DNA of 64,000 nucleotides, taken from Phaeosaccion multiseriatum (taxonomy: Eukaryota; Protista; Ochrophyta, other classes). Positions 1-64,000 of the stretch are shown here, piece by piece. The translations under genes and the position numbers were made by a program. The first letter of the stretch is position 1; each line of letters starts with the position of its first letter. Location of the stretch: NCBI GenBank assembly GCA_965112735.1, contig OZ218957.1, forward strand, positions 434,001 through 498,000, in the 5' to 3' direction. Under the pieces are notes generated by a model that saw only the letters and a program-made list of their open reading frames with translations, was not told the origin of the DNA and ran no database searches.

Positions 1-564
1 GTGACAGGGAGGGGCGGGGCACATAGACAAATAAATACAAGGGGTGGCAAGAGGAAGCAACAACAGATGTTAAGGGAAAGGGGCACGGCTGAATGACACA
101 CCATGGAACACACGACTTCTTGTTTGAGCGATAGGTGAGAGATTGATAGAGAGAGAGAGACAGAGAGAGAGACAGAGAGAGAGACAGAGAGAGAGAGAGA
201 GGAGGTGCGAACCGCGCCCGAGGACTCCTAGTCAGGGCGGTTTGGCAGCAGAAGGCCCCGTCGCAGTCGACACTCCCCGACAGTGTAGCAACACCGTGGG
301 TACTGAAATGGGAGAGTGCAAACTGCGGCAGGGCGTTTTGCCTCCCGACCGAGCGGACTCGACAGTCCGACGCAGACGCGAAGCGAAGGCGACGCGACAG
401 ACACGACACGACAGGCGGCAGGCGACAGGCGGCAGGAAGGCGTTGCTGGTGCCAAGGCTCGGACTCGTGCGCCGGTACCCTCTTCCTTCTCTTCCCTTCG
501 TCTCTATCCCCCCCCCCCCCCCAACCCCGACAGCCACCGCCTCCCTCAATGCCCCTGTGCCCCG

Positions 565-1717
565 TCAGAGAGGAGAGGGAGAGGGAGAGGGGCGAGGAGG
601 GAGGGAGGGGAGGGAAGGAGGCGAGGCAGAGTCGGAGAGACCGAGACCCGCGTCTTCTCGTGCATACATGCACGCACGCACGCACGCACGCACGCGCAGG
701 CCAGTAAGTGAGCGGCCCTCGGGCCTGCCAACCAACGGCCCCTTGACGTACGATACCCCCCCTCTCTCTCCCTCTCTCTCTCGAGCGAGAGTGACGTGTG
801 TGTGAGAGTGGCGCGGATGCCCCCACCAACGGCGCGGCACAGCGAGCTGCGCACGCGTCCTCTTCCCTCGGGCCCCGGGGTGGCGGGGGGCTCCCAACTT
901 ATCGTAATGTGGGGTGGCGGTGTGTACCTCATCAAGGGGCGACGTTGACGGCGGTGGAAGCAGCGATCCCTCCACGGTTGACGAAGGGGCTCTCGACTTG
1001 CTGGTCACGGGGGTCTTCTTGACGCGGTGTTGCTCGAGTCCGGGGATGCCACTGACGATTGTGCTGTCACTGGATGACCAACTGCTACTGCTGGGGGTGG
1101 TGGTCGTGGTGGTGGTGCCGGTGCCCGTGGTGGTGACGATGGGGAGCTTGCCGGTGGTGGTGCAGCTGCCGCCCCTTTTCTTGCGGTGAGAAGGAGTGGT
1201 CGCAGGGATATCCGTCGACGCTGACGATGACGCTCGATGCCTCTCCTTACTTACTGCCAGCGTCTTTTCTTTGCGCTGTGATATCGTCCGACGCGGGTTG
1301 GTGGTGGTGGTGATGGTGGTGGTGGTGGTGGTGGTGGTGGTGGTGGTGGTGGTGGTGGTGGTGGTGGTGTACCGAGAAAATTTCAACAGGCGCCTCTACC
1401 CGAGGCACAAGCTCATGTGCAGAACAGAACAGAACAGAAGAGGAGAGAAGAGGACATAACAGGACAGAACAGAACAAGACAGAACAGGACAGAACAGAAC
1501 AAGACAGGGGAAATGCACGGCACCACAGAAGGTACTGCACAACACAGCAGGGTGTGGAGCCACACTGGCTTGACTCACGTTGCTCATTTGGGCCATCATC
1601 TCAGCCACGGCTTGGGCCACATCGGAAGGCCTCTTCCCGGTGACCATGATCACACGATAGGGTGTCTTGTCGAGGCGCAGCTGCTCGCCCTGCTTACACG
1701 CGGCACATGCAAAACCA

Positions 1718-1811
<94 letters not shown>

Positions 1812-2447
1812 TACACATACAAAATACAATTTCAATTAAGTGATGAAAAAAGGCTCCCAAAGAGTAACCTTGCTTGGCCGACAAACGCAACCCACACTCG
1901 CTGACCACACACACAACCACCCACGCACGCCCCCACCCACCTGCTGCTGAGACATCCTGATGGAAACGGAGAAGCGCATCTGCATGGCCTTCTGGATACA
2001 ACCCCCCTTGCCCATGAGGCAGCCCGTCAGCACCGCCGGGCCCAGGAACTTGAATACGGCAGCCTTCGCGGCAGGCTGAAGCTGCAGCACGTTGGTGGCG
2101 GTGGTGAGGGTAGTGATGGAGGAAGGGGAAGGAGGGGCTGCCCCTTCTGTTGGGGTCGAGGCGGTTGTGCTGGTGGTAGTCGGCGGCTCGGGCTTGGTCT
2201 CCTTGGGGGTCACGTCAAGAGTTGTGAGGCTTGAGAAGGAAGGCCCCCCGCTCCCATGGCTTGGGGCGAAGCACACTGCCGAGCGTAATACCTCCTCACA
2301 GGAGGGCGGAGACTCATCCACGCCTTTCATAGGCGGCCCTAGGGGCTTGCCTTCCGAGCCGACTGGCGGCTGGGCTGTTGTGGTTGGGGTGTCCAGGCCA
2401 CCCAAGGTCTCCTGCTTGCTCGGTGGGCTGCTGGTCAGGGTGGTCAT
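565..2447 (-). CDS. KH-domain RNA-binding protein (Nova/PCBP-like, divergent); spliced, 3' end not resolved
   Basis: ATG at 2447. Exon1 ends ...AVFKFLGPAVLTGCLMGKGGCIQKAMQMRFSVSIRMSQQQ|gt (1941), a KH GxxG loop. Exon2 1579-1690 GEQLRLDKTPYRVIMVTGKRPSDVAQAVAEMMAQMSN|gtgagt completes the KH fold. Exon3 from ~1396 continues in frame into the Thr/Ser-rich ORF 565-1386. Confidence 0.65.
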
Positions 2448-4048
2448 GGTGAGCTGAGCTGCCCCGAGCTTAGAGATATGAAACGTGTGTGCCTGCTCTT
2501 TGTATCTGCGGTCTATTCTGTGGTGGCTTCCTTCTGCTGGGTGATGGTGGTGGTGGTGGTGGTGATGGTGATGGTGATGGTGAAGTAGAGTAGTCAGGGG
2601 AGGAGAAAGGACGAAAGCAAACCACAACGGAGGTAGACTGTGAGCACGGAAAGGATGGCAACAAGGGCGAAGCGATACATTGATTAACAGATAAGGATAC
2701 CCTGGAATGCCCCATCCATACCCTTGTCCCCCCTCGCCTGCCTCAGTACGGCCCTCTGCGCTCGCTTGTGCCGTCCCATTCCGACGGAGTGTGTCCCACT
2801 GCTACTCTGCCCATCCACTCCCCCGCCACCGCCCCTTCCTCACTTACCTGCTCCTACCGCCAGGGCTTGTCCCTAGGCCCCCCCCTTGTGGTTCGTGGGG
2901 GGGCTTCGTTTATCTTATCCTTTGGCCCCTCCCGCTTCCGATGGTCTTAGAAGCTCTTGTCCCTCCTGTCTTGTTAGAGCACTCCTGCGTAGAGAACGAA
3001 GAGGCAAGGGGGAAGGGGTTTGAGGGAGCGAGCAGCGGAAGGGGATGGGGGAGGGAATGAGATTGCAGACAAGGGCTCCAAGAATGTCCCGCCGAAGCAC
3101 GAGGAGTGAGACGCTCTGGCAGGAAGAGCAGCGGAGCAGGCGTAAAAGTAGAGGCGGGCAGTCTCGTTAGAGCCCTCAAGAACAAAGCCAGTGGGGATGG
3201 GAATGCAGCATGGAGATGCATCGGAGGACACTGGCTGGGATCCTGTGGCCAACGCCACGGCGCGAGGCTATAGAAGCGAGTAAGCGAAGGCTAGAGCGCC
3301 TACTAGTCATTCTGCTGCTGTACTGCTAGCCTGTTGCTGCTATTGATGGGGGCACAAGCCTTCCTCTTGGCGGCTGTGAAGGAATCAACTAGCTGCGCAA
3401 GGGCTTTCCTCGCCACCTTTCCCGTACGAACGCGCTGTGCTTGGCCCTACTCACGCGAGTCTTGCCCACCTCCGCTCCCCCAGTGCCCAGTCAAGCTCTG
3501 GCGATATCTCTTCGTCCTGCCAAAACTCTTCTTCAACCTCTCCTCTCTCCCTCTCTCTTGGCTTCAACGCGTCCTCCGCCCTCGCTCCACCTCCCCTTTG
3601 TCCTTCCCTCCCGCCCCCTCCGTCTCACCTTGGGTCTTGTCAGCTCTCCTCCCGTCTCCCCCTTTCTCTATAGCGCCACCAAAGGAATAGTTCTCTTCCG
3701 CTTTTAAAAGTGATTGAGCCACTCAAAGCGTGAACTCAAACTGACTTCTCTCAGAGGGGAGGCCTCTGAAGGCCTCTTGTCAAGGCTGTGTGAAAATGAA
3801 GGACGAGGAGGCAGAAAGAGAGGCATAATGACATCAAGCAGCTTCGCAACAGCACTCCGACCACTAGGGCTGCGATGGCATGGCGTCAACAGCAGTGGGC
3901 ACAGCGGGTGTGCAAAATCCATTATTTACCTAACTGTCTGCTCTGTGGCTGTCCTCTTGGCGCTTCTCAGGGCAGGACCACACCCACGCGGCTCTCCGTT
4001 GCCTCCTCTTCCACGATCACTGACCACACCAAAGGTGCCAAAGGCGTC
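2445..4048. repeat. Inverted segmental duplication, copy 1 (partner 21059-22697): upstream region of the KH gene plus a dispersed element
   Basis: Reverse complement of 21059-22697 aligns by eye over ~1.6 kb with high identity. Near-identical ORFs appear on opposite strands, e.g. 3334..3690(+) vs 21394..21771(-) and 2768..2950(+) vs 22192..22398(-). Confidence 0.9.
3711..4048. mobile_element. Dispersed repeat / putative non-autonomous element, copy 1 of 3
   Basis: Starts TGATTGAG...CTCAAAGCGTGAACTCAAACTGACTTCTCTCAGAG. The same start occurs at 21400 (-) and 37616 (+) with unrelated flanks immediately outside. No transposase or TIR pair identified. Confidence 0.5.
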
Positions 4049-4835
4049 GTGGGCGCACGCAACTGCAACTGCCTGGCTGGACTGAGGAAGGGGCCATGGC
4101 CGACGTTGACATGTATACTTATGTCAACAGGCAAGGTTTGCATTGGGGGCCACAGACGTGGAAAGAAAGGAGAGACGAAAAGAGACGTATCGATAGGCCT
4201 ACTAGAGAAACGTAGAGGGGGAGGAGCGAGGGCGGAGACGGTGGGCCGAAGCCAATGGCGAGCGGAAAAGCAACAAGTGGGAAGGTGGTAGAAGAAGCCC
4301 ACTACCGAACTGCCGAACCGCAGCGGGAGGTGCTCCACTGCCCACGCCGGTTGCCCCCTCGCCCCCCCCCTGCTGATGGGGAAAGCATACACACCTCTCA
4401 GCCACGAGTTGGAGAGGGCCTCTCGCCCCGGAGAGTAGGGCAAAGCTCAGCAGCAGAGGGTGGTCTGCGTACGCTCCCAATCCTTCAACCAACCAACCTC
4501 TCACACACACTCTCACATCATTATCGCACACTTTTTGAATTATTAACTTAAATTAATTCTCGATATATCGTGCCTTGCCTGGGAAGGAAATCGAGCAGAC
4601 AAGCTGCATCCTTACACATAAATGAACATCCCAAAAACCCGATCTATAACTAAGTTATAACTAAGCCAAGTATGTAAGCCCTACCTCCACATTGCACTGA
4701 GCGATTTAGGTGTGCATCAAACAGGGGCAAGGCCTAGACTCGCCCCCCCCCCCAGGACCGGTCAGGTAGCGCACCACCCTCTGTTTCCACCACCGCTCTA
4801 CACCTCTCTGCTCTCCTTGCTTGCCTGCTCCCTCT

Positions 4836-4909
4836 TCAGTCGATGTCGAGGTCTATTTGAGAAGTCGCAGCGTCCTGCCCTCCCCCTGTCGTGGCCGCCT
4901 CAGTCGCCA

Positions 4910-4959
<50 letters not shown>

Positions 4960-5432
4960 TGTGTCACCACCTGCTGCTCGCTGTCGGTGGTGCTCGAGGG
5001 CTCTCCCAAGTCAATTAAGGGGCTCTTGCCTACCCCCGTGGAGTCTTCACTGTCCCCCACTGCGGCTGCTGCGGGCTTGCCAGCGCTTGAAGGGTCAAGG
5101 CCCACCTGCACAACGAGGAAAGGGGGAGGGAGGGAGGCAGGGAGGGAGGGTGTGCAGCACAACCGCAATCAGTCAGTCAGTCAGTCAGTCACAGCCAGAC
5201 GACGCGACTGCCATCGCAACAAGAAGGCAACAAAGGGCCTGCTCCAAAACAGAATGCATCTCACTCGACTCCGAACAATGCCCGTGAGCAGCTTGCGCAC
5301 TACGGGCTACCCCACCATCACCATCACCATCACCATCACCATCACCATCACCATCACCATGCCCAATGGTCAGACATTGCACAGACCGCTTGGGGCGGCG
5401 GTGAGTGGGGTACTGTGGGTGGACACGGAGCG

Positions 5433-5493
<61 letters not shown>

Positions 5494-8400
5494 CTCACCG
5501 CGCCTATCCCTCCTGATTGGGGCGCATGTGGGGGTGAGTATGTGCCGTATGACATGACCCCTTCGCCCGCTGGGTGGGCCCCGCCCTCCTCGTCTGCCGC
5601 TCCCTCGCCGCCTTGCTCCAGGTCAGCCTGTCAGCAGATAGGCATACAGGCATAAGAGGCATATAGGTTATGATTTTGGCACATCTGCCGGGCTTTGTGT
5701 GTGTGTATGGGTGTCCTCTAGGCAGAGAGCCCAAACAGACACCAAGTTCCCTGTTGTTGTTGCGTCCCTCCCTTCCACCCTTGCACCCACACACTCACAC
5801 ACCCCCGAGGCGAGCCAGCAGCACTCGGTGAGAGACAGCCCGCTGGCAGCGGGACCCCTCGCTTCCTCAGCTCAAGTATATACGCATGTATCCCTGCTGG
5901 CACAAAGCCAGTCAGATCAAATTGAAACGGAAACTGAAGCTACGTACGGGGCTTACGGAACTAACGGCGCTAACGTACCTCGTCAAGGCCTCGGGTGCAG
6001 CAGATGAAGCACGCCAGACAGAGCACCATGCAGCCCGCGATGATGAAGGCTGAGGGGCATGGTAGAGGCATATGGGTAGGCGGGTGAGTAGAGGGATACG
6101 GGCAAGCGCGGGAGGAGGTGTGCTTTTTGAGCCGGGCTGCAATGCCTATTTTCCACCCACCTGCCCACCAATCCACCTATGCGTCCGCCGACCCATCCAC
6201 CCACCAATCCGCCCGTCTTCCCATCGACCCACCCACCCACCCGCCCACCGACCCACCCATCGACCCATCCACCCACCCGCCCATCCATCCACCCATCCGC
6301 CCACCCACCCCCTCCCTCCATCCCTCCCTCCATCCCTCCCTCCCCTCCCTCACCCTCCCTCCTCGCTTGCCTGGTGTGAGGATGACAAAGACGGAGTAGT
6401 CCGCGTCTCCATCGATGCGGACGAGGGCAAGCACCACCATCACCGCGCCAATGGACCAGCAGCAGCAACCCGTTGTGGCCTGGGGTCAGGCCACAGGACA
6501 TGCAGGAGGCATACGAGGCATACCGGGCAGAGGGGCAAAGGGACAAGGGCGGTAACCCCCCACAAGGAGCCACAAGGGGGAGAGGGGGGGGGGGGCAGTG
6601 TGCGTGTGTGTGTGAGAGAGAGTAGTGTAGAATAGAGGCATACATGGGGTATGGGGTATGAGGGGAGGCAGGGAGGGGGGAGAGGGGGAGGGGAAGGGGC
6701 CGAGGGAGATATAGGGAGGGGAGAGAGAGTGGAAGAGAGACAGGGAGGGGGACGCATTCATTTCTTCAGGGCTGAGATGTGTCTGCGAGAGGAGCGAGCT
6801 GAGTATGCGGGGCCTTTGGGAGGGAGGGAGGGACCCGATGACGAATGTATCAGTGATCAAGTGCACTCACCACCACCACCACCCCTCCTTCCCACACGCC
6901 CTCCCTTTTCACTCGGCCTCTCATTTCCTCACTTCCTCAATTACACACTCCCTGTACTCCATGTGGTGCCTCCTCCTCCTCCTCCTCCTCCTCCTCCTCC
7001 TCGTCATCATTATCTTCATCATCATCACCATTATCATCATCATCATCATCATCATCATCGTCATCATCAGCATTCATCAGCAGTATCATCACCATCATCA
7101 TCATCATCATCATCATGATCATCATTATCACTGCCCTTACCTTATTGTACAGCGCGGCGGCGAGCTCCTGTCTGGCCGCTCGTGCTTCTCTCTCCTCCTC
7201 TGCGGTCTCGCCCTCCTCTTCCACCTCCGCTCGGGCGATATACTGCGCCAGAGGAAGGAGAGGAGGGGAGGACGAGAGGACGAGAGAGGAGGAGGAGAAG
7301 GGGAGGAGCGAAGGGAAGGCGGACAGAGAGACACGGAGAGGAAGGAGAAGAAGGGGGAGGTAAGAAATATGGCAACTGCGAGGGAGGTAAATGGGGAGGG
7401 GGGGGGTCTGCATACACACTGATGTGGTATCACCAACTGCTGTACCACCAACTGCTGTATCATAACAGTGCAGAGCGAACTAACACTCACACTAACCTTG
7501 GCGGTGCGATACAAGAGCACGTTGGAGAGAGCGACGAAGGCTACGTAGATGAGGAGGGGCGTGAACACCACCCACCAGTTCCACCCTACGGAGTGGTTCA
7601 GCTTGAGCGCGAGGAAGATGAGCTGCCACACACGCATGGCGGAGTGTACAAGGCCCTTTTGGGCGGTGGACCTGGCGAGCATGCCCTCTTCGTAGGCGCG
7701 CATCGGGTCCTCCTGTGTATGGGTGAGTGGGTGGAGGGGTGGGGGTGGGTAGGTGTGTGTGTGTGGATGTGGATGTGTGTGTGTTGTGTGCGCGTGTGTA
7801 TGCGTGTGTGTGGATGTGGATGTGTGTGTTTTGTGTGTGTGCGCGCGTGTATGTGGGTGGGTGTGTGGGTGGGTGCGTGGATGTGTGGATGTGGATGTGT
7901 GTGTTGTGCGTGTGTGTGCGTGCGTGCGTGCGTGTGTGCGTGTGAGTTTGCTTGTCCACCTATTCCATCTGCTTGCACGTTGTCCAGGCGCGCCGCGCTT
8001 CCACCACCACCACCACAACCTCAGCTTCACATACCCTGGACAAATCCAACCTTGAGACCCAACATTGCTTACCTGAGGGTCTTGTCCCTCCTCCATAGAC
8101 TGCCTGAACTTCTCGATCAACGCCTCCGCATCAGGGGCGGGTTTTCGCAGGACCAGAACGTGCCGCATCACCCGCAGGCCCTCCCAGATCTGCACCCATT
8201 CATTCCGTCGTTCATTCCGTCATACATTCATTCACATTCGGCAGAGCAAAACACATGTTAGGTACGCAGGAGGCCCACTGGAGATGCCGTCGTGCCGTCC
8301 GTGCTGAAGATCACAAGATACAAAACCACAGCCAGAACGAAAGAAAGAACGAACCAACAAATGACCCACTCCAGTCGGTGTGTTTTCCTTCCTCCCCATC

Positions 8401-10190
8401 GACCCCCCCGCCCCCGCCCGCCTCCTCACACAAAAGCATCACTCTTGGCCCCGTTCACGCATTCCTTCATTCTGTCAAGTAGAAACACACATGCATCGTA
8501 CCAGCAGTGGAGAGAACACCGCGAACCAGTTCCAACCGATGACTTTGTCAAGGCGCAGCGTCAGAAACACTTGCTGCAGAATGAGCAGGCACCCGCTAAG
8601 CAAATCCAGAAGCCGCTCGCTCAGAGGGTTTGGGTTGGTCCAGATCTCCCCCTCCTCCCCCTCGGGAGGCTTGATCTCTCCCACAGCAGCATTGTTGACG
8701 AGCGCAATCAGGACGAGCGCACTATATATCCACAGAGGGATCCAACAGACAGTCCAATTGGCACGGATGTCTCCGTCTGCCTTGGCACAGAAGGTCAGGG
8801 GGAAGGCCATTAAGATGCCCACGATGAGGAGCACAAGCAGCACCAAGTGCGATCGGTCTCTAGAGGACATCTTCGTAAAGTTTTCCCACACCATCTGCAA
8901 TGTATGGTAGATGGCGAAGGTAAGGCGAGAGAGAGAGAGATGGAGCGGCGGGGTGAGGGAGAGGGAGAGAGAGGGGTGAGATGATGTGCGGGGGCGGCGG
9001 CAGGGTGTGATGTAGAGTCGACGAGGCCTCCTCCCTCCCTCTCCCCCCCCCCTCTCCCCTCTCTGTCCCCTCCATTTCTCCTCACCCCTCGCTCCTCCCT
9101 GTCTTCTCTTCTCACCTCACCTCGCTTCCCCTCCACCCCCATCCCCTCCTCTTCTCTCTCCCCTTGTATCCCCCTCCCCCTTCTCTCCCTCCCTCCCTCC
9201 CTCCCTCCCCTCCTCTCTCCTCACCTCCGGGTGCATGGCAGCTGGGTCATCGATGAGCTTGACGGCCATCGCTCCGAGCTTATCGTAAGTGTCTCTCTTC
9301 TTGGGGTCTTTCAGGACCTATGCGGGACCAAGCGCAGATATGGAGAGGGAGGAGGAGGGGGGGGAAGCAGCAGTCCAGAGAGACGGAGATTGGTTCGGGA
9401 GGGAGCGATGGAGCGAGGGAGGGAGGGGGTAGGACGGGGGGGTGGGTGAGTTGACAAAGCTGATGCACACACGCACGCCCACGTCCACCTCTGCACTCTG
9501 TTTCTTACGTCGTATCCCTCCTTCATGCGTTGGAACTTGGCCCTGTCCTCTTCCGTCACTGTCTGCCCCTTCTGCGCGAGCTTATCCGGGTGGAGTGTCA
9601 AGCTGAGCAGCAGCAGCAGCAGCAGGAGGAGGACGAGGAGGAAGAGGAGGAGGAGGAGGGTGGCGTCGGATGAGCCAGGGTAATTTAGCAAGGAGGGAAG
9701 AAGAGGACGGTACGGGACGAGGCGACCAAAGGAAGACTTTTTGTGTTACCTTGCTCGCTTGTACGCCTTCCGAATATCCTCCGCACTGGCATCTCTCTCC
9801 AGCTGCGCAGGTCACCATGAGTACCAGGAAAGAGTCGTTATCAGTCAGTTGACAGAGAAGCAAGAGGGATGGCGGGGGTTGGATGTAAGGCTTGGCAGAG
9901 ACAAACAGAGGGCTGTCGACCGCATGCCAAACGGAGGAGACACATCCACGAGGAGTTCACCACTCACCCCTAGAAGGTCGTAATACTCCGTAGAGTCATC
10001 CGATCCTCGCAGTAGGCCCCTGAGAAGGAGAGTGAGAAGAAAAGGGAGGCCAGAAGACGGGATGTTCTCGTTCAGAGGAAGGTGTCCAATTCAATTAACG
10101 TGCCCAGCAAGTTCTACCCAGCGCAGCTCCACCGCTGCTGCTGTCCCCTCCAACGCATTACCCGCAGAAGAAGACCGCTATCCGATTCAT
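4836..10190 (-). CDS. DnaJ (J-domain) protein fused to a TMEM185/Fragile-X-F-like multi-pass membrane region; ~12 exons
   Basis: Spliced N-terminus MNRIAVFFCG|GLLRGSDDSTEYYDLLG|LERDASAEDIRKAYKRAS|LTLHPDKLAQKG...FQRMKEGYD|..LKDPKKRDTYDKLG (HPD motif). Repeated 'WNWxxVFxPL / LxLxLD' TM motifs at 8500-8895 and 7500-7715. Cys-rich 'CLACFICC'. Stop at 4836. Confidence 0.85.
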
Positions 10191-10405
10191 CGTCGCCCCA
10201 CTCCTCCTCCGCTCCCCGCTGCCCCTCTTTAAATCAAAGCCGCGGCCGAGTGTTGGCCGTGTCATCACGGTATCAGATCACAGATGGCGTCTTTCAAGGC
10301 CCAGCCCGGAAACCGCTCAAGAAAGTTACGTAACAAAGTTACATAAGGAGCCTGAGGAGTGGCGGTGGCCACTGTAGCGAAGAGACTTCTTTGTGTGCTT
10401 TGATC
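10191..10405. promoter_or_regulatory. Putative bidirectional promoter between DnaJ/TMEM185 (-) and RPL22 (+)
   Basis: Only ~215 bp separate two divergent ATGs. Contains AAAGTTACGTAACAAAGTTACATAA (palindrome GTTACGTAAC plus direct repeat AAAGTTAC). Confidence 0.5.
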
Positions 10406-11667
10406 ATGGCGCCGGTGAGTTGGAGGGACGACGGATGATGGAACTGAGTTGATGTGCAATGCTTTGGTGTCTCAGAGACTCCTCCTCTGATGGCTGAAGT
10501 CTTCAGAGACACCTCCTCTGTCGATGCATGTTGGCCGTCCGCGGCACCACTTCAGCAGCAGCAGCAGCGGCAGGAGGACCATCGAGCATCTCGCTCTCAT
10601 CACCGAGTGTGGTATGGGAAGAAGGGGGGTGCGGGGGGGCGGCAAGAACGGCGTGTAGCGTCTTAGAGGGGTCCGTCTGTGCACACACAGCTGAGACCGT
10701 CTCTAATGGCTGCACCACCCTCTTCCCGCCCACCCGCACTGGATGCTTTCTAAGCGCACAGTCCTATGCTTGTGTGTGAGATTTTCCTGACGGTCTGTGG
10801 AGTGAGAGTAAACGCAAAAGCTGCAGAGAAGACCAGGAGGAAGGCGAGGAGGAAGGCACGTTTCCCCCCCTTGGCTTGGCTTTTGCTTGAATAACACTAA
10901 CGCCTTTGAAGGAGCCCCAACTCCTAGCACACACGGCGCACTGGCCCCTTTTCTCAACGAGTTTCTCTCTTGTCCCCTCTACTGCTGCCACCACTACTAC
11001 GGCGCCTCCGGTACTCCAGACTACCAAGGGAAAGGGTGCCAAGAAGCAGTCGGTGAAGTACACCATCGACGCCGCTGTGCCCGTCAGCGACCGCGTGCTG
11101 GACCCCGCCAGCCTTGAGAAGTTCCTCCATGACAAGATCAAGGTCAATGGCAAGGCCGGCAACCTCGGTGACACCGTCACCATCACGTAAGTCGCCTGTG
11201 TACAAGTGATGGGACGTAAGATACGATGGGATAGTGACAGGATAGACAAGTATGAAGGCAGAGCTTTGCGGCTGTTCCTCCCCTCCTTCTCTCTTCCTAG
11301 ACACGACAACTGTCCCCCCTACCGGCACATACTCACGTCGCCCTGTACTGCTGTTTCCTCTCCTCCTCCACACCCGTACGCACCCACCCACCTGCACCCA
11401 CCCACACCCACCACCTCTGCACACAAAACACACATACGCACACCCACACACATACCTACCCGCACGCTCCACAGCCGTGACAACGCCAAGCTGCACGTGA
11501 CGGCCCAGCTGCCCTTCAGCAAGCGCTACCTCAAGTACCTCAGCAAGAAGTACCTCAAGAAGCAGCAGCTCAGGGACTACCTCAAGATTGTGGCCACTAC
11601 CAAGAACACCTACGAGATGCGCTACTTCGAGATCAACGTCGAGGCAGAGGCAGAGGAGGAGGAGTAA
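10406..11667 (+). CDS. RPL22: 60S ribosomal protein L22e (eL22); 3 exons
   Basis: Exon1 ATGGCGCCG|gtgagt (10406-10414). Exon2 11021-11186 [50 protein letters not shown]. Exon3 ...[29 protein letters not shown]...YEMRYFEI, the diagnostic eL22 motifs. Confidence 0.97.
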
Positions 11668-12507
11668 ACTCAGCACTATTGTCTACCCCGATTCCTCGTG
11701 GTTCTCTTGTTTCTAGCGTCTCTTTAAGGTCGTGCCGAATACAGAAGTCCCCTACAGCTACACACCATCATAATCGTCTCCGCTGTTAGCCCCTTCCCCC
11801 ATCTTTCGTAGCCCCGGCCTACACTGCGTCAACCTTGACTGCATTCCGTGTGCTGGAGCGCTACTACCACGCCCCCTTCCGCCCCTACCGACAGCTGTTT
11901 TGCGCATGATTTTGAGTCCCCCGCCCGTCCCGTCCGTTAGACAAGTAGTCCCTATTTTCGCTGATGACATGCTGAGAGAGAGAGAGGGCCTCTCGCCTCT
12001 CTTGAAACAACACTTGAGACAAATCTCCGTCTCTTTTCTTCCTCACGAGGAATCATGGGGGGATACATGTGCATCTCTATTAGGCACCCGAGCTTTGGAG
12101 TGGTTAGGAGGGCGGGGGTGGGGAGCAGCAGGCACGACCACCTGGTGCCACAACTTGCGAATACAAGCGGAGCGATGGGACCACCTCCCTACCCTCCTCG
12201 GACGGACCCTCCTCCTGTCGCACTCCAAAGCAGAGCAGTGCTAAGCTAGGTCAAGAGCAGCAGGAGTGGACAGCCACACACCATCCCACTACATCTTTCC
12301 CCTTTCGACCAGTCTCGCTGCTGCTGCTACCCAATGTCATCTGACCTTCTAAAAGGTCGAAGGCAGACTATAGAGACCTAAACATACTTGACACACTAGT
12401 GTATCTCTATCGCCACTCCCTCCTCCAGCTCCTCCCGGCCCGCGTCTCTCCGCTGTACTCCCCTCTCATTTCTCCTCTCCTCTCCTACTCGTCTGTTATC
12501 TCCTCTC

Positions 12508-13768
12508 CTACTCGAGTGAGATTTCCGCGCCGAGTCCCTTGAGCAGCTCGGCAATCTTCTCGGCTTCCTCCCTCTTAACCGCCTTCTTGATGATCTTGGG
12601 CGCACCCTCGACAAGGTCCTTGGCCTCCTTTAGGCCCAGCCCAGTGATTGTGCGCACCTCCTTGATCACCTGTGGGTAGGAACGTGAAAGAAGCGTGTGT
12701 GTGTAAGAGAGACAGAGAGGAGAGAGGAGAGGAGAATGCGAGAGAGAGAGAGGCGGGACGAGAGCGGGGAGTGCTTAGACGCCAAACAAGGATGGGATGG
12801 TGGTAGTACTGGAGGTAAAAACATGCATGGGGCTCTATTTGAGTAAAGACAACGAGACATGAAGGGAAAGATGGTTGGAGAACGATCCCTTTGTGTCCCC
12901 GTTGTGCTGCGGTCTGACATCGGCTGGTGATGGGCGGTCTGAGGAGGGAGATTGGAGAGAACCTCGCACAATGCCTCTACAGATACCAAAACACGCAAAA
13001 AAAGAAAAAAGCCTTGCCTGAATGTGCATGTGCGTGAGCTTCTGTGACAGAGCTTCCCGAGTATACAAGTTTCTACCCTGCCCTACCCTCCGCTATACAC
13101 CCGCCCCCCACAACCCCCCAAGCCCATCGGAGCGAGCCTCCTTGAACGAGCCCCTCTCCTTCACTACCCCCACTTCATATATCAATATCACTTGCACTCG
13201 AAAGCAGCCGGAGCAAGGCGCTGAACAATATCTGTGTGCATGGGGGAAAATGTCGCAGTTTTCCTCTTCTTACCTTAATCTTTGACTTGTCATCAAAGCC
13301 GGTGAGCTTGACGTCGAGTTCCTTCTTCTCTTCCTTGGGAGCCTCCGGCTCCGCCTCTACCGGTGCTGGTGCAGCTGCGGCAGCCCCCCCTCCACCCCCT
13401 CCCCCGCCCCCCATACCCATGATCATATCGTCCGTGATGCCCAATCGCCTCTGGTACTCCTTGGAGAAGAGATGGTGCTCCAACACACTCAGGTTCAGTA
13501 AATCGTCCACCATCTTTACAATCTTCTCGGTCGGTTGGTCGTTGTAGCCGGGCGGGCAAGGAGGAGGAGGCTCATCGTCGCCGCCTGATGACATGCATCT
13601 CCTCGACGCTGCTCCCCTGCTTACTGCTATTCCTGGTGCTGCCTGCTGCCACTGCTGCTGCTGCTGTTGGTGCTGCGGGTGCCGGACGGAAGATTCCCCG
13701 CACGTGGCAAGAGAGGACAGTGCACAGCGCCCTCTGCGCCCCACCGTCGATCGCACCAGGCTAAGCAT
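12508..13768 (-). CDS. MRPL12: Mitochondrial ribosomal protein L7/L12 (bL12m); 2 exons
   Basis: Arg/Ser-rich transit peptide, '[15 protein letters not shown]', Ala-rich hinge, then [14 protein letters not shown]|[53 protein letters not shown]. Intron 12670-13273 is GT-AG. Confidence 0.95.
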
Positions 13769-14177
13769 TGCTCAGCTGCTGATGAAGATTGCCAACTATT
13801 CCTGCGCCACTCTCTCTCTCCTTGAGAAAGGGGTGCTGCGCGAAGCGAGCGGCACAGGGGGGAAGCAAAGGCGCGCTCCTCAGCCTTCTTTATCACAGTC
13901 CGGTAACAGAAGGTGGAGCAAAGAGAGAGGGAGAAGGGGGAGAGAGAGTCGATTGGTGGAGGAAGATTTTCGCCCCCCTGGGAGAGTGGCCCAAGACACT
14001 GCAATTTTTGCTGGCAGTTGAGAATCCTTATTCCTCTCCCTTCCCTTGCAGGCCAACAAACTGCACCTGCTCAGAGCAGGTGATCTTATAAAGGAATACT
14101 CGGGGTGGTGAAGTGCGGGCAGTGAGGAGGGGCGCGTGGAATCAGCAAATCAGTGCAGCAAACCGGGTTGCAATACG

Positions 14178-15250
14178 ATGGGAGCGGGGTGGGCGACGCC
14201 GTCCGTGCAGGGCGAGGTACCGCCTGTGCTCCAGCCGTACACCTCATGGAGCGCCGAGGACCTCGCCAGTATGAGGCGGCGGCACAAGACCATGGCTGGG
14301 GGAGCCTTCGCCCTCAAGTCGGGCGCCTTCGCGGGCATGCTCGGAGTGGAGAGGGCAGAGGACGTGTTTCGAGACTACTTTGACACTGACAAGAACGGCC
14401 TCGTCGACTCCTTCGAGGCCATGTGTGCCTTCGCGCTGCTCTCCTCCGCACGCATCGAGGTGTGTGGTCCTGCGTCCCCGGGGATGAAGAAGGGATGGCA
14501 GACAGGGGAAGGGGGGTGGGTCTGTCTGTCCACAGGAGCAGCTCCGAGACGTGAGGGAGGATGCGGTCGTTGCCAGGGACCCATGCTCGCCTTATTGACT
14601 GAGCTCGTTGACAAGCTCTTCTGTAATGAGCATCTCCTTGGAAAGAAGACAGAAAAGGTCTGCCTCTCTCCTGTTTCCTCCCCTCATGCACACCCCACAA
14701 ACACCCAACCTACCCCCTTCCACAACCAACAGGAAAAGGTCACCTTCTGCCACTCGCTCTTTGACTTCTCCACCAATGGCTGTATCAGTCTCGACGAGCT
14801 GGTCCTGACACTCCGCACTGCGGCCACTGCGGCCTCCCGCCTCGACGTCCGCTTCATCCCCCCGGACACTGAAGTGTTGGAGACACAGTGTGCCAAGGCC
14901 TTCGACAACTTAGAGCTGCCCGCAGACGGAGTCATGAACAAGAAGGTGAGTAACTGAGTGAGTGAGTCAGTCAGTCAGTGAGTGAATGAGTAACTGAGTG
15001 AGTGAGTGAGTCAGTCAGTCAGTGAGTGAGTGAGTGAGTGAGTGAGTGAGTGAGTGAGTGAGTGTGTGTGCGTGTGTGTGGGTGTGTGCTTCAAATGTGC
15101 AACCGAAACATCGACTCCAAAGCCTTTCTTAGTGGCAGGGGATGAGCTGAATGATGGACGCTCCTTTCCCTCCTCCTCCTCCTGCTGCTGCTGCTGCTAC
15201 TGCTCCTCCTGCTCCTCCTGCTCCTCCTGCTCCCCCTGCTCCTCCTCCTC

Positions 15251-15349
<99 letters not shown>

Positions 15350-16280
15350 CTCCTCCTCCTCCTCCTCCTCCTCCTCCTCCTTCTCCTTCTCCTTCTCCTC
15401 CTCCTCCTCCTCCTCCTCCTCCTCCTCCTCCTCCTCCCTCCCCCCTCCTCCTCCTCGCTCCTTCCTCCTCCTCCACTACCCAAACATGAAAACATGATAA
15501 TCTTCCGCCCCTCGAAAGCTGTTCGAGGAGTTTGTATTCAGCTACCCGCCCGTGAAGCAGTTTCTACAGTACTGGACTGGGTCGGTGTCGCAGATACCGC
15601 TGCATGAGGGCCAGCTGTGGGAGGACAGCGAATTCCCCGCCACGGAGGCCTCCATCTACCTACAGAGTGGAGTGGTGCCGCCGGGGCTTCCCCTCCCGGA
15701 GTCCATCTCCTGGCTGAGGCCCGACGAGGTGTGTGTGTGTGTGTGTGTGTGCATTTGCGTGTATGTGCGTTTGTGTGAATGTGTGTGTGTGCATGTGTGT
15801 TTGCGTTTGTTTTTGTGTGCGTGTGCGTGTGTGTATGTGTGTATGTGTGTGTATGTATGTATGTGTGTGGGAGTGTGTGTATGTGGGAGTGTGTCTCTGG
15901 GTGTGTGGTTCTCTCTCTCTCTCTCTTGCTCTCCCGGCCTCTCTCTCTGTGGGTGTGTGAGAGACTCGAAGCATCAGAGATCTCCATCTCCGTCACACAC
16001 ACGCACCTATCGGCACCCCCAACACCATCCTCACCCCCTTCCCAATTGAAGATGACCAAGGGGCAGAAGACGGTTCTCTTCGTCGGCAACACTCCGGGAG
16101 ATGGGGGTATCGCACAGGGTCAACTCGGAAACCGCTGGCTGCTGGCGGCCATGGCTGTCGTTACGGCCCGACCTGCCGCCCTGAGGGAGTTGTTTGTACC
16201 CACGGGGCAGGAGTCGCGCGGGAGGTACGCGGTGCGGCTCTTCAAGGAGGGGCGCTGGATGACCGTCTTTGTAGACAATC

Positions 16281-16371
<91 letters not shown>

Positions 16372-18941
16372 GAGAGGAGAGCGAACGAGCAATGGGTGTG
16401 GAGTGCGGCTGCCTGCCCGTGCGCCTAACTGTCTTTTTCGGGTGAAGAGGAGGAAACAAGGAGGTCCATTATGGCGTGTGTACGTCGGCGTGATGATGGC
16501 GCACGCTTTCATCGATGCGATCTTTATCTCTCTCTCGCTCTCTCTCTCCGTGTGTGTGTGTGTGTATCTGTCTGTCTGTCTCTCTCCCTGCCTTTCCCTC
16601 TGTGTGTGTGTGCGTCTGCCGGACTGTCCCTCCTTCTCCTCCCTCCTCCCCTCCCTCTCCCTCCCCCCGTGCTCCACAAACCAGCATCCCATGCCATCGC
16701 ATCACTGGCAGAACCCTTTTCGGTCACGGAGCGGACCCAACAGAACTATGGGTCATCCTTCTCGAGAAGGCACTTGCCAAGCTATACGGCTGCTACGAGA
16801 ACCTGCAAGAAGGGGATGTCATCGACGGACTCGGGGACCTCACCGGAGGGGCAGTCAGGAAGGCGCAGTGGGCTGTGGGAATCGAAGTGCATGCGAGTGG
16901 GCTGCTCGGAGGGGACCCAACTAGCGGTAGCAGTAGCGGCAGCGGCGGGAGTGGCGGTGGTGGTAGTGGTGGTGGTGGAGGGGGGGTAGCTTCGACTGCT
17001 CCGCGGCTGCGTGTGGGGGGGGCGGATGGGAATACTCTATCCCACGTGGTGTCCCGACCTTTGGAGTGGCTCTTTGAGCAAGTGCGCACTCGCCTGTCAG
17101 CAGGGGATGTGGTGTCTGCTTGCTTCCACTACTGGCTGCGCTCCCCCTGGGAACCACCGCAAGGCCAGGGAGCAGGCGGCGGGCCGCAGCAGTTGATGGT
17201 ACACCAGGCGGGCTCCAACGGGGGTGCGGCTGCTGCATCACCAACTTTCGCAGATGACAATGGAGAGGACTACACTCGCCTCTTCCGAAGGGACGATGGG
17301 GACATGCTGGGCCTTGTTCCCGGCTACACGTACCCCGTGCTCGAGGTGTTATCCAAGGGTCCTCACAGATGGCTTTTGCTCAAGGATCCGTGGCAGGAGG
17401 GGGGCTTCAATGGGCGGTGGGGACCCAAGTCCGAGCTGTGGGGGCAGCAGCCGGAGCGGGCACGGGACATGCTGCCCAAGAACATTCCGGGAACGTTCTG
17501 GATGTGTGAAGAGGATTTCGTGCACGTGTTTAACACGCTCTACTACGTCATGTTTGAAGAGAGTGACGCAGTGTCAAAGACCTCTACCGCTCTCACTGTT
17601 GGCAGTGGCAGGGGTAGTGGTACGAGTGGTGCGAGAGGTGGAAGTACGACAGCCGGAGTAGTCGTCGACAGTAGCAGCGGAGGCAGTAACAGGGCGATGA
17701 GCGAGGGAGAGTGGCGAGGGGAAGGGTGCGCCGGTCGCTGGGGGGGAGGGTTGGGGGGGGATGGCAGCAAAGGGTGGACGCAAGCGCCACAGTTCTTTCT
17801 CCAGGTGAAGCACAAAAGCCCGGCAGGGACTTCCGGGTCGGCGTCTTCGCTGGGGGGGGGGGGGTTCGGAGCAGGAGCTGGAGCAATAGGAGCAGTTGGT
17901 GGTATGGGTACATCCGCAGTTGGTGCTACAGCAGCTTCTGATGTGGATCTTTTTGTGACGCTGACTGTGCCCGATGCGAGGTACCACGCTCGAAACGCCA
18001 AGATGGCAGCCGAGGCGGGGTTCGAGCGCTCCCGAGGCATTGGGCTGCTCATCCACACACACTCGTGGCCCTCCCGAGCCAAAAAGAGTGATCTACCCAA
18101 GATACTGAAACTCACAGACCAGGGCACGGTATTCCAAAGCCCCCGCTTCCTGCCCGCTCGGCAGGTGGTGGTGCATATCAAGGTTACCCCGGGGGCCAAG
18201 TACGTCATTCTTCCGGCGACGTTTGATCCCCACCAGGCCGGGAGGTTTTGGCTGAATGTATCGGCCCGAGGGTCCAAGATGACGGGTCCAGTAACGGTGG
18301 AGCTCACGCCTTCCAGCGACGCTATGGGAGGACCCAAGGCGCCCTTGAGAAAACCCAAGGGGGTGGGGGGGGGGGAGGAGGGGGGGAACGAAGCGCCGCT
18401 ACAGGAGGAAGGGGCGGAAGGGTCAGGAGCTGGGGCAGGGACGCTGGGGCAGGGGGGGCAGCAGCAGCAGCAGCAGGAGCAGCAGGAGAGGACGAAATCG
18501 ACAAAGGAGATTGAGAAGGAGCGAGCGGAGCAGGAGCGGAAAGAGCAAGAGCGAAAGTTGGTGCTACAGCGGCAGGCCGAGGCTGAGGCAGCGATGCGAT
18601 GCTCACAGCTGGCGAGTCCTCTTCGCATGTACTGCGAAGAGCAAGACGACTCGGAGGCCCTCGGACTTGTCGCTCCGATGGCGGGCCTGGAGGACATGTG
18701 GGCAGAGGCACACATGCTGCAGGCGGACGTAGAGCGGCAGAGGGAGATGGTGGAGCAACTACGACGGGACATTGCCACTCACACGCACACTCCTACTGAC
18801 AGTTACACCCGCACTCCCACCACCACTCGCCCCTCCGTCTCTAAAGACAAGCCCGTCCCCCCCGGGGGAGGAGCGGGAGGAGCGGAGGACGGGCCGGAAC
18901 AAGAGGAGTTGGAATACGTGCAGCAGCCTCCGTCTTCATAG
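14178..18941 (+). CDS. N-myristoylated EF-hand (recoverin/calaxin-like) + catalytically inactive calpain (CysPc + domain III-like) protein; 5 exons
   Basis: MGAG start. EF-hands '[13 protein letters not shown]' and '[14 protein letters not shown]'. Calpain motifs [85 protein letters not shown]. Exons 14178-14459, 14733-14945, ~15519-15728, 16052-16281, 16685-18941. Confidence 0.88.
15168..15445. repeat. Compound trinucleotide microsatellite (TCC/TGC/TAC/TCC)n in calpain intron 2
   Basis: Seen directly; includes ~31 perfect TAC units. It generates spurious poly-Y/T/P ORFs. Confidence 0.95.
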
Positions 18942-19689
18942 GTCGGTTTCACGCATGGCGAGGGGAGGGGAGGGGGGGGCTTGGAAGGCCCTCTCTCTCT
19001 GTCTTTCAAAGCCCTCAAGGAAGATGGGAGAGATTGGGGAGTGGCCGTTAGTCTCGTTCTGGAAAGGCAGGGACCAAACCGACCGAGCTTGGCTCTTCGC
19101 AGCGTCCTCTTGGTTCAGCGCAAGAGGGAAAAGGAAATGTCGGGGGGTGTATGTATGCCCCCAAGGCAAAACAAAACAAACAAACAGCCTCTGCCTTTGG
19201 GGGGAGTCACAACTGCCACAGCCCTTGGAACAGGGGCAACAAGGCTTCAAGTGTACTGGCGTTTCATCTCCCCCGTCAGACTGACAGGAAGGATATCCCG
19301 TACCCCATGAGGTGAGTGAGTGTGTGCACACTCCCCTCAAAGAGAGCGAAGAGGGGTAGTAAGTGAGTGTATCGTTGTGCGGTAGGTGCAAGTAAGGCAC
19401 TTACACTTACTTTCGCCACTCTGCGGCTCACGCTTTGTGGTGGGATCACACCTGGGTTGTTGGCGGACGGCTGTGCTTGCATACGAGCGTGCGTGACCGT
19501 GCGCTTACAATTTTGAGTGGCTGACAGACTCCGAACATCTCTCTCTCTCCCTCCTCTCTGTCTTTTGGTCTCTCTCATCTCCCGGTGTGCATGTGTGTGT
19601 GCGCGCGCGCGTTTGTGGATGTGGGTGTGGGTGTGGGTGTGTGGGTGGATGTGTGCATGTGTGCATGTGTGCACTCGCGACCACCACAG

Positions 19690-20576
19690 GACGCTGTGGA
19701 TCTCCGGCCCGCCTGCGGCTGTCAGCAAGACGTCTGAGGTCATGGCGGGACACGTCCTCAAGCGGCGCTTCTCAGCCACCAGGGGGGTGCAGCAGCAGGG
19801 GCAGCAGCAACAGCAGCAGCAACAGCAGCAGCAACACCAGGAGGAGGAGGAGCAGATGAGGAGGGGGATGATGATGCAAAGGCAGAGCGCTGCGGAGTAG
19901 GGGATGGGGGCCAGAGCTCGTACACCGCACGAATCGCCTACACCGTCCCTCCAGCAGGGCGCTTTGATGCCGCCCTACAACCACCAGCAGCACCAGCAGC
20001 AGCAGCAGGGCGGGGCGCAGATGCAGCAGCTCTCCACCCAGCAGATGCAGCAGGCGCACTACGAGCCGCAGATGATGATGGCCAGCAGGACCAGTACCCG
20101 GAGCAGCTGGCGATGCAGCAGCAGCAGCAGCGGCGGCAGCAGCAGCAAGGGTGGGTCCTTCGGGGAATAAGCGCAACCTACTCTTGGACTTGGTCAGACC
20201 CCTTGGACTCCTCCTTCAGGTCCCGCTCCTTCCAACCTTCCCCCTCGTGCCAGCGCCTCCTCCCCCCCCTCCGCCCTTCGTGCCAGTGCCTCCTCCTGCC
20301 ACCGGAGCGGCGGACATGTACGGCACCCCGGAGATGCACCACGTCCCCCCGGGGATTGACCACGGCGCTTCCATGATACCGCAGCACCACCATCACCACC
20401 ACGAGCAGCAGCATCAGGATGAGCAGCACCAGGATCAGCATCAGGATGAGCAGCACCAGGATCAGCAGCAGCAGCAACGTGAACCTCATCAGCAGCCTCA
20501 TCAGAAACAAAAAAATCGGCCCTTCCACACTGCACCGGAAGAGACGCAGAATGCCGCTGCTTCCCGTAAGAAATGA
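19690..20576 (+). pseudogene. 3' fragment of the KH-family gene (end of last KH domain + Gln/Pro/His-rich tail), disrupted
   Basis: cag|RTLWISGPPAAVSKTSEVMAGHVLKRRFSATRG resembles a KH C-terminal strand/helix. In-frame TAG at 19898-19900 and a frame change near 20080-20230. Direct repeat of 25845-26677 (shared QQLSTQQMQQAHYEPQMMM and GAADMYGTPEMHHVPPGIDHGAS). Confidence 0.75.
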
Positions 20577-21058
20577 TGGGCCTTAGTACGCTGCGGCTGG
20601 TGCTGCTGAGGTCTGTGTTGCGATCTTTCTCCCCGATTCCAACACTTTGGCGAAGAGTGTCAGTGTCAGAGAGCGAGGCATACGGGAAGAGAGCGGAGAC
20701 GGAAGAGAGAGAGAGAGAAGGGTGGGATGGTTGGGGCGTCAGAGAAGGGCCTTGCAGAGGATGTTCGCTGGCGGGTAGGCACCCTTTGTGGGTGGGCAGA
20801 GCCCAGAGCTGTGTTTGCGGGGCGGTGATGGATGACCAACACGTCCGCTGCACCAGCGTCATTCCTCGTTGCTGCGCTCCGGGCGCGCGTTCTCCTCGTC
20901 TTCGGGACCGAGTATAAGCCTTCGGGGACTGTTCCCCGACGGGTCTCCCCGATCGATTCATCGCAAGTAAGCGCAGCAGAGGGCCCACGCGGCACTGGCG
21001 CCCGGAAAGGAGACGCGTGGAGGGAGCCTGTCTGGGCCCCCTTGGAAGGAGGTGATAA

Positions 21059-22697
21059 GACGCCTTTGGCACCTTTGGTGTGGTCAGTGATGTTAAACGA
21101 GAGGCAACGGAGAGCCGCGTGGGTGTGATCCTGCCCTGAGAAGCGCCAAGAGGGCAGCCACAGAGTAGACAGTTAGGTAATGAATGGATTCGCACACCCG
21201 CTGTGCCCACTGCTGTTGCCGCCACTGCCATCGCAGCCCTAGTGGTCGGAGTGCTGTTGCGAAGCTGCTTGATGCCATCATAGCCTCTTTCTTGCCTCCT
21301 CGTCCTTCCTTTTCATACAGCCCTGACAAGAGGCCTTCAGAGGCCTCCGCTCTGAGAGAAGTCAGTTTGAGTTCACGCTTTGAGGACATGACCTCAATCA
21401 GTCAAAACCCAACCTAAATTAGCTGGACTTCCTTTGTTGGAGCAATAGAGAAAGGGGGAGACGGGAGGAGAGCTGACAAGACCCAAGGTGAGACGGAGGG
21501 GACGGGAGGAAAGGACAAAGGGCAGGTGGAGCGAGGGCGGAGGACGCGTTGAAGCCAAGAGAGAGGGAGAGAGGAGAGGTTGAAGAAGAGTTTTCGGAGG
21601 ACGAAGAGATGTCGCCAGAGCCTGACTGGGCACTGGGGGAGCGGAGGTGGGCAAGGCTCGTGAGTAGGGCCAAGCACAGCGCGTTCGTACGGGAAAGGTG
21701 GCGAGGAAAGCCCTTGCGCAGCTAGTTGATTCCTTCACAGCCGCCAAGAGGAAGGCTTGTGCCCCCATCAATAGCAGCAGCAGGCGAGCAGTACAGCAGC
21801 AGAATCACTAGTAGGCGCTCTAGCCTTCGCTTACTCGCTTCTATAGCCTCACGCCGTGGCGTTGGCCACGGCATCCCAGCCAGTGTCCTCCGATGCATCT
21901 CCATGTTGCATTCCCATTCCCGCTGGCTTTGCTCTTGAGGGCTCTAACGAGACTGCCCGCCTCTACTTTTACGCCTGCTCCGCTGCTCTTCCTGTGAGAG
22001 CGTCTCACTCCTCGTGCTTCGGCGGGACATTCTTGGAGCCCTTGTCTGCAATCTCATTCCCCCCCCCAATCCCCTTCCGCTGCTCGCTCCCTCAACCCCC
22101 CCCCCCCTTGCCTCTTCATTCTCTACAAATGAGTGCTTGGAGACTAGAAGACTCAGCAACCGCAGAGAAGCTGGCTGGACGTGTCGCGAGTTCAGACAGG
22201 AGGGACAAGAGCTTCTAAGACCATCGGAAGCGGGAGGGGCCAAAGGATAAGATAAACGAAGCCCCCCCACGACCCACAAGGGGCGGGGGCTAGGGACAAG
22301 CCCTGACGGTAGGAGCAGGTAAGTGAGGAAGGGGCGGTGGCTGGGGAGTGGATGGGCAGAGTAGCAGTGGGACACACTCCGTCGGAATGGGACGGCACAA
22401 GCGAGCGCAGAGGGCCGTGTTGAGGCAGGCGAGGGGGGATAGCGTATGGATGGGGCGTTCCAGGGTAGCCTTATCTGTCAATCAATGTATCGCTTCGTCC
22501 TTGTTGCCATCCTTTCCGTGCTCACAGTCTACCTCCGTTGTGGTTTGCTTTCGTCCTTTCTCCTCCCCCTGACCAGTCCCCCTCACCATCACCATCACCA
22601 TCACCCCGCAGAAGGAAGCCACCACAAAATAAACTGCAGACACGAAGGGCAGGTACACAAGCTCTACAGCTCCAAGTCCTACTCGCCTCATCATGAC
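21059..22697. repeat. Inverted segmental duplication, copy 2 (partner 2445-4048); includes dispersed element copy 2 (21059-21400)
   Basis: Reverse-complement match to 2445-4048, ending at the paralogous ATGACCACC start codon (22693). Confidence 0.9.
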
Positions 22698-22744
22698 CAC
22701 CCCCCACACCCCCCCGAGCCACAGCCCCCCCCCGAACGTATGGC

Positions 22745-23618
22745 CGCACCTGCTGCGACATCTTGATCCTCACGGAGAAGCGCTGTTGCATGTTCTTCCG
22801 GATGGAGCCCCTTCTGCCCATGAGGCAGCCGATGAGCGATTCCGGGCACAGAAGCTTGAACACGGTCTCCTCCGCGGCCGACTGTTGCGGGGTGTCGCTG
22901 CTGGGGTGGGTGGGGGTGGAGGAAGGAGGAGCTTCCTCTGCTCTCCGGTCCACAGGAGAAGCTGTGGCGCCGGGGCCTGAGGAGGAAGCCCCCTCCCTCC
23001 CATGCCTCGGGGAGAAGCCCTCTGCCGCACGTCCTTCACTCAATGCCCCTTCTCTATTCGGGGTTGGAGAGCCCTCCACGCCTCCCTCAGGAGTCCCCGG
23101 GGGGCTGCCTTGCGAGGCGGCCGGCGGTTGGTTTGATAATGTCGAAGTGCTCGACAAGTGGCCCAAGGGCTCCTCACCAAGTAAGTGAGAAGCCCTTGGG
23201 CCACTTGTTGAGCACTCCAACAACATCAAACCAGCCGCCGGCCGCCTCGGAAGGCAGCCCCCCGGGGACTCCTGAGGGAGGTGTGGAGGGCTCTCCAACC
23301 CCAAGTCGAGAAGGAGTTTTGAATGAAGGACGTGCGGCAGAGGGTTTCTCCCCGAGGCATGGGAGGGAGGGGGCTTCCTCCTCAGGCCCCGGCGCCACAG
23401 CTTCTCCTGTGGACCGGAGAGCAGAGGAAGCTCCTCCTTCCTCCACCCCCACCCACCCCAGCAGCGACACCCCGCAACAGTCGGCCGCGAACGAGACCGT
23501 GTTCAAGCTTCTGTGCCCGGAATCCCTCATCGGCTGCCTCATGGGCAGAAGGGGGCGCCACCGTGGGGGCAATAGGACGGCGCTTCTCCGTGAGGATCAG
23601 CGTGTCGGAGAAGGTGCG
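22745..23618. repeat. Long inverted repeat / hairpin 1: arms 22745-23177 and 23185-23618, 7-nt loop
   Basis: ...GCCCAAGGGCTCCTCAC-caagtaa-GTGAGAAGCCCTTGGGC... The arms are reverse complements over ~430 bp and identical over ~140 bp (23347-23489). Confidence 0.95.
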
Positions 23619-24880
23619 TGGGGGCGTGCATTGGGGTGTGTGCGTGCGTGTGCGGGTGTCTTACAACCCTTTCTTGGGGAGCCTTTTTCTTTTCCATGAA
23701 ATTGAAATTTCTTGGTTTGGATTTGGCCTTTGTCCCTTGACCATAGGGTAGCGCATGAGCGGGTAGGGAGAGAGCATGGCTGCGGAAGAAGGGTCCAAGT
23801 AGAAGGAGAGGGGAGATGGCAGTGGAAGGGCGGGGAGGGAGGAGGCGGTGCTATTCATTTCAAGGACCTGCTGCAGCGTCATCGAAGAGAGGGGCCATTT
23901 GTGTGCTCGCCCCGCCTCGCGGCTGACTCCACGGCACTGGCACTCCTTCTCATTCCCTCATCACCATCATCACACTCCACTCCACGCCACTTTCCTGCGC
24001 ACTTCCGCAAGCAGGACGAACACCTCTTCCACGACGGGGAGCTCCATCGCGTGGGCACGGTCTGGGGGAGGCAGCACAGGGTTGCCGAAGCCGTGACTGA
24101 AATTGTGAGACGAATGCAGGCAAGTGTGGATCCAAACCCGGCTGTGCTGTGCTGTGCTGTGCTGTGCTGTACATGCTGCGGCTCCGTACATCTCCCTTGT
24201 TGTATCTGTCCTGCCCTACCCGTCTGCACCCATGTGTGCCTGTTGAGAAGTCATGTAGAGGCGACTGTGGCACCCCCAGCGCAAAGACAAGACGCTCGCT
24301 GGCAGTGCTCAAGGAGAGGGCTCGAGCGTCGTCGGCTTCGTTGGATACCCTTGCCACTGCTCCTGCTCAGCGGCAAGAGCAGCAGCAGTGTCATCCCCGC
24401 ACTCAAGCAATGCGCCAGCAAGAACCCCCGCCACACTCATCACAACTCAACACACCTCATCGCCTTTTGCCTCGATACAATACCGACAGGAGAGAGTGAG
24501 GGAGAAGAACACGTTGGAGGGCGACAAGAACCGAGGATTGCCCCTGCCCGACGCGGCCGCCTCATCCACCAACAACAACACCGCGACTGCCACCGCCAGT
24601 AGCACCATTGCACCTGCCCTTGAGCAAGAGGCAGCACCAGCCTCGTCCGTCTTGGAGGCCGCTCGAGGGGGTGAGGGGGGCGCCACTGGAGAGGATCCAG
24701 GGCCGGACTCGCCTAACTTGGTCAACGGGGAGGGCATTCAGGAGCGTGTGCCTATCGCTCCTCGGCAAGGCGACGAATATACATCCTCTGAGATCACAGT
24801 GATGATGCCCGACGAAGCATGGGAGTCCCTTTCAGGGAGGCGAGGAGCAGGAGGGGAACACGGAGGAAAGGGAGGGGGAA

Positions 24881-25142
24881 AGGGCCCCGAGGAGCTCAAG
24901 ACGCTGGCGGGCTTCACGGCGGAGTCGGAAGCCGTCAACAACGATGACCCCATCTCAGGAGAAAGAGTGGTGGTGATCCGAGGATACGAAGCCGGAGTCG
25001 CCGAGGCGTTGAGGCATCGAGGCGACTTCGGCTTCGTATCCTCGGATCACCACCACTCTTTCTCCTGAGATGGGGTCATCGTTGTTGACGACTTCCGCCT
25101 CCACCGTGAAGCCCGCCAGCGTCTTGAGCCCCTCGGGGCCCT
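24881..25142. repeat. Inverted repeat / hairpin 2: arms 24881-25002 and 25021-25142, 18-nt loop
   Basis: 122-bp arms with 5 substitutions and no gaps by manual alignment. Loop is GAGGCGTTGAGGCATCGA. Confidence 0.95.
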
Positions 25143-25199
25143 CGGCCCGGGCGTCTTCTCCTTTTCCTTCGAAGTCATCCCGACTATCAGGTTCGCGTG

Positions 25200-25240
<41 letters not shown>

Positions 25241-26998
25241 GTGTGCGTGTGTGCGTGGGTGTCTGTGTGTGTGTGTGCGGGTGGGCGCGTACGCCTGGCC
25301 TACCTCTCTGTTCGACTCTCGGGCTCGCTCCTGCCGCCGTTTCGGATGGACAAACCCGCCCACGCGCCCGTCCTTCTGACCATGCGTGTGCCCTGTGTGT
25401 GCCTGCCCCTCCCCTCTCTACTGCTTTCCTGCTGCTGCCCTGCTCCTCTTGGCCTGCGTACACATCAGTTACAATCCTTCGGCCTCAGCTAACCTTCCTA
25501 GGCCATCACAGCGCCTCAAATGGGCTTCATTAAGCCATGATGGCGCCGCCACACGGTATGGCTTGGGAGGACAGGCTGCCAGAGGGCAAGGAGGATGGCC
25601 GTGGAGGGGCGGGGAGCTCGGGAAAGCCAGCCATCAGCTGATGCAAAGGGCGTCAGCACCAAGCGTCTCGCACGCGGCCCCCGTCGGCGGATGGGGCGGA
25701 GGGGCACGCGGTGGTGGAGGGGCATGCGCTGGGAGCTGTCCTTATCCTCCTTCGGGGGCGCATTCCCACCGTCAGCAGCACCAGCAGCGCCCACAGCACC
25801 CTCACCAGCAGCAGCAGCAGCTGATGGGCCAGCTGGGGCAGGAGCCTCGTTGGAAAGTGGCCGGGCCTCCGCCCGGAAGAGCGAAGGCGGCGGACGACTC
25901 CATCACGGGACTGGTTCCAGAGCACTTTTCAGCCACCAGGGGGGCACAGGGGCAGCAGGGGCAGCAGGGGCAGCAGGGGCAGCAGCAAAGCACCAGCAAC
26001 AGCAGCAGCAGCACCACCAGGAGGACGAGGGGCAGATGAGGAGGGGGATGATGATGCAAAGGCAGAGCGCTGCGGAGCAGGGAGTGGAGGACAGAGCTCG
26101 TATGCCGTATCGCAGCCCGCACGACGAGCCGCTTATGCCGCTCGACAACAACCAGCAGGGCGCTCTGGTGCTGCCCTACAACCAGCACCAGCACCAGCAG
26201 CAGCAGGGCGGGGCGCAGATGCAGCAGCTCTCCACCCAGCAGATGCAGCAGGCGCACTACGAGCCGCAGATGATGATGGGCCAACAGGAACAATATGCGG
26301 AGCAGGACGAGTTCGAAACCTACTTGGAGGAGTTCTTGGGCTCTTCTGCTTCCCATCATTCCCAGGTCCCGCCCCACCCTCCCTTCCCCGCCTTGCCAAC
26401 GGTGCCTCTTCCTCCCCCTCTGCCCTTCGTGCCAGCGCCTCCTCCTCCCCCTCCGCCCTTCGTGCCAGTGCCTCCTCCTGCCACCGGAGCGGCGGACATG
26501 TACGGCACCCCGGAGATGCACCACGTCCCCCCGGGGATTGACCACGGCGCTTCCGTGATGCCGCAGCACCACCATCACCACCGCGAGCAGCAGCACGAGG
26601 ATCACCAGCAGCACCAACATCGGCAGCAGCAGCAGCAGCAGCAGCAGCAGCGTGAGCCTCATCAGAAGCAGCTGTAGATAGATGCTCCACCACCAGCATG
26701 CCAGCTCGGAGCCGCAAATGCCCGTCCATCATAGATCTGTCGATGGCTGCCCAGAATGCGGACATGGCAGCACAGCACTCATGAGGAGCGAGGAGCCAAA
26801 TACAGCACCAACAGCAACAGCCAACCAATGACACAAGGGTCGAAGGAGTGGGAAAGAAAGGGGGCACCGAAGCAAGAGCAGTGAAGGTTGGCTGTGGTGA
26901 TACTTTATAGCGCGACAAGTTTGGCTGTGAGGACGATTGCGCCCACACCGCACACGCGTTTCCGTCACCGCTCTCTGCTCAAAGAAGGCACACATACA

Positions 26999-27055
<57 letters not shown>

Positions 27056-27291
27056 TCGAGCAAGAAGAAAAACAAGTACACCGAAAATGATGTTGCATAC
27101 AGGCTACACGCACACATACCACCACAACACGGCACTTGTAGCGGGAAGGAGGAGGGGGGGGATCTGTCTCTCTACTGGTCGAGTCGCCACCTTGCTTTTT
27201 GTCAATCCTACGAAATTCTTCAAAATAAAGTAATATCTATGATTTAAGGAGTCATGTAATGAAGGAAGAAAAGGGTTCTGCTTAGCGCTCT

Positions 27292-27424
27292 TGTTTAGTC
27301 TGATATCTTCATCTTCCCATCCCACCTCACCCTCTGTTTAGTCTGATATCTTCATCTTCCCATCCCACCTCACCCTCTGTTTAGTCTGATATCTTCATCT
27401 TCCCATCCCATCCCACCTCACCCT
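27292..27424. repeat. 43-bp tandem repeat x3
   Basis: Unit TGTTTAGTCTGATATCTTCATCTTCCCATCCCACCTCACCCTC repeated three times with no spacers. Confidence 0.95.
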
Positions 27425-28013
27425 TTGTCTTTCTGCGTCCCTCTGCCCCCCCTCACTCCGTCCGAAGCGTGTGCAGCAGGGAAGGAAGGCGCCAAGGTCA
27501 ATCTGTCGCCATGCAAAGCCCTTCTTCCTTTTCCACTCGCGGCGGGCCGAGGCTGTCCATCATCACATCGTCCCATATACGATGATATAGGATGATACAA
27601 GATTACATTCGGACCGAAATATCGAAGCCACAACGCTTGTGCGTCCACGTGTTCTCATCACAGATGGCGACGGGCGGCGGATCTCCCTTCCAAGCTCCAA
27701 TGCCGCCAAGCAGTGGGAGCCCTTCCATCTGCTGCCACCTGTCTGGCTCCTCTTCTTCCCTGCTCCTGCTGCTACTGCGAGCCCTGCACTCCCCTCTGCG
27801 CCCCTCGATCAATGCTTCCTCCCCCCCCCCACTCCTCCTCCTCCTCCTCTTCCTTCCCCTCCTCCTCCTCCTCCTCCTCCTCCTCCTCCTCCTCCTCCTC
27901 CTCCCCTTCTTCTTCTTCTTCTTCTTCTTCTTCTTCTTCCTCCTCCTCCTCCTCCTCCTCTCCCCTCCTCTCCCCTCCCCCCCCCCCTTCTCCTCCTCCT
28001 TTCCTCTGCTACT

Positions 28014-28698
28014 CTACGAGCAGTGAGCGGCGTTGAGTAACGCATTGTGGGCGCGGATGGCCTTCACGGCTTGCTCCGCTCTTAACCTGTGTCGATCACC
28101 AATGTCGAAGGTTAAGAGTGGACGGAGGGGCTGGTTATCGTTACAGAAAAAGGACGAGCACTCTACAATTCACCCCTCCCCTCCCCTCTTCTCCCCCCAC
28201 GTCCCCACGCACGCACCTGCACTTGACGTCCTCCACCCAGTCCTTGGCGATCTCGGCAGGCAGCGGCGGCAAGCCTTCGAGCTCCTGTGAGGGGCAGACA
28301 CACGAAGTCGTCAATCAGTCAGTGAAAGAGGCCACTTCCACTGTCAGTAAAGGGGCCACTTCCACTATGTCAGTAAAGAGGCCACTTCCGCTCCATCGTG
28401 GAAAGTGCACTATGCTAACTAGACAAATGAGCAAAAACACCAAGTGAATAAAGTCAGGAAGAGACAAAAAAGAAGTCGAAGCTTTCCTTCCTCCCTCCCT
28501 CCCTCCCTCTCTCCCTCCATCCATCCGTCCTCGGCTCTGAGCCAGCTCCCCACCTGCACGGCCTCTCGCATCATCTTCTTGTCCACGTAGGCCTTGGCTC
28601 GGGTCAGCGCGTCAAGGGCTGACTCTCCCTCCACCATGCCTTCACAGCCCGCCATGGAGAGGAGCAGGGGGGGTCAAATTCGTGGTCAGGACGGCATC

Positions 28699-28744
<46 letters not shown>

Positions 28745-29124
28745 TGTGTATGGTGTCCGTGCAAGTGCTGGTCAGACAGCACGAGTCCCCCTTTGAGCGC
28801 ACACACGAACGCACGCGTGCACGCACGTACCTGACTTGGGCACCGTCAGCTTAGCCGCTACAGCTCCGACAATCTGGCCGTACATGCCTGAGTCAAGATC
28901 AGGAGTAGAGAGTGTGTGAAACGTGTTGAACGCTCGTTGCAAAACCGACTTGAGGCTGGACCCAACGGAATCAAATGATGTCGAATCAAAGTACACGGCA
29001 CCAGACACACACAAGCGCGCACACAAATACACACACAAGCGCACAGACACAAACGCGCAGACCCATACACCCGCCCACCTACACACTCGCACACATACAC
29101 ACATACGCACACACACACACATAG

Positions 29125-29164
<40 letters not shown>

Positions 29165-29257
29165 ACACACGCACACACACACATACACACACATACACAC
29201 ATACACACACACACGCACACGCACACACACACATACACACACATACACAAACACACA

Positions 29258-29300
<43 letters not shown>

Positions 29301-29937
29301 GCACACACACACACACACACCTGGGCTGTCAGCGGGGACGAGCGCCGCCTTGTAACACTGCTTGTATACCACATCGAATCTGTTGGCAGAGGGAGTAGGG
29401 GGGCGTGAGGACAGAGGACATACGTCAAGGGCGGGGGGGGGGGGCAAGGGCGCGAGTAAAGCTTTAGCACAATCAACCACCCGTAGGCAGGTAGGTGTAT
29501 GTGTAAGTTGGGAGTAAGGTGGGAGGTAGGCGGTAGGTAGGTAGGTACGTAGGTAGGCAGGTAGGTAGGTAGGTAGGTGGCTAGGTAGGTAGGTAGGTAG
29601 GTAGGTAGGTAGATAGGTGGGTAGGTAGGTAGGGGGGTGATGGGTCCCAGAATGCAGAGGTGGCGGAGTGAGAAGGAATGAATGGGTGTGAGCATTGCTC
29701 TTGTCCTCTTGTGAGAGGTAAGAGGTGGTGGCGCCCTACCTCAAGGACAAGTCGTTCTCAGTGGGGATGCCCTTGACGAGCGCTGAAGGCGAAATTGATC
29801 CGACCACCTCTATAAAAAAACGAGAGGGGAGGGGAGTAGAGGGAGTACAAGCAGCAGGGGTCAGTTAGTCAGACGCGAGTTGAGAGAAAGGGAGAGTGAG
29901 AGAGTCAGAGAGAGAGAGAGGCACGCAAACACCCACC

Positions 29938-29994
<57 letters not shown>

Positions 29995-30610
29995 GAGATG
30001 GCAAAGAGAGAGGGCGAGAGAAAGAGAGAAAAGGAAAGAGAAAGAGAGCGGAGATGGCAAAGAGAGAGGGCGAGACAGAGAGAGAAAAGGAAGAGAAAGA
30101 GAGAGGGCGAGAGAAAGAGAAAGAGAAAGAGAAAGAGAGAGGATACCCACGTGTGACGAGAGGGCTGTCCCGAGCGGCCTGTGTGAGGCCCTTGATTTGC
30201 TTGCCGAGGGGCTGGGTGGAGCGGAGAGCGTTCTCCAACACCAGAGATGCCGTAGTTACTTGATGCACCTTGGAGGACGCACGCTCCACATCGTTACGGC
30301 TCTCCATGGCGCTGAGGGGTGGGGTGGTTGGTTGATTGGCACAGCGTGAGGAGGAGGAGGAGGAGGAGGAGGAGGAGGAGGAGGAGGAGGAGGAGGAGGA
30401 GGATGAGGAGGAGGAGGAGGAGGAGGAGGAGGAGGAGGAGGAGGAGGAGGAGGAGGAGGAGGAGGAGGAGGAGAAGGAGAAGGGGGCTGGGTGGGTGGGT
30501 GGGGCGATGTAAAGGGCCACTCTCATTGATAGGCGTAGACACATGCCACGCTTCTGCTGCCATCTCTGACTGCGTACGCGAGGCAGAGAGAGAGAAACTG
30601 CGACAGAGGA

Positions 30611-30699
<89 letters not shown>

Positions 30700-33600
30700 G
30701 CACGCGGGCATGCACGCAGGACACTCACTTGGTGATGGCCTGTACGCGGTCAGAAAGAGCCTGTAGCTCTAACGAGCGAGAGCTGCTCTCACTGGCGGCT
30801 CCCTCCAGCGTGTTCACAGTCACTTCCGTCAGGCGCTGATTCAGCTCCTGCTCGTGGGCGGCAGCCTGCGGAGAAAGGAGGAGAGAAGAGGGGTGACGGG
30901 GCGATTGCTTGAGAGAGGCAAGGTGGCCAACAAAACAGGGCAGATGCAATACATGTGGGCAGGGGCCTGTTTTGTTGGCCGGCAGGCTCCCTTCGTGGCC
31001 CCCGTCCACGGCGATATTCAAGAACACATACGCACAGTACGCACACATTCACTCTCTCTCTCACACACACACACGCCCGCGCCCGCGTACCTGCTCCTTC
31101 AGTTTCTGGGCAAGAATCTCCTCGTACTCCTTAGCCTGTGCGGCGGGGAGGGAGAGTGAGAGAGAGGCGGCCCATCGAGTGTCAGGTGTCAAGACCAGGG
31201 GACGGAGAGCGACAGCGGAGCTACCCACTTCGTGTCAGGACAAAGGTTGCGAAATTGTAACCGTAAGTGCGTGGGGACATTCCGAGCGCAGATTTGGACA
31301 ATTGTTATCGGTCAAACCACCCCTCCACCTCACCTCGCTTCCCCCCTCTCCTCCCTCCCTCCCTCCCTCCCTCCCCTCCCCTCCCCTCCCTCCCTCCCTC
31401 CTGACCTGAGCCTCCAGCATGTTCGAAGCCTGTCCCTTGAAGTCGCTGCTGGCGGCCGCTGTGATGGCCTCCTTCTGCTCCCTCAGAGCCTTGGCCGTGG
31501 ATCGCTTGGCCTTGTCACGAATCTCAGAGATGATGGCTCCGTACTGGAGGGGTGGGGGTATGTCGCATCGGCGGACAGGGGACCGAGCACGCACGAAAGA
31601 GCAAACAAATGCATTAAAGGCGCATCGATGGGAGGCTAGAGAGAAATAGCAACCTCCTCGTCAGCCAGATAGCCTACAGCCCAGCCCAGCCAGCCAGCCA
31701 GCCTGCCAGCCAGCCAATCAATCAGAGAAAAGAGAGCGGGCGACCCTGCCCTACACTGATGTTGAGCCTTCGGTGGCACACCCCTTACGCATTCCCTCGC
31801 GTAACCGTACGTAAGCGAACTTACCCTGGCCGCGGTCCCCTCCTGCGACCGCCTGAGCGACTCCGTGAGGCGCACGCCCTCCCACTTTGCACGCTCCGAC
31901 ATCTCCGCCGCCAGCTGGATGATGCGGTACCTTAGGAGGGAGGGAGGGAGGGAGGGAGGGAGGGAGGGAGGGATGGAGGGATGGAGGGATGGAGGGATGG
32001 AGGGAGGGAGAGGGGGAGGGGAGGACGGAGGGAATGAGGGAATGAAGAGTGGGCGGTGGTGCAATGGGCGTCTTGCCTTTGAGGAGGGCCCTTACTTATT
32101 CCTCTTGTTCTCTCTCTCTTCGTTCTTTTCCTCTCCCCTTTAATCTCTTCTTTCTTTTCCTCTCCCCTTCCGCCTCCTCTGCGTTTCCATTCTCCTCTCC
32201 TCCCCTCCCCTCCTCTCCTCTCCCTTCTCCTCCCCTCCCCTCCTCCCTCTCTCACCTGAGACCCTTCTCGTCAAGCTCATCAAGGTCTCTGAGCAGCGTC
32301 AGCTCGAGCTCCTTGCGCAGGGCAGCGGACTGCACCAGTTGGTCATCTGTGGCGCGCATCTGCTCGTCACAGAGGGCGACGACGCAAGACCCAAGAGACG
32401 ACACAGCAGCGAAAGAAGGACGTTAGCGAGAGTAAGAGTCGCGTGCTAATAAACACCCCTTGCCCCCCTGGGTGCTCTACTCCTCTGCCCCTTCTCCTCC
32501 CGTTGTGTCGTCGTCCTAGTCCCCCCCTCTGTCGTCGTCGACATTTGTAAAGTGGGGAGTACAACACACACACACGCCCACGCACACACACACACGCACG
32601 CACGTACCAGCAGCTCCAGTTTGAGCTTCCTCGCCTCGTCCACCTCATCCACGTCGTCGCCGGTAGCTGTGACCATTCCCTCGGCTCGTTTGTTGCCATC
32701 CGCTGTGACCCCTCCCTCGCTCTGTTTGTTGCCATCATCATTATCCGTCATTATTCTCTGGAGGCCGAAGCCCTGATCACTGTTGCTTGCGCTGCTGCTG
32801 CTGCTGCTGCTGCCGCTGCCGCTGCCGCTGCCGCTGCCGCCTGTGGACAGTTCCGTCGAGATACGGTCGGAAGGAAGGCCGGGTGGGGAGAGGGGAAAGG
32901 GATAAGCTATGGTAAAAGGAGGTGTGGGGACTTGCAAAGGTCAGTAGCACGTGACCTTAAGCTCGGCTGCAAGCACGTGATCTCACGGCTGTTAAAAGAG
33001 CATATTGAGGCGGGGGTGCTGCACAAGTGAAGGATGGTAGTGGATGGTGGCGGAAGAGTCCAGGATGGCAGTGGATGGTGGCGGGAGCAGAGCGATCACT
33101 CGTCTTCCTCATCCGTCCCCATCCCTGCGGTGGTGTCTCACCCACATCTCTCTACGAAAGAAGGACCCCTCGACACACACACCAAACACAAACACGCACG
33201 CACGCACACACGCACACCCACACAGGAACACACACATACACACACGCACACACGCACACACGCACATACATACACAACAACCACACACGTACACATACCC
33301 GCGGAAAGCGCTTCTTTTGCGTGTCGAGCGGACTTCTCCTCCCTGTCCAATCCCCCCTGGGCAGCCCCATCCATTGCCATCCCCATCGCCTCTCCCACTG
33401 CGGCCTGTCCTTCACCGTCCACTGCCATCCCCGCCTCGCCGGACATCGCACTGGCACTGACACTGGCACCACTGAGGGCCTTCTCGCCAGCAGCAGTCGC
33501 GCTGCCTAGCATATCCACGCCCCCTCCTCCGGCTCCTCCTCCTCCTCCTCCTCCTTCCCCTCCTCCTGCTGCTGCTGTTGCTGCTGCTGTATCACCAACT

Positions 33601-36499
33601 GCTGCTGCTGCTGCTGCCGCTGCTGCTGCGCCGGCGCTGCCATTATTCGCTCCTTCCTCCCCACCTGCTTCCCAGGTTGCCTCTCCCACAACACCACCCC
33701 CTCCGACGGAAGCGCCACCGCTGCTGTCACTGCTGCTACCAGCGTTGTTCACTTCCTCTGCCACCGCCGTGGCCACCTCTCCCGACAAGCCTGGTGAGAA
33801 GGTGAGAAGGGGTAGGAGTATGTGGGCAAAGGGAAAGGGCGTGGGAGGGTGTGGGTGGGCGGAGACGTGTGAGTGACGCGGAAACCATTGAGTATCAATC
33901 ATCAAAGTCGAGCGGCCCTTGACATATGCAAACACTGCCACCCATCACCCCTGAGTTATACATGCTGTATCACCAACTGCCTTACATCACGTACCCTGGC
34001 CCTCGCCCTCGGAGCTGCTGGCTACTGCCGCTGGTGCCTCTGTTGAGCTTTCTCCCGAAGCCATCATTGATCCCTCCGCCGAGCTCTGCCCCTCCTCGCC
34101 TCCTCCTCTTCCCCCTCCACCGCTTGCTGCCCCGGCCTTGTAGGAAGAGGATGATAATCGAGCAGGAGGGATACAGAAGCGGCACATGGTTTGAACAGAA
34201 GGCATGTCGTTGAAACAGCAGGCACATGGTTTAAACAGCGGGAGGAGCATTGCAGACGGCGTAGGAGCAGCCGCAAGACAGGGCGTATACAGGCATACAG
34301 GCATACAGGCATACAGGCATACAGGCATACAGGTATAATACAGGCATACAGGCATACAGGTATAATACAGGCACACAGGCATACAGGCATACAGGCATAC
34401 AGGTATAATACAGGCACACAGGCATACCAATGCATACAGGCACAGAGGCATGCAGGCACACAGGCATACAGGCATACAGGCATACAGGCATACAGGCATA
34501 CAGGCATACGGGCACACAGGCATACAGGCATACAGGCATACAGGCACACAGGCACAGAGGCATATGCACACAGACATACAGGCACACAGGCACACAGGCA
34601 TACAGGCGTACAGGCATACACGCTACCCCGACAGCCCCCTCTGCTGTGATAAAAGGCATATCTATCGTTTGGGTGGTACTGTAGGCATAGATATGCCTTT
34701 ATCACAACACCCTCTCTGACGCTCGACACGAGAGAGCCCTTTCCTGCCTCAACCCCCCTCCCCGACAAAACACAAGCGCCCAGTTTCCAGTTTCAGCTGC
34801 ACGCCCAACCTTGCCCCCTCTCCCTCTCTCTCTCTCCCCCACTCAAATCACTCACCCCAGTGGGGAGTGGCGGCCCTTCTCCCTCGCCTTTGCCCTCCCC
34901 TTCTGTGCCCTTGCCCTTGAAGAAATCCTTCAGCTGCTGCGGAGGTTTCGGAAGCGCTGGAAGCATATCCACCACTCCCGAGAGTGTGCGCCCGGCCCCG
35001 TCGAATATCGCTGGCGGGCGCAGGTAGAACACTTCGAGCGGTTCGGGCAGCGACTCCCACCACTCCTCCTCCTCGCCCTCGAGGGCCGCCTTTGCTTGCA
35101 TGGAGCTCTTGCGATTCGCCCTTCGTGCACGTCATCACAAATGGCATACGATCGGGAAGTATAGCACTCGTCTTTAGCTTCCTTCTACTAACGTCATCAT
35201 CATCGACGCCACCATAACCGCTTGCTCTCCCCCTTCCCTGACTCCTTTTCCTCCTCCTCCTCCTCCTCCTCTTCCTCCTCCTCCTCCTCCTCCCCCCCCT
35301 CTCTCTCTCTTCACCTCTTCCTTCTCCTCCTCTCGCTCCTAACTCTATAACGTATGCCCCATTCTCTGTGTCGGCCTACCCCTCTGTCTCTCTCACCTCG
35401 ACTCGAGCCACTCTTTCCTCTCCTCAGCAGAGAAATTTGCTTGGGAACGTATAATGTCCGGTACGTCCAACAGGCCCTTTGTGTTGTGAAACTTCTTCTC
35501 ATTGGCGTCTAAGACGTACGCACCCAAGCCTACAACGGCGACCCCTCCCAGCAGGACGAATTTTATGAGGCCCTGCACGTTTGGGGGAGGGGAGGGGAGG
35601 AAGGAGGGGGGGCTGGTGAGTATATGTAGGAGGTAGGGAGGGAGGAAGGAAGGCACGTTTTCGTGCGTTCCTTCCTTTGGGTTGCCGTGTCTGACCCAAC
35701 TCCGACTCACCAACGCTGCGCCTCCACCAGCCGCTTCTTCGCCTTCACCAGCCGGGGTGGGAGGTGGCTTCCCCGCCATAGCGGATGTACCGACATTCTC
35801 TGCTGGTAGCGATCCTGCCACAGACAGGGGGGCATGAAAGAGAAGGGAGGGGCAAGGTCAGAGGACGCAAAACTACTTAACCTCAGCGCAATACGATGTA
35901 TCGCTATACCGGCGCTCCGTTCCCAGATTACCGATGCGTCAGTCCGATAGTCTGGCACTGATCTCAGTCGAATGCCGTCAGCCCTAATGGCGATACTACC
36001 TCGTTTGCTTGTTGGTTGCACTTTTGAGTCACTGAAGTGCCATAGATCAAAGGGGGCGGGGAAAAAAGGCAAACACCCCACAACCATTGATTGCATAAAG
36101 ATAGGAGCCACTGCGCAAATGCAGTGACCAAGCAAGACGGCGCAGCCTTTCACACGCACTGTTTTCCAGGAGCTGAGGGTGAGAAGGGACGTTCCAAAAT
36201 CGCCCCCATGTTCTTGCCTTGACGCTTCTCCAACCACACCCACCTGCTGTTGCCGTACTACTGCCCGTCCCTGGTGCAGCTGCCGCTCCTTTCCTCCCTG
36301 CAGAAGACGCCCCCAGAATAGGTTTCTTCTTGGAGGTCGTAGAGTGGCAGCGAAGAAGAGAGATACGCCCACCCTTGCTGCTGGGAGCAATGATTCCTCT
36401 CTCACCCTTTGGCATTCTCAAGCTTCCTCCCGGGCAGCTTCTCGACGTACCGCTGCCATGCCGAAGCAGGCGCAGGGAAGACCGTCTTGCCCCAATCAT
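28014..36499 (-). CDS. MIC60: MICOS complex subunit Mic60 (mitofilin); many exons
   Basis: Arg-rich transit peptide MIGARRSSLRLLRH. Single TM GLIKFVLLGGVAVVGLGAYVL. Coiled-coil exons. C-terminal mitofilin domain: KGIPTENDLSLRFDVVYKQCYKAALVP, SGMYGQIVGAVAAKL, DALTRAKAYVDKKMMREAVQELEGL...IAKDWVEDVKCRLRAEQAVKAIRAH. Confidence 0.85.
34289..34620. repeat. 8-bp minisatellite (CAGGCATA)n in a Mic60 intron
   Basis: Roughly 40 units with CAGGCACA/CAGGTATAATA variants. Produces spurious MPVCLYAC ORFs. Confidence 0.95.
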
Positions 36500-36634
36500 T
36501 GCTGCTCCGCGCCTTGCAACACAGACACACACAGGCACTGCGCTGAAAAGGGAAAAAGAAAAAATCTCGAGCTCATCGACAAACAATGTCGACCAACAAG
36601 AGCCCTTTCCCCAATTCGGAAAAAAAAAAAAGTT

Positions 36635-37122
36635 GGGCTAGCAAGGGCCGTAGGCCCTCGACCTATTTATAGGCCGCCTAGGCGGCGGCCTAGGCGGAGG
36701 CCGGAGGCCCGCGGCCTAGGGCAGACGCCAACTAGGCGCAGGTCCAGGGCGGGAATATGCTCATATGCCCCTGGGCTGGCCCGGAACCCGCCCAAGTGTC
36801 GTCAGTTTTAAGCAAGCAGGAAATGTATTGCATGGGATAAGTGGCTGAGGAGTAGACTTGGTTCGTGTTGTCTCTTCCGCCTCGCTGGCCCTACGAGGAC
36901 GAGTGCAGGCCTACAGGTGTGCTGCTACCCACTGGCTGGGCGGCACCACGCACGCGCCCACGGTCACTGGGAGGCTGCCTAGAGGCGGGCTATAGGCCGC
37001 CTAGGGCTCAAAAGTGAGCGGCCTAGACCGGCCGACCGCCGCCTAGGCCTATTTCGGCCGAAGGCCGAGCGGCCTAGCGGTCTAGAGCCTAGGCCGCTAG
37101 GCGTGCACGGGGCCGACTCTCT

Positions 37123-37153
<31 letters not shown>

Positions 37154-37612
37154 TCACTATGTACAGATACCACCACCAGCAATCTCAACAACTTATCTGC
37201 TACGTTTACATTCTTGGTGGGGAGTGCGGAGTTTCGGGCGGGTCGAGAAAACACAACTTTTTACTTTATTTTTACAGTACGATCGGCTCCAGACTGGCCT
37301 AGAAGCCTATGCCCTAGGCCCTAGGCCGGCGGTTCTAGGCCTAGGCCTCGACCTATCTGAGGCGCAGCCGGCCTGATTATTGATTATGACCGGCGCCAGC
37401 CGGCCTGATTACTGATTCTGCCGCCAGCCCGAGGAAATGGCCGGCGCCAGCCGGCCTGGTTGCTAATTTCCCCGGCCTGATTACTGATTATGCGCCAGCC
37501 GGGGGCTGATGACTGATTACGGCCGGCGCACACAGTAATCTTGTCCAGGGTCGATAGGCCTAGCTAGGCCGGGGGGGCTGCGCCAAAAAAAGGCCTAGGC
37601 CGGGGGCCTGGG
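36635..37612. repeat. CCTAGG/GGCC/CCGG palindrome-rich island with internal GCCAGCCGGCCTGATTACTGATT repeat array
   Basis: Dense CTAG/CCTAGG/AGGCCT sites at 36635-36740, 36977-37110, 37293-37350 and 37545-37612. About 5-6 degenerate ~25-30 bp units at 37363-37530. Confidence 0.8.
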
Positions 37613-37615
37613 GAA

Positions 37616-37788
37616 TGATTGAGGCCACGTCCTCAAAGCGTGAACTCAAACTGACTTCTCTCAGAGGGGAGGCCTCTGAAGGCCTCTTGTCAGGGCTGTG
37701 TGAGAAGGAAGGACGACGAGGCAAAAAGAGAGGCTATGATGGCATCAAGCAGCTTCACAACAGCACTCCGAGCACTAGGGCTGCGATG
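37616..37788 (+). mobile_element. Dispersed repeat, truncated copy 3
   Basis: TGATTGAGGCCACGTCCTCAAAGCGTGAACTC...CACTAGGGCTGCGATG matches 3711-3877 and reverse-complemented 21228-21400. Confidence 0.6.
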
Positions 37789-38685
37789 CTCACTAGCTGC
37801 CGAGAGCCTGTTTGTCTTCGCCGCTCGTACTTGACTCTGTTGGGCATTACTACAGCTTCTGTTTTTCTCTATGGATCGGCTTATATCATTTATTATGAAG
37901 AAAATACGAGGTAAGTAGTACTACGAAGGAGGAAGGAGCCACCGAAGTACATTCAAGTCCAGTGTCGCGCAAGACAAAATTGACACTCCCAACGCCGCAC
38001 GTCAGTGTAGCAGTGTAGTGTACGGTACAGCGCACTGTTCTCAGAACCCTGCTACCCCCCCCCCCCGGCTTTTAACACTCACCCACCCACCCACCCACCC
38101 ACCCATCTGCTATTTCCCAACTCATCTTTCCCCACGCAGCAGCTCCACAGCACCGCCCCCCCCAATGCTCTGCCCCGAAAGGCGCTCCTCCGCCACCCCG
38201 TCCTTCCTTCCTCAATGCCCAAATGACCTTCTCTTCACTGCCTCACGCTCACGGTGGACCGAATCACCGCCCTACAATCAAATCAAAAGCACCCCCAAGA
38301 ATGCACACGCACGCACACACGCACACACACACACACCCCAGGGCCATCTCGCTCCAACTGAAATCAGGCCTCTCTCCTTGCGTCACAAGACCCAGACACA
38401 GAGGCAGATGCCCGACACGCGAGGGTCCGGGGTCTCGTCGTCGCCAGAACCATCTCCCGGTCGGAAGGTCTCCCCCTCACACACACCATATGCAGCACGG
38501 CACACGCTTGCTCCTCCTCATGTATCCCGTCTAGTCCGCCCTGGCCACAAGTAATCAATCAACGCGACGACGACCCCACCGCAAAGGTCCGGTGCACCAG
38601 CGGTGAATCTCGTGAGTCGATCGATACTATAGACCAAAAGTCGATACTATAGACCAAAAGTCGATCGATACTTCAATGCTCGATG

Positions 38686-40379
38686 TTACACCCCCGCTTG
38701 GAGGAGGAGGTCTTTGGAGACGGTGACCCCCATGAAGCAGGCGGCGTTGGCAGGGAAGGCCCTCACAAGGGCGGGGCGGATGCCTTTGAAGAAGCCTGTC
38801 CACCCCTCCTCCTTGAGAAGATACCTGTGTGTGTTTGTGTGTGTGTGTGTATGTGTGTATGTGTGTGTGGGGGGGGTGGGGGGGGGGCAGTGTGTGTGTG
38901 TTTTGTGTGTGTGTGTATGTGTGTGGGTGGGGGGGGGGGGGGTAAGTGCGTGCGGCCGAGCAGGGAGGAAGGGAGGGAGGAGGGAGGACGAACAGACAGG
39001 GGGGTGACATTGCTGGAGTGAGAAGGTGTGTGTGTCTTTGTGAGAGTGAGTGAATTTGTGTGCGTGTGAGATGGTGAATGTGTGTGTGCGTGAGTGATGG
39101 AGTAAGCATGTGTGTTTTCCCCTTTTTGCAACTGTGATTGTGAGTGGTGTGTGTGTTTTATGTGTGTGAGAGTGAGTGAGTGAGTGAGTGAGTGAGTGAG
39201 TGAGTGAGTGAGTGAGTCACTTTTCACCCCTCACCCCTCACCCCTCACCTGGCCACATCCACTGTCCCCTTGTACGTCCCCTCCGGAGCCGTTTGCCACC
39301 TCGACTTGACCGTATCGGCAGGTATAGCGACCACCCAGTTCATCATACCCGCCAGACCGCCAGCTGTGAGTATGCCCGCTGTGGAGATAGTACCGTCCTG
39401 TCTTGTGAAGGCGGCTTTGCTGACTTCGTATGTTCCAAAGTATGTCGCCGAGCCCGGCACGTCCTGATTGTGGCGGGTGGTGGGTGGGGAGGGATGGGGG
39501 AGGGGGAGAAAATAATGAAAAAAGGGGAGGGGACGAATGAAGTGGCAAGGACGAAAGCAAGAGGGAAAGCAAAAGAAGGCACATACACGCTCACAGGGCA
39601 GAAGGAGACGAAGAAGCCGAAGGAGGAAGGACAAAGAGGGTATTATAAGCATAGCGCCAGGCATGCATGAAATATACACCTTCGTGGTGGCAACCGACCC
39701 GCATGCCCACCATCCGCACATGCTACGTCGTAGAAAACAACAGTCAAAGAGCAGTGTCGCTCCTTCGGCCGCCGATGCGTGCATACCCCATGCGAGACGA
39801 ATACAAGCTTCAAAAGTCAGTTTCGAGAGCGACGCCCGCACAACACGTACCCGTAAGAGGGTGGCCTCCCAGCCCTTGTACACACTGCTCAGCCCTCCTG
39901 TTCTCATGAGCTCTCGGCCGCAGCCGGACAAGGTTGTGTACTTGGGCTCCTTGAGCCTGCCGGCCGCCACCTCCTGCCCTTGGATCTGCAGCAGGCACTT
40001 CATCCTCTCGATAGGAGCCGTCAGCACCTGCATGAGGGTAGGAGGAGGCAGACAGACAGACAGGCAGGCCGGCACGGAGAGAGGCAGGCAGGCAGGCAGG
40101 CAGGCAGACAGGCAGGAAGGCAGACAGGCAGACAGGCAGACAGGCAGACAGGCAGACAAGACAGGCGGTAGACAGTCAGGCAGGCAGGCAGGCAGGCAGG
40201 CAGGCCGGCCGGCCGGCCGGCAGACAGACGAGCAGACAGGCAGACAGGCAGACAGGCAGACAGGAGGGCCATAGTCGTTGGTATTGCTGTTGGTGGTGGT
40301 GGGGGGGGGGGTAGATTGGGTAAGGTGTGGTGCAGTGGGAGCGCGAGAGAGTGGAGGGCTGGAGACAGAGTGAGAAAGG

Positions 40380-40434
<55 letters not shown>

Positions 40435-41671
40435 CGAGAGTCTACACTGAAGCTGAGGCTGAAGCTTACCGTGGCCGGAAACCCCGACAGGCCCCCCGCC
40501 ACGAACTTGTCCGTTATCGTCATGTGTGAGTGCTCCGGCCTACCGGTCAAAGATCTCTGTTTAGGGAGGGGAGGGGAGGGAGGGGAAGGGGGAGGAGGGG
40601 AGGGAGGGAGAGAAAGGTGGAAGGGACAAGCATTGGTGCGTAGTGTTCAGCGTTGATATGAAAGGGAAAGTGGGCCTTGCTCTCCACATGTACGGCTCAC
40701 AGTTTGTTGTCCGCCTTCCTATCTCCCGCATCGCATCCCGGAAACCTCTCCTTCTCTTTCTATCTTCCCCAATCAGCGGCAGGACGGGCGTGCTTGGGGC
40801 GTTGGTTCCCTTTGCCTTTCCTTTCTATCCTGTCCTTCCTCCTTTCCCTGGCCAATTCAACCCCGTGCCTTACAATCAGGTTGAGACTCGTGTCATATCC
40901 CCAGAACGACACGGCGAAGATCGGTGTGATTCCCAGTAGAGGAGCAGATACGCCTCTGTAGAAGCCTCGGGGCTTTGGAGGAGACGGCATGCCCGTCGAA
41001 GCAGGAGCAGTAGCGCGGGGACAGACCAAGGGGGGAGGGAGGAGGGGGAGATGGGTGAGGGGGAGGAGGAAACGAAGTAGACAAAGAGGGCGCGCGGGGG
41101 GGGGGTGTTCGTGAGAGAGAGAAAGAGGCATGGGAGAGAAATCGAGAGAGAGGGGGACGTTGGTTAAGAAGCAGGCATTGTTGATAAGAAGGGGGGGGGT
41201 GCGGGGAAGAGCGTGGCACAGAGATCGACACAGGACGTCGATCAAACGTCGATGGTCGACTCGGTCCCTCACCCCTTCCGCCTTGATGGTTTTCCTTGCC
41301 ACGTCCATGATGCCTTTGTACTGGTCTCCACCGGTCTGGATCTTTACTTTGATGAGGTCTGGCCACCAGAGAACATGAGGGACGGGTGGGGAAGGTGTGA
41401 GAAAGCCTGAGCTCCTGGGGAGAGGAGGAGCGGCAGGTGGAGGAGCCGTCATCCGCCTCCCGCGCGACGCTCTTCCTCCCGTTCCTCTCTCTGCATCTCT
41501 CCTCCTCCATCTTCCTTCCCCTCCCAACTCACCTAGCGGATGGCCAACTATGACGAGGCATAGCCCCCCAAACCCGCCAGAGAGGAAGGAGTTCGCAGCT
41601 GAGGGAGGCTTTCCCTGAAGAGGCGTTTCATCCTCCTCTCCCAAACGGGCTGCCTCAATCTCCTCTGCCAT
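38686..41671 (-). CDS. Mitochondrial carrier, carnitine/acylcarnitine translocase-like (SLC25A20/CRC1 type); 7 exons
   Basis: Three carrier signatures GHPL|DLIKVKIQ, APIERMKCLLQIQ and IPADTVKSRWQ. Also GFYRGVSAPLLGITPIFAVSFWGY, RDVPGSATYFGTYE and RAFPANAACF, typical of CACT. Confidence 0.93.
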
Positions 41672-42066
41672 CCTTGGTTGAAGAAGAACAACAACTAGGG
41701 CGGCCGATGATAAAGCACCCTGTGAGCCCTGTAGCACCAACACGGGTTTTTCTCCCGGCACCTATCTTCGCCTCACCACCGTCGCCATCGAGACCCACGG
41801 ACGACTCGGCGCACAGGCGCAATCGCTCCTACACGCACTCGCCGAGCACGTGGTCTCCCGCACGGGCCGCACAGGCCCTTCCACCACCAAGGGCCACGTC
41901 CTGACCAGACTCCGCCGCCTCGTCAGCTGCAGCCACCACATGTGGCTCCGGAGCGAGAGCGCGCCTTCCTGGGTCGGCTCAACCGCAGTGCTGGTCCTGC
42001 ACCTCCCCTCCCCGACCGAGAGGGGGAGTAACCGGTCCCTCGAGGGCCCCGGAGACACAGCGACAC

Positions 42067-42139
<73 letters not shown>

Positions 42140-42362
42140 CGCGCTTTCGTTTTCTTATTTCTTATTTCTTAGGTGATTCCTATTAAGTCAATAAATACTT
42201 CCTCAGTTCTCATGCAATATTACACGTGCAATACTACGATACAGCGTTCTTGCCCAAAAGAATCCACACCAGTGACTCCACGTCATGAGTGTCCTTCAGT
42301 CAAAAGGAAGCCTCGGAACAAGAGGGGCGTATGTTGCCGCTCTTTTCCCCTGCTTCTAACTT

Positions 42363-43048
42363 CTAAACCTTCCTCCTCCTACTACTGCTCTTACTGCTGC
42401 TGCTGCTGCCCCTACTGCTGCTGCTGCTGCTGTTACTACTACTATCCAACCCCCTGACCATCGCCACCGCCACCACATCCACCACCGCTGCCAACGCCGC
42501 AGCCAGCCAAAGCCCGCTATCCACGTACAGAAAGCAGCCCACGATGCCGAGCCCAACAGCCGCGGCACCCTGTCGAAGCCTCTTGTTGCAAGAATGGGCA
42601 GCGTACACACCCAAGCTCAGGTAGAGCAAGGCAAAGAGCACCAGGGGACTAATGGAGGCCCAGGACTCCGGCAGAAGCGATGCGTCCCCGCCGCCCCCGC
42701 CGCCCCCCATACAGCCCCGCGCCACGCTGTGGAAGGACAGGCCCGTTGCTTCCTGCCACCACGCGCCCACGGCCGCGCACAGACCGCACGCCACGACCAG
42801 GCTCATCTGCAGCCGCCGCAGGGTGAGCCCGGGCCCTTGTCCGCCGGGTCTCCTGCCCCTCCTTCCTCCTCCTCCTCCTCCTGCTGCTGCTGCTGCTGCT
42901 GCTGCTGATGTTGCTACCCTGAACCCCCGCAAGGCTGCCACTGACGGAGGGATGTGCAGGCCCCACGAGCTCGACCTCAGCTCTCCTTCGACCAAGCTCA
43001 GGCCTGCCTTCTCGCCTCCTCCCCCTCCTCCTCGTCCTCCTCCTCCTC

Positions 43049-43093
<45 letters not shown>

Positions 43094-46000
43094 CGGCTCC
43101 TTCCATCTCTGCGTCTGCTTCGTCGCCCCCGAGCGAGCAAGTAGCGAGGCACGTGTGTGCAAAGACGGCTAACAAGAGCTTCAGGTGGTTGCGAATGACG
43201 AACGAAACCAAGTGCCACACCAGCGATGGGCCCTCTGATGCCGACGCTGCCTCTCCTGCCAAACTTGAGGCTGCTGCTGCCCTTGACCCATTCAATGCCG
43301 CTGTTGCTACCCCCACCAGCGCCTCCCCTGCTGCAGCCAGAGGGTCCAACAGAAGGTCCAGCGTAGTGGCAGTGGCAGCAAAGGCAGCAGTAGTGTCCCT
43401 CGACTCAAACTCCAACTCGCCGTGCAGAGTAGCACTCGCCTTTGACACGTTGTGAAAGTGATCTCGGGAAAGGAGGTGGAAGAGCTGCGCGGCATGCACG
43501 GGCAGGAGACAGCCCAGTACAAGCGTCAGGCCCATGCCACTCAAGGCCTGCACGGCCGCACAGACACGCTCAAGCCACTGCTGCCACTGCCACTGCCGTG
43601 ATGGGTGCATCCATCGCAGCGCCCATCCGCCTGCTGCCGAGCTCCCAAGTAGCCCCCACCATCCTCCCCGCTGCTGCCCGCCTGCTCCTGCAGCTACTGC
43701 CGGCAAACAAGACACCCCTCCGGGCGACCCTGCCCGTGGCCACAACTGAGCACGGTAGCCCGAGCCTATGCAATGCTGCCGCCGATGCGAGGCAAGGCGC
43801 AGGAGCGGCTGGCGGAGGCGACCGAACAACCACCGCAACAACACCAGCGATACCCCGATCTCCAAGTATGCCAGGAACGCGTCTCGCGGGCCCGTGCTTG
43901 CGAAGTGCGGGTGGAGCATGTGGGTCCCGTTCTGTCGTAGGGTGCGCTGCTGCTGCTGCTGCTGCTGCTGCTGTGGCGGCGGCGGCAAGGAGCGTTGCTG
44001 GGAGGAGGGTTCCTGCTCCACCCCCACCCCCACCCCCACCCTGTCGGCATGCCCTCCTCCTCGCCCTCCAACGGCGGCGGCTGCGGGTAGTTCCTGTCCC
44101 TCTGCCACTGCTCCTGCTCCCGGTGGGCCCTCCGGCATCACCACAGAGCGAGCTCCAGCCCCATCCCCATCCCCTGCCCTTACCCCTACCCCTGCCCCTT
44201 TCTCGGCACCGACACCACCAACACCAGCTCCGGCAATGGCGCCGAGTCTGTCCAAGGAAAGCGCTGTGCTGGTGGACGTGCCCGACTGCCTCCGCTGCTG
44301 CTCCTCCTTCTCCTGCTGTTGTTGCTGTTGCTGTTGTTGCTGTTGCTCCAGGTCCACTGACTTGATGCGCCACTCCTCGGGCTCGCGGCAGTGGGCTTGT
44401 GACCGTCCGCGAGAGCTGAAGGGCATACATAAGAGAAGGGGGAGGGAGGAGGGAGGCACGACAGGAAGAGCCACTTTAGAAGCTGCAACATGACAATGCC
44501 ACATGCACGCAAGAGTCAAAAGAGGGCACACTTGCAGACACGCGCAGGAGGGAGGTCTGCGCTCCCACGGGTCTTTGCCCTCATCACTCCATCGACGTTT
44601 GTCTACGTGCATACCTGAGATAGAGGCCTGTTGACGGGTTGTAGATGCAGATAATGCTCTCCTCTTCATCGGTGGTTGGGTCCAAGGCCGTCGGAGCGCT
44701 GCTACAAAAGCCAGAAAGGGGGGGGGAGGAGGAGAAGCAGACAGCCATCAAGAGAACAAGGAGAGGCAGAGAGAGAGGGGGGGGGGAGAGGCAGGGAGAG
44801 AGGGCAGGAAAGCATCCATCAGTACATCAGTCGAGCCGAGTAACCGCAACAGGTATAGGCGCGAGCTCCCCTTCCCCTCTAATGACACTGCATACCCCCT
44901 CCTCCCCCCCCAAACCGTCCGTTCAGCGGCACCCCACCTCCCTCTCACCTCTGGCCCTTCCCGGCGGCCTTGAGCACCGGTTGGTACACGAATTGGTTGT
45001 TCGGCAGGCAGTCGTCAAGCAACACGCCGAGCTTCAGACTGAGGTACTTGCCGGACTTGTCCCCGCGCAGGCACACCTGTTTATTGGTTGGTTGGTTGGA
45101 TGGATTTTTTTTTGTGGTTGGTGTTACTCCTTTTTTGGTACTTTGCGGCCAGACTGTTGTGGAGACTGTCCCCCCTCCCCATCCACTGCCATCTCGCGTA
45201 GTCTGAGCTGACTGCTGACTGCTGGCTGCTCACCTTGTTCTGCCTGAAGGCCTCGAAGTAGATGGGCGTGGTCATCGGACGGAACACCTCGTCCTCCCCA
45301 CACGAAGGAGAGAAGGCCGGGCCCTCGCCCGCTCCATTCAAGTACCCTGCGTGTGCGTGAGTGCGTGAGTGAGTGACACATCGAGAGGGTGACGAAGGGC
45401 AGTGCGATAGGCGACAACGGGGCGGGAGACACGGCTCGGAGAGTAGAAAGGAGGATCCAAGACAAGAACAGGGCCCAGGGGTAGGGGTAGGGGGGGGGTG
45501 AAGAACGAGAATGAAAGAAAGACAGAAACGAACAAAAAAACAAAGAAAGAGGGTACAGAGGTAATACGTGCAACACACAGGTGAAGAAAAACTAAGCCTC
45601 CTAAAACAGTGTCGGGCCCAACACCCATACTCACCCTCCTTGCGGTGCAGGCACTCTCTCGATGCGAGCATCTGCGTGAAGTAGCCATTGACAACGGCTC
45701 CAGGCTTGGTGGGCTGCAGCAGCGAAGCTCTGTTTTAGGGATCGATTGAGAGAAAGAGAAGATGGGAGGGGGAGGGCAGGCCAAGGGCAGCGGGGCGATA
45801 AGTCCAGAACTCCCGCGTTTGTATGCATAGACAGACAAAAAAATCACAAATGGCTGCACAGTCACCATGTAACCGCGGTATGGGGTGGCGGCTGTCGAAC
45901 GGGTTGGGTTGGTCGGTAGTAGTTCCCGCTTTCTTTGCTTTACTTACCGTATCGAGAAGAAGATGAGGACGCTGATGCAAGCCAGACACACCACACGCAC

Positions 46001-47616
46001 GCGAGCCTGTTGGGTACGCGAACGGGAGAGCCCCGAAACCGCTTTCCTCAGCTACGTGGCGTTGGGAAATACAGGGAGAGAGGGACGACGACAGCAACGA
46101 GAGAGAGAAGAGAGAGAGAGGGAGATGAGGGGGGGGGGGATACGAGAGAGAGAGAGAGAGAGAGAGAGAAGATCGAGCGGGGCTGGGAGGGAAAGAACAA
46201 CTGACCACAAAATGACGACTCAGGAACCTTGGAGGTTGTACAGTGTATAGTGTATGGTGTGGTGGTGGGTCAGGGACGAACAACGGATGGCTAAAACACA
46301 ACAACGACTTCCATCTAAAGAGTTCAATTTAACTCGTTCTTACCTTCTTGGAGATGGAAGCAGACGTTACACCGCAGCTCAGACCGCAGCAAAGCAACCT
46401 CGACAGGGAAGTGTAACTGTAGCGCTCAACCGGTTGCGAACCTGCCACCCCACGGGCGGCGTGGGCGTGTGCGTGCAGGTGGTCGCCATGGCACGGGGGA
46501 AAGGCACGCATCCGAGCAGAGGAGGGGCCGGATGGGCTCAGCAGGGAGGCTGATGCGCTGGCATTGTTTGTGATAGGGACAATGCTCCGCTTAGGGCCCT
46601 GTAGAGAGGGTAGATATAAGAGGGAGGGGATGGCAGTGGATGAGAGGAGGGAGAAAGACTGAGAAGATTAGGGGGGGGGGGGGAGAAGCGGGGCACACAC
46701 AAGCTATCACGCAGGCACCGCAACAACCCTCTCTCTCTGTCACACACACACACACACTCACCAGCATGCTTGCGTAGTTGAGCATGATGGTGGCTGCGTG
46801 CACGAGGGAGAGGCCGTGGACTGCCTTCTGCAAGTCTGCCTCACGCGTCACTCCGCTGAAGCTCAGCAGCACCGCACACAGCGAGAAGAGCGCAGCGGCA
46901 CCGAGCATGACACGGAAGTTGGTGGTACTGAGGGAGGGAAGGGAGGGAGAGAAAAGAGGGAGAGGGAGAGGGAGAGAAAAAAGAGAGAAGAGAGCAAGAG
47001 AGAGACAAGAGACACAGAAACGGAGAGTGCACAAGAGTGAACAAGCACATCCATCGAAGCAACACAAAAATAGCTATTTACGCCTTACGAAAACTGTGAA
47101 TGTGATGCGTATATACTTCATACTTTCTCCCCTCTTCCTTCTCGTACCTGCTGAGCTTGTAGTTGGCGAGCTTGGACTTGCCCCGATGCAGGGACGACAA
47201 GAGTAGCTCCCCCACCCCCACTTGGGAGGCCCACAGATAGGACCCGGTCGTGTGCATGCGCAACAGCACCAGCACAGACACCACCAGCCACACGTCTCGA
47301 ACCAAGGTGCGGCCGCGAGTGCGAAACACAAAGTAGAAGTAGTCGATCACGTGGATGCCGAGCACCAGGGCGCAGCACAGCCAGGCGTGGTACACGAGTA
47401 TTGAGACCAGCGGGTGCCAGTCGTCGCCAACCAGTGACATGCTCCGACTCAGAGACACATCGTACCACAAAAAGCCCAGGGCCGCGACCACCGCCGCCGC
47501 CTGTTGTTGTCGACATGTCAGGCGGAGAGGGGGGCTTAGGGGTAGACTGGAAAAAAGGGAGACACACACATACACACACGTCACTTGAACTGCACCGAGA
47601 TGAGACGAGAGAGAGA

Positions 47617-47670
<54 letters not shown>

Positions 47671-47756
47671 CAGAGAGAGAGAGAGACAGAGAGAGAGACA
47701 GACAGAGAGAGAGAGAGAGACAGAGAGAGAGAGACAGACAGAGAGAGAGAGAGAGG

Positions 47757-47793
<37 letters not shown>

Positions 47794-49457
47794 TGACCAC
47801 GCTGCCCACAGTGACAACGCTGACTACGCTGACCACTCGCACGTACCACATAGCACAAGTAGGAGAAGGGTATACACACCACGCCTCTCCCCACGCCCAG
47901 ACCGATGCCGAGGATACGGTCGCCGCTGCCTCTGAAGCTGAGGCTCCCCATGCCCAACCCCACCATACCCACTCCTCCTCCCTCAGCCCCTCCAAAGGAC
48001 AGGTATCTAATGTGGGATGGACTGGAACCGGCAGCCAAGCGCGACTGCGAGGATGGACTCATCAAGTGGGAGTGGGCGGGACCCCAGAGCGAGGGGCTCA
48101 AGTGGGTGGGCAGCACCCGAGGGGATCGGGCCAAGGCGCCACCAGGGCACATGCTGCTACTGGAGGTGCTGTCAGAACCCCACCTACCGCTGCTGGCCAT
48201 GGGACTGCTCGCCATAGGACTGCTGCTGCTGCTGCTGCTGCCCATATGACTGCAGCTGCTGTTGCTTCTGCCGCTTCGGGCGGTGACAGTGATGGATGTG
48301 GGGCCGGCGGTAGATAAACTGCCACTGGGAATTGGTGTTGTAGGGCAGGTGTGGTTGCTGCTGCCGCCGCTGCTGCTGCTGCCGCTGCTGCTGCCGCTGC
48401 TAGTGCTACTGCTCGACTTGCTGTAGCTGCTGCTGCTGCTGCTGCGGCTGCTGCTGCCGCCGCGATCCCTCGGCACGGCACCGAAGAGGAGTAAGCAGGG
48501 GATGCAAAACAAAATCCAGGGAATGAGCACGTTTCCGTACGGCCTCTCGAGCTTGCGCCGGTAGCGGTTCCATCGCCAGAACAGAGGCTTGTGGAGGTAA
48601 CTCAAGCTGTCCCACGGCCTGTTGCACAGAATGCCGAGGGAAGGCGGACAAGAGAGGCGCGAGGGGGAGGAGCAAGACGAGTGGACTGAGTGGGTGTGTT
48701 CACTTCACTTCCCGTTCCAGGCTGAGCGTATCTACTCATCGGAAGTGGGAAAGTAAGCAACTACGAAAGCAAAGCAAGATTTTGCTGCCTTCCCCTCCCT
48801 TCCTGTCCTCTCCTCTCTCCTCCCTTCTCTTCTCGTCTCATCTCTCTCACCTCTCCTCGAAGTGAATAATGTGGGGTTCGTTCTTCGGCCGCGTGCAGAG
48901 GGTACAGTCCTGCTCCTTCCAAAAGCCCTCCTCATGAAAGTCGCCACTCGCAGCCGCGTATGTGTAAGGCAGTCTACCACAATCATATCACATCACGGGG
49001 GGGAGAAGGGCCGAGGGCAACGGCAGGCAAATGGGGCAGGCAAAGGCGACAAGAAGTGAACAGAAGGCCGGGGAGGGGAAGCCAGTGAGTGAGTGAGTGA
49101 GTGAGTGAGTGAGTGAGTGAGTGAGTGAGTGAGTGAGTGACGAAACTGTACACGTACACGAGCACGAGCACGGTCATGGGATGGGATGGGGAAGACCAAC
49201 AAATGTCCACGACAATCACTCATCACTCACTCACTCACTCCCTCACTGACTCACTCACTCACCGCCTACACGTGTCCGATGTGGACTTGACGAGCTCTCC
49301 TTGCGAGCACACTGGCATCTTAGCGGCGTTGAAGAGTAGCAAAGGGGCCGCATCCAGGAGAGACCCTGCCTGTTCGGTGGAAGGGTCCGGTCTCGCTAGG
49401 CCCCCGCCACCGCCGCTCCCTTCTCTGCCTGCTGGCGCCACTGCTACGCCTTCTAAG

Positions 49458-49488
<31 letters not shown>

Positions 49489-52409
49489 CTGTTCCTGGTT
49501 GTTTCTGCTGCTCGCGCTGTTGGCGCCTTTCTTTCTTGCCCCGTTGCTGACGGTAACAGATGGAAGAAGAGCAACACGGAGAAAGGCGGGAAACAAAAAA
49601 GTCAGACGGGGGGGGGGGGGATCCAAATCCCTAAAGAAAGGCACGCAACAGCAACAGCCAAAAGTCGCCATCGACATGGCAACAACACGAACAAAAGGGG
49701 CGTTTCCTTTCCTTTCTTGTGTCTCTGTCCTCACTCGACCCCTCCCTCACGCCTCTCTCGTCTCCCCTCCCTTTCCCTTCCCTCGTGCCCCCGCTCACCT
49801 CCTCGCTGACGGCACCGGAGAAGCTGCTCATGTCCCTCAGGTCCTCAAACACCGCGCAAGAGGCGTCCATACGCACAAACCCACCAATGAACATCGCTGC
49901 TGCCCCACCCGCCCTGCTTGTGGCCCAGACCCCGGTCCCGCCTTCTCCTCCTTCTCTTCCCGCTGCCGCTGCTGCTCCTGCTGCTGCTGCTGTCCCTAAG
50001 GTGCCACCCACCCTCCCTCCCTCTATATCCGGCGTGGACCAGCCTGCCCACAGCAGCGGCGGAGAGCCTTGCGGCCCTTCTCCTCCGTTCAAGGCCGTGG
50101 CAGAATAAGCGCCGCCGTTGACTTCCCGATCCCTCTCCTGCCGCCCGCCACTCTCCCCCGCGCCCTCTTCTCCTTCTTCTTGCTCTACGTCTACATGGCC
50201 TTGTTCGCCTCCCTTCCCTCTCCACGCTACCCCTCTAACAACCCCTTCCCCCCCAACCTCTTGTATTGCTGCTGCCCGTGCAGTCTCCCTCGCCCGTCTC
50301 TCCTCCTCCTCCTGCTGCTGCTGCTGCCGCCGCTGCTCCTGGTGCTGCTTCACCCCCGTATGTAAAGCAACCATCATCCTATTGTAAAGGTTCGCGTCTG
50401 GCTCGAGGACCATGACATGGGTGGAAAAGGTCGGTCCTACCGCAACCCCTTGCCCATCTCCCGCCACCCCACTGCCGCCACCACTCATCTGCTCCACGCC
50501 TTGAAGCAGCAGCGGCGTCTGTTGGTCACCCTCTGCCCCTCCTCCTCCTCCTCCTCCTCCTCCGACCCCGGTATCCCCAGCTCCCCGGAGCACGAGTGAA
50601 AGCGCGGCGGCCTCACTCCCCTCCTCCTTCCTCTCCTCCCTACCCCCAACCCCATCCCTCTCCCTCTTTTGCTGCTGCTGCTCCCTCCCTGCCGCGCTTT
50701 CAACCCAAAGGTTGTCCTCCAGGGCCCGCCGATGCCCCCGCGTGTGCTTCCCGTCAGCAGCGCTTCCCAAGTCTCCTTTCCCCTCTCGTGGTGGCCCATC
50801 GCCACCGTTTCGCCCCTCTCGTAAGGGAACTGCGCAGAACCCCTCACAGGCAAAAAGCGCGTCAGGGTTCTTCTGCACCAGTGTTCTGGGGTGGAGATAG
50901 ACGAGCCGATCGTACATGTCCATCTGCCACAGATAGGTCATCAGCAGCACCTCTTGTGGGGGGAGAAACCCGTCAGAGCCATCTGTCGAGAGTGAGAGCA
51001 GAAGGGATGAGGGCGGAGGAGGGGGAGGAGGACGAGGACGACGAGGAGGAGGAGGAGGAGGGTTACTCACCCCTAGTTTATAGATACAGAGACACCAACT
51101 TACAAAACAGAGTATCGCTTTTGATAGTTGAATGTATGCATAGCTCCTCTGTTTGCTACCTACCCTCCTCGTCAACCGATCAGTCACTCACTCCACTCAC
51201 CCTGCTCGGTATCAAACACGTCCGCGCCGGTCGGCACCGTTAGCACCACCAAGCCGTCCTACATATTTGGTTCGGTATTGTGATGGGGTGGGGGGGAAGA
51301 TAAAGCGAGAAACAAGACAGGGGTCATCAGGGCCTGTTTTGCCCTCTTACTCCAATCCGTGATCGCCAAAAGGCAGGGGCAGGGCAGGCAAACCATCAAG
51401 CCACCAACAAAGTGAAGTGACTCAGTTTCTTCACGGGTGGATGGATGGATCGCACGCACCTGTCGCAGTGTCTCCCTCGCGGCCTCTGCTCGGGCGGAGT
51501 CTCCCACGTCGCTCGGGAGTAGCACCACCAAGTCCGCCTATTATAGGGAGGCGGGAGGGACACACAGGGAGGGAGGACAGGAGCAATGAAATAGACACGC
51601 ATAAAGTGAGTAGAGTTGTTCGATCCTTCCTCACCATCTCTTTGGGTGGGGCAGTAAGGTAAGGGGCGGAGGCTCATCACGAAGAGCATACGATAGCTTC
51701 GACCCGACGACACCAGAGCAGCGAGGGTTAGGAGGACTCGAATCGCGCGCGCGCGCACACACACACACACACCCTGCCTTACCTTAACGCCCGCCGCCCG
51801 CAAGGACTGCGCCAACACCCTCGGTCCCAGCAGGTGCTCAGCCTCAGTGCCGTCCCCGCCATCCCCCGCCGCGGAGGAGGGCAGACTAGTCACGTAGGCC
51901 CTGCGCGATACCTCGGGCACGCAGAGGCGAGGAGGTCCCGCAAACTGCTGTTGGTCCGCCTGGTGCTGCTCCTCCCCCGACCCCTTCTCCGCCTCCGCCT
52001 TCCTCTCCTCGTCCTCTCGTTGTTGCTGTTGGTGCCTCTCTCGTGACTGCCTCTCTGCCTGCCGGCGGTGCCGCTGTCGCTGCTGCTTCCTCTGCCTTGC
52101 GTGTTCTACTTGCCAGGGTTGGAGCAGCTGGGGTTGTTGCTGTTGCAGCTGCCTTCCCTGGGTGTGCCCCGAGAGCCGCCTCCCCTTGTCTCCTGGTAGC
52201 CTTGACTCCTCCGCTTGCGCCTTCACCGGCTGCTGATACTGCTGCTGCTGCTGTTGCTGCTGCTGCTGTTCAGCCAGCGACGCCTCTATCGAGGGAGAGA
52301 GAGAGGCAGTGGCCAGCAGAGAGAGGGCCAAGGTCACGAGCCCTCGCTTGGACCTCGTCCTCGACCCGCCCCATCCGGGCAGGGGCCGTTTTCGGCCGGG
52401 ACCGGGCAT
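42363..52409 (-). CDS. Large GT8 (glycogenin/PGSIP-like) glycosyltransferase-domain membrane protein with degenerate DxD, multiple TM blocks and a beta-trefoil-like segment; ~15 exons
   Basis: N-terminal hydrophobic anchor. GT8 motifs RRAYVT, LLGPRVLAQSL, DLVVLL, LWQMDMYDRLVYL(HPR)TLVQKNPDALF, VMVLEPD, RRLPYTY, HIIHF, ..PWDSLSY..LFWRWNRYR. Downstream exons checked from ~47500 join in phase through GT-AG sites into ORF 42363-44669. Confidence 0.7.
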
Positions 52410-52868
52410 CGTTCCCCGGTCTCAGTGCCCGCCCAATTGGAGCAGTTACTAATCAAGCATGTCCTCCTCCGTCTTCTAGCACACTAGACGCTGGCCAGTG
52501 CTGCTTCTGTTGCTCCTGCCGTTCCTCCTTTACACCATCGTCGTAGTCCTCGTCATCCCTTTCCTCTCGCCTTTCTTGTTCGTCACTGTTTACGAAACAA
52601 ACGAGCAACGGGGTGGTGCGCCGTCAACGCAAGGGCCAAGGACAAGGAAGACCCCTCACAAGCAGCAGCCTCAACAGCCTTTCCCTCAACTCTCTCTCTC
52701 TCCTGCCTACCACGTACTGAGCGCTATTCAAAGGCTTCCCCGAAAAAAACAAGGATAATTCTTGGCCCCCCGGGAGATGGGGGATATGTCAACGAAACTG
52801 CTCCTCAAAACTCTCCCCCTTGAGCTCTCCTCTAATTAGCAGCTTTGTTAGACACTAAGGCTGGCAAG

Positions 52869-54070
52869 ATGCAGAACGCTCAGGACGAGGTGTTCTTCTC
52901 CTTCCTGGCCGAGTGGTATGACCCGTTGCCTCAACTAACGAAGCAGGTGAGAGACATGCTTTTGGCCCGAGAAGGCCATCACTCTTTTTGCAAAGACCTT
53001 TAAATTTCAGGGGGGAGAGAGAGGTTGCGGCTGCCTTGAGATAGATGGTGGCGCTATAGTCGTCGATGCTGGTATTATCGATGTAGACGATGGTGGTGGT
53101 GCGAAGTGCGCTCTTCATTCAGGAAACTGGCCTTCAGCTTTGGCAAACAAAGCACTCCACCTGGCGCCCGCCCTTTGCCATTTAACGGCCTTACGGTGGG
53201 ACTGCCTAATCTGCGAGACGGTTGTAGCCGTGGCCTCTGGGCATCTAGGATTTGCTGTGAATAGTGCAGGCGTGTAGACTCTCTCCTTTGTCAATACCTT
53301 GACCACAATCGAGTTGCAACCTAACGCTTTTTTTTCTGCTGCTTCAGCTGACCGACTACCACCACTGCTCCACCTCCCTCATGTCCTCGATGTCGGCCCC
53401 TCTCAGTACCTGCTCAAGTACTTCCAGAAGAGCAATGAGGTGGAGATGGTGGACCTAAAGTCCAGGCGCCTCTTCCTCAAACGCAGCCCCTGCCCAGGCC
53501 ACATGTCCCTACGCGACTTCCAAATTGACTCAAAGGTAAGAAGACAGAAGGGAAACAAGCGGCGTATTAACTATACGTTGTTGGGTAGGGGTATTTCGAC
53601 CCAGTGCAGCAGGGGGGGGGGGGGCTTGCTTGTGCGTGACACTGATAAATACATCCACATCTCAACCTTTTCCTTCCAACCTTTCCCGACCTCCCACCCC
53701 CGCCTTCCCCTTTCAACAACAGGTGCTGCTATACGGGAGAGACCTCACCATCGCTGGCTTCGGCGACGACCGCACCAAGGCCTCTTTCGAGGCCCGGGCA
53801 GCCCTCTCGTTGGTGCTGGTGGCACCTGACGCAGTGCCCCATGTGGGCAGGATACTCGACCATCTCGAGGCCGGTCCCACGGCCCTCGCCCTCCGAGGTT
53901 TGCGCATGTTCGCTCTGGATATGAACGAGGCCAGCGATGTGGCGCAGATTCTCAAGCTGGAGGGAGCGCAGGCGGGGAAGGTGCGATGTGCTTTGTTTTT
54001 ACACGAGTAACGTCGAGGTACTTTACTCTTCGTACCGAAGCAGTGGGCCATGGAGCGTTTGTGTACATGT

Positions 54071-54116
<46 letters not shown>

Positions 54117-54982
54117 TGTGTATGTGTGTGTGTGCGCGCGCGTGTGTGTTGTGTGCCCCTGACTCTGGCCCTGGCCCTGACCCTACTGCTTGCCCGGCCC
54201 CTACTGCTTGCGCGTTCCTCGTGTCTTCTGTCTTCCCTTGCGTGTTCACAGCTGGCGGAACAGCTTGCGGGCGGTAACATGGTGGCGGCCGCTTTGGTAG
54301 GGGAGGACGCCATTACAGCAGGTACCCTAGGCAAAGGGAAGCATCGTCTTAGGAGTGGGGAGTAGCAGTGGAGGGGTTGAGCAGGTAGCGGGGGTTGTCT
54401 CAGGAGGGATGGATGGCAGTGGATGGACAGGCAAAACCGTTTCTGTGGCCGACGTGTGACAGGTGCCTTGCGACGGAGCCCTCTCCCTCTCTCTCTCCCT
54501 CTCTTTTGCCACCTTTAGGGCTGTGCTGCCATGCTTTGACCCCATTCCAAGAGACTCTTTCGAGAACGAACAAGAAAAGTTTCGGCCCTTGCTTTCACCT
54601 CTCTCTCTCCCTCTCTCTCGTCACACGCAAACAACCCCCCCACCCCTCCCCTTCGCCCCTCATCCCTCACCCCACGCCCCTCACCTACCTCACCTCAACT
54701 CACGCTGCCTCACTCACCTCCCCTTTGTTTTGCACATCACATCCATGTGGTCATGGATTACCAACCCCTACACCAACCCGCAGTGCTAGCCATGGAGTCA
54801 GAGATGGTCAAGAGGTACGGACAGGGGCTGTGGTTCGCAAGGGACGAAGAGCAAGTCACCAAGTTGCAGGACTTCCTCTTTCAACAACCGCACGCGCCCA
54901 CGGCCACCTTGGACAATTGCACTTGCTGCATCATCAAGGTAAGAGAATTGAAGGCAGGGAGGGGAGGGGGACAAAAGAGAGG

Positions 54983-55013
<31 letters not shown>

Positions 55014-55556
55014 AAGGGAAGAAAGAAGAGGGAGAGGTCCTTTCGCGCCGTCCAAGTCTCAGATGGTAGGGGGGACACATACCGCATTGCACCACGCCCA
55101 CGCTCTTCCATCCACTGCCATCCTCTCCCCCCCTTTGCCCTCACACAGCCGCATGCGGTAAAGGAGAAGAACACGGGCGCAATAGTCCAGCACATTATGG
55201 ACGCTGGGTACCAGGTGTCAGCACTTCAAATGCTGCAATTCGACCGAGTCACCGCCACCGAGTTCATGGAAGTGTACAGAGGGGTGACGCCCGTATATGC
55301 CGAGTCAATAGAGCAGCTGACCACGGGGCAGAGCGTGGCCTTGGAGCTACGGGCAGAGAATGCGGTGAGCACCTTCCGCCAAACAGCAGGGCCGTGGGAT
55401 GTGGACATGGCCAAGGAGTTACGTCCTGACACTCTGAGAGGAAAGTTTGGGGTCAATTCAGTGCGCTCGGCCATTCACTGCACCGACTTGCCCGAGGACG
55501 GGGCGCGCGAGTGTGAGTACGTGTTCGATCTCATGGCGGGAGACACGGCGACATGA
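52869..55556 (+). CDS. NME7: Nucleoside diphosphate kinase 7 (DM10 domain + two NDK domains), axonemal/centrosomal
   Basis: FSFLAEWYDPLPQLTKQ|YLLKYF...VEMVDLKSRRLFLKR (DM10). TCCIIK|PHAV, EFMEVYRGV, FRQTAGPWDVDMAKELRPDTLRGKFG, AIHCTDLPEDG..ECEYVF. Confidence 0.93.
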
Positions 55557-55868
55557 CCCATGGGGGGGCGTGGTGAGAGAGGGGGGGGGAGGGGGAGGGG
55601 GGCGAAGTATTGAAGGATTGATTGATTGAGTGATTGATTGATTGAATATTAAACGACACGCCCTCCCTTCTGGAGGGGGGGGGGAGGAGCTTGTAAAATT
55701 GGTGCCATGACATTACGTTATAGTCCCAGTGCTACTACGTATATAAACAATTCTAACTATACATATAAAGGCCAGCAAAACCATGATTCGCAGCCTTGGG
55801 TCCTCCCTTCTACGCGGTACAAAATTAGTAGCACGCCCTTCCTCCTCGCTCTATTCCTTGGTCTCGAC

Positions 55869-57588
55869 CTAGTCCTCCTTCTTCCCCTGCTTTCCCACCC
55901 ACTCGGCGAACATCTTCACCCCGTACCCTGTGGCTCCACTCTTATCGTTCCACACTGGACCGGCAAGATCGACATGCATCCAAGGGGTCTTGTCCGTTAC
56001 AAACTCCTGCAAGAAGAGCGCGGCGGTGATGGAGCCGCCGTACCTCGAGCCGCAGTTCTTGTAATCGGCAATCATGCTCTTGAGCTCCTCCTTGTACTCC
56101 TTCGCCAGGGGCATGCTCCAAATCTTTTCCCCTGTCCGGGTGGCCGCTGTCTGCATGTCCCCTGAAAGCCCCTCGTTGGCGCTGTACACAGCCGCGTACT
56201 GCTTGCCCAGTGCCACGAGGCAGGCCCCCGTCAGCGTGGCACAGTCCACAATCGCGTCCACCTCGAGTTTCTCGGCGTAGATGAGCGCGTCGGCGAGGGT
56301 GAGGCGTCCCTCGGCGTCGGTGTTGATAATCTCAATGGTCTTGCCATTGGAGGCCGTGAGGACGTCTCCCGGACGCATGGCCTTGTCGCTCACCATGTTC
56401 TCACACGCTGCGATGATGAAGTGCGCCTCTACCCCGGGGGGCGCCGCGGCGGCCACAGCCTTGGCTGTCCCCAGCACAGCGCCTGCCCCGCCCATGTCGA
56501 ATTTCATAAGCTCTATCATACTGCCGGCCCCTGCCTTGATATTGTAACCGCCCGAGTCGAACGTAACGCCCTTGCCAACCAGGGCAACCTTCTTGTTCGC
56601 TTCCCCTCCTGCTGGTGGCTTGTACGTGAGATGGATGAATTCAGGTGGGACCACTCCTCCCTGCGCCACACCAAGGTAGGCTCCCATCCCGAGCTCTCTG
56701 CACTCCGCTTCGCTGAGGATGGTTACCTCCAGACACTCGTACTCCTCTGCCAGCTTACGGGCAGTGTCGGCCAGGGTAGCTGGGGTCAGGAAGTTGGGCG
56801 GGGCGTTGACCAGGTCCTTGCACAGCGCCACACCATCCGACGCACACCTTGCCGCGTCGACAATGCCCTTCACGCGCCCGTCTACGATGCCCTCGACGTT
56901 GAGCAGATCTAGCTTCTCTAATTGTACGTCAGGTTTGTCGTCTCCCTTGTAGCGAACATCCTTGTACAGCGCATCCATAAACTCTTGCACGCAGGCCGAG
57001 AGGTCGTTCTCCGAGATGCCGTCCGGCAGCACGACGCCCATGGTCTTGGCCTTTGTGGTGCCCGCCAAGGCCGCCAGCTGCTTGCCCAGGGACGTTGCGG
57101 CCTCAGCCGATCCAGCCTTGTCCTTCTCGCCACTCTCCTTGCCCAAGCCCACTACCGCCAGGCGACGAGCACTTTTGGAACTCGGGGTCAAGGTGTTGAC
57201 GCTGCTGCCCGCCGCGCCCTTGAAGTCGTCCATCTTTATGAGGGAGAGCGTCAGTAGCTCCTCGTCGTCGACGCTGCTCTTGGCGGAGTCGCTTAGCACC
57301 GCTCCAGCCTCTATGTCCTTGTCCTTGTCGGCTTCTTGTTGGAAGGCCGTGACCACCATCAGGTCTCCCGTCCACGACTCTTTCTTGGACACACCGATGC
57401 TTGCCTTGTTGCTGGGCGTGTAGGTGAGCTCCCCGAAGCCGAGGTGGGGCACAGGTTTTGGCACATGATCGCCGCCGCTCGCCGCCGCCTTGGTGACAGT
57501 GCGGCTGAGCGCTCGCCGTGCCCCAAAGGACGGGAACCCCGCGCCAACCAAGAACGCCCTACCCTACTCGTGAGATGTGGAGGAAGAG

Positions 57589-57619
<31 letters not shown>

Positions 57620-57784
57620 GAGGAGAAAAAGTGAGACAGTGCAACATGAGTGCAGAAAGTGTAGAAAGGAGAGAGAAAGAAGATATTGCAGCAGAAAACG
57701 AGAGCGGTCCTGCCCCCCTCCTATGGTATCCCCCCTCACCTTGAGAGGCGCCGAGAGCAGAAACAGCATCGAAGAAGCCCTCAT
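55869..57784 (-). CDS. LAP: Leucyl aminopeptidase, M17 family, predicted plastid-targeted; 2 exons
   Basis: VGKGVTFDSGGYNIK, MKFDMGGAG, NTDAEGRLTLADAL, ATLTGA, GGSITAALFL, WMHVDLAG. Exon1 MRASSMLFLLSAPLK|GRAF-LVG.. looks like a signal peptide with an ASAFAP-type cleavage site followed by a transit peptide. Confidence 0.95.
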
Positions 57785-57951
57785 TTCGCTAATGAGGGAG
57801 GGGCGGAGGGGAAGGGAAAGGGAATGACGGAGGGGAAACCTGCATTTGAATGGATGGAATCCTATCGATCAGCAACTTTAGCTGTTCGCTCACGTCTTGT
57901 GTCGCTATGCATGTGGGAAGAGGCAAGAGATCGGGGAGCGGGGCGTCGCCC
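57785..57951. promoter_or_regulatory. Putative bidirectional promoter between LAP (-) and Ca2+-ATPase (+)
   Basis: Divergent predicted start codons only ~167 bp apart. Confidence 0.45.
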
Positions 57952-60900
57952 ATGACGAAGCAGACCTCCGTGTTGGCTCGGAGGGGCGAGCAAAGTTTCG
58001 GAATATCGGCCAGGTACGGCGGACGGAGGGTCGGGAGGAAGCCGTCTCACTGGTCGTGGTGTTGGGAGGAAGGAGGAGGAAAGCGAGGAGGACAAGGCCG
58101 AGGAGAGCATGAGGGGGGAAAGGCGGCGGCAGAGAGGAAGGCGCGCAGGGTCTTGCCCTCCGCTTCTGCTCCATTCGTCTCCCTCCCTTCTGCCTCTCTC
58201 TTGCCGACGGAATGACGAGCGAGGGAAGGTTGAAAGGGGGTGCAACGTACATACCCCCCGCTTTCGGCCCTCCTCGCTCTGTCATCCCACCCATCTCCAT
58301 CTCTCTACGCCTCCCTCTCTCAACGCCTGTGCTCGAACTGCTCATTGGCCTCTTGGGCCTGCTGCACATGCATACGTGGCATGGCGGCCACACCCTACAA
58401 GCAATGCCCCGACCCATCCCCCCGCTCATGATCACGCAATTACATGTTTTCCTGTATGTGCCACCATTTCACATCATCAGACACGTACGCACTACTGCAT
58501 GCGACGTCTGATGCACTCTTCTCCCTCATCACACTCTCTCCCCGTCTCAATTCCTCCCTCTTCCGCACTCCCCACCTCCGCCACCTACCATATCCACACA
58601 CCTTTTTGTACCCCTTCCCCACCCCTCTCTCTCGTCTCTGTCAGGGACCTCCTCACAATCAACGAGGATGGGCTGTCGGCCGACAATCTCCGCTGCCTGA
58701 GAGAGTTCGGGGGAGTGGCTGAAGTGGCCGACCTCTTGGATACAGATCTCAGCAAAGGTCTACCCAAGGATGACAACACAGAGGTGAGGGAGGGAGGGAG
58801 GGAAGGACGGAGGAACGAAGGAAAATGATGCTTCATGCCCCCCCCCCCCGTGTGTGTGCCTTCGGGAAGTGTATCCCCCCCCTCGACACTCGTGTCTCTC
58901 GCACCACCGGATGGTCAGCTTTTACTTTGCGGACGTGCTTAAGTAGTACGTAGGGACAGCTGTAATCACAAATCGCCTTCTTCTCCTTGCCCTCTCTCGT
59001 TTGCATCGTCTTCATTCACGTCCTCCCTCACCCACTCGATCCCTCCCTCCCTCCTTACTTAACCCCCGCTACCATAATCACATGCACATTCACCCACCAC
59101 ACCACACCACACCGCAGCAACGCACCAAGGAGTTCGGCTCAAACTTCATGCCCACTCCGGACCCCCTGACCTGGTGGTCGCTCTTCGTCGCGGCTTTCGA
59201 TGACGCCACAGGTGCTCTTGCGTCTTGCGGCATTGACAACGTCTTCTTCATCTCTCCCACTCTATACAAAGCCCTACCCACCCTTGCCTTTCTCTCTTCT
59301 CTCATTGCCCATCTTGCGTACCTGCTCCCCCTCCTCCTCATCCACCTCCTTCGTTGTCGTCGCCAGTGATCATCCTCATTGTGAGCGCATTCGTGTCCCT
59401 CGCGGTGGGGTTTTATGGAGATCCGGCCAAGGTGGGTGTGATGCGACAAGGGCACAAGTGGGGCTGCGGCAGGGCAGGCATGCCTTTCGTGGTGTGTTAT
59501 GAAGGTCAACAGAGAGCAGAGCAGGCATGCATTGCGTGTGTCATTGAGGCCCATGAAGCGAGGTCGCAGAAGGAGAGCGTGGAGACAGAGAGAAGAGAGA
59601 GAGAGAGAGACAGAGAAGAGGGAGAGATGCAAAGAGACGGAGAGAAGAGAGAGAGAGGAGCAGGAGGAGGAGGAGGAGGAGGAGAGGGACAGGCGAGATG
59701 GGAGGGGGGGTTGGGGAGGACCCCAATCGCGAGGAGGAGCACTTCCCCCGCATTCCAACCTAAGCCTGTCTTTCGCATGTGAATTGAAATCGAATCTTGG
59801 ATTCCCCCCTTGCCCTCTTGCCCTTGCATGTGTGTGTGCGTTCGTGCGTGTGTGTGCGTGCGTGTGTCTATCTCTCTCTCTCTCTCTCTCGCTGTGTGTG
59901 TGTGTGTGTGTGCGTGCGTGTTGGCAGGGCTGGATCGAGGGGGCGGCCATCTTAGTGGCGGTGCTCGTGGTGGCGGTGGTGACGGCCACCAACGACTACT
60001 CCAAGGACCAGCAGTTTAGAGCCCTCAATGAAGTGAGGGACAACATTCTCGTCAAGGTCATTCGTGCCGGCAACCACGCCGAAGTGTCAACACGCGAACT
60101 TACAGTTGGCGATCTGGTGCTGCTGGAGTGTGGGGACAAGATCCCCTGCGACGGTGTGCTTGTGCGAGGCTCAGATGTGAGAGTGGATGAGTCCTCGCTC
60201 ACAGGGGAGGCGGAGGAGGTTCGAAAGGTCCCGAGTGAGCAGAGCGACGGAGCCCCCATCGACAGCAATGGAGGAGGGGGAGGAGATCCCTTCTTGCTGT
60301 CCGGGTGTGTGCTCACGGCCGGGCATTGCAGCATGATGGCGATAGCGGTAGGTGCAGAGAGCCGTTGGGGGCGCATAAAGGCCAAGCTCTCGGACGACCC
60401 TTCAGACACTCCTTTACAGGAGAAGCTTGACTCCCTGGCTGGGCTGATTGGCTACGTGGGTATGGGGGCAGCGGCGGCGACGTTCTGTGCCACCATGGCC
60501 ATCCATTTGATGGACCCAGAGAGGGTGATTGATAGCGAGCACTTGGGAGAGAAGGTGGACACTCTGTTCGAGCATGTGTTGCACGCTTTTATCATCGCGG
60601 TCACGATTGTGGTGGTGGCGGTGCCGGAGGGGCTTCCCCTGGCGGTGACCATTTCACTCGCCTACTCGACAAAGAAGATGCTAAAGGGTGAGTGAGGGAG
60701 TGAGTTGAGTGAATGAGTGAGTGCGTGAAGTGAGTGAGTGAGTGAAGTATGTGAGCGAGGGAGTGAGGGAGAGAAGTGAGTCTGTTGACGTGAGTCAGTT
60801 GACGTGATTGAGGGAAGTGAGTGAAGTGCGCGAGTGAGTCAGTGAGTGAGTGCGTGGGGCGTGGGGAAGAGGAGATGGACAAGGGGAAGGGGAGATGGAC

Positions 60901-62060
60901 TGCGACCTGACCCCGGCAGCAGCAGCGAGGAAGGGAGGAGGGGAGAGAGGTCAAAGGGAGGGAAGAGGAGGGTAGGCTGCCATCCTGAGGGAAGACGAGG
61001 GAATAGACTGTTTCTTCCACTCCCTCTTTGTGGGAGCAGCAGCGACAACAGGAGGGACACCGGTAAAGAGGAGGAAAGAGGCCGTTCTCTGTTACATGCC
61101 TCTCTCTTTGTCCTCGCATGCCTCTCTCTTTCTCTCTCGCTTTCTTTCTCTCTCACTTCTCTCTCTCTTTCTCTCTCTCGCTTTCTTTCTCTCCCTCTCC
61201 CTCGCTTTCTTTCTCTCTCTCTCCCTATCTCCCTCCTCTCTCGCCCGCTCGCTCTATCTCTCTCCACCCTCTGTCCTCGCGTGCCCTTTGTTTGCGGTCT
61301 TTTGTGTGGCGCAGACAACAATCTCATTCGTGTGTTGGCGGCGTGTGAAACGATGGGCAATGCGACCAACATCTGCTCGGACAAGACGGGCACGCTGACT
61401 GAGAACCGAATGACGGTAGTGACCGGCTGGTTTGCGGGGAGGAAGGGGGATGCGGATGGCATCCCGAGGTGAGGAGGAAAGAGAGATAGATGGAGAAGGA
61501 ATAGAGAGGGTGGAGGAGAGGAAGAGATAGGAGGGGAAGGGAAGGAGGGAGTTTATAGACTCATAGGAATCAACCTAATATTTACGTATGAGGGAAAGGG
61601 GGGCGAGATGGGAGAAGGAAGACAGAGAGGGAGGGGCAGAGAAGGAAGAGACACGAGGGAGACACAAACAGAGGTGGCGAGGAGGATAGTAGGCAGCAGC
61701 ACCCTTGATTCACAGAATGGCAGAGTGCGAGGGAGGAAGTGCAGAGAGAGGGGTATCTTGCTTTTCCCCTTTCCACACAGCAACGCACTCAAGCTCAAAT
61801 TCTGTTAGCACTGACACTCAAACTCTCTTTCCCTCTCTCTCTGTGCTCTTTTGTACGGCATGACAGACTGAGCGGCTCTGTGATGAATCACATCGCAACG
61901 GGAGTCGCTGTCAACACCACGGCCCGCCTTCGGACCGACGAGGATGGTGAGAAAAGGCCCCCTTATCCTCTTTCTCTTACGTGTGGATACTTAGCACAGG
62001 ACCCTTGTTTGAAGGAGATGGGGTGAGGGCGTCGATCTTCCCCTTGTCACAGCCCGCGTG

Positions 62061-62099
<39 letters not shown>

Positions 62100-64000
62100 G
62101 GTTGTTGATCTCTTTCTTTGTTCCCATTTTTTTATTCTCTTTTGTATGATTGAAAACTGCGCCACTGCCACTCTGCCCCACCCCCCCCACGCACACACAC
62201 CACACACACACACACACACACACGCACACACACACACACACACCACAGGCACTCAGTCGGTGATCGGCAGCAAGACGGAGGGCGCTCTGCTCGTCATGCT
62301 GCAGCAACTTGACATGGACTACCTTCATCTGAGGCAGGCAGTGGAGCCGGGCAAAGTGTTCACCTTCAGCAGCGTCAGGAAACGGATGAGCACTTTGGTG
62401 CCAATAGAAGGGTGAGGGAGAGAGGAAGAGGAGAGTGAGTGAGTGAGGGAGGGAGGGGAGACGGGGAGGGAGGGGAGACGTGGAGGGAGGGATGGAGGGA
62501 GGAAGGAATGGAGGGAGGGAGGGAGGGAGGGAGGGGAGGGGAGGGAGGGTAGGGCGGGTGGGGAATGGAGAAGGAATGTGTTGCGGACGAGATGCCTGGC
62601 CAGATAGATGGATAGATGGAGATAGACATCAGTTAGCTGACACTGCTGCACCTCCTCAATCAAACCATTGGTCCTCACCCCACACACCACCCACCCACCC
62701 ACCCACCCACCCCCTTGACTGTATTCTGAAACTGACATATGCAACCTGATGAAACTGTGTTACCTGCATGCAGGGGGAGGAAGATCCGCGTGTACTGCAA
62801 GGGAGCGGCGGAGATCGTGCTCGGTCTGTGCACACACGTGTTGGACACGAGCGGCAAGCCCAAGGTACGCTTCGTATCGTTTCGACCCCTGCCTCGCCAG
62901 AGCTGTGCGGAACTATAACCAATCGTACCACACGCTCTCTCTCTCTCTTCCTCTCATCCTGTCTCCCCCCCCCCCCTCTCTCTCTCTTATCTCTCTCTTC
63001 TCTCTGTCTCTCTCTTTCTCCCTCTCTTCTCTCTTTCTCTCTCTCTCTCCCCTCTCCTGTCCACAGCCCATGTCTGACACAGACCGCGAGGAGCTTGACA
63101 GCACCATTCAGAGCTTCGCAGGGGATGCACTTAGGGCCATCGCCATTGCACATGTTGACATCCCCATGGTGGACAATCTAGAGGTATATAGGGAGGACAT
63201 GGGGGGTTGGGGTGTGGGTGGACAGTGGAGGCATATAGGGAGGACAGGGTGGACATTATAGAGGTGTATGGGGAGGACAAGATGGACAATCTGGAGGTAT
63301 ATATGGGGGGTGGGTGGGTGGACACTCTAGAGGTGTATGGGGAGGACAGGGTGGACACTCTAGAAGTGTATTGAGACGTTCAGACAAGCAGACTTGGAGA
63401 AGAGACGAAAAGTTCTTCTCATGCTCCCTCTCTCCCCTCTCTCCCTCCCTCCCTCCCTCCCTCCCTCCCTCCCTCCCTCCCTCCCTCCCTCCCTCCCTTC
63501 CTCCCTCACCACCAGTCCTTATCCGTGGAGGAGGTTGAAAAGAACATGTGCTTCGACGCCGTGGTGGGCATCAAAGACCCCCTCCGTAAGGACGTCAAGG
63601 AAGCCGTACGGCAGTGCCAGGCTGCGGGCATAATGGTCAGGATGGTGACAGGAGACAATGCCGCGACGGCAAGGGCCATTGCCAAGGAGTGCGGCATCTT
63701 GACGGAGGGAGGGCTGGCCATTGAAGGGCCGGAGTTTCGGAAAATGTCACCTCAGGCACTGGTGAGTGAGTTTGGAGTTTCAAGTTTTGAGTCGGAGTGT
63801 GAGTGTGAGTGTGAGGTTCAGTTTGAGTTTGGATGGAACCCCTCCCCCCCCCCCCTCTCTCTCTATCCTTCGCGTGTTGCCCATCAAACGCTGCCGCCCG
63901 CTTCCTGCCGGCCACTCACTGCCGTCTAGCTAAGAATTGCTATCACTGTCCGCTGCCATCTCTTTGCTGACTTACGAACAACATTCAGGACGAGGCGCTC
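57952..64000 (+). CDS. P-type IIB (PMCA-type) Ca2+-transporting ATPase, 3' end beyond window
   Basis: [87 protein letters not shown] (phospho-Asp), [38 protein letters not shown]. Confidence 0.96.
63169..63371 (+). repeat. ~33-bp degenerate tandem repeat derived from an exon/intron junction of the Ca2+-ATPase
   Basis: About six copies of GTGGACANTCTAGAG|GTRTATRGGGAGGACAGG; the first copy is the presumed real donor site. Confidence 0.8.

Follow-up and report, generated by a model that had tools for sequence, protein, structure and literature searches.

The inverted repeat at positions 22745-23618 (hairpin 1) is probably a real, locus-specific fold-back (inverted) duplication scar in a decaying KH-gene paralog, which was later patched by gene conversion and is at most a possible source of siRNAs. 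Positions are those of the window, i.e. the whole stretch of 64,000 nucleotides that was analysed. Most simply, hairpin 1 can be viewed as mutational debris in a decaying paralog. The locus provides a clean, reconstructable case of the birth of a gene-derived hairpin, in which the layouts of two related genes serve as before-and-after controls. The inverted copy appears to preserve an older form of the KH helix, which the resident exon has since lost; the resident exon seems to carry derived sequence shared with one of these relatives instead. If small-RNA data showed dicing here and at further fold-backs in the genome, hairpin siRNA loci would be documented at their origin in an ochrophyte alga. 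The features of the locus are listed in Table 1.

Table 1. Coordinates of hairpin 1 and of the associated features of paralog A in the window.
Feature	Position	Strand	Remarks
Upstream region U_A of paralog A	21059..~22692-22719	+	Homologous to the U regions of C (4048->2418, minus) and of B (outside the window); only three full copies in the genome
Ancestral ATG and first ~11 codons of exon 1, paralog A	22693..22724	+	Matched by the ATG regions of B and C in alignment; no longer joined to the rest of the exon
C-rich filler, ~20 nt	22725..22744		No counterpart in B or C; holds the sole GT (22738) between the ATG and the left arm
Left arm	22745..23177	-	Inverted copy of exon 1 that begins at ~codon 13 and ends 5 nt beyond the splice donor; half KH domain intact, helix GSIRKNMQQRF (older, C-like)
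Perfect block, left half	22873..23016		Pairs with 23346-23489
Loop, 7 nt	23178..23184		Fold-back centre within ancestral exon sequence: CACCAAGTAAGTGAG versus CACCGAGCAAGCAGGAG in C
Right arm	23185..23613	+	Resident exon 1 of paralog A, which continues collinearly into intron 1 and the later exons; helix GATVGAIGRRF (B-like); extra G at ~23549-23553 breaks the frame
Perfect block, right half	23346..23489		Also 97.2% identical to paralog B
Intron 1, first 5 nt (GTGCG)	23614..23618	+	Outer edge of arm homology
Second fold-back, paralog A	24862..25161		Arms 24862-25002 and 25021-25161 (141 nt), 90% complementary, 18-nt spacer; derived from the end of the KH2 exon

Three paralogous KH-gene loci were identified when the window, extended by 20 kb upstream, was compared with itself, and genome-wide searches covered the 67-Mb, 22-contig assembly. 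Paralog A is located on the plus strand; its exon 1 is the right arm of hairpin 1, and its later exons extend to ~26700. Paralog C is located on the minus strand, with the upstream region running from 4048 to 2418 and exon 1 from 2391 to 1894. Paralog B, also on the minus strand, lies just left of the window (contig positions 425900-429531, or about -8100 to -4469 in window coordinates). Downstream of the right arm, intron 1, exon 2 (with the second half of KH1), and the KH2 exon follow in collinear order, and all are common to B and/or C. In the alignment, the start codons of B and C correspond to the ATG at 22693. In both of these paralogs, the upstream region and the ATG are joined straight to exon 1, and neither contains a left arm. 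The order in A is ATG, ~11 codons, ~20 nt of filler, inverted exon copy, loop, and resident exon. The ancestral stretch around CACCGAGCAAGCAG was found twice (22712-22724 and 23174-23188). The two occurrences form a short (~13-nt) imperfect direct duplication on either side of the insert, and they place the fold-back centre within ancestral exon sequence. The preliminary description had proposed an old symmetric palindrome with a KH gene on each side. The paralog comparison points instead to an inverted duplication on one side only, which involves exon 1 of paralog A and is absent from B and C.

Genome-wide, exon 1 is present in four copies at both the DNA and the protein level: the left arm, the right arm, B, and C. 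The upstream region was found at the three loci and as one 176-bp fragment. When the arm was searched across the genome for a transposon or a wider repeat, together with the gene body and the upstream region, only A, B, C, the 176-bp fragment (37613-37788), and simple repeats were identified, and a transposon or wider repeat was rejected. The fragment itself is 94% identical to 21229-21403 of the upstream region, in inverted orientation.

The three paralogs are in different states of preservation. Exon 1 of paralog C looks intact: the ORF that begins at the ancestral ATG is uninterrupted through the KH motif, and the exon contains a GKGG loop and a donor. Two deletions were found in exon 1 of paralog B, one of 1 nt located after the ATG and before the KH motif, and one of 39 nt; the KH2 region, which is kept in A and C, is absent, and the gene is apparently degenerate. 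Paralog A is probably a decaying gene, considering its cut-off ATG, its frameshift (one additional G), and the second fold-back at 24862-25161. From the displaced start codon of A, an ORF of 95 codons now extends through the left arm in antisense orientation. The stretch from the end of the KH2 exon that makes up the second fold-back is single copy in paralog C. Hairpin 1 and the second fold-back may have a common origin in one complex event. The arm divergence of the second fold-back is similar to that of hairpin 1.

The geometry of hairpin 1 was confirmed as it had been described, with ~430-bp arms and a 7-nt loop (CAAGTAA) at 22745-23618. The right arm of the repeat, including the first nucleotides of intron 1, spans 23185-23618. 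When the left arm was aligned globally with the reverse-complemented right arm, 38 columns differed or contained gaps, and the overall arm divergence is ~9%. In right-arm coordinates, the inner segment (23187-23345) has 89.3% arm identity, with 17 mismatches, 13 of which are transitions. The middle segment (23346-23489) is 100% identical over 144 bp. Arm identity is 95.2% in the segment 23490-23552, and 72.7% in the KH-helix segment (23553-23618). A difference-free run of 144 bp has P ~7e-5 if divergence is uniform over the whole arm, and P = 8e-4 by permutation within the inner 368 bp. These values agree with the earlier observations of ~140 identical bp in mid-arm, of about 90% identity and mainly transitions near the loop, and of clearly unlike KH helices. 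Uniform divergence, which had been named as an argument against that description, was checked by segment-wise alignment, and the pattern proved non-uniform (P ~8e-4). Both arms also stop just beyond the exon-1 donor, as had been noticed: donor-like sites are located 5 nt inside both arm ends (CAG/GTGCG in the left arm, minus strand; AAG/GTGCG in the right arm). Past GTGCG, arm homology collapses to 41% identity over the next 22 nt.

The preliminary description had also reported two ORFs that run through the loop into the KH frame. Both ORFs, 23043-23699 (+) and 22522-23304 (-), are present and cross the loop; on the plus strand, however, the KH frame is broken. The right arm contains one extra G in the G-run at ~23549-23553 (GGGGG) as compared with the left arm, B, and C (GGGG in the left arm and B). 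On the plus strand, GATVGAIGRRF (ORF 23323-23751) is out of frame with the preceding VFKLLCPESLIGCLMGRRG, and VFKLLCPESLIGCLMGRRG and GATVGAIGRRFSVRISVSEK occupy different frames; the KH frame is split because of the additional G. This G may be either a true lesion or an error of the assembly in a homopolymer. If it is an assembly error, paralog A might still code. The exons were compared singly with the KH_1 profile (PF00013), without a joined spliced protein model. The minus-strand ORF of the left arm scored 28.1 bits (cut-off 21.5) and matched profile positions 2-38 of 66, i.e. half of the domain. It is the best of the family and the only one above the Pfam KH_1 gathering score; the right arm (11.6), exon 1 of C (14.0), and KH2 (13.0) are below the cut-off, since each exon holds only a partial domain.

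Site polarity was assigned with B as the close comparator and C as the outgroup. In the inner segment (23187-23345), the left arm, the right arm, and B are nearly equidistant (89.3%, 92.4%, and 92.4% identity), and at least 4 derived sites are common to both arms across 23187-23552. The KH-helix segment (23553-23618) gives a different grouping: 10 derived sites are common to the right arm and B, and the left arm is the same as C there. The identities in this segment are 89% for the right arm and B, 77% for the left arm and C, 73% for the two arms, and 62% for the right arm and C. The left arm encodes GSIRKNMQQRF, C encodes GCIQKAMQMRF, and the right arm encodes GATVGAIGRRF; the left-arm version is nearest to the Pfam consensus. 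A donor for either helix version was found nowhere else in the genome. The helix divergence does not represent decay of one arm relative to the other; derived states are common to the right arm and B here, and the left arm retains the ancestral-like form.

The perfect block looks as if it had been recently homogenised from arm to arm. Since the segment trees conflict, at least two conversion events are needed. The second event would be an exchange between the resident exon and B, which did not reach the inverted copy. A further example lies next to hairpin 1. The upstream regions of A and C, which are mutually inverted and 17 kb apart, are 95-97% identical up to ~22590 and 66% identical thereafter; the exons of A and C share only ~65-70% identity. 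The A/C upstream tract looks like a recent gene-conversion tract, which accounts for the better conservation of the upstream DNA than of the exons. It shows that gene conversion has, by all appearance, been active at this locus. The tract comprises 21068-22588 in A and 2418-4048 in C, and the switch in identity occurs at ~22590-22667.

The arm-to-arm gene conversion proposed in the preliminary description is thus supported by the tract-like identity, the conflicting segment trees, and the conversion next door; the history is more complex than was proposed, and includes exchange with B. Arm-to-arm gene conversion is known from the human Y-chromosome palindromes and from plastid inverted repeats. 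Hairpin 1 resembles these systems in its tract-wise identity, its perfect 144-bp block, and its conflicting segment phylogenies, and also in the A/C conversion between inverted upstream regions across 17 kb. It differs from them in that the arms are short (433 bp) and only partly homogenised, and in that one end was exchanged with a third, non-palindromic paralog. A palindrome that predates the split of A and B, and that was later lost from B, e.g. by deletion between the flanking 13-nt repeats, would also fit, and matches the old-type helix of the left arm.

These comparisons suggest that the hairpin probably arose as a fold-back duplication. About 430 bp of exon 1 of paralog A would have been copied in reverse and set directly 5' of the source. 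A replication template switch or the snap-back repair of a break may have been the cause. The insertion would have left the 7-nt loop, ~20 nt of filler, and the ~13-nt imperfect direct duplication of the target, and would thereby have parted the ancestral ATG from the rest of exon 1. Conversion among the three KH loci would then have reshaped the arms, with the 144-bp tract homogenised between them. Fold-back inverted duplications that result from template switching or from the repair of hairpin-capped breaks share several of these features: the copy abuts its source with a 7-nt spacer, the outer junction contains filler, the insert is flanked by a short direct duplication, and the ancestral layout is intact in the unaffected paralogs. 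However, the event here is old (~9% arm divergence) and was reshaped later, and the microhomology at the junction is not convincing. The arm end within 5 nt of the exon boundary is possibly due to G-run/C-run microhomology blurred by divergence.

A transcript from the promoter of A itself would carry both arms, because the ancestral ATG lies 5' of the left arm. Such a transcript could form a ~430-bp duplex. RNA folding, which had been proposed as a check, predicted a stable intramolecular structure (-963 kcal/mol, z = -69) with a near-continuous duplex. The genome encodes a Piwi and PAZ Argonaute (contig C13), an RdRP (C1), and three RNase III loci. The predicted duplex would be a natural substrate for the encoded RNase III and Argonaute, and its products would act on A and B only. 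Between 113 and 158 of the arm 21-mers match B; with up to 2 mismatches allowed, none of the 21-mers from the two arms matches exon 1 of C, and other genomic targets of the arms beyond A and B were not found. In Phytophthora, which is also a stramenopile, no other source yields as much small RNA per Mb as inverted repeats, and a 714-nt inverted repeat gives rise to heterogeneous 21-nt siRNAs (PMC3804510). The dicing of hairpin 1 RNA is therefore plausible by analogy, given the RNAi genes and this precedent. Hairpin 1 is a possible siRNA source, for which the sequence matches point to degenerate targets only (A and B). Any such small RNAs are taken here to be a by-product, and not a selected function.

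Sequence changes between the arms were compared with respect to pairing and coding. In plus-strand RNA, 6 of the transitions give G-U wobbles and 8 give mismatches, and the numbers are reversed in minus-strand RNA; no excess of pairing-preserving changes was found between the arms. The selection on the duplex that had been suggested previously thus left no sign. The ratios of synonymous to non-synonymous codons are 7:9 between the arms, 6:9 between the right arm and B, and 4:7 between the left arm and B, which look near-neutral but are too few to tell. The Rfam search of the hairpin gave only sub-threshold matches to generic miRNA hairpins (29-41 bits, gathering scores 77-100), which were discounted. 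The loop junction had 0 matches in a metagenome scan, a result that is uninformative.

Drosophila hpRNAs and the Arabidopsis MIR genes born by inverted duplication are precedents for small-RNA loci of this type. Hairpin 1 has common features with such hpRNA and endo-siRNA loci (also including mouse oocyte pseudogene siRNAs, young MIR genes of Arabidopsis, and Phytophthora pin-IR2758, PMC3804510): its inverted repeat derives from a gene, extends over several hundred bp, and lies in a probable transcription unit, and Argonaute, RdRP, and RNase III are encoded in the genome. It differs in that its potential targets are only its own gene and a degenerate paralog, not the intact C. It is unlikely, in our assessment, that paralog A represents a selected non-coding hairpin source (endo-siRNA or proto-miRNA) that silences the KH paralogs, with conversion or selection keeping a perfect duplex core. 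The long stable duplex, the encoded RNAi genes, and the non-random 144-bp block are consistent with such a function, as are the positions of both arms 3' of the ancestral ATG, where they are probably co-transcribed, and the Phytophthora precedent (PMC3804510). The second fold-back within the same gene is also in its favour, and the similar divergence of the two could hint at selection and not at one messy event. In contrast, the arm 21-mers match only the damaged-looking A and B, and not the intact C; pairing is not favoured among the transitions (6 wobbles and 8 mismatches); and the perfect block is 97% identical in B as well, which has no hairpin. A more general proposal might be that this alga routinely converts surplus gene copies into hairpin-RNA genes. 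Fold-backs in the transcribed 5' ends of redundant paralogs would then be diced into siRNAs that silence the duplicate family, and conversion would keep the duplex core. We consider this quite unlikely. To our knowledge, an endogenous hpRNA pathway that polices gene duplicates has not yet been described in photosynthetic stramenopiles.

Three other explanations are less probable. The left arm might be spliced out as an intron (GT at 22738, AG at 23188-23189), so that the ATG is rejoined in frame to exon 1; paralog A would still be coding, and the extra G would be an assembly error. Only one GT is present between the ATG and the left arm, and it is in phase 0; the AG ending at 23189 resumes the KH frame exactly and is preceded by a pyrimidine-rich stretch. 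However, one third of donor-acceptor pairs are in frame by chance, and 3 of 9 acceptors fit. The donor GTATGG is unlike the family donors GTGCG/GTGGG, the putative intron pairs with the downstream exon so that its acceptor is buried in a 430-bp duplex, and the frameshift as assembled breaks KH1 regardless. An intron is thus very unlikely. The left arm has also been considered as exon 1 of a live minus-strand gene, spliced from the donor at 22750/22749 into exons in the upstream region. Its open frame, its family-best KH_1 score (28.1 bits), and its retained donor (CAG/GTGCGG) would be expected of such an exon; but no second KH half or KH-like exon is present to the left, where the DNA is the upstream region common to the three paralogs. 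The putative gene also has no start codon or promoter of its own, save ATGs inside the opposite arm, and its substitution pattern is near-neutral, which makes a live gene highly improbable. Palindromic chimeras are a known class of artefact, and hairpin 1 could in principle derive from a chimeric fold-back read or from mis-joined haplotypes in the assembly or library. The assembly is based on long reads, and the extra homopolymer G suggests residual errors. The 38 arm differences form a structured pattern, however; the left arm is the same as C at 10 bases where the right arm is the same as B, and its KH frame is open and better-scoring. The locus is internal to a contig of 3.67 Mb; its flanks are unique on both sides and show collinearity with the paralogs, and mis-joined haplotypes do not invert. 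The earlier argument that diverged arms speak against a read fold-back was thus strengthened, since the 9% divergence is structured and no artefact would create the C-like older bases of the left arm. There is very little likelihood of an artefact. The fold-back duplication of exon 1 in a decaying paralog, followed by conversion, is the explanation that we prefer.

Other repeats were observed in the genome and around the KH genes. Within the 200 kb sampled of contig C1, one fold-back was found, which is AT-rich, transposon-like, and not gene-derived. It is located at C1:1176762-1177171, has a length of ~410 bp and 82% self-complementarity, and contains TTTGACGCC-type sub-repeats in an otherwise GC-rich genome; it looks like a small foldback/MITE-type element. 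A CAC/CAT (His-codon-like) microsatellite is located just 5' of the KH start codons, at 22560-22605 in A and 2540-2600 in C. Long (GT)n tracts are present within the introns of all three paralogs.
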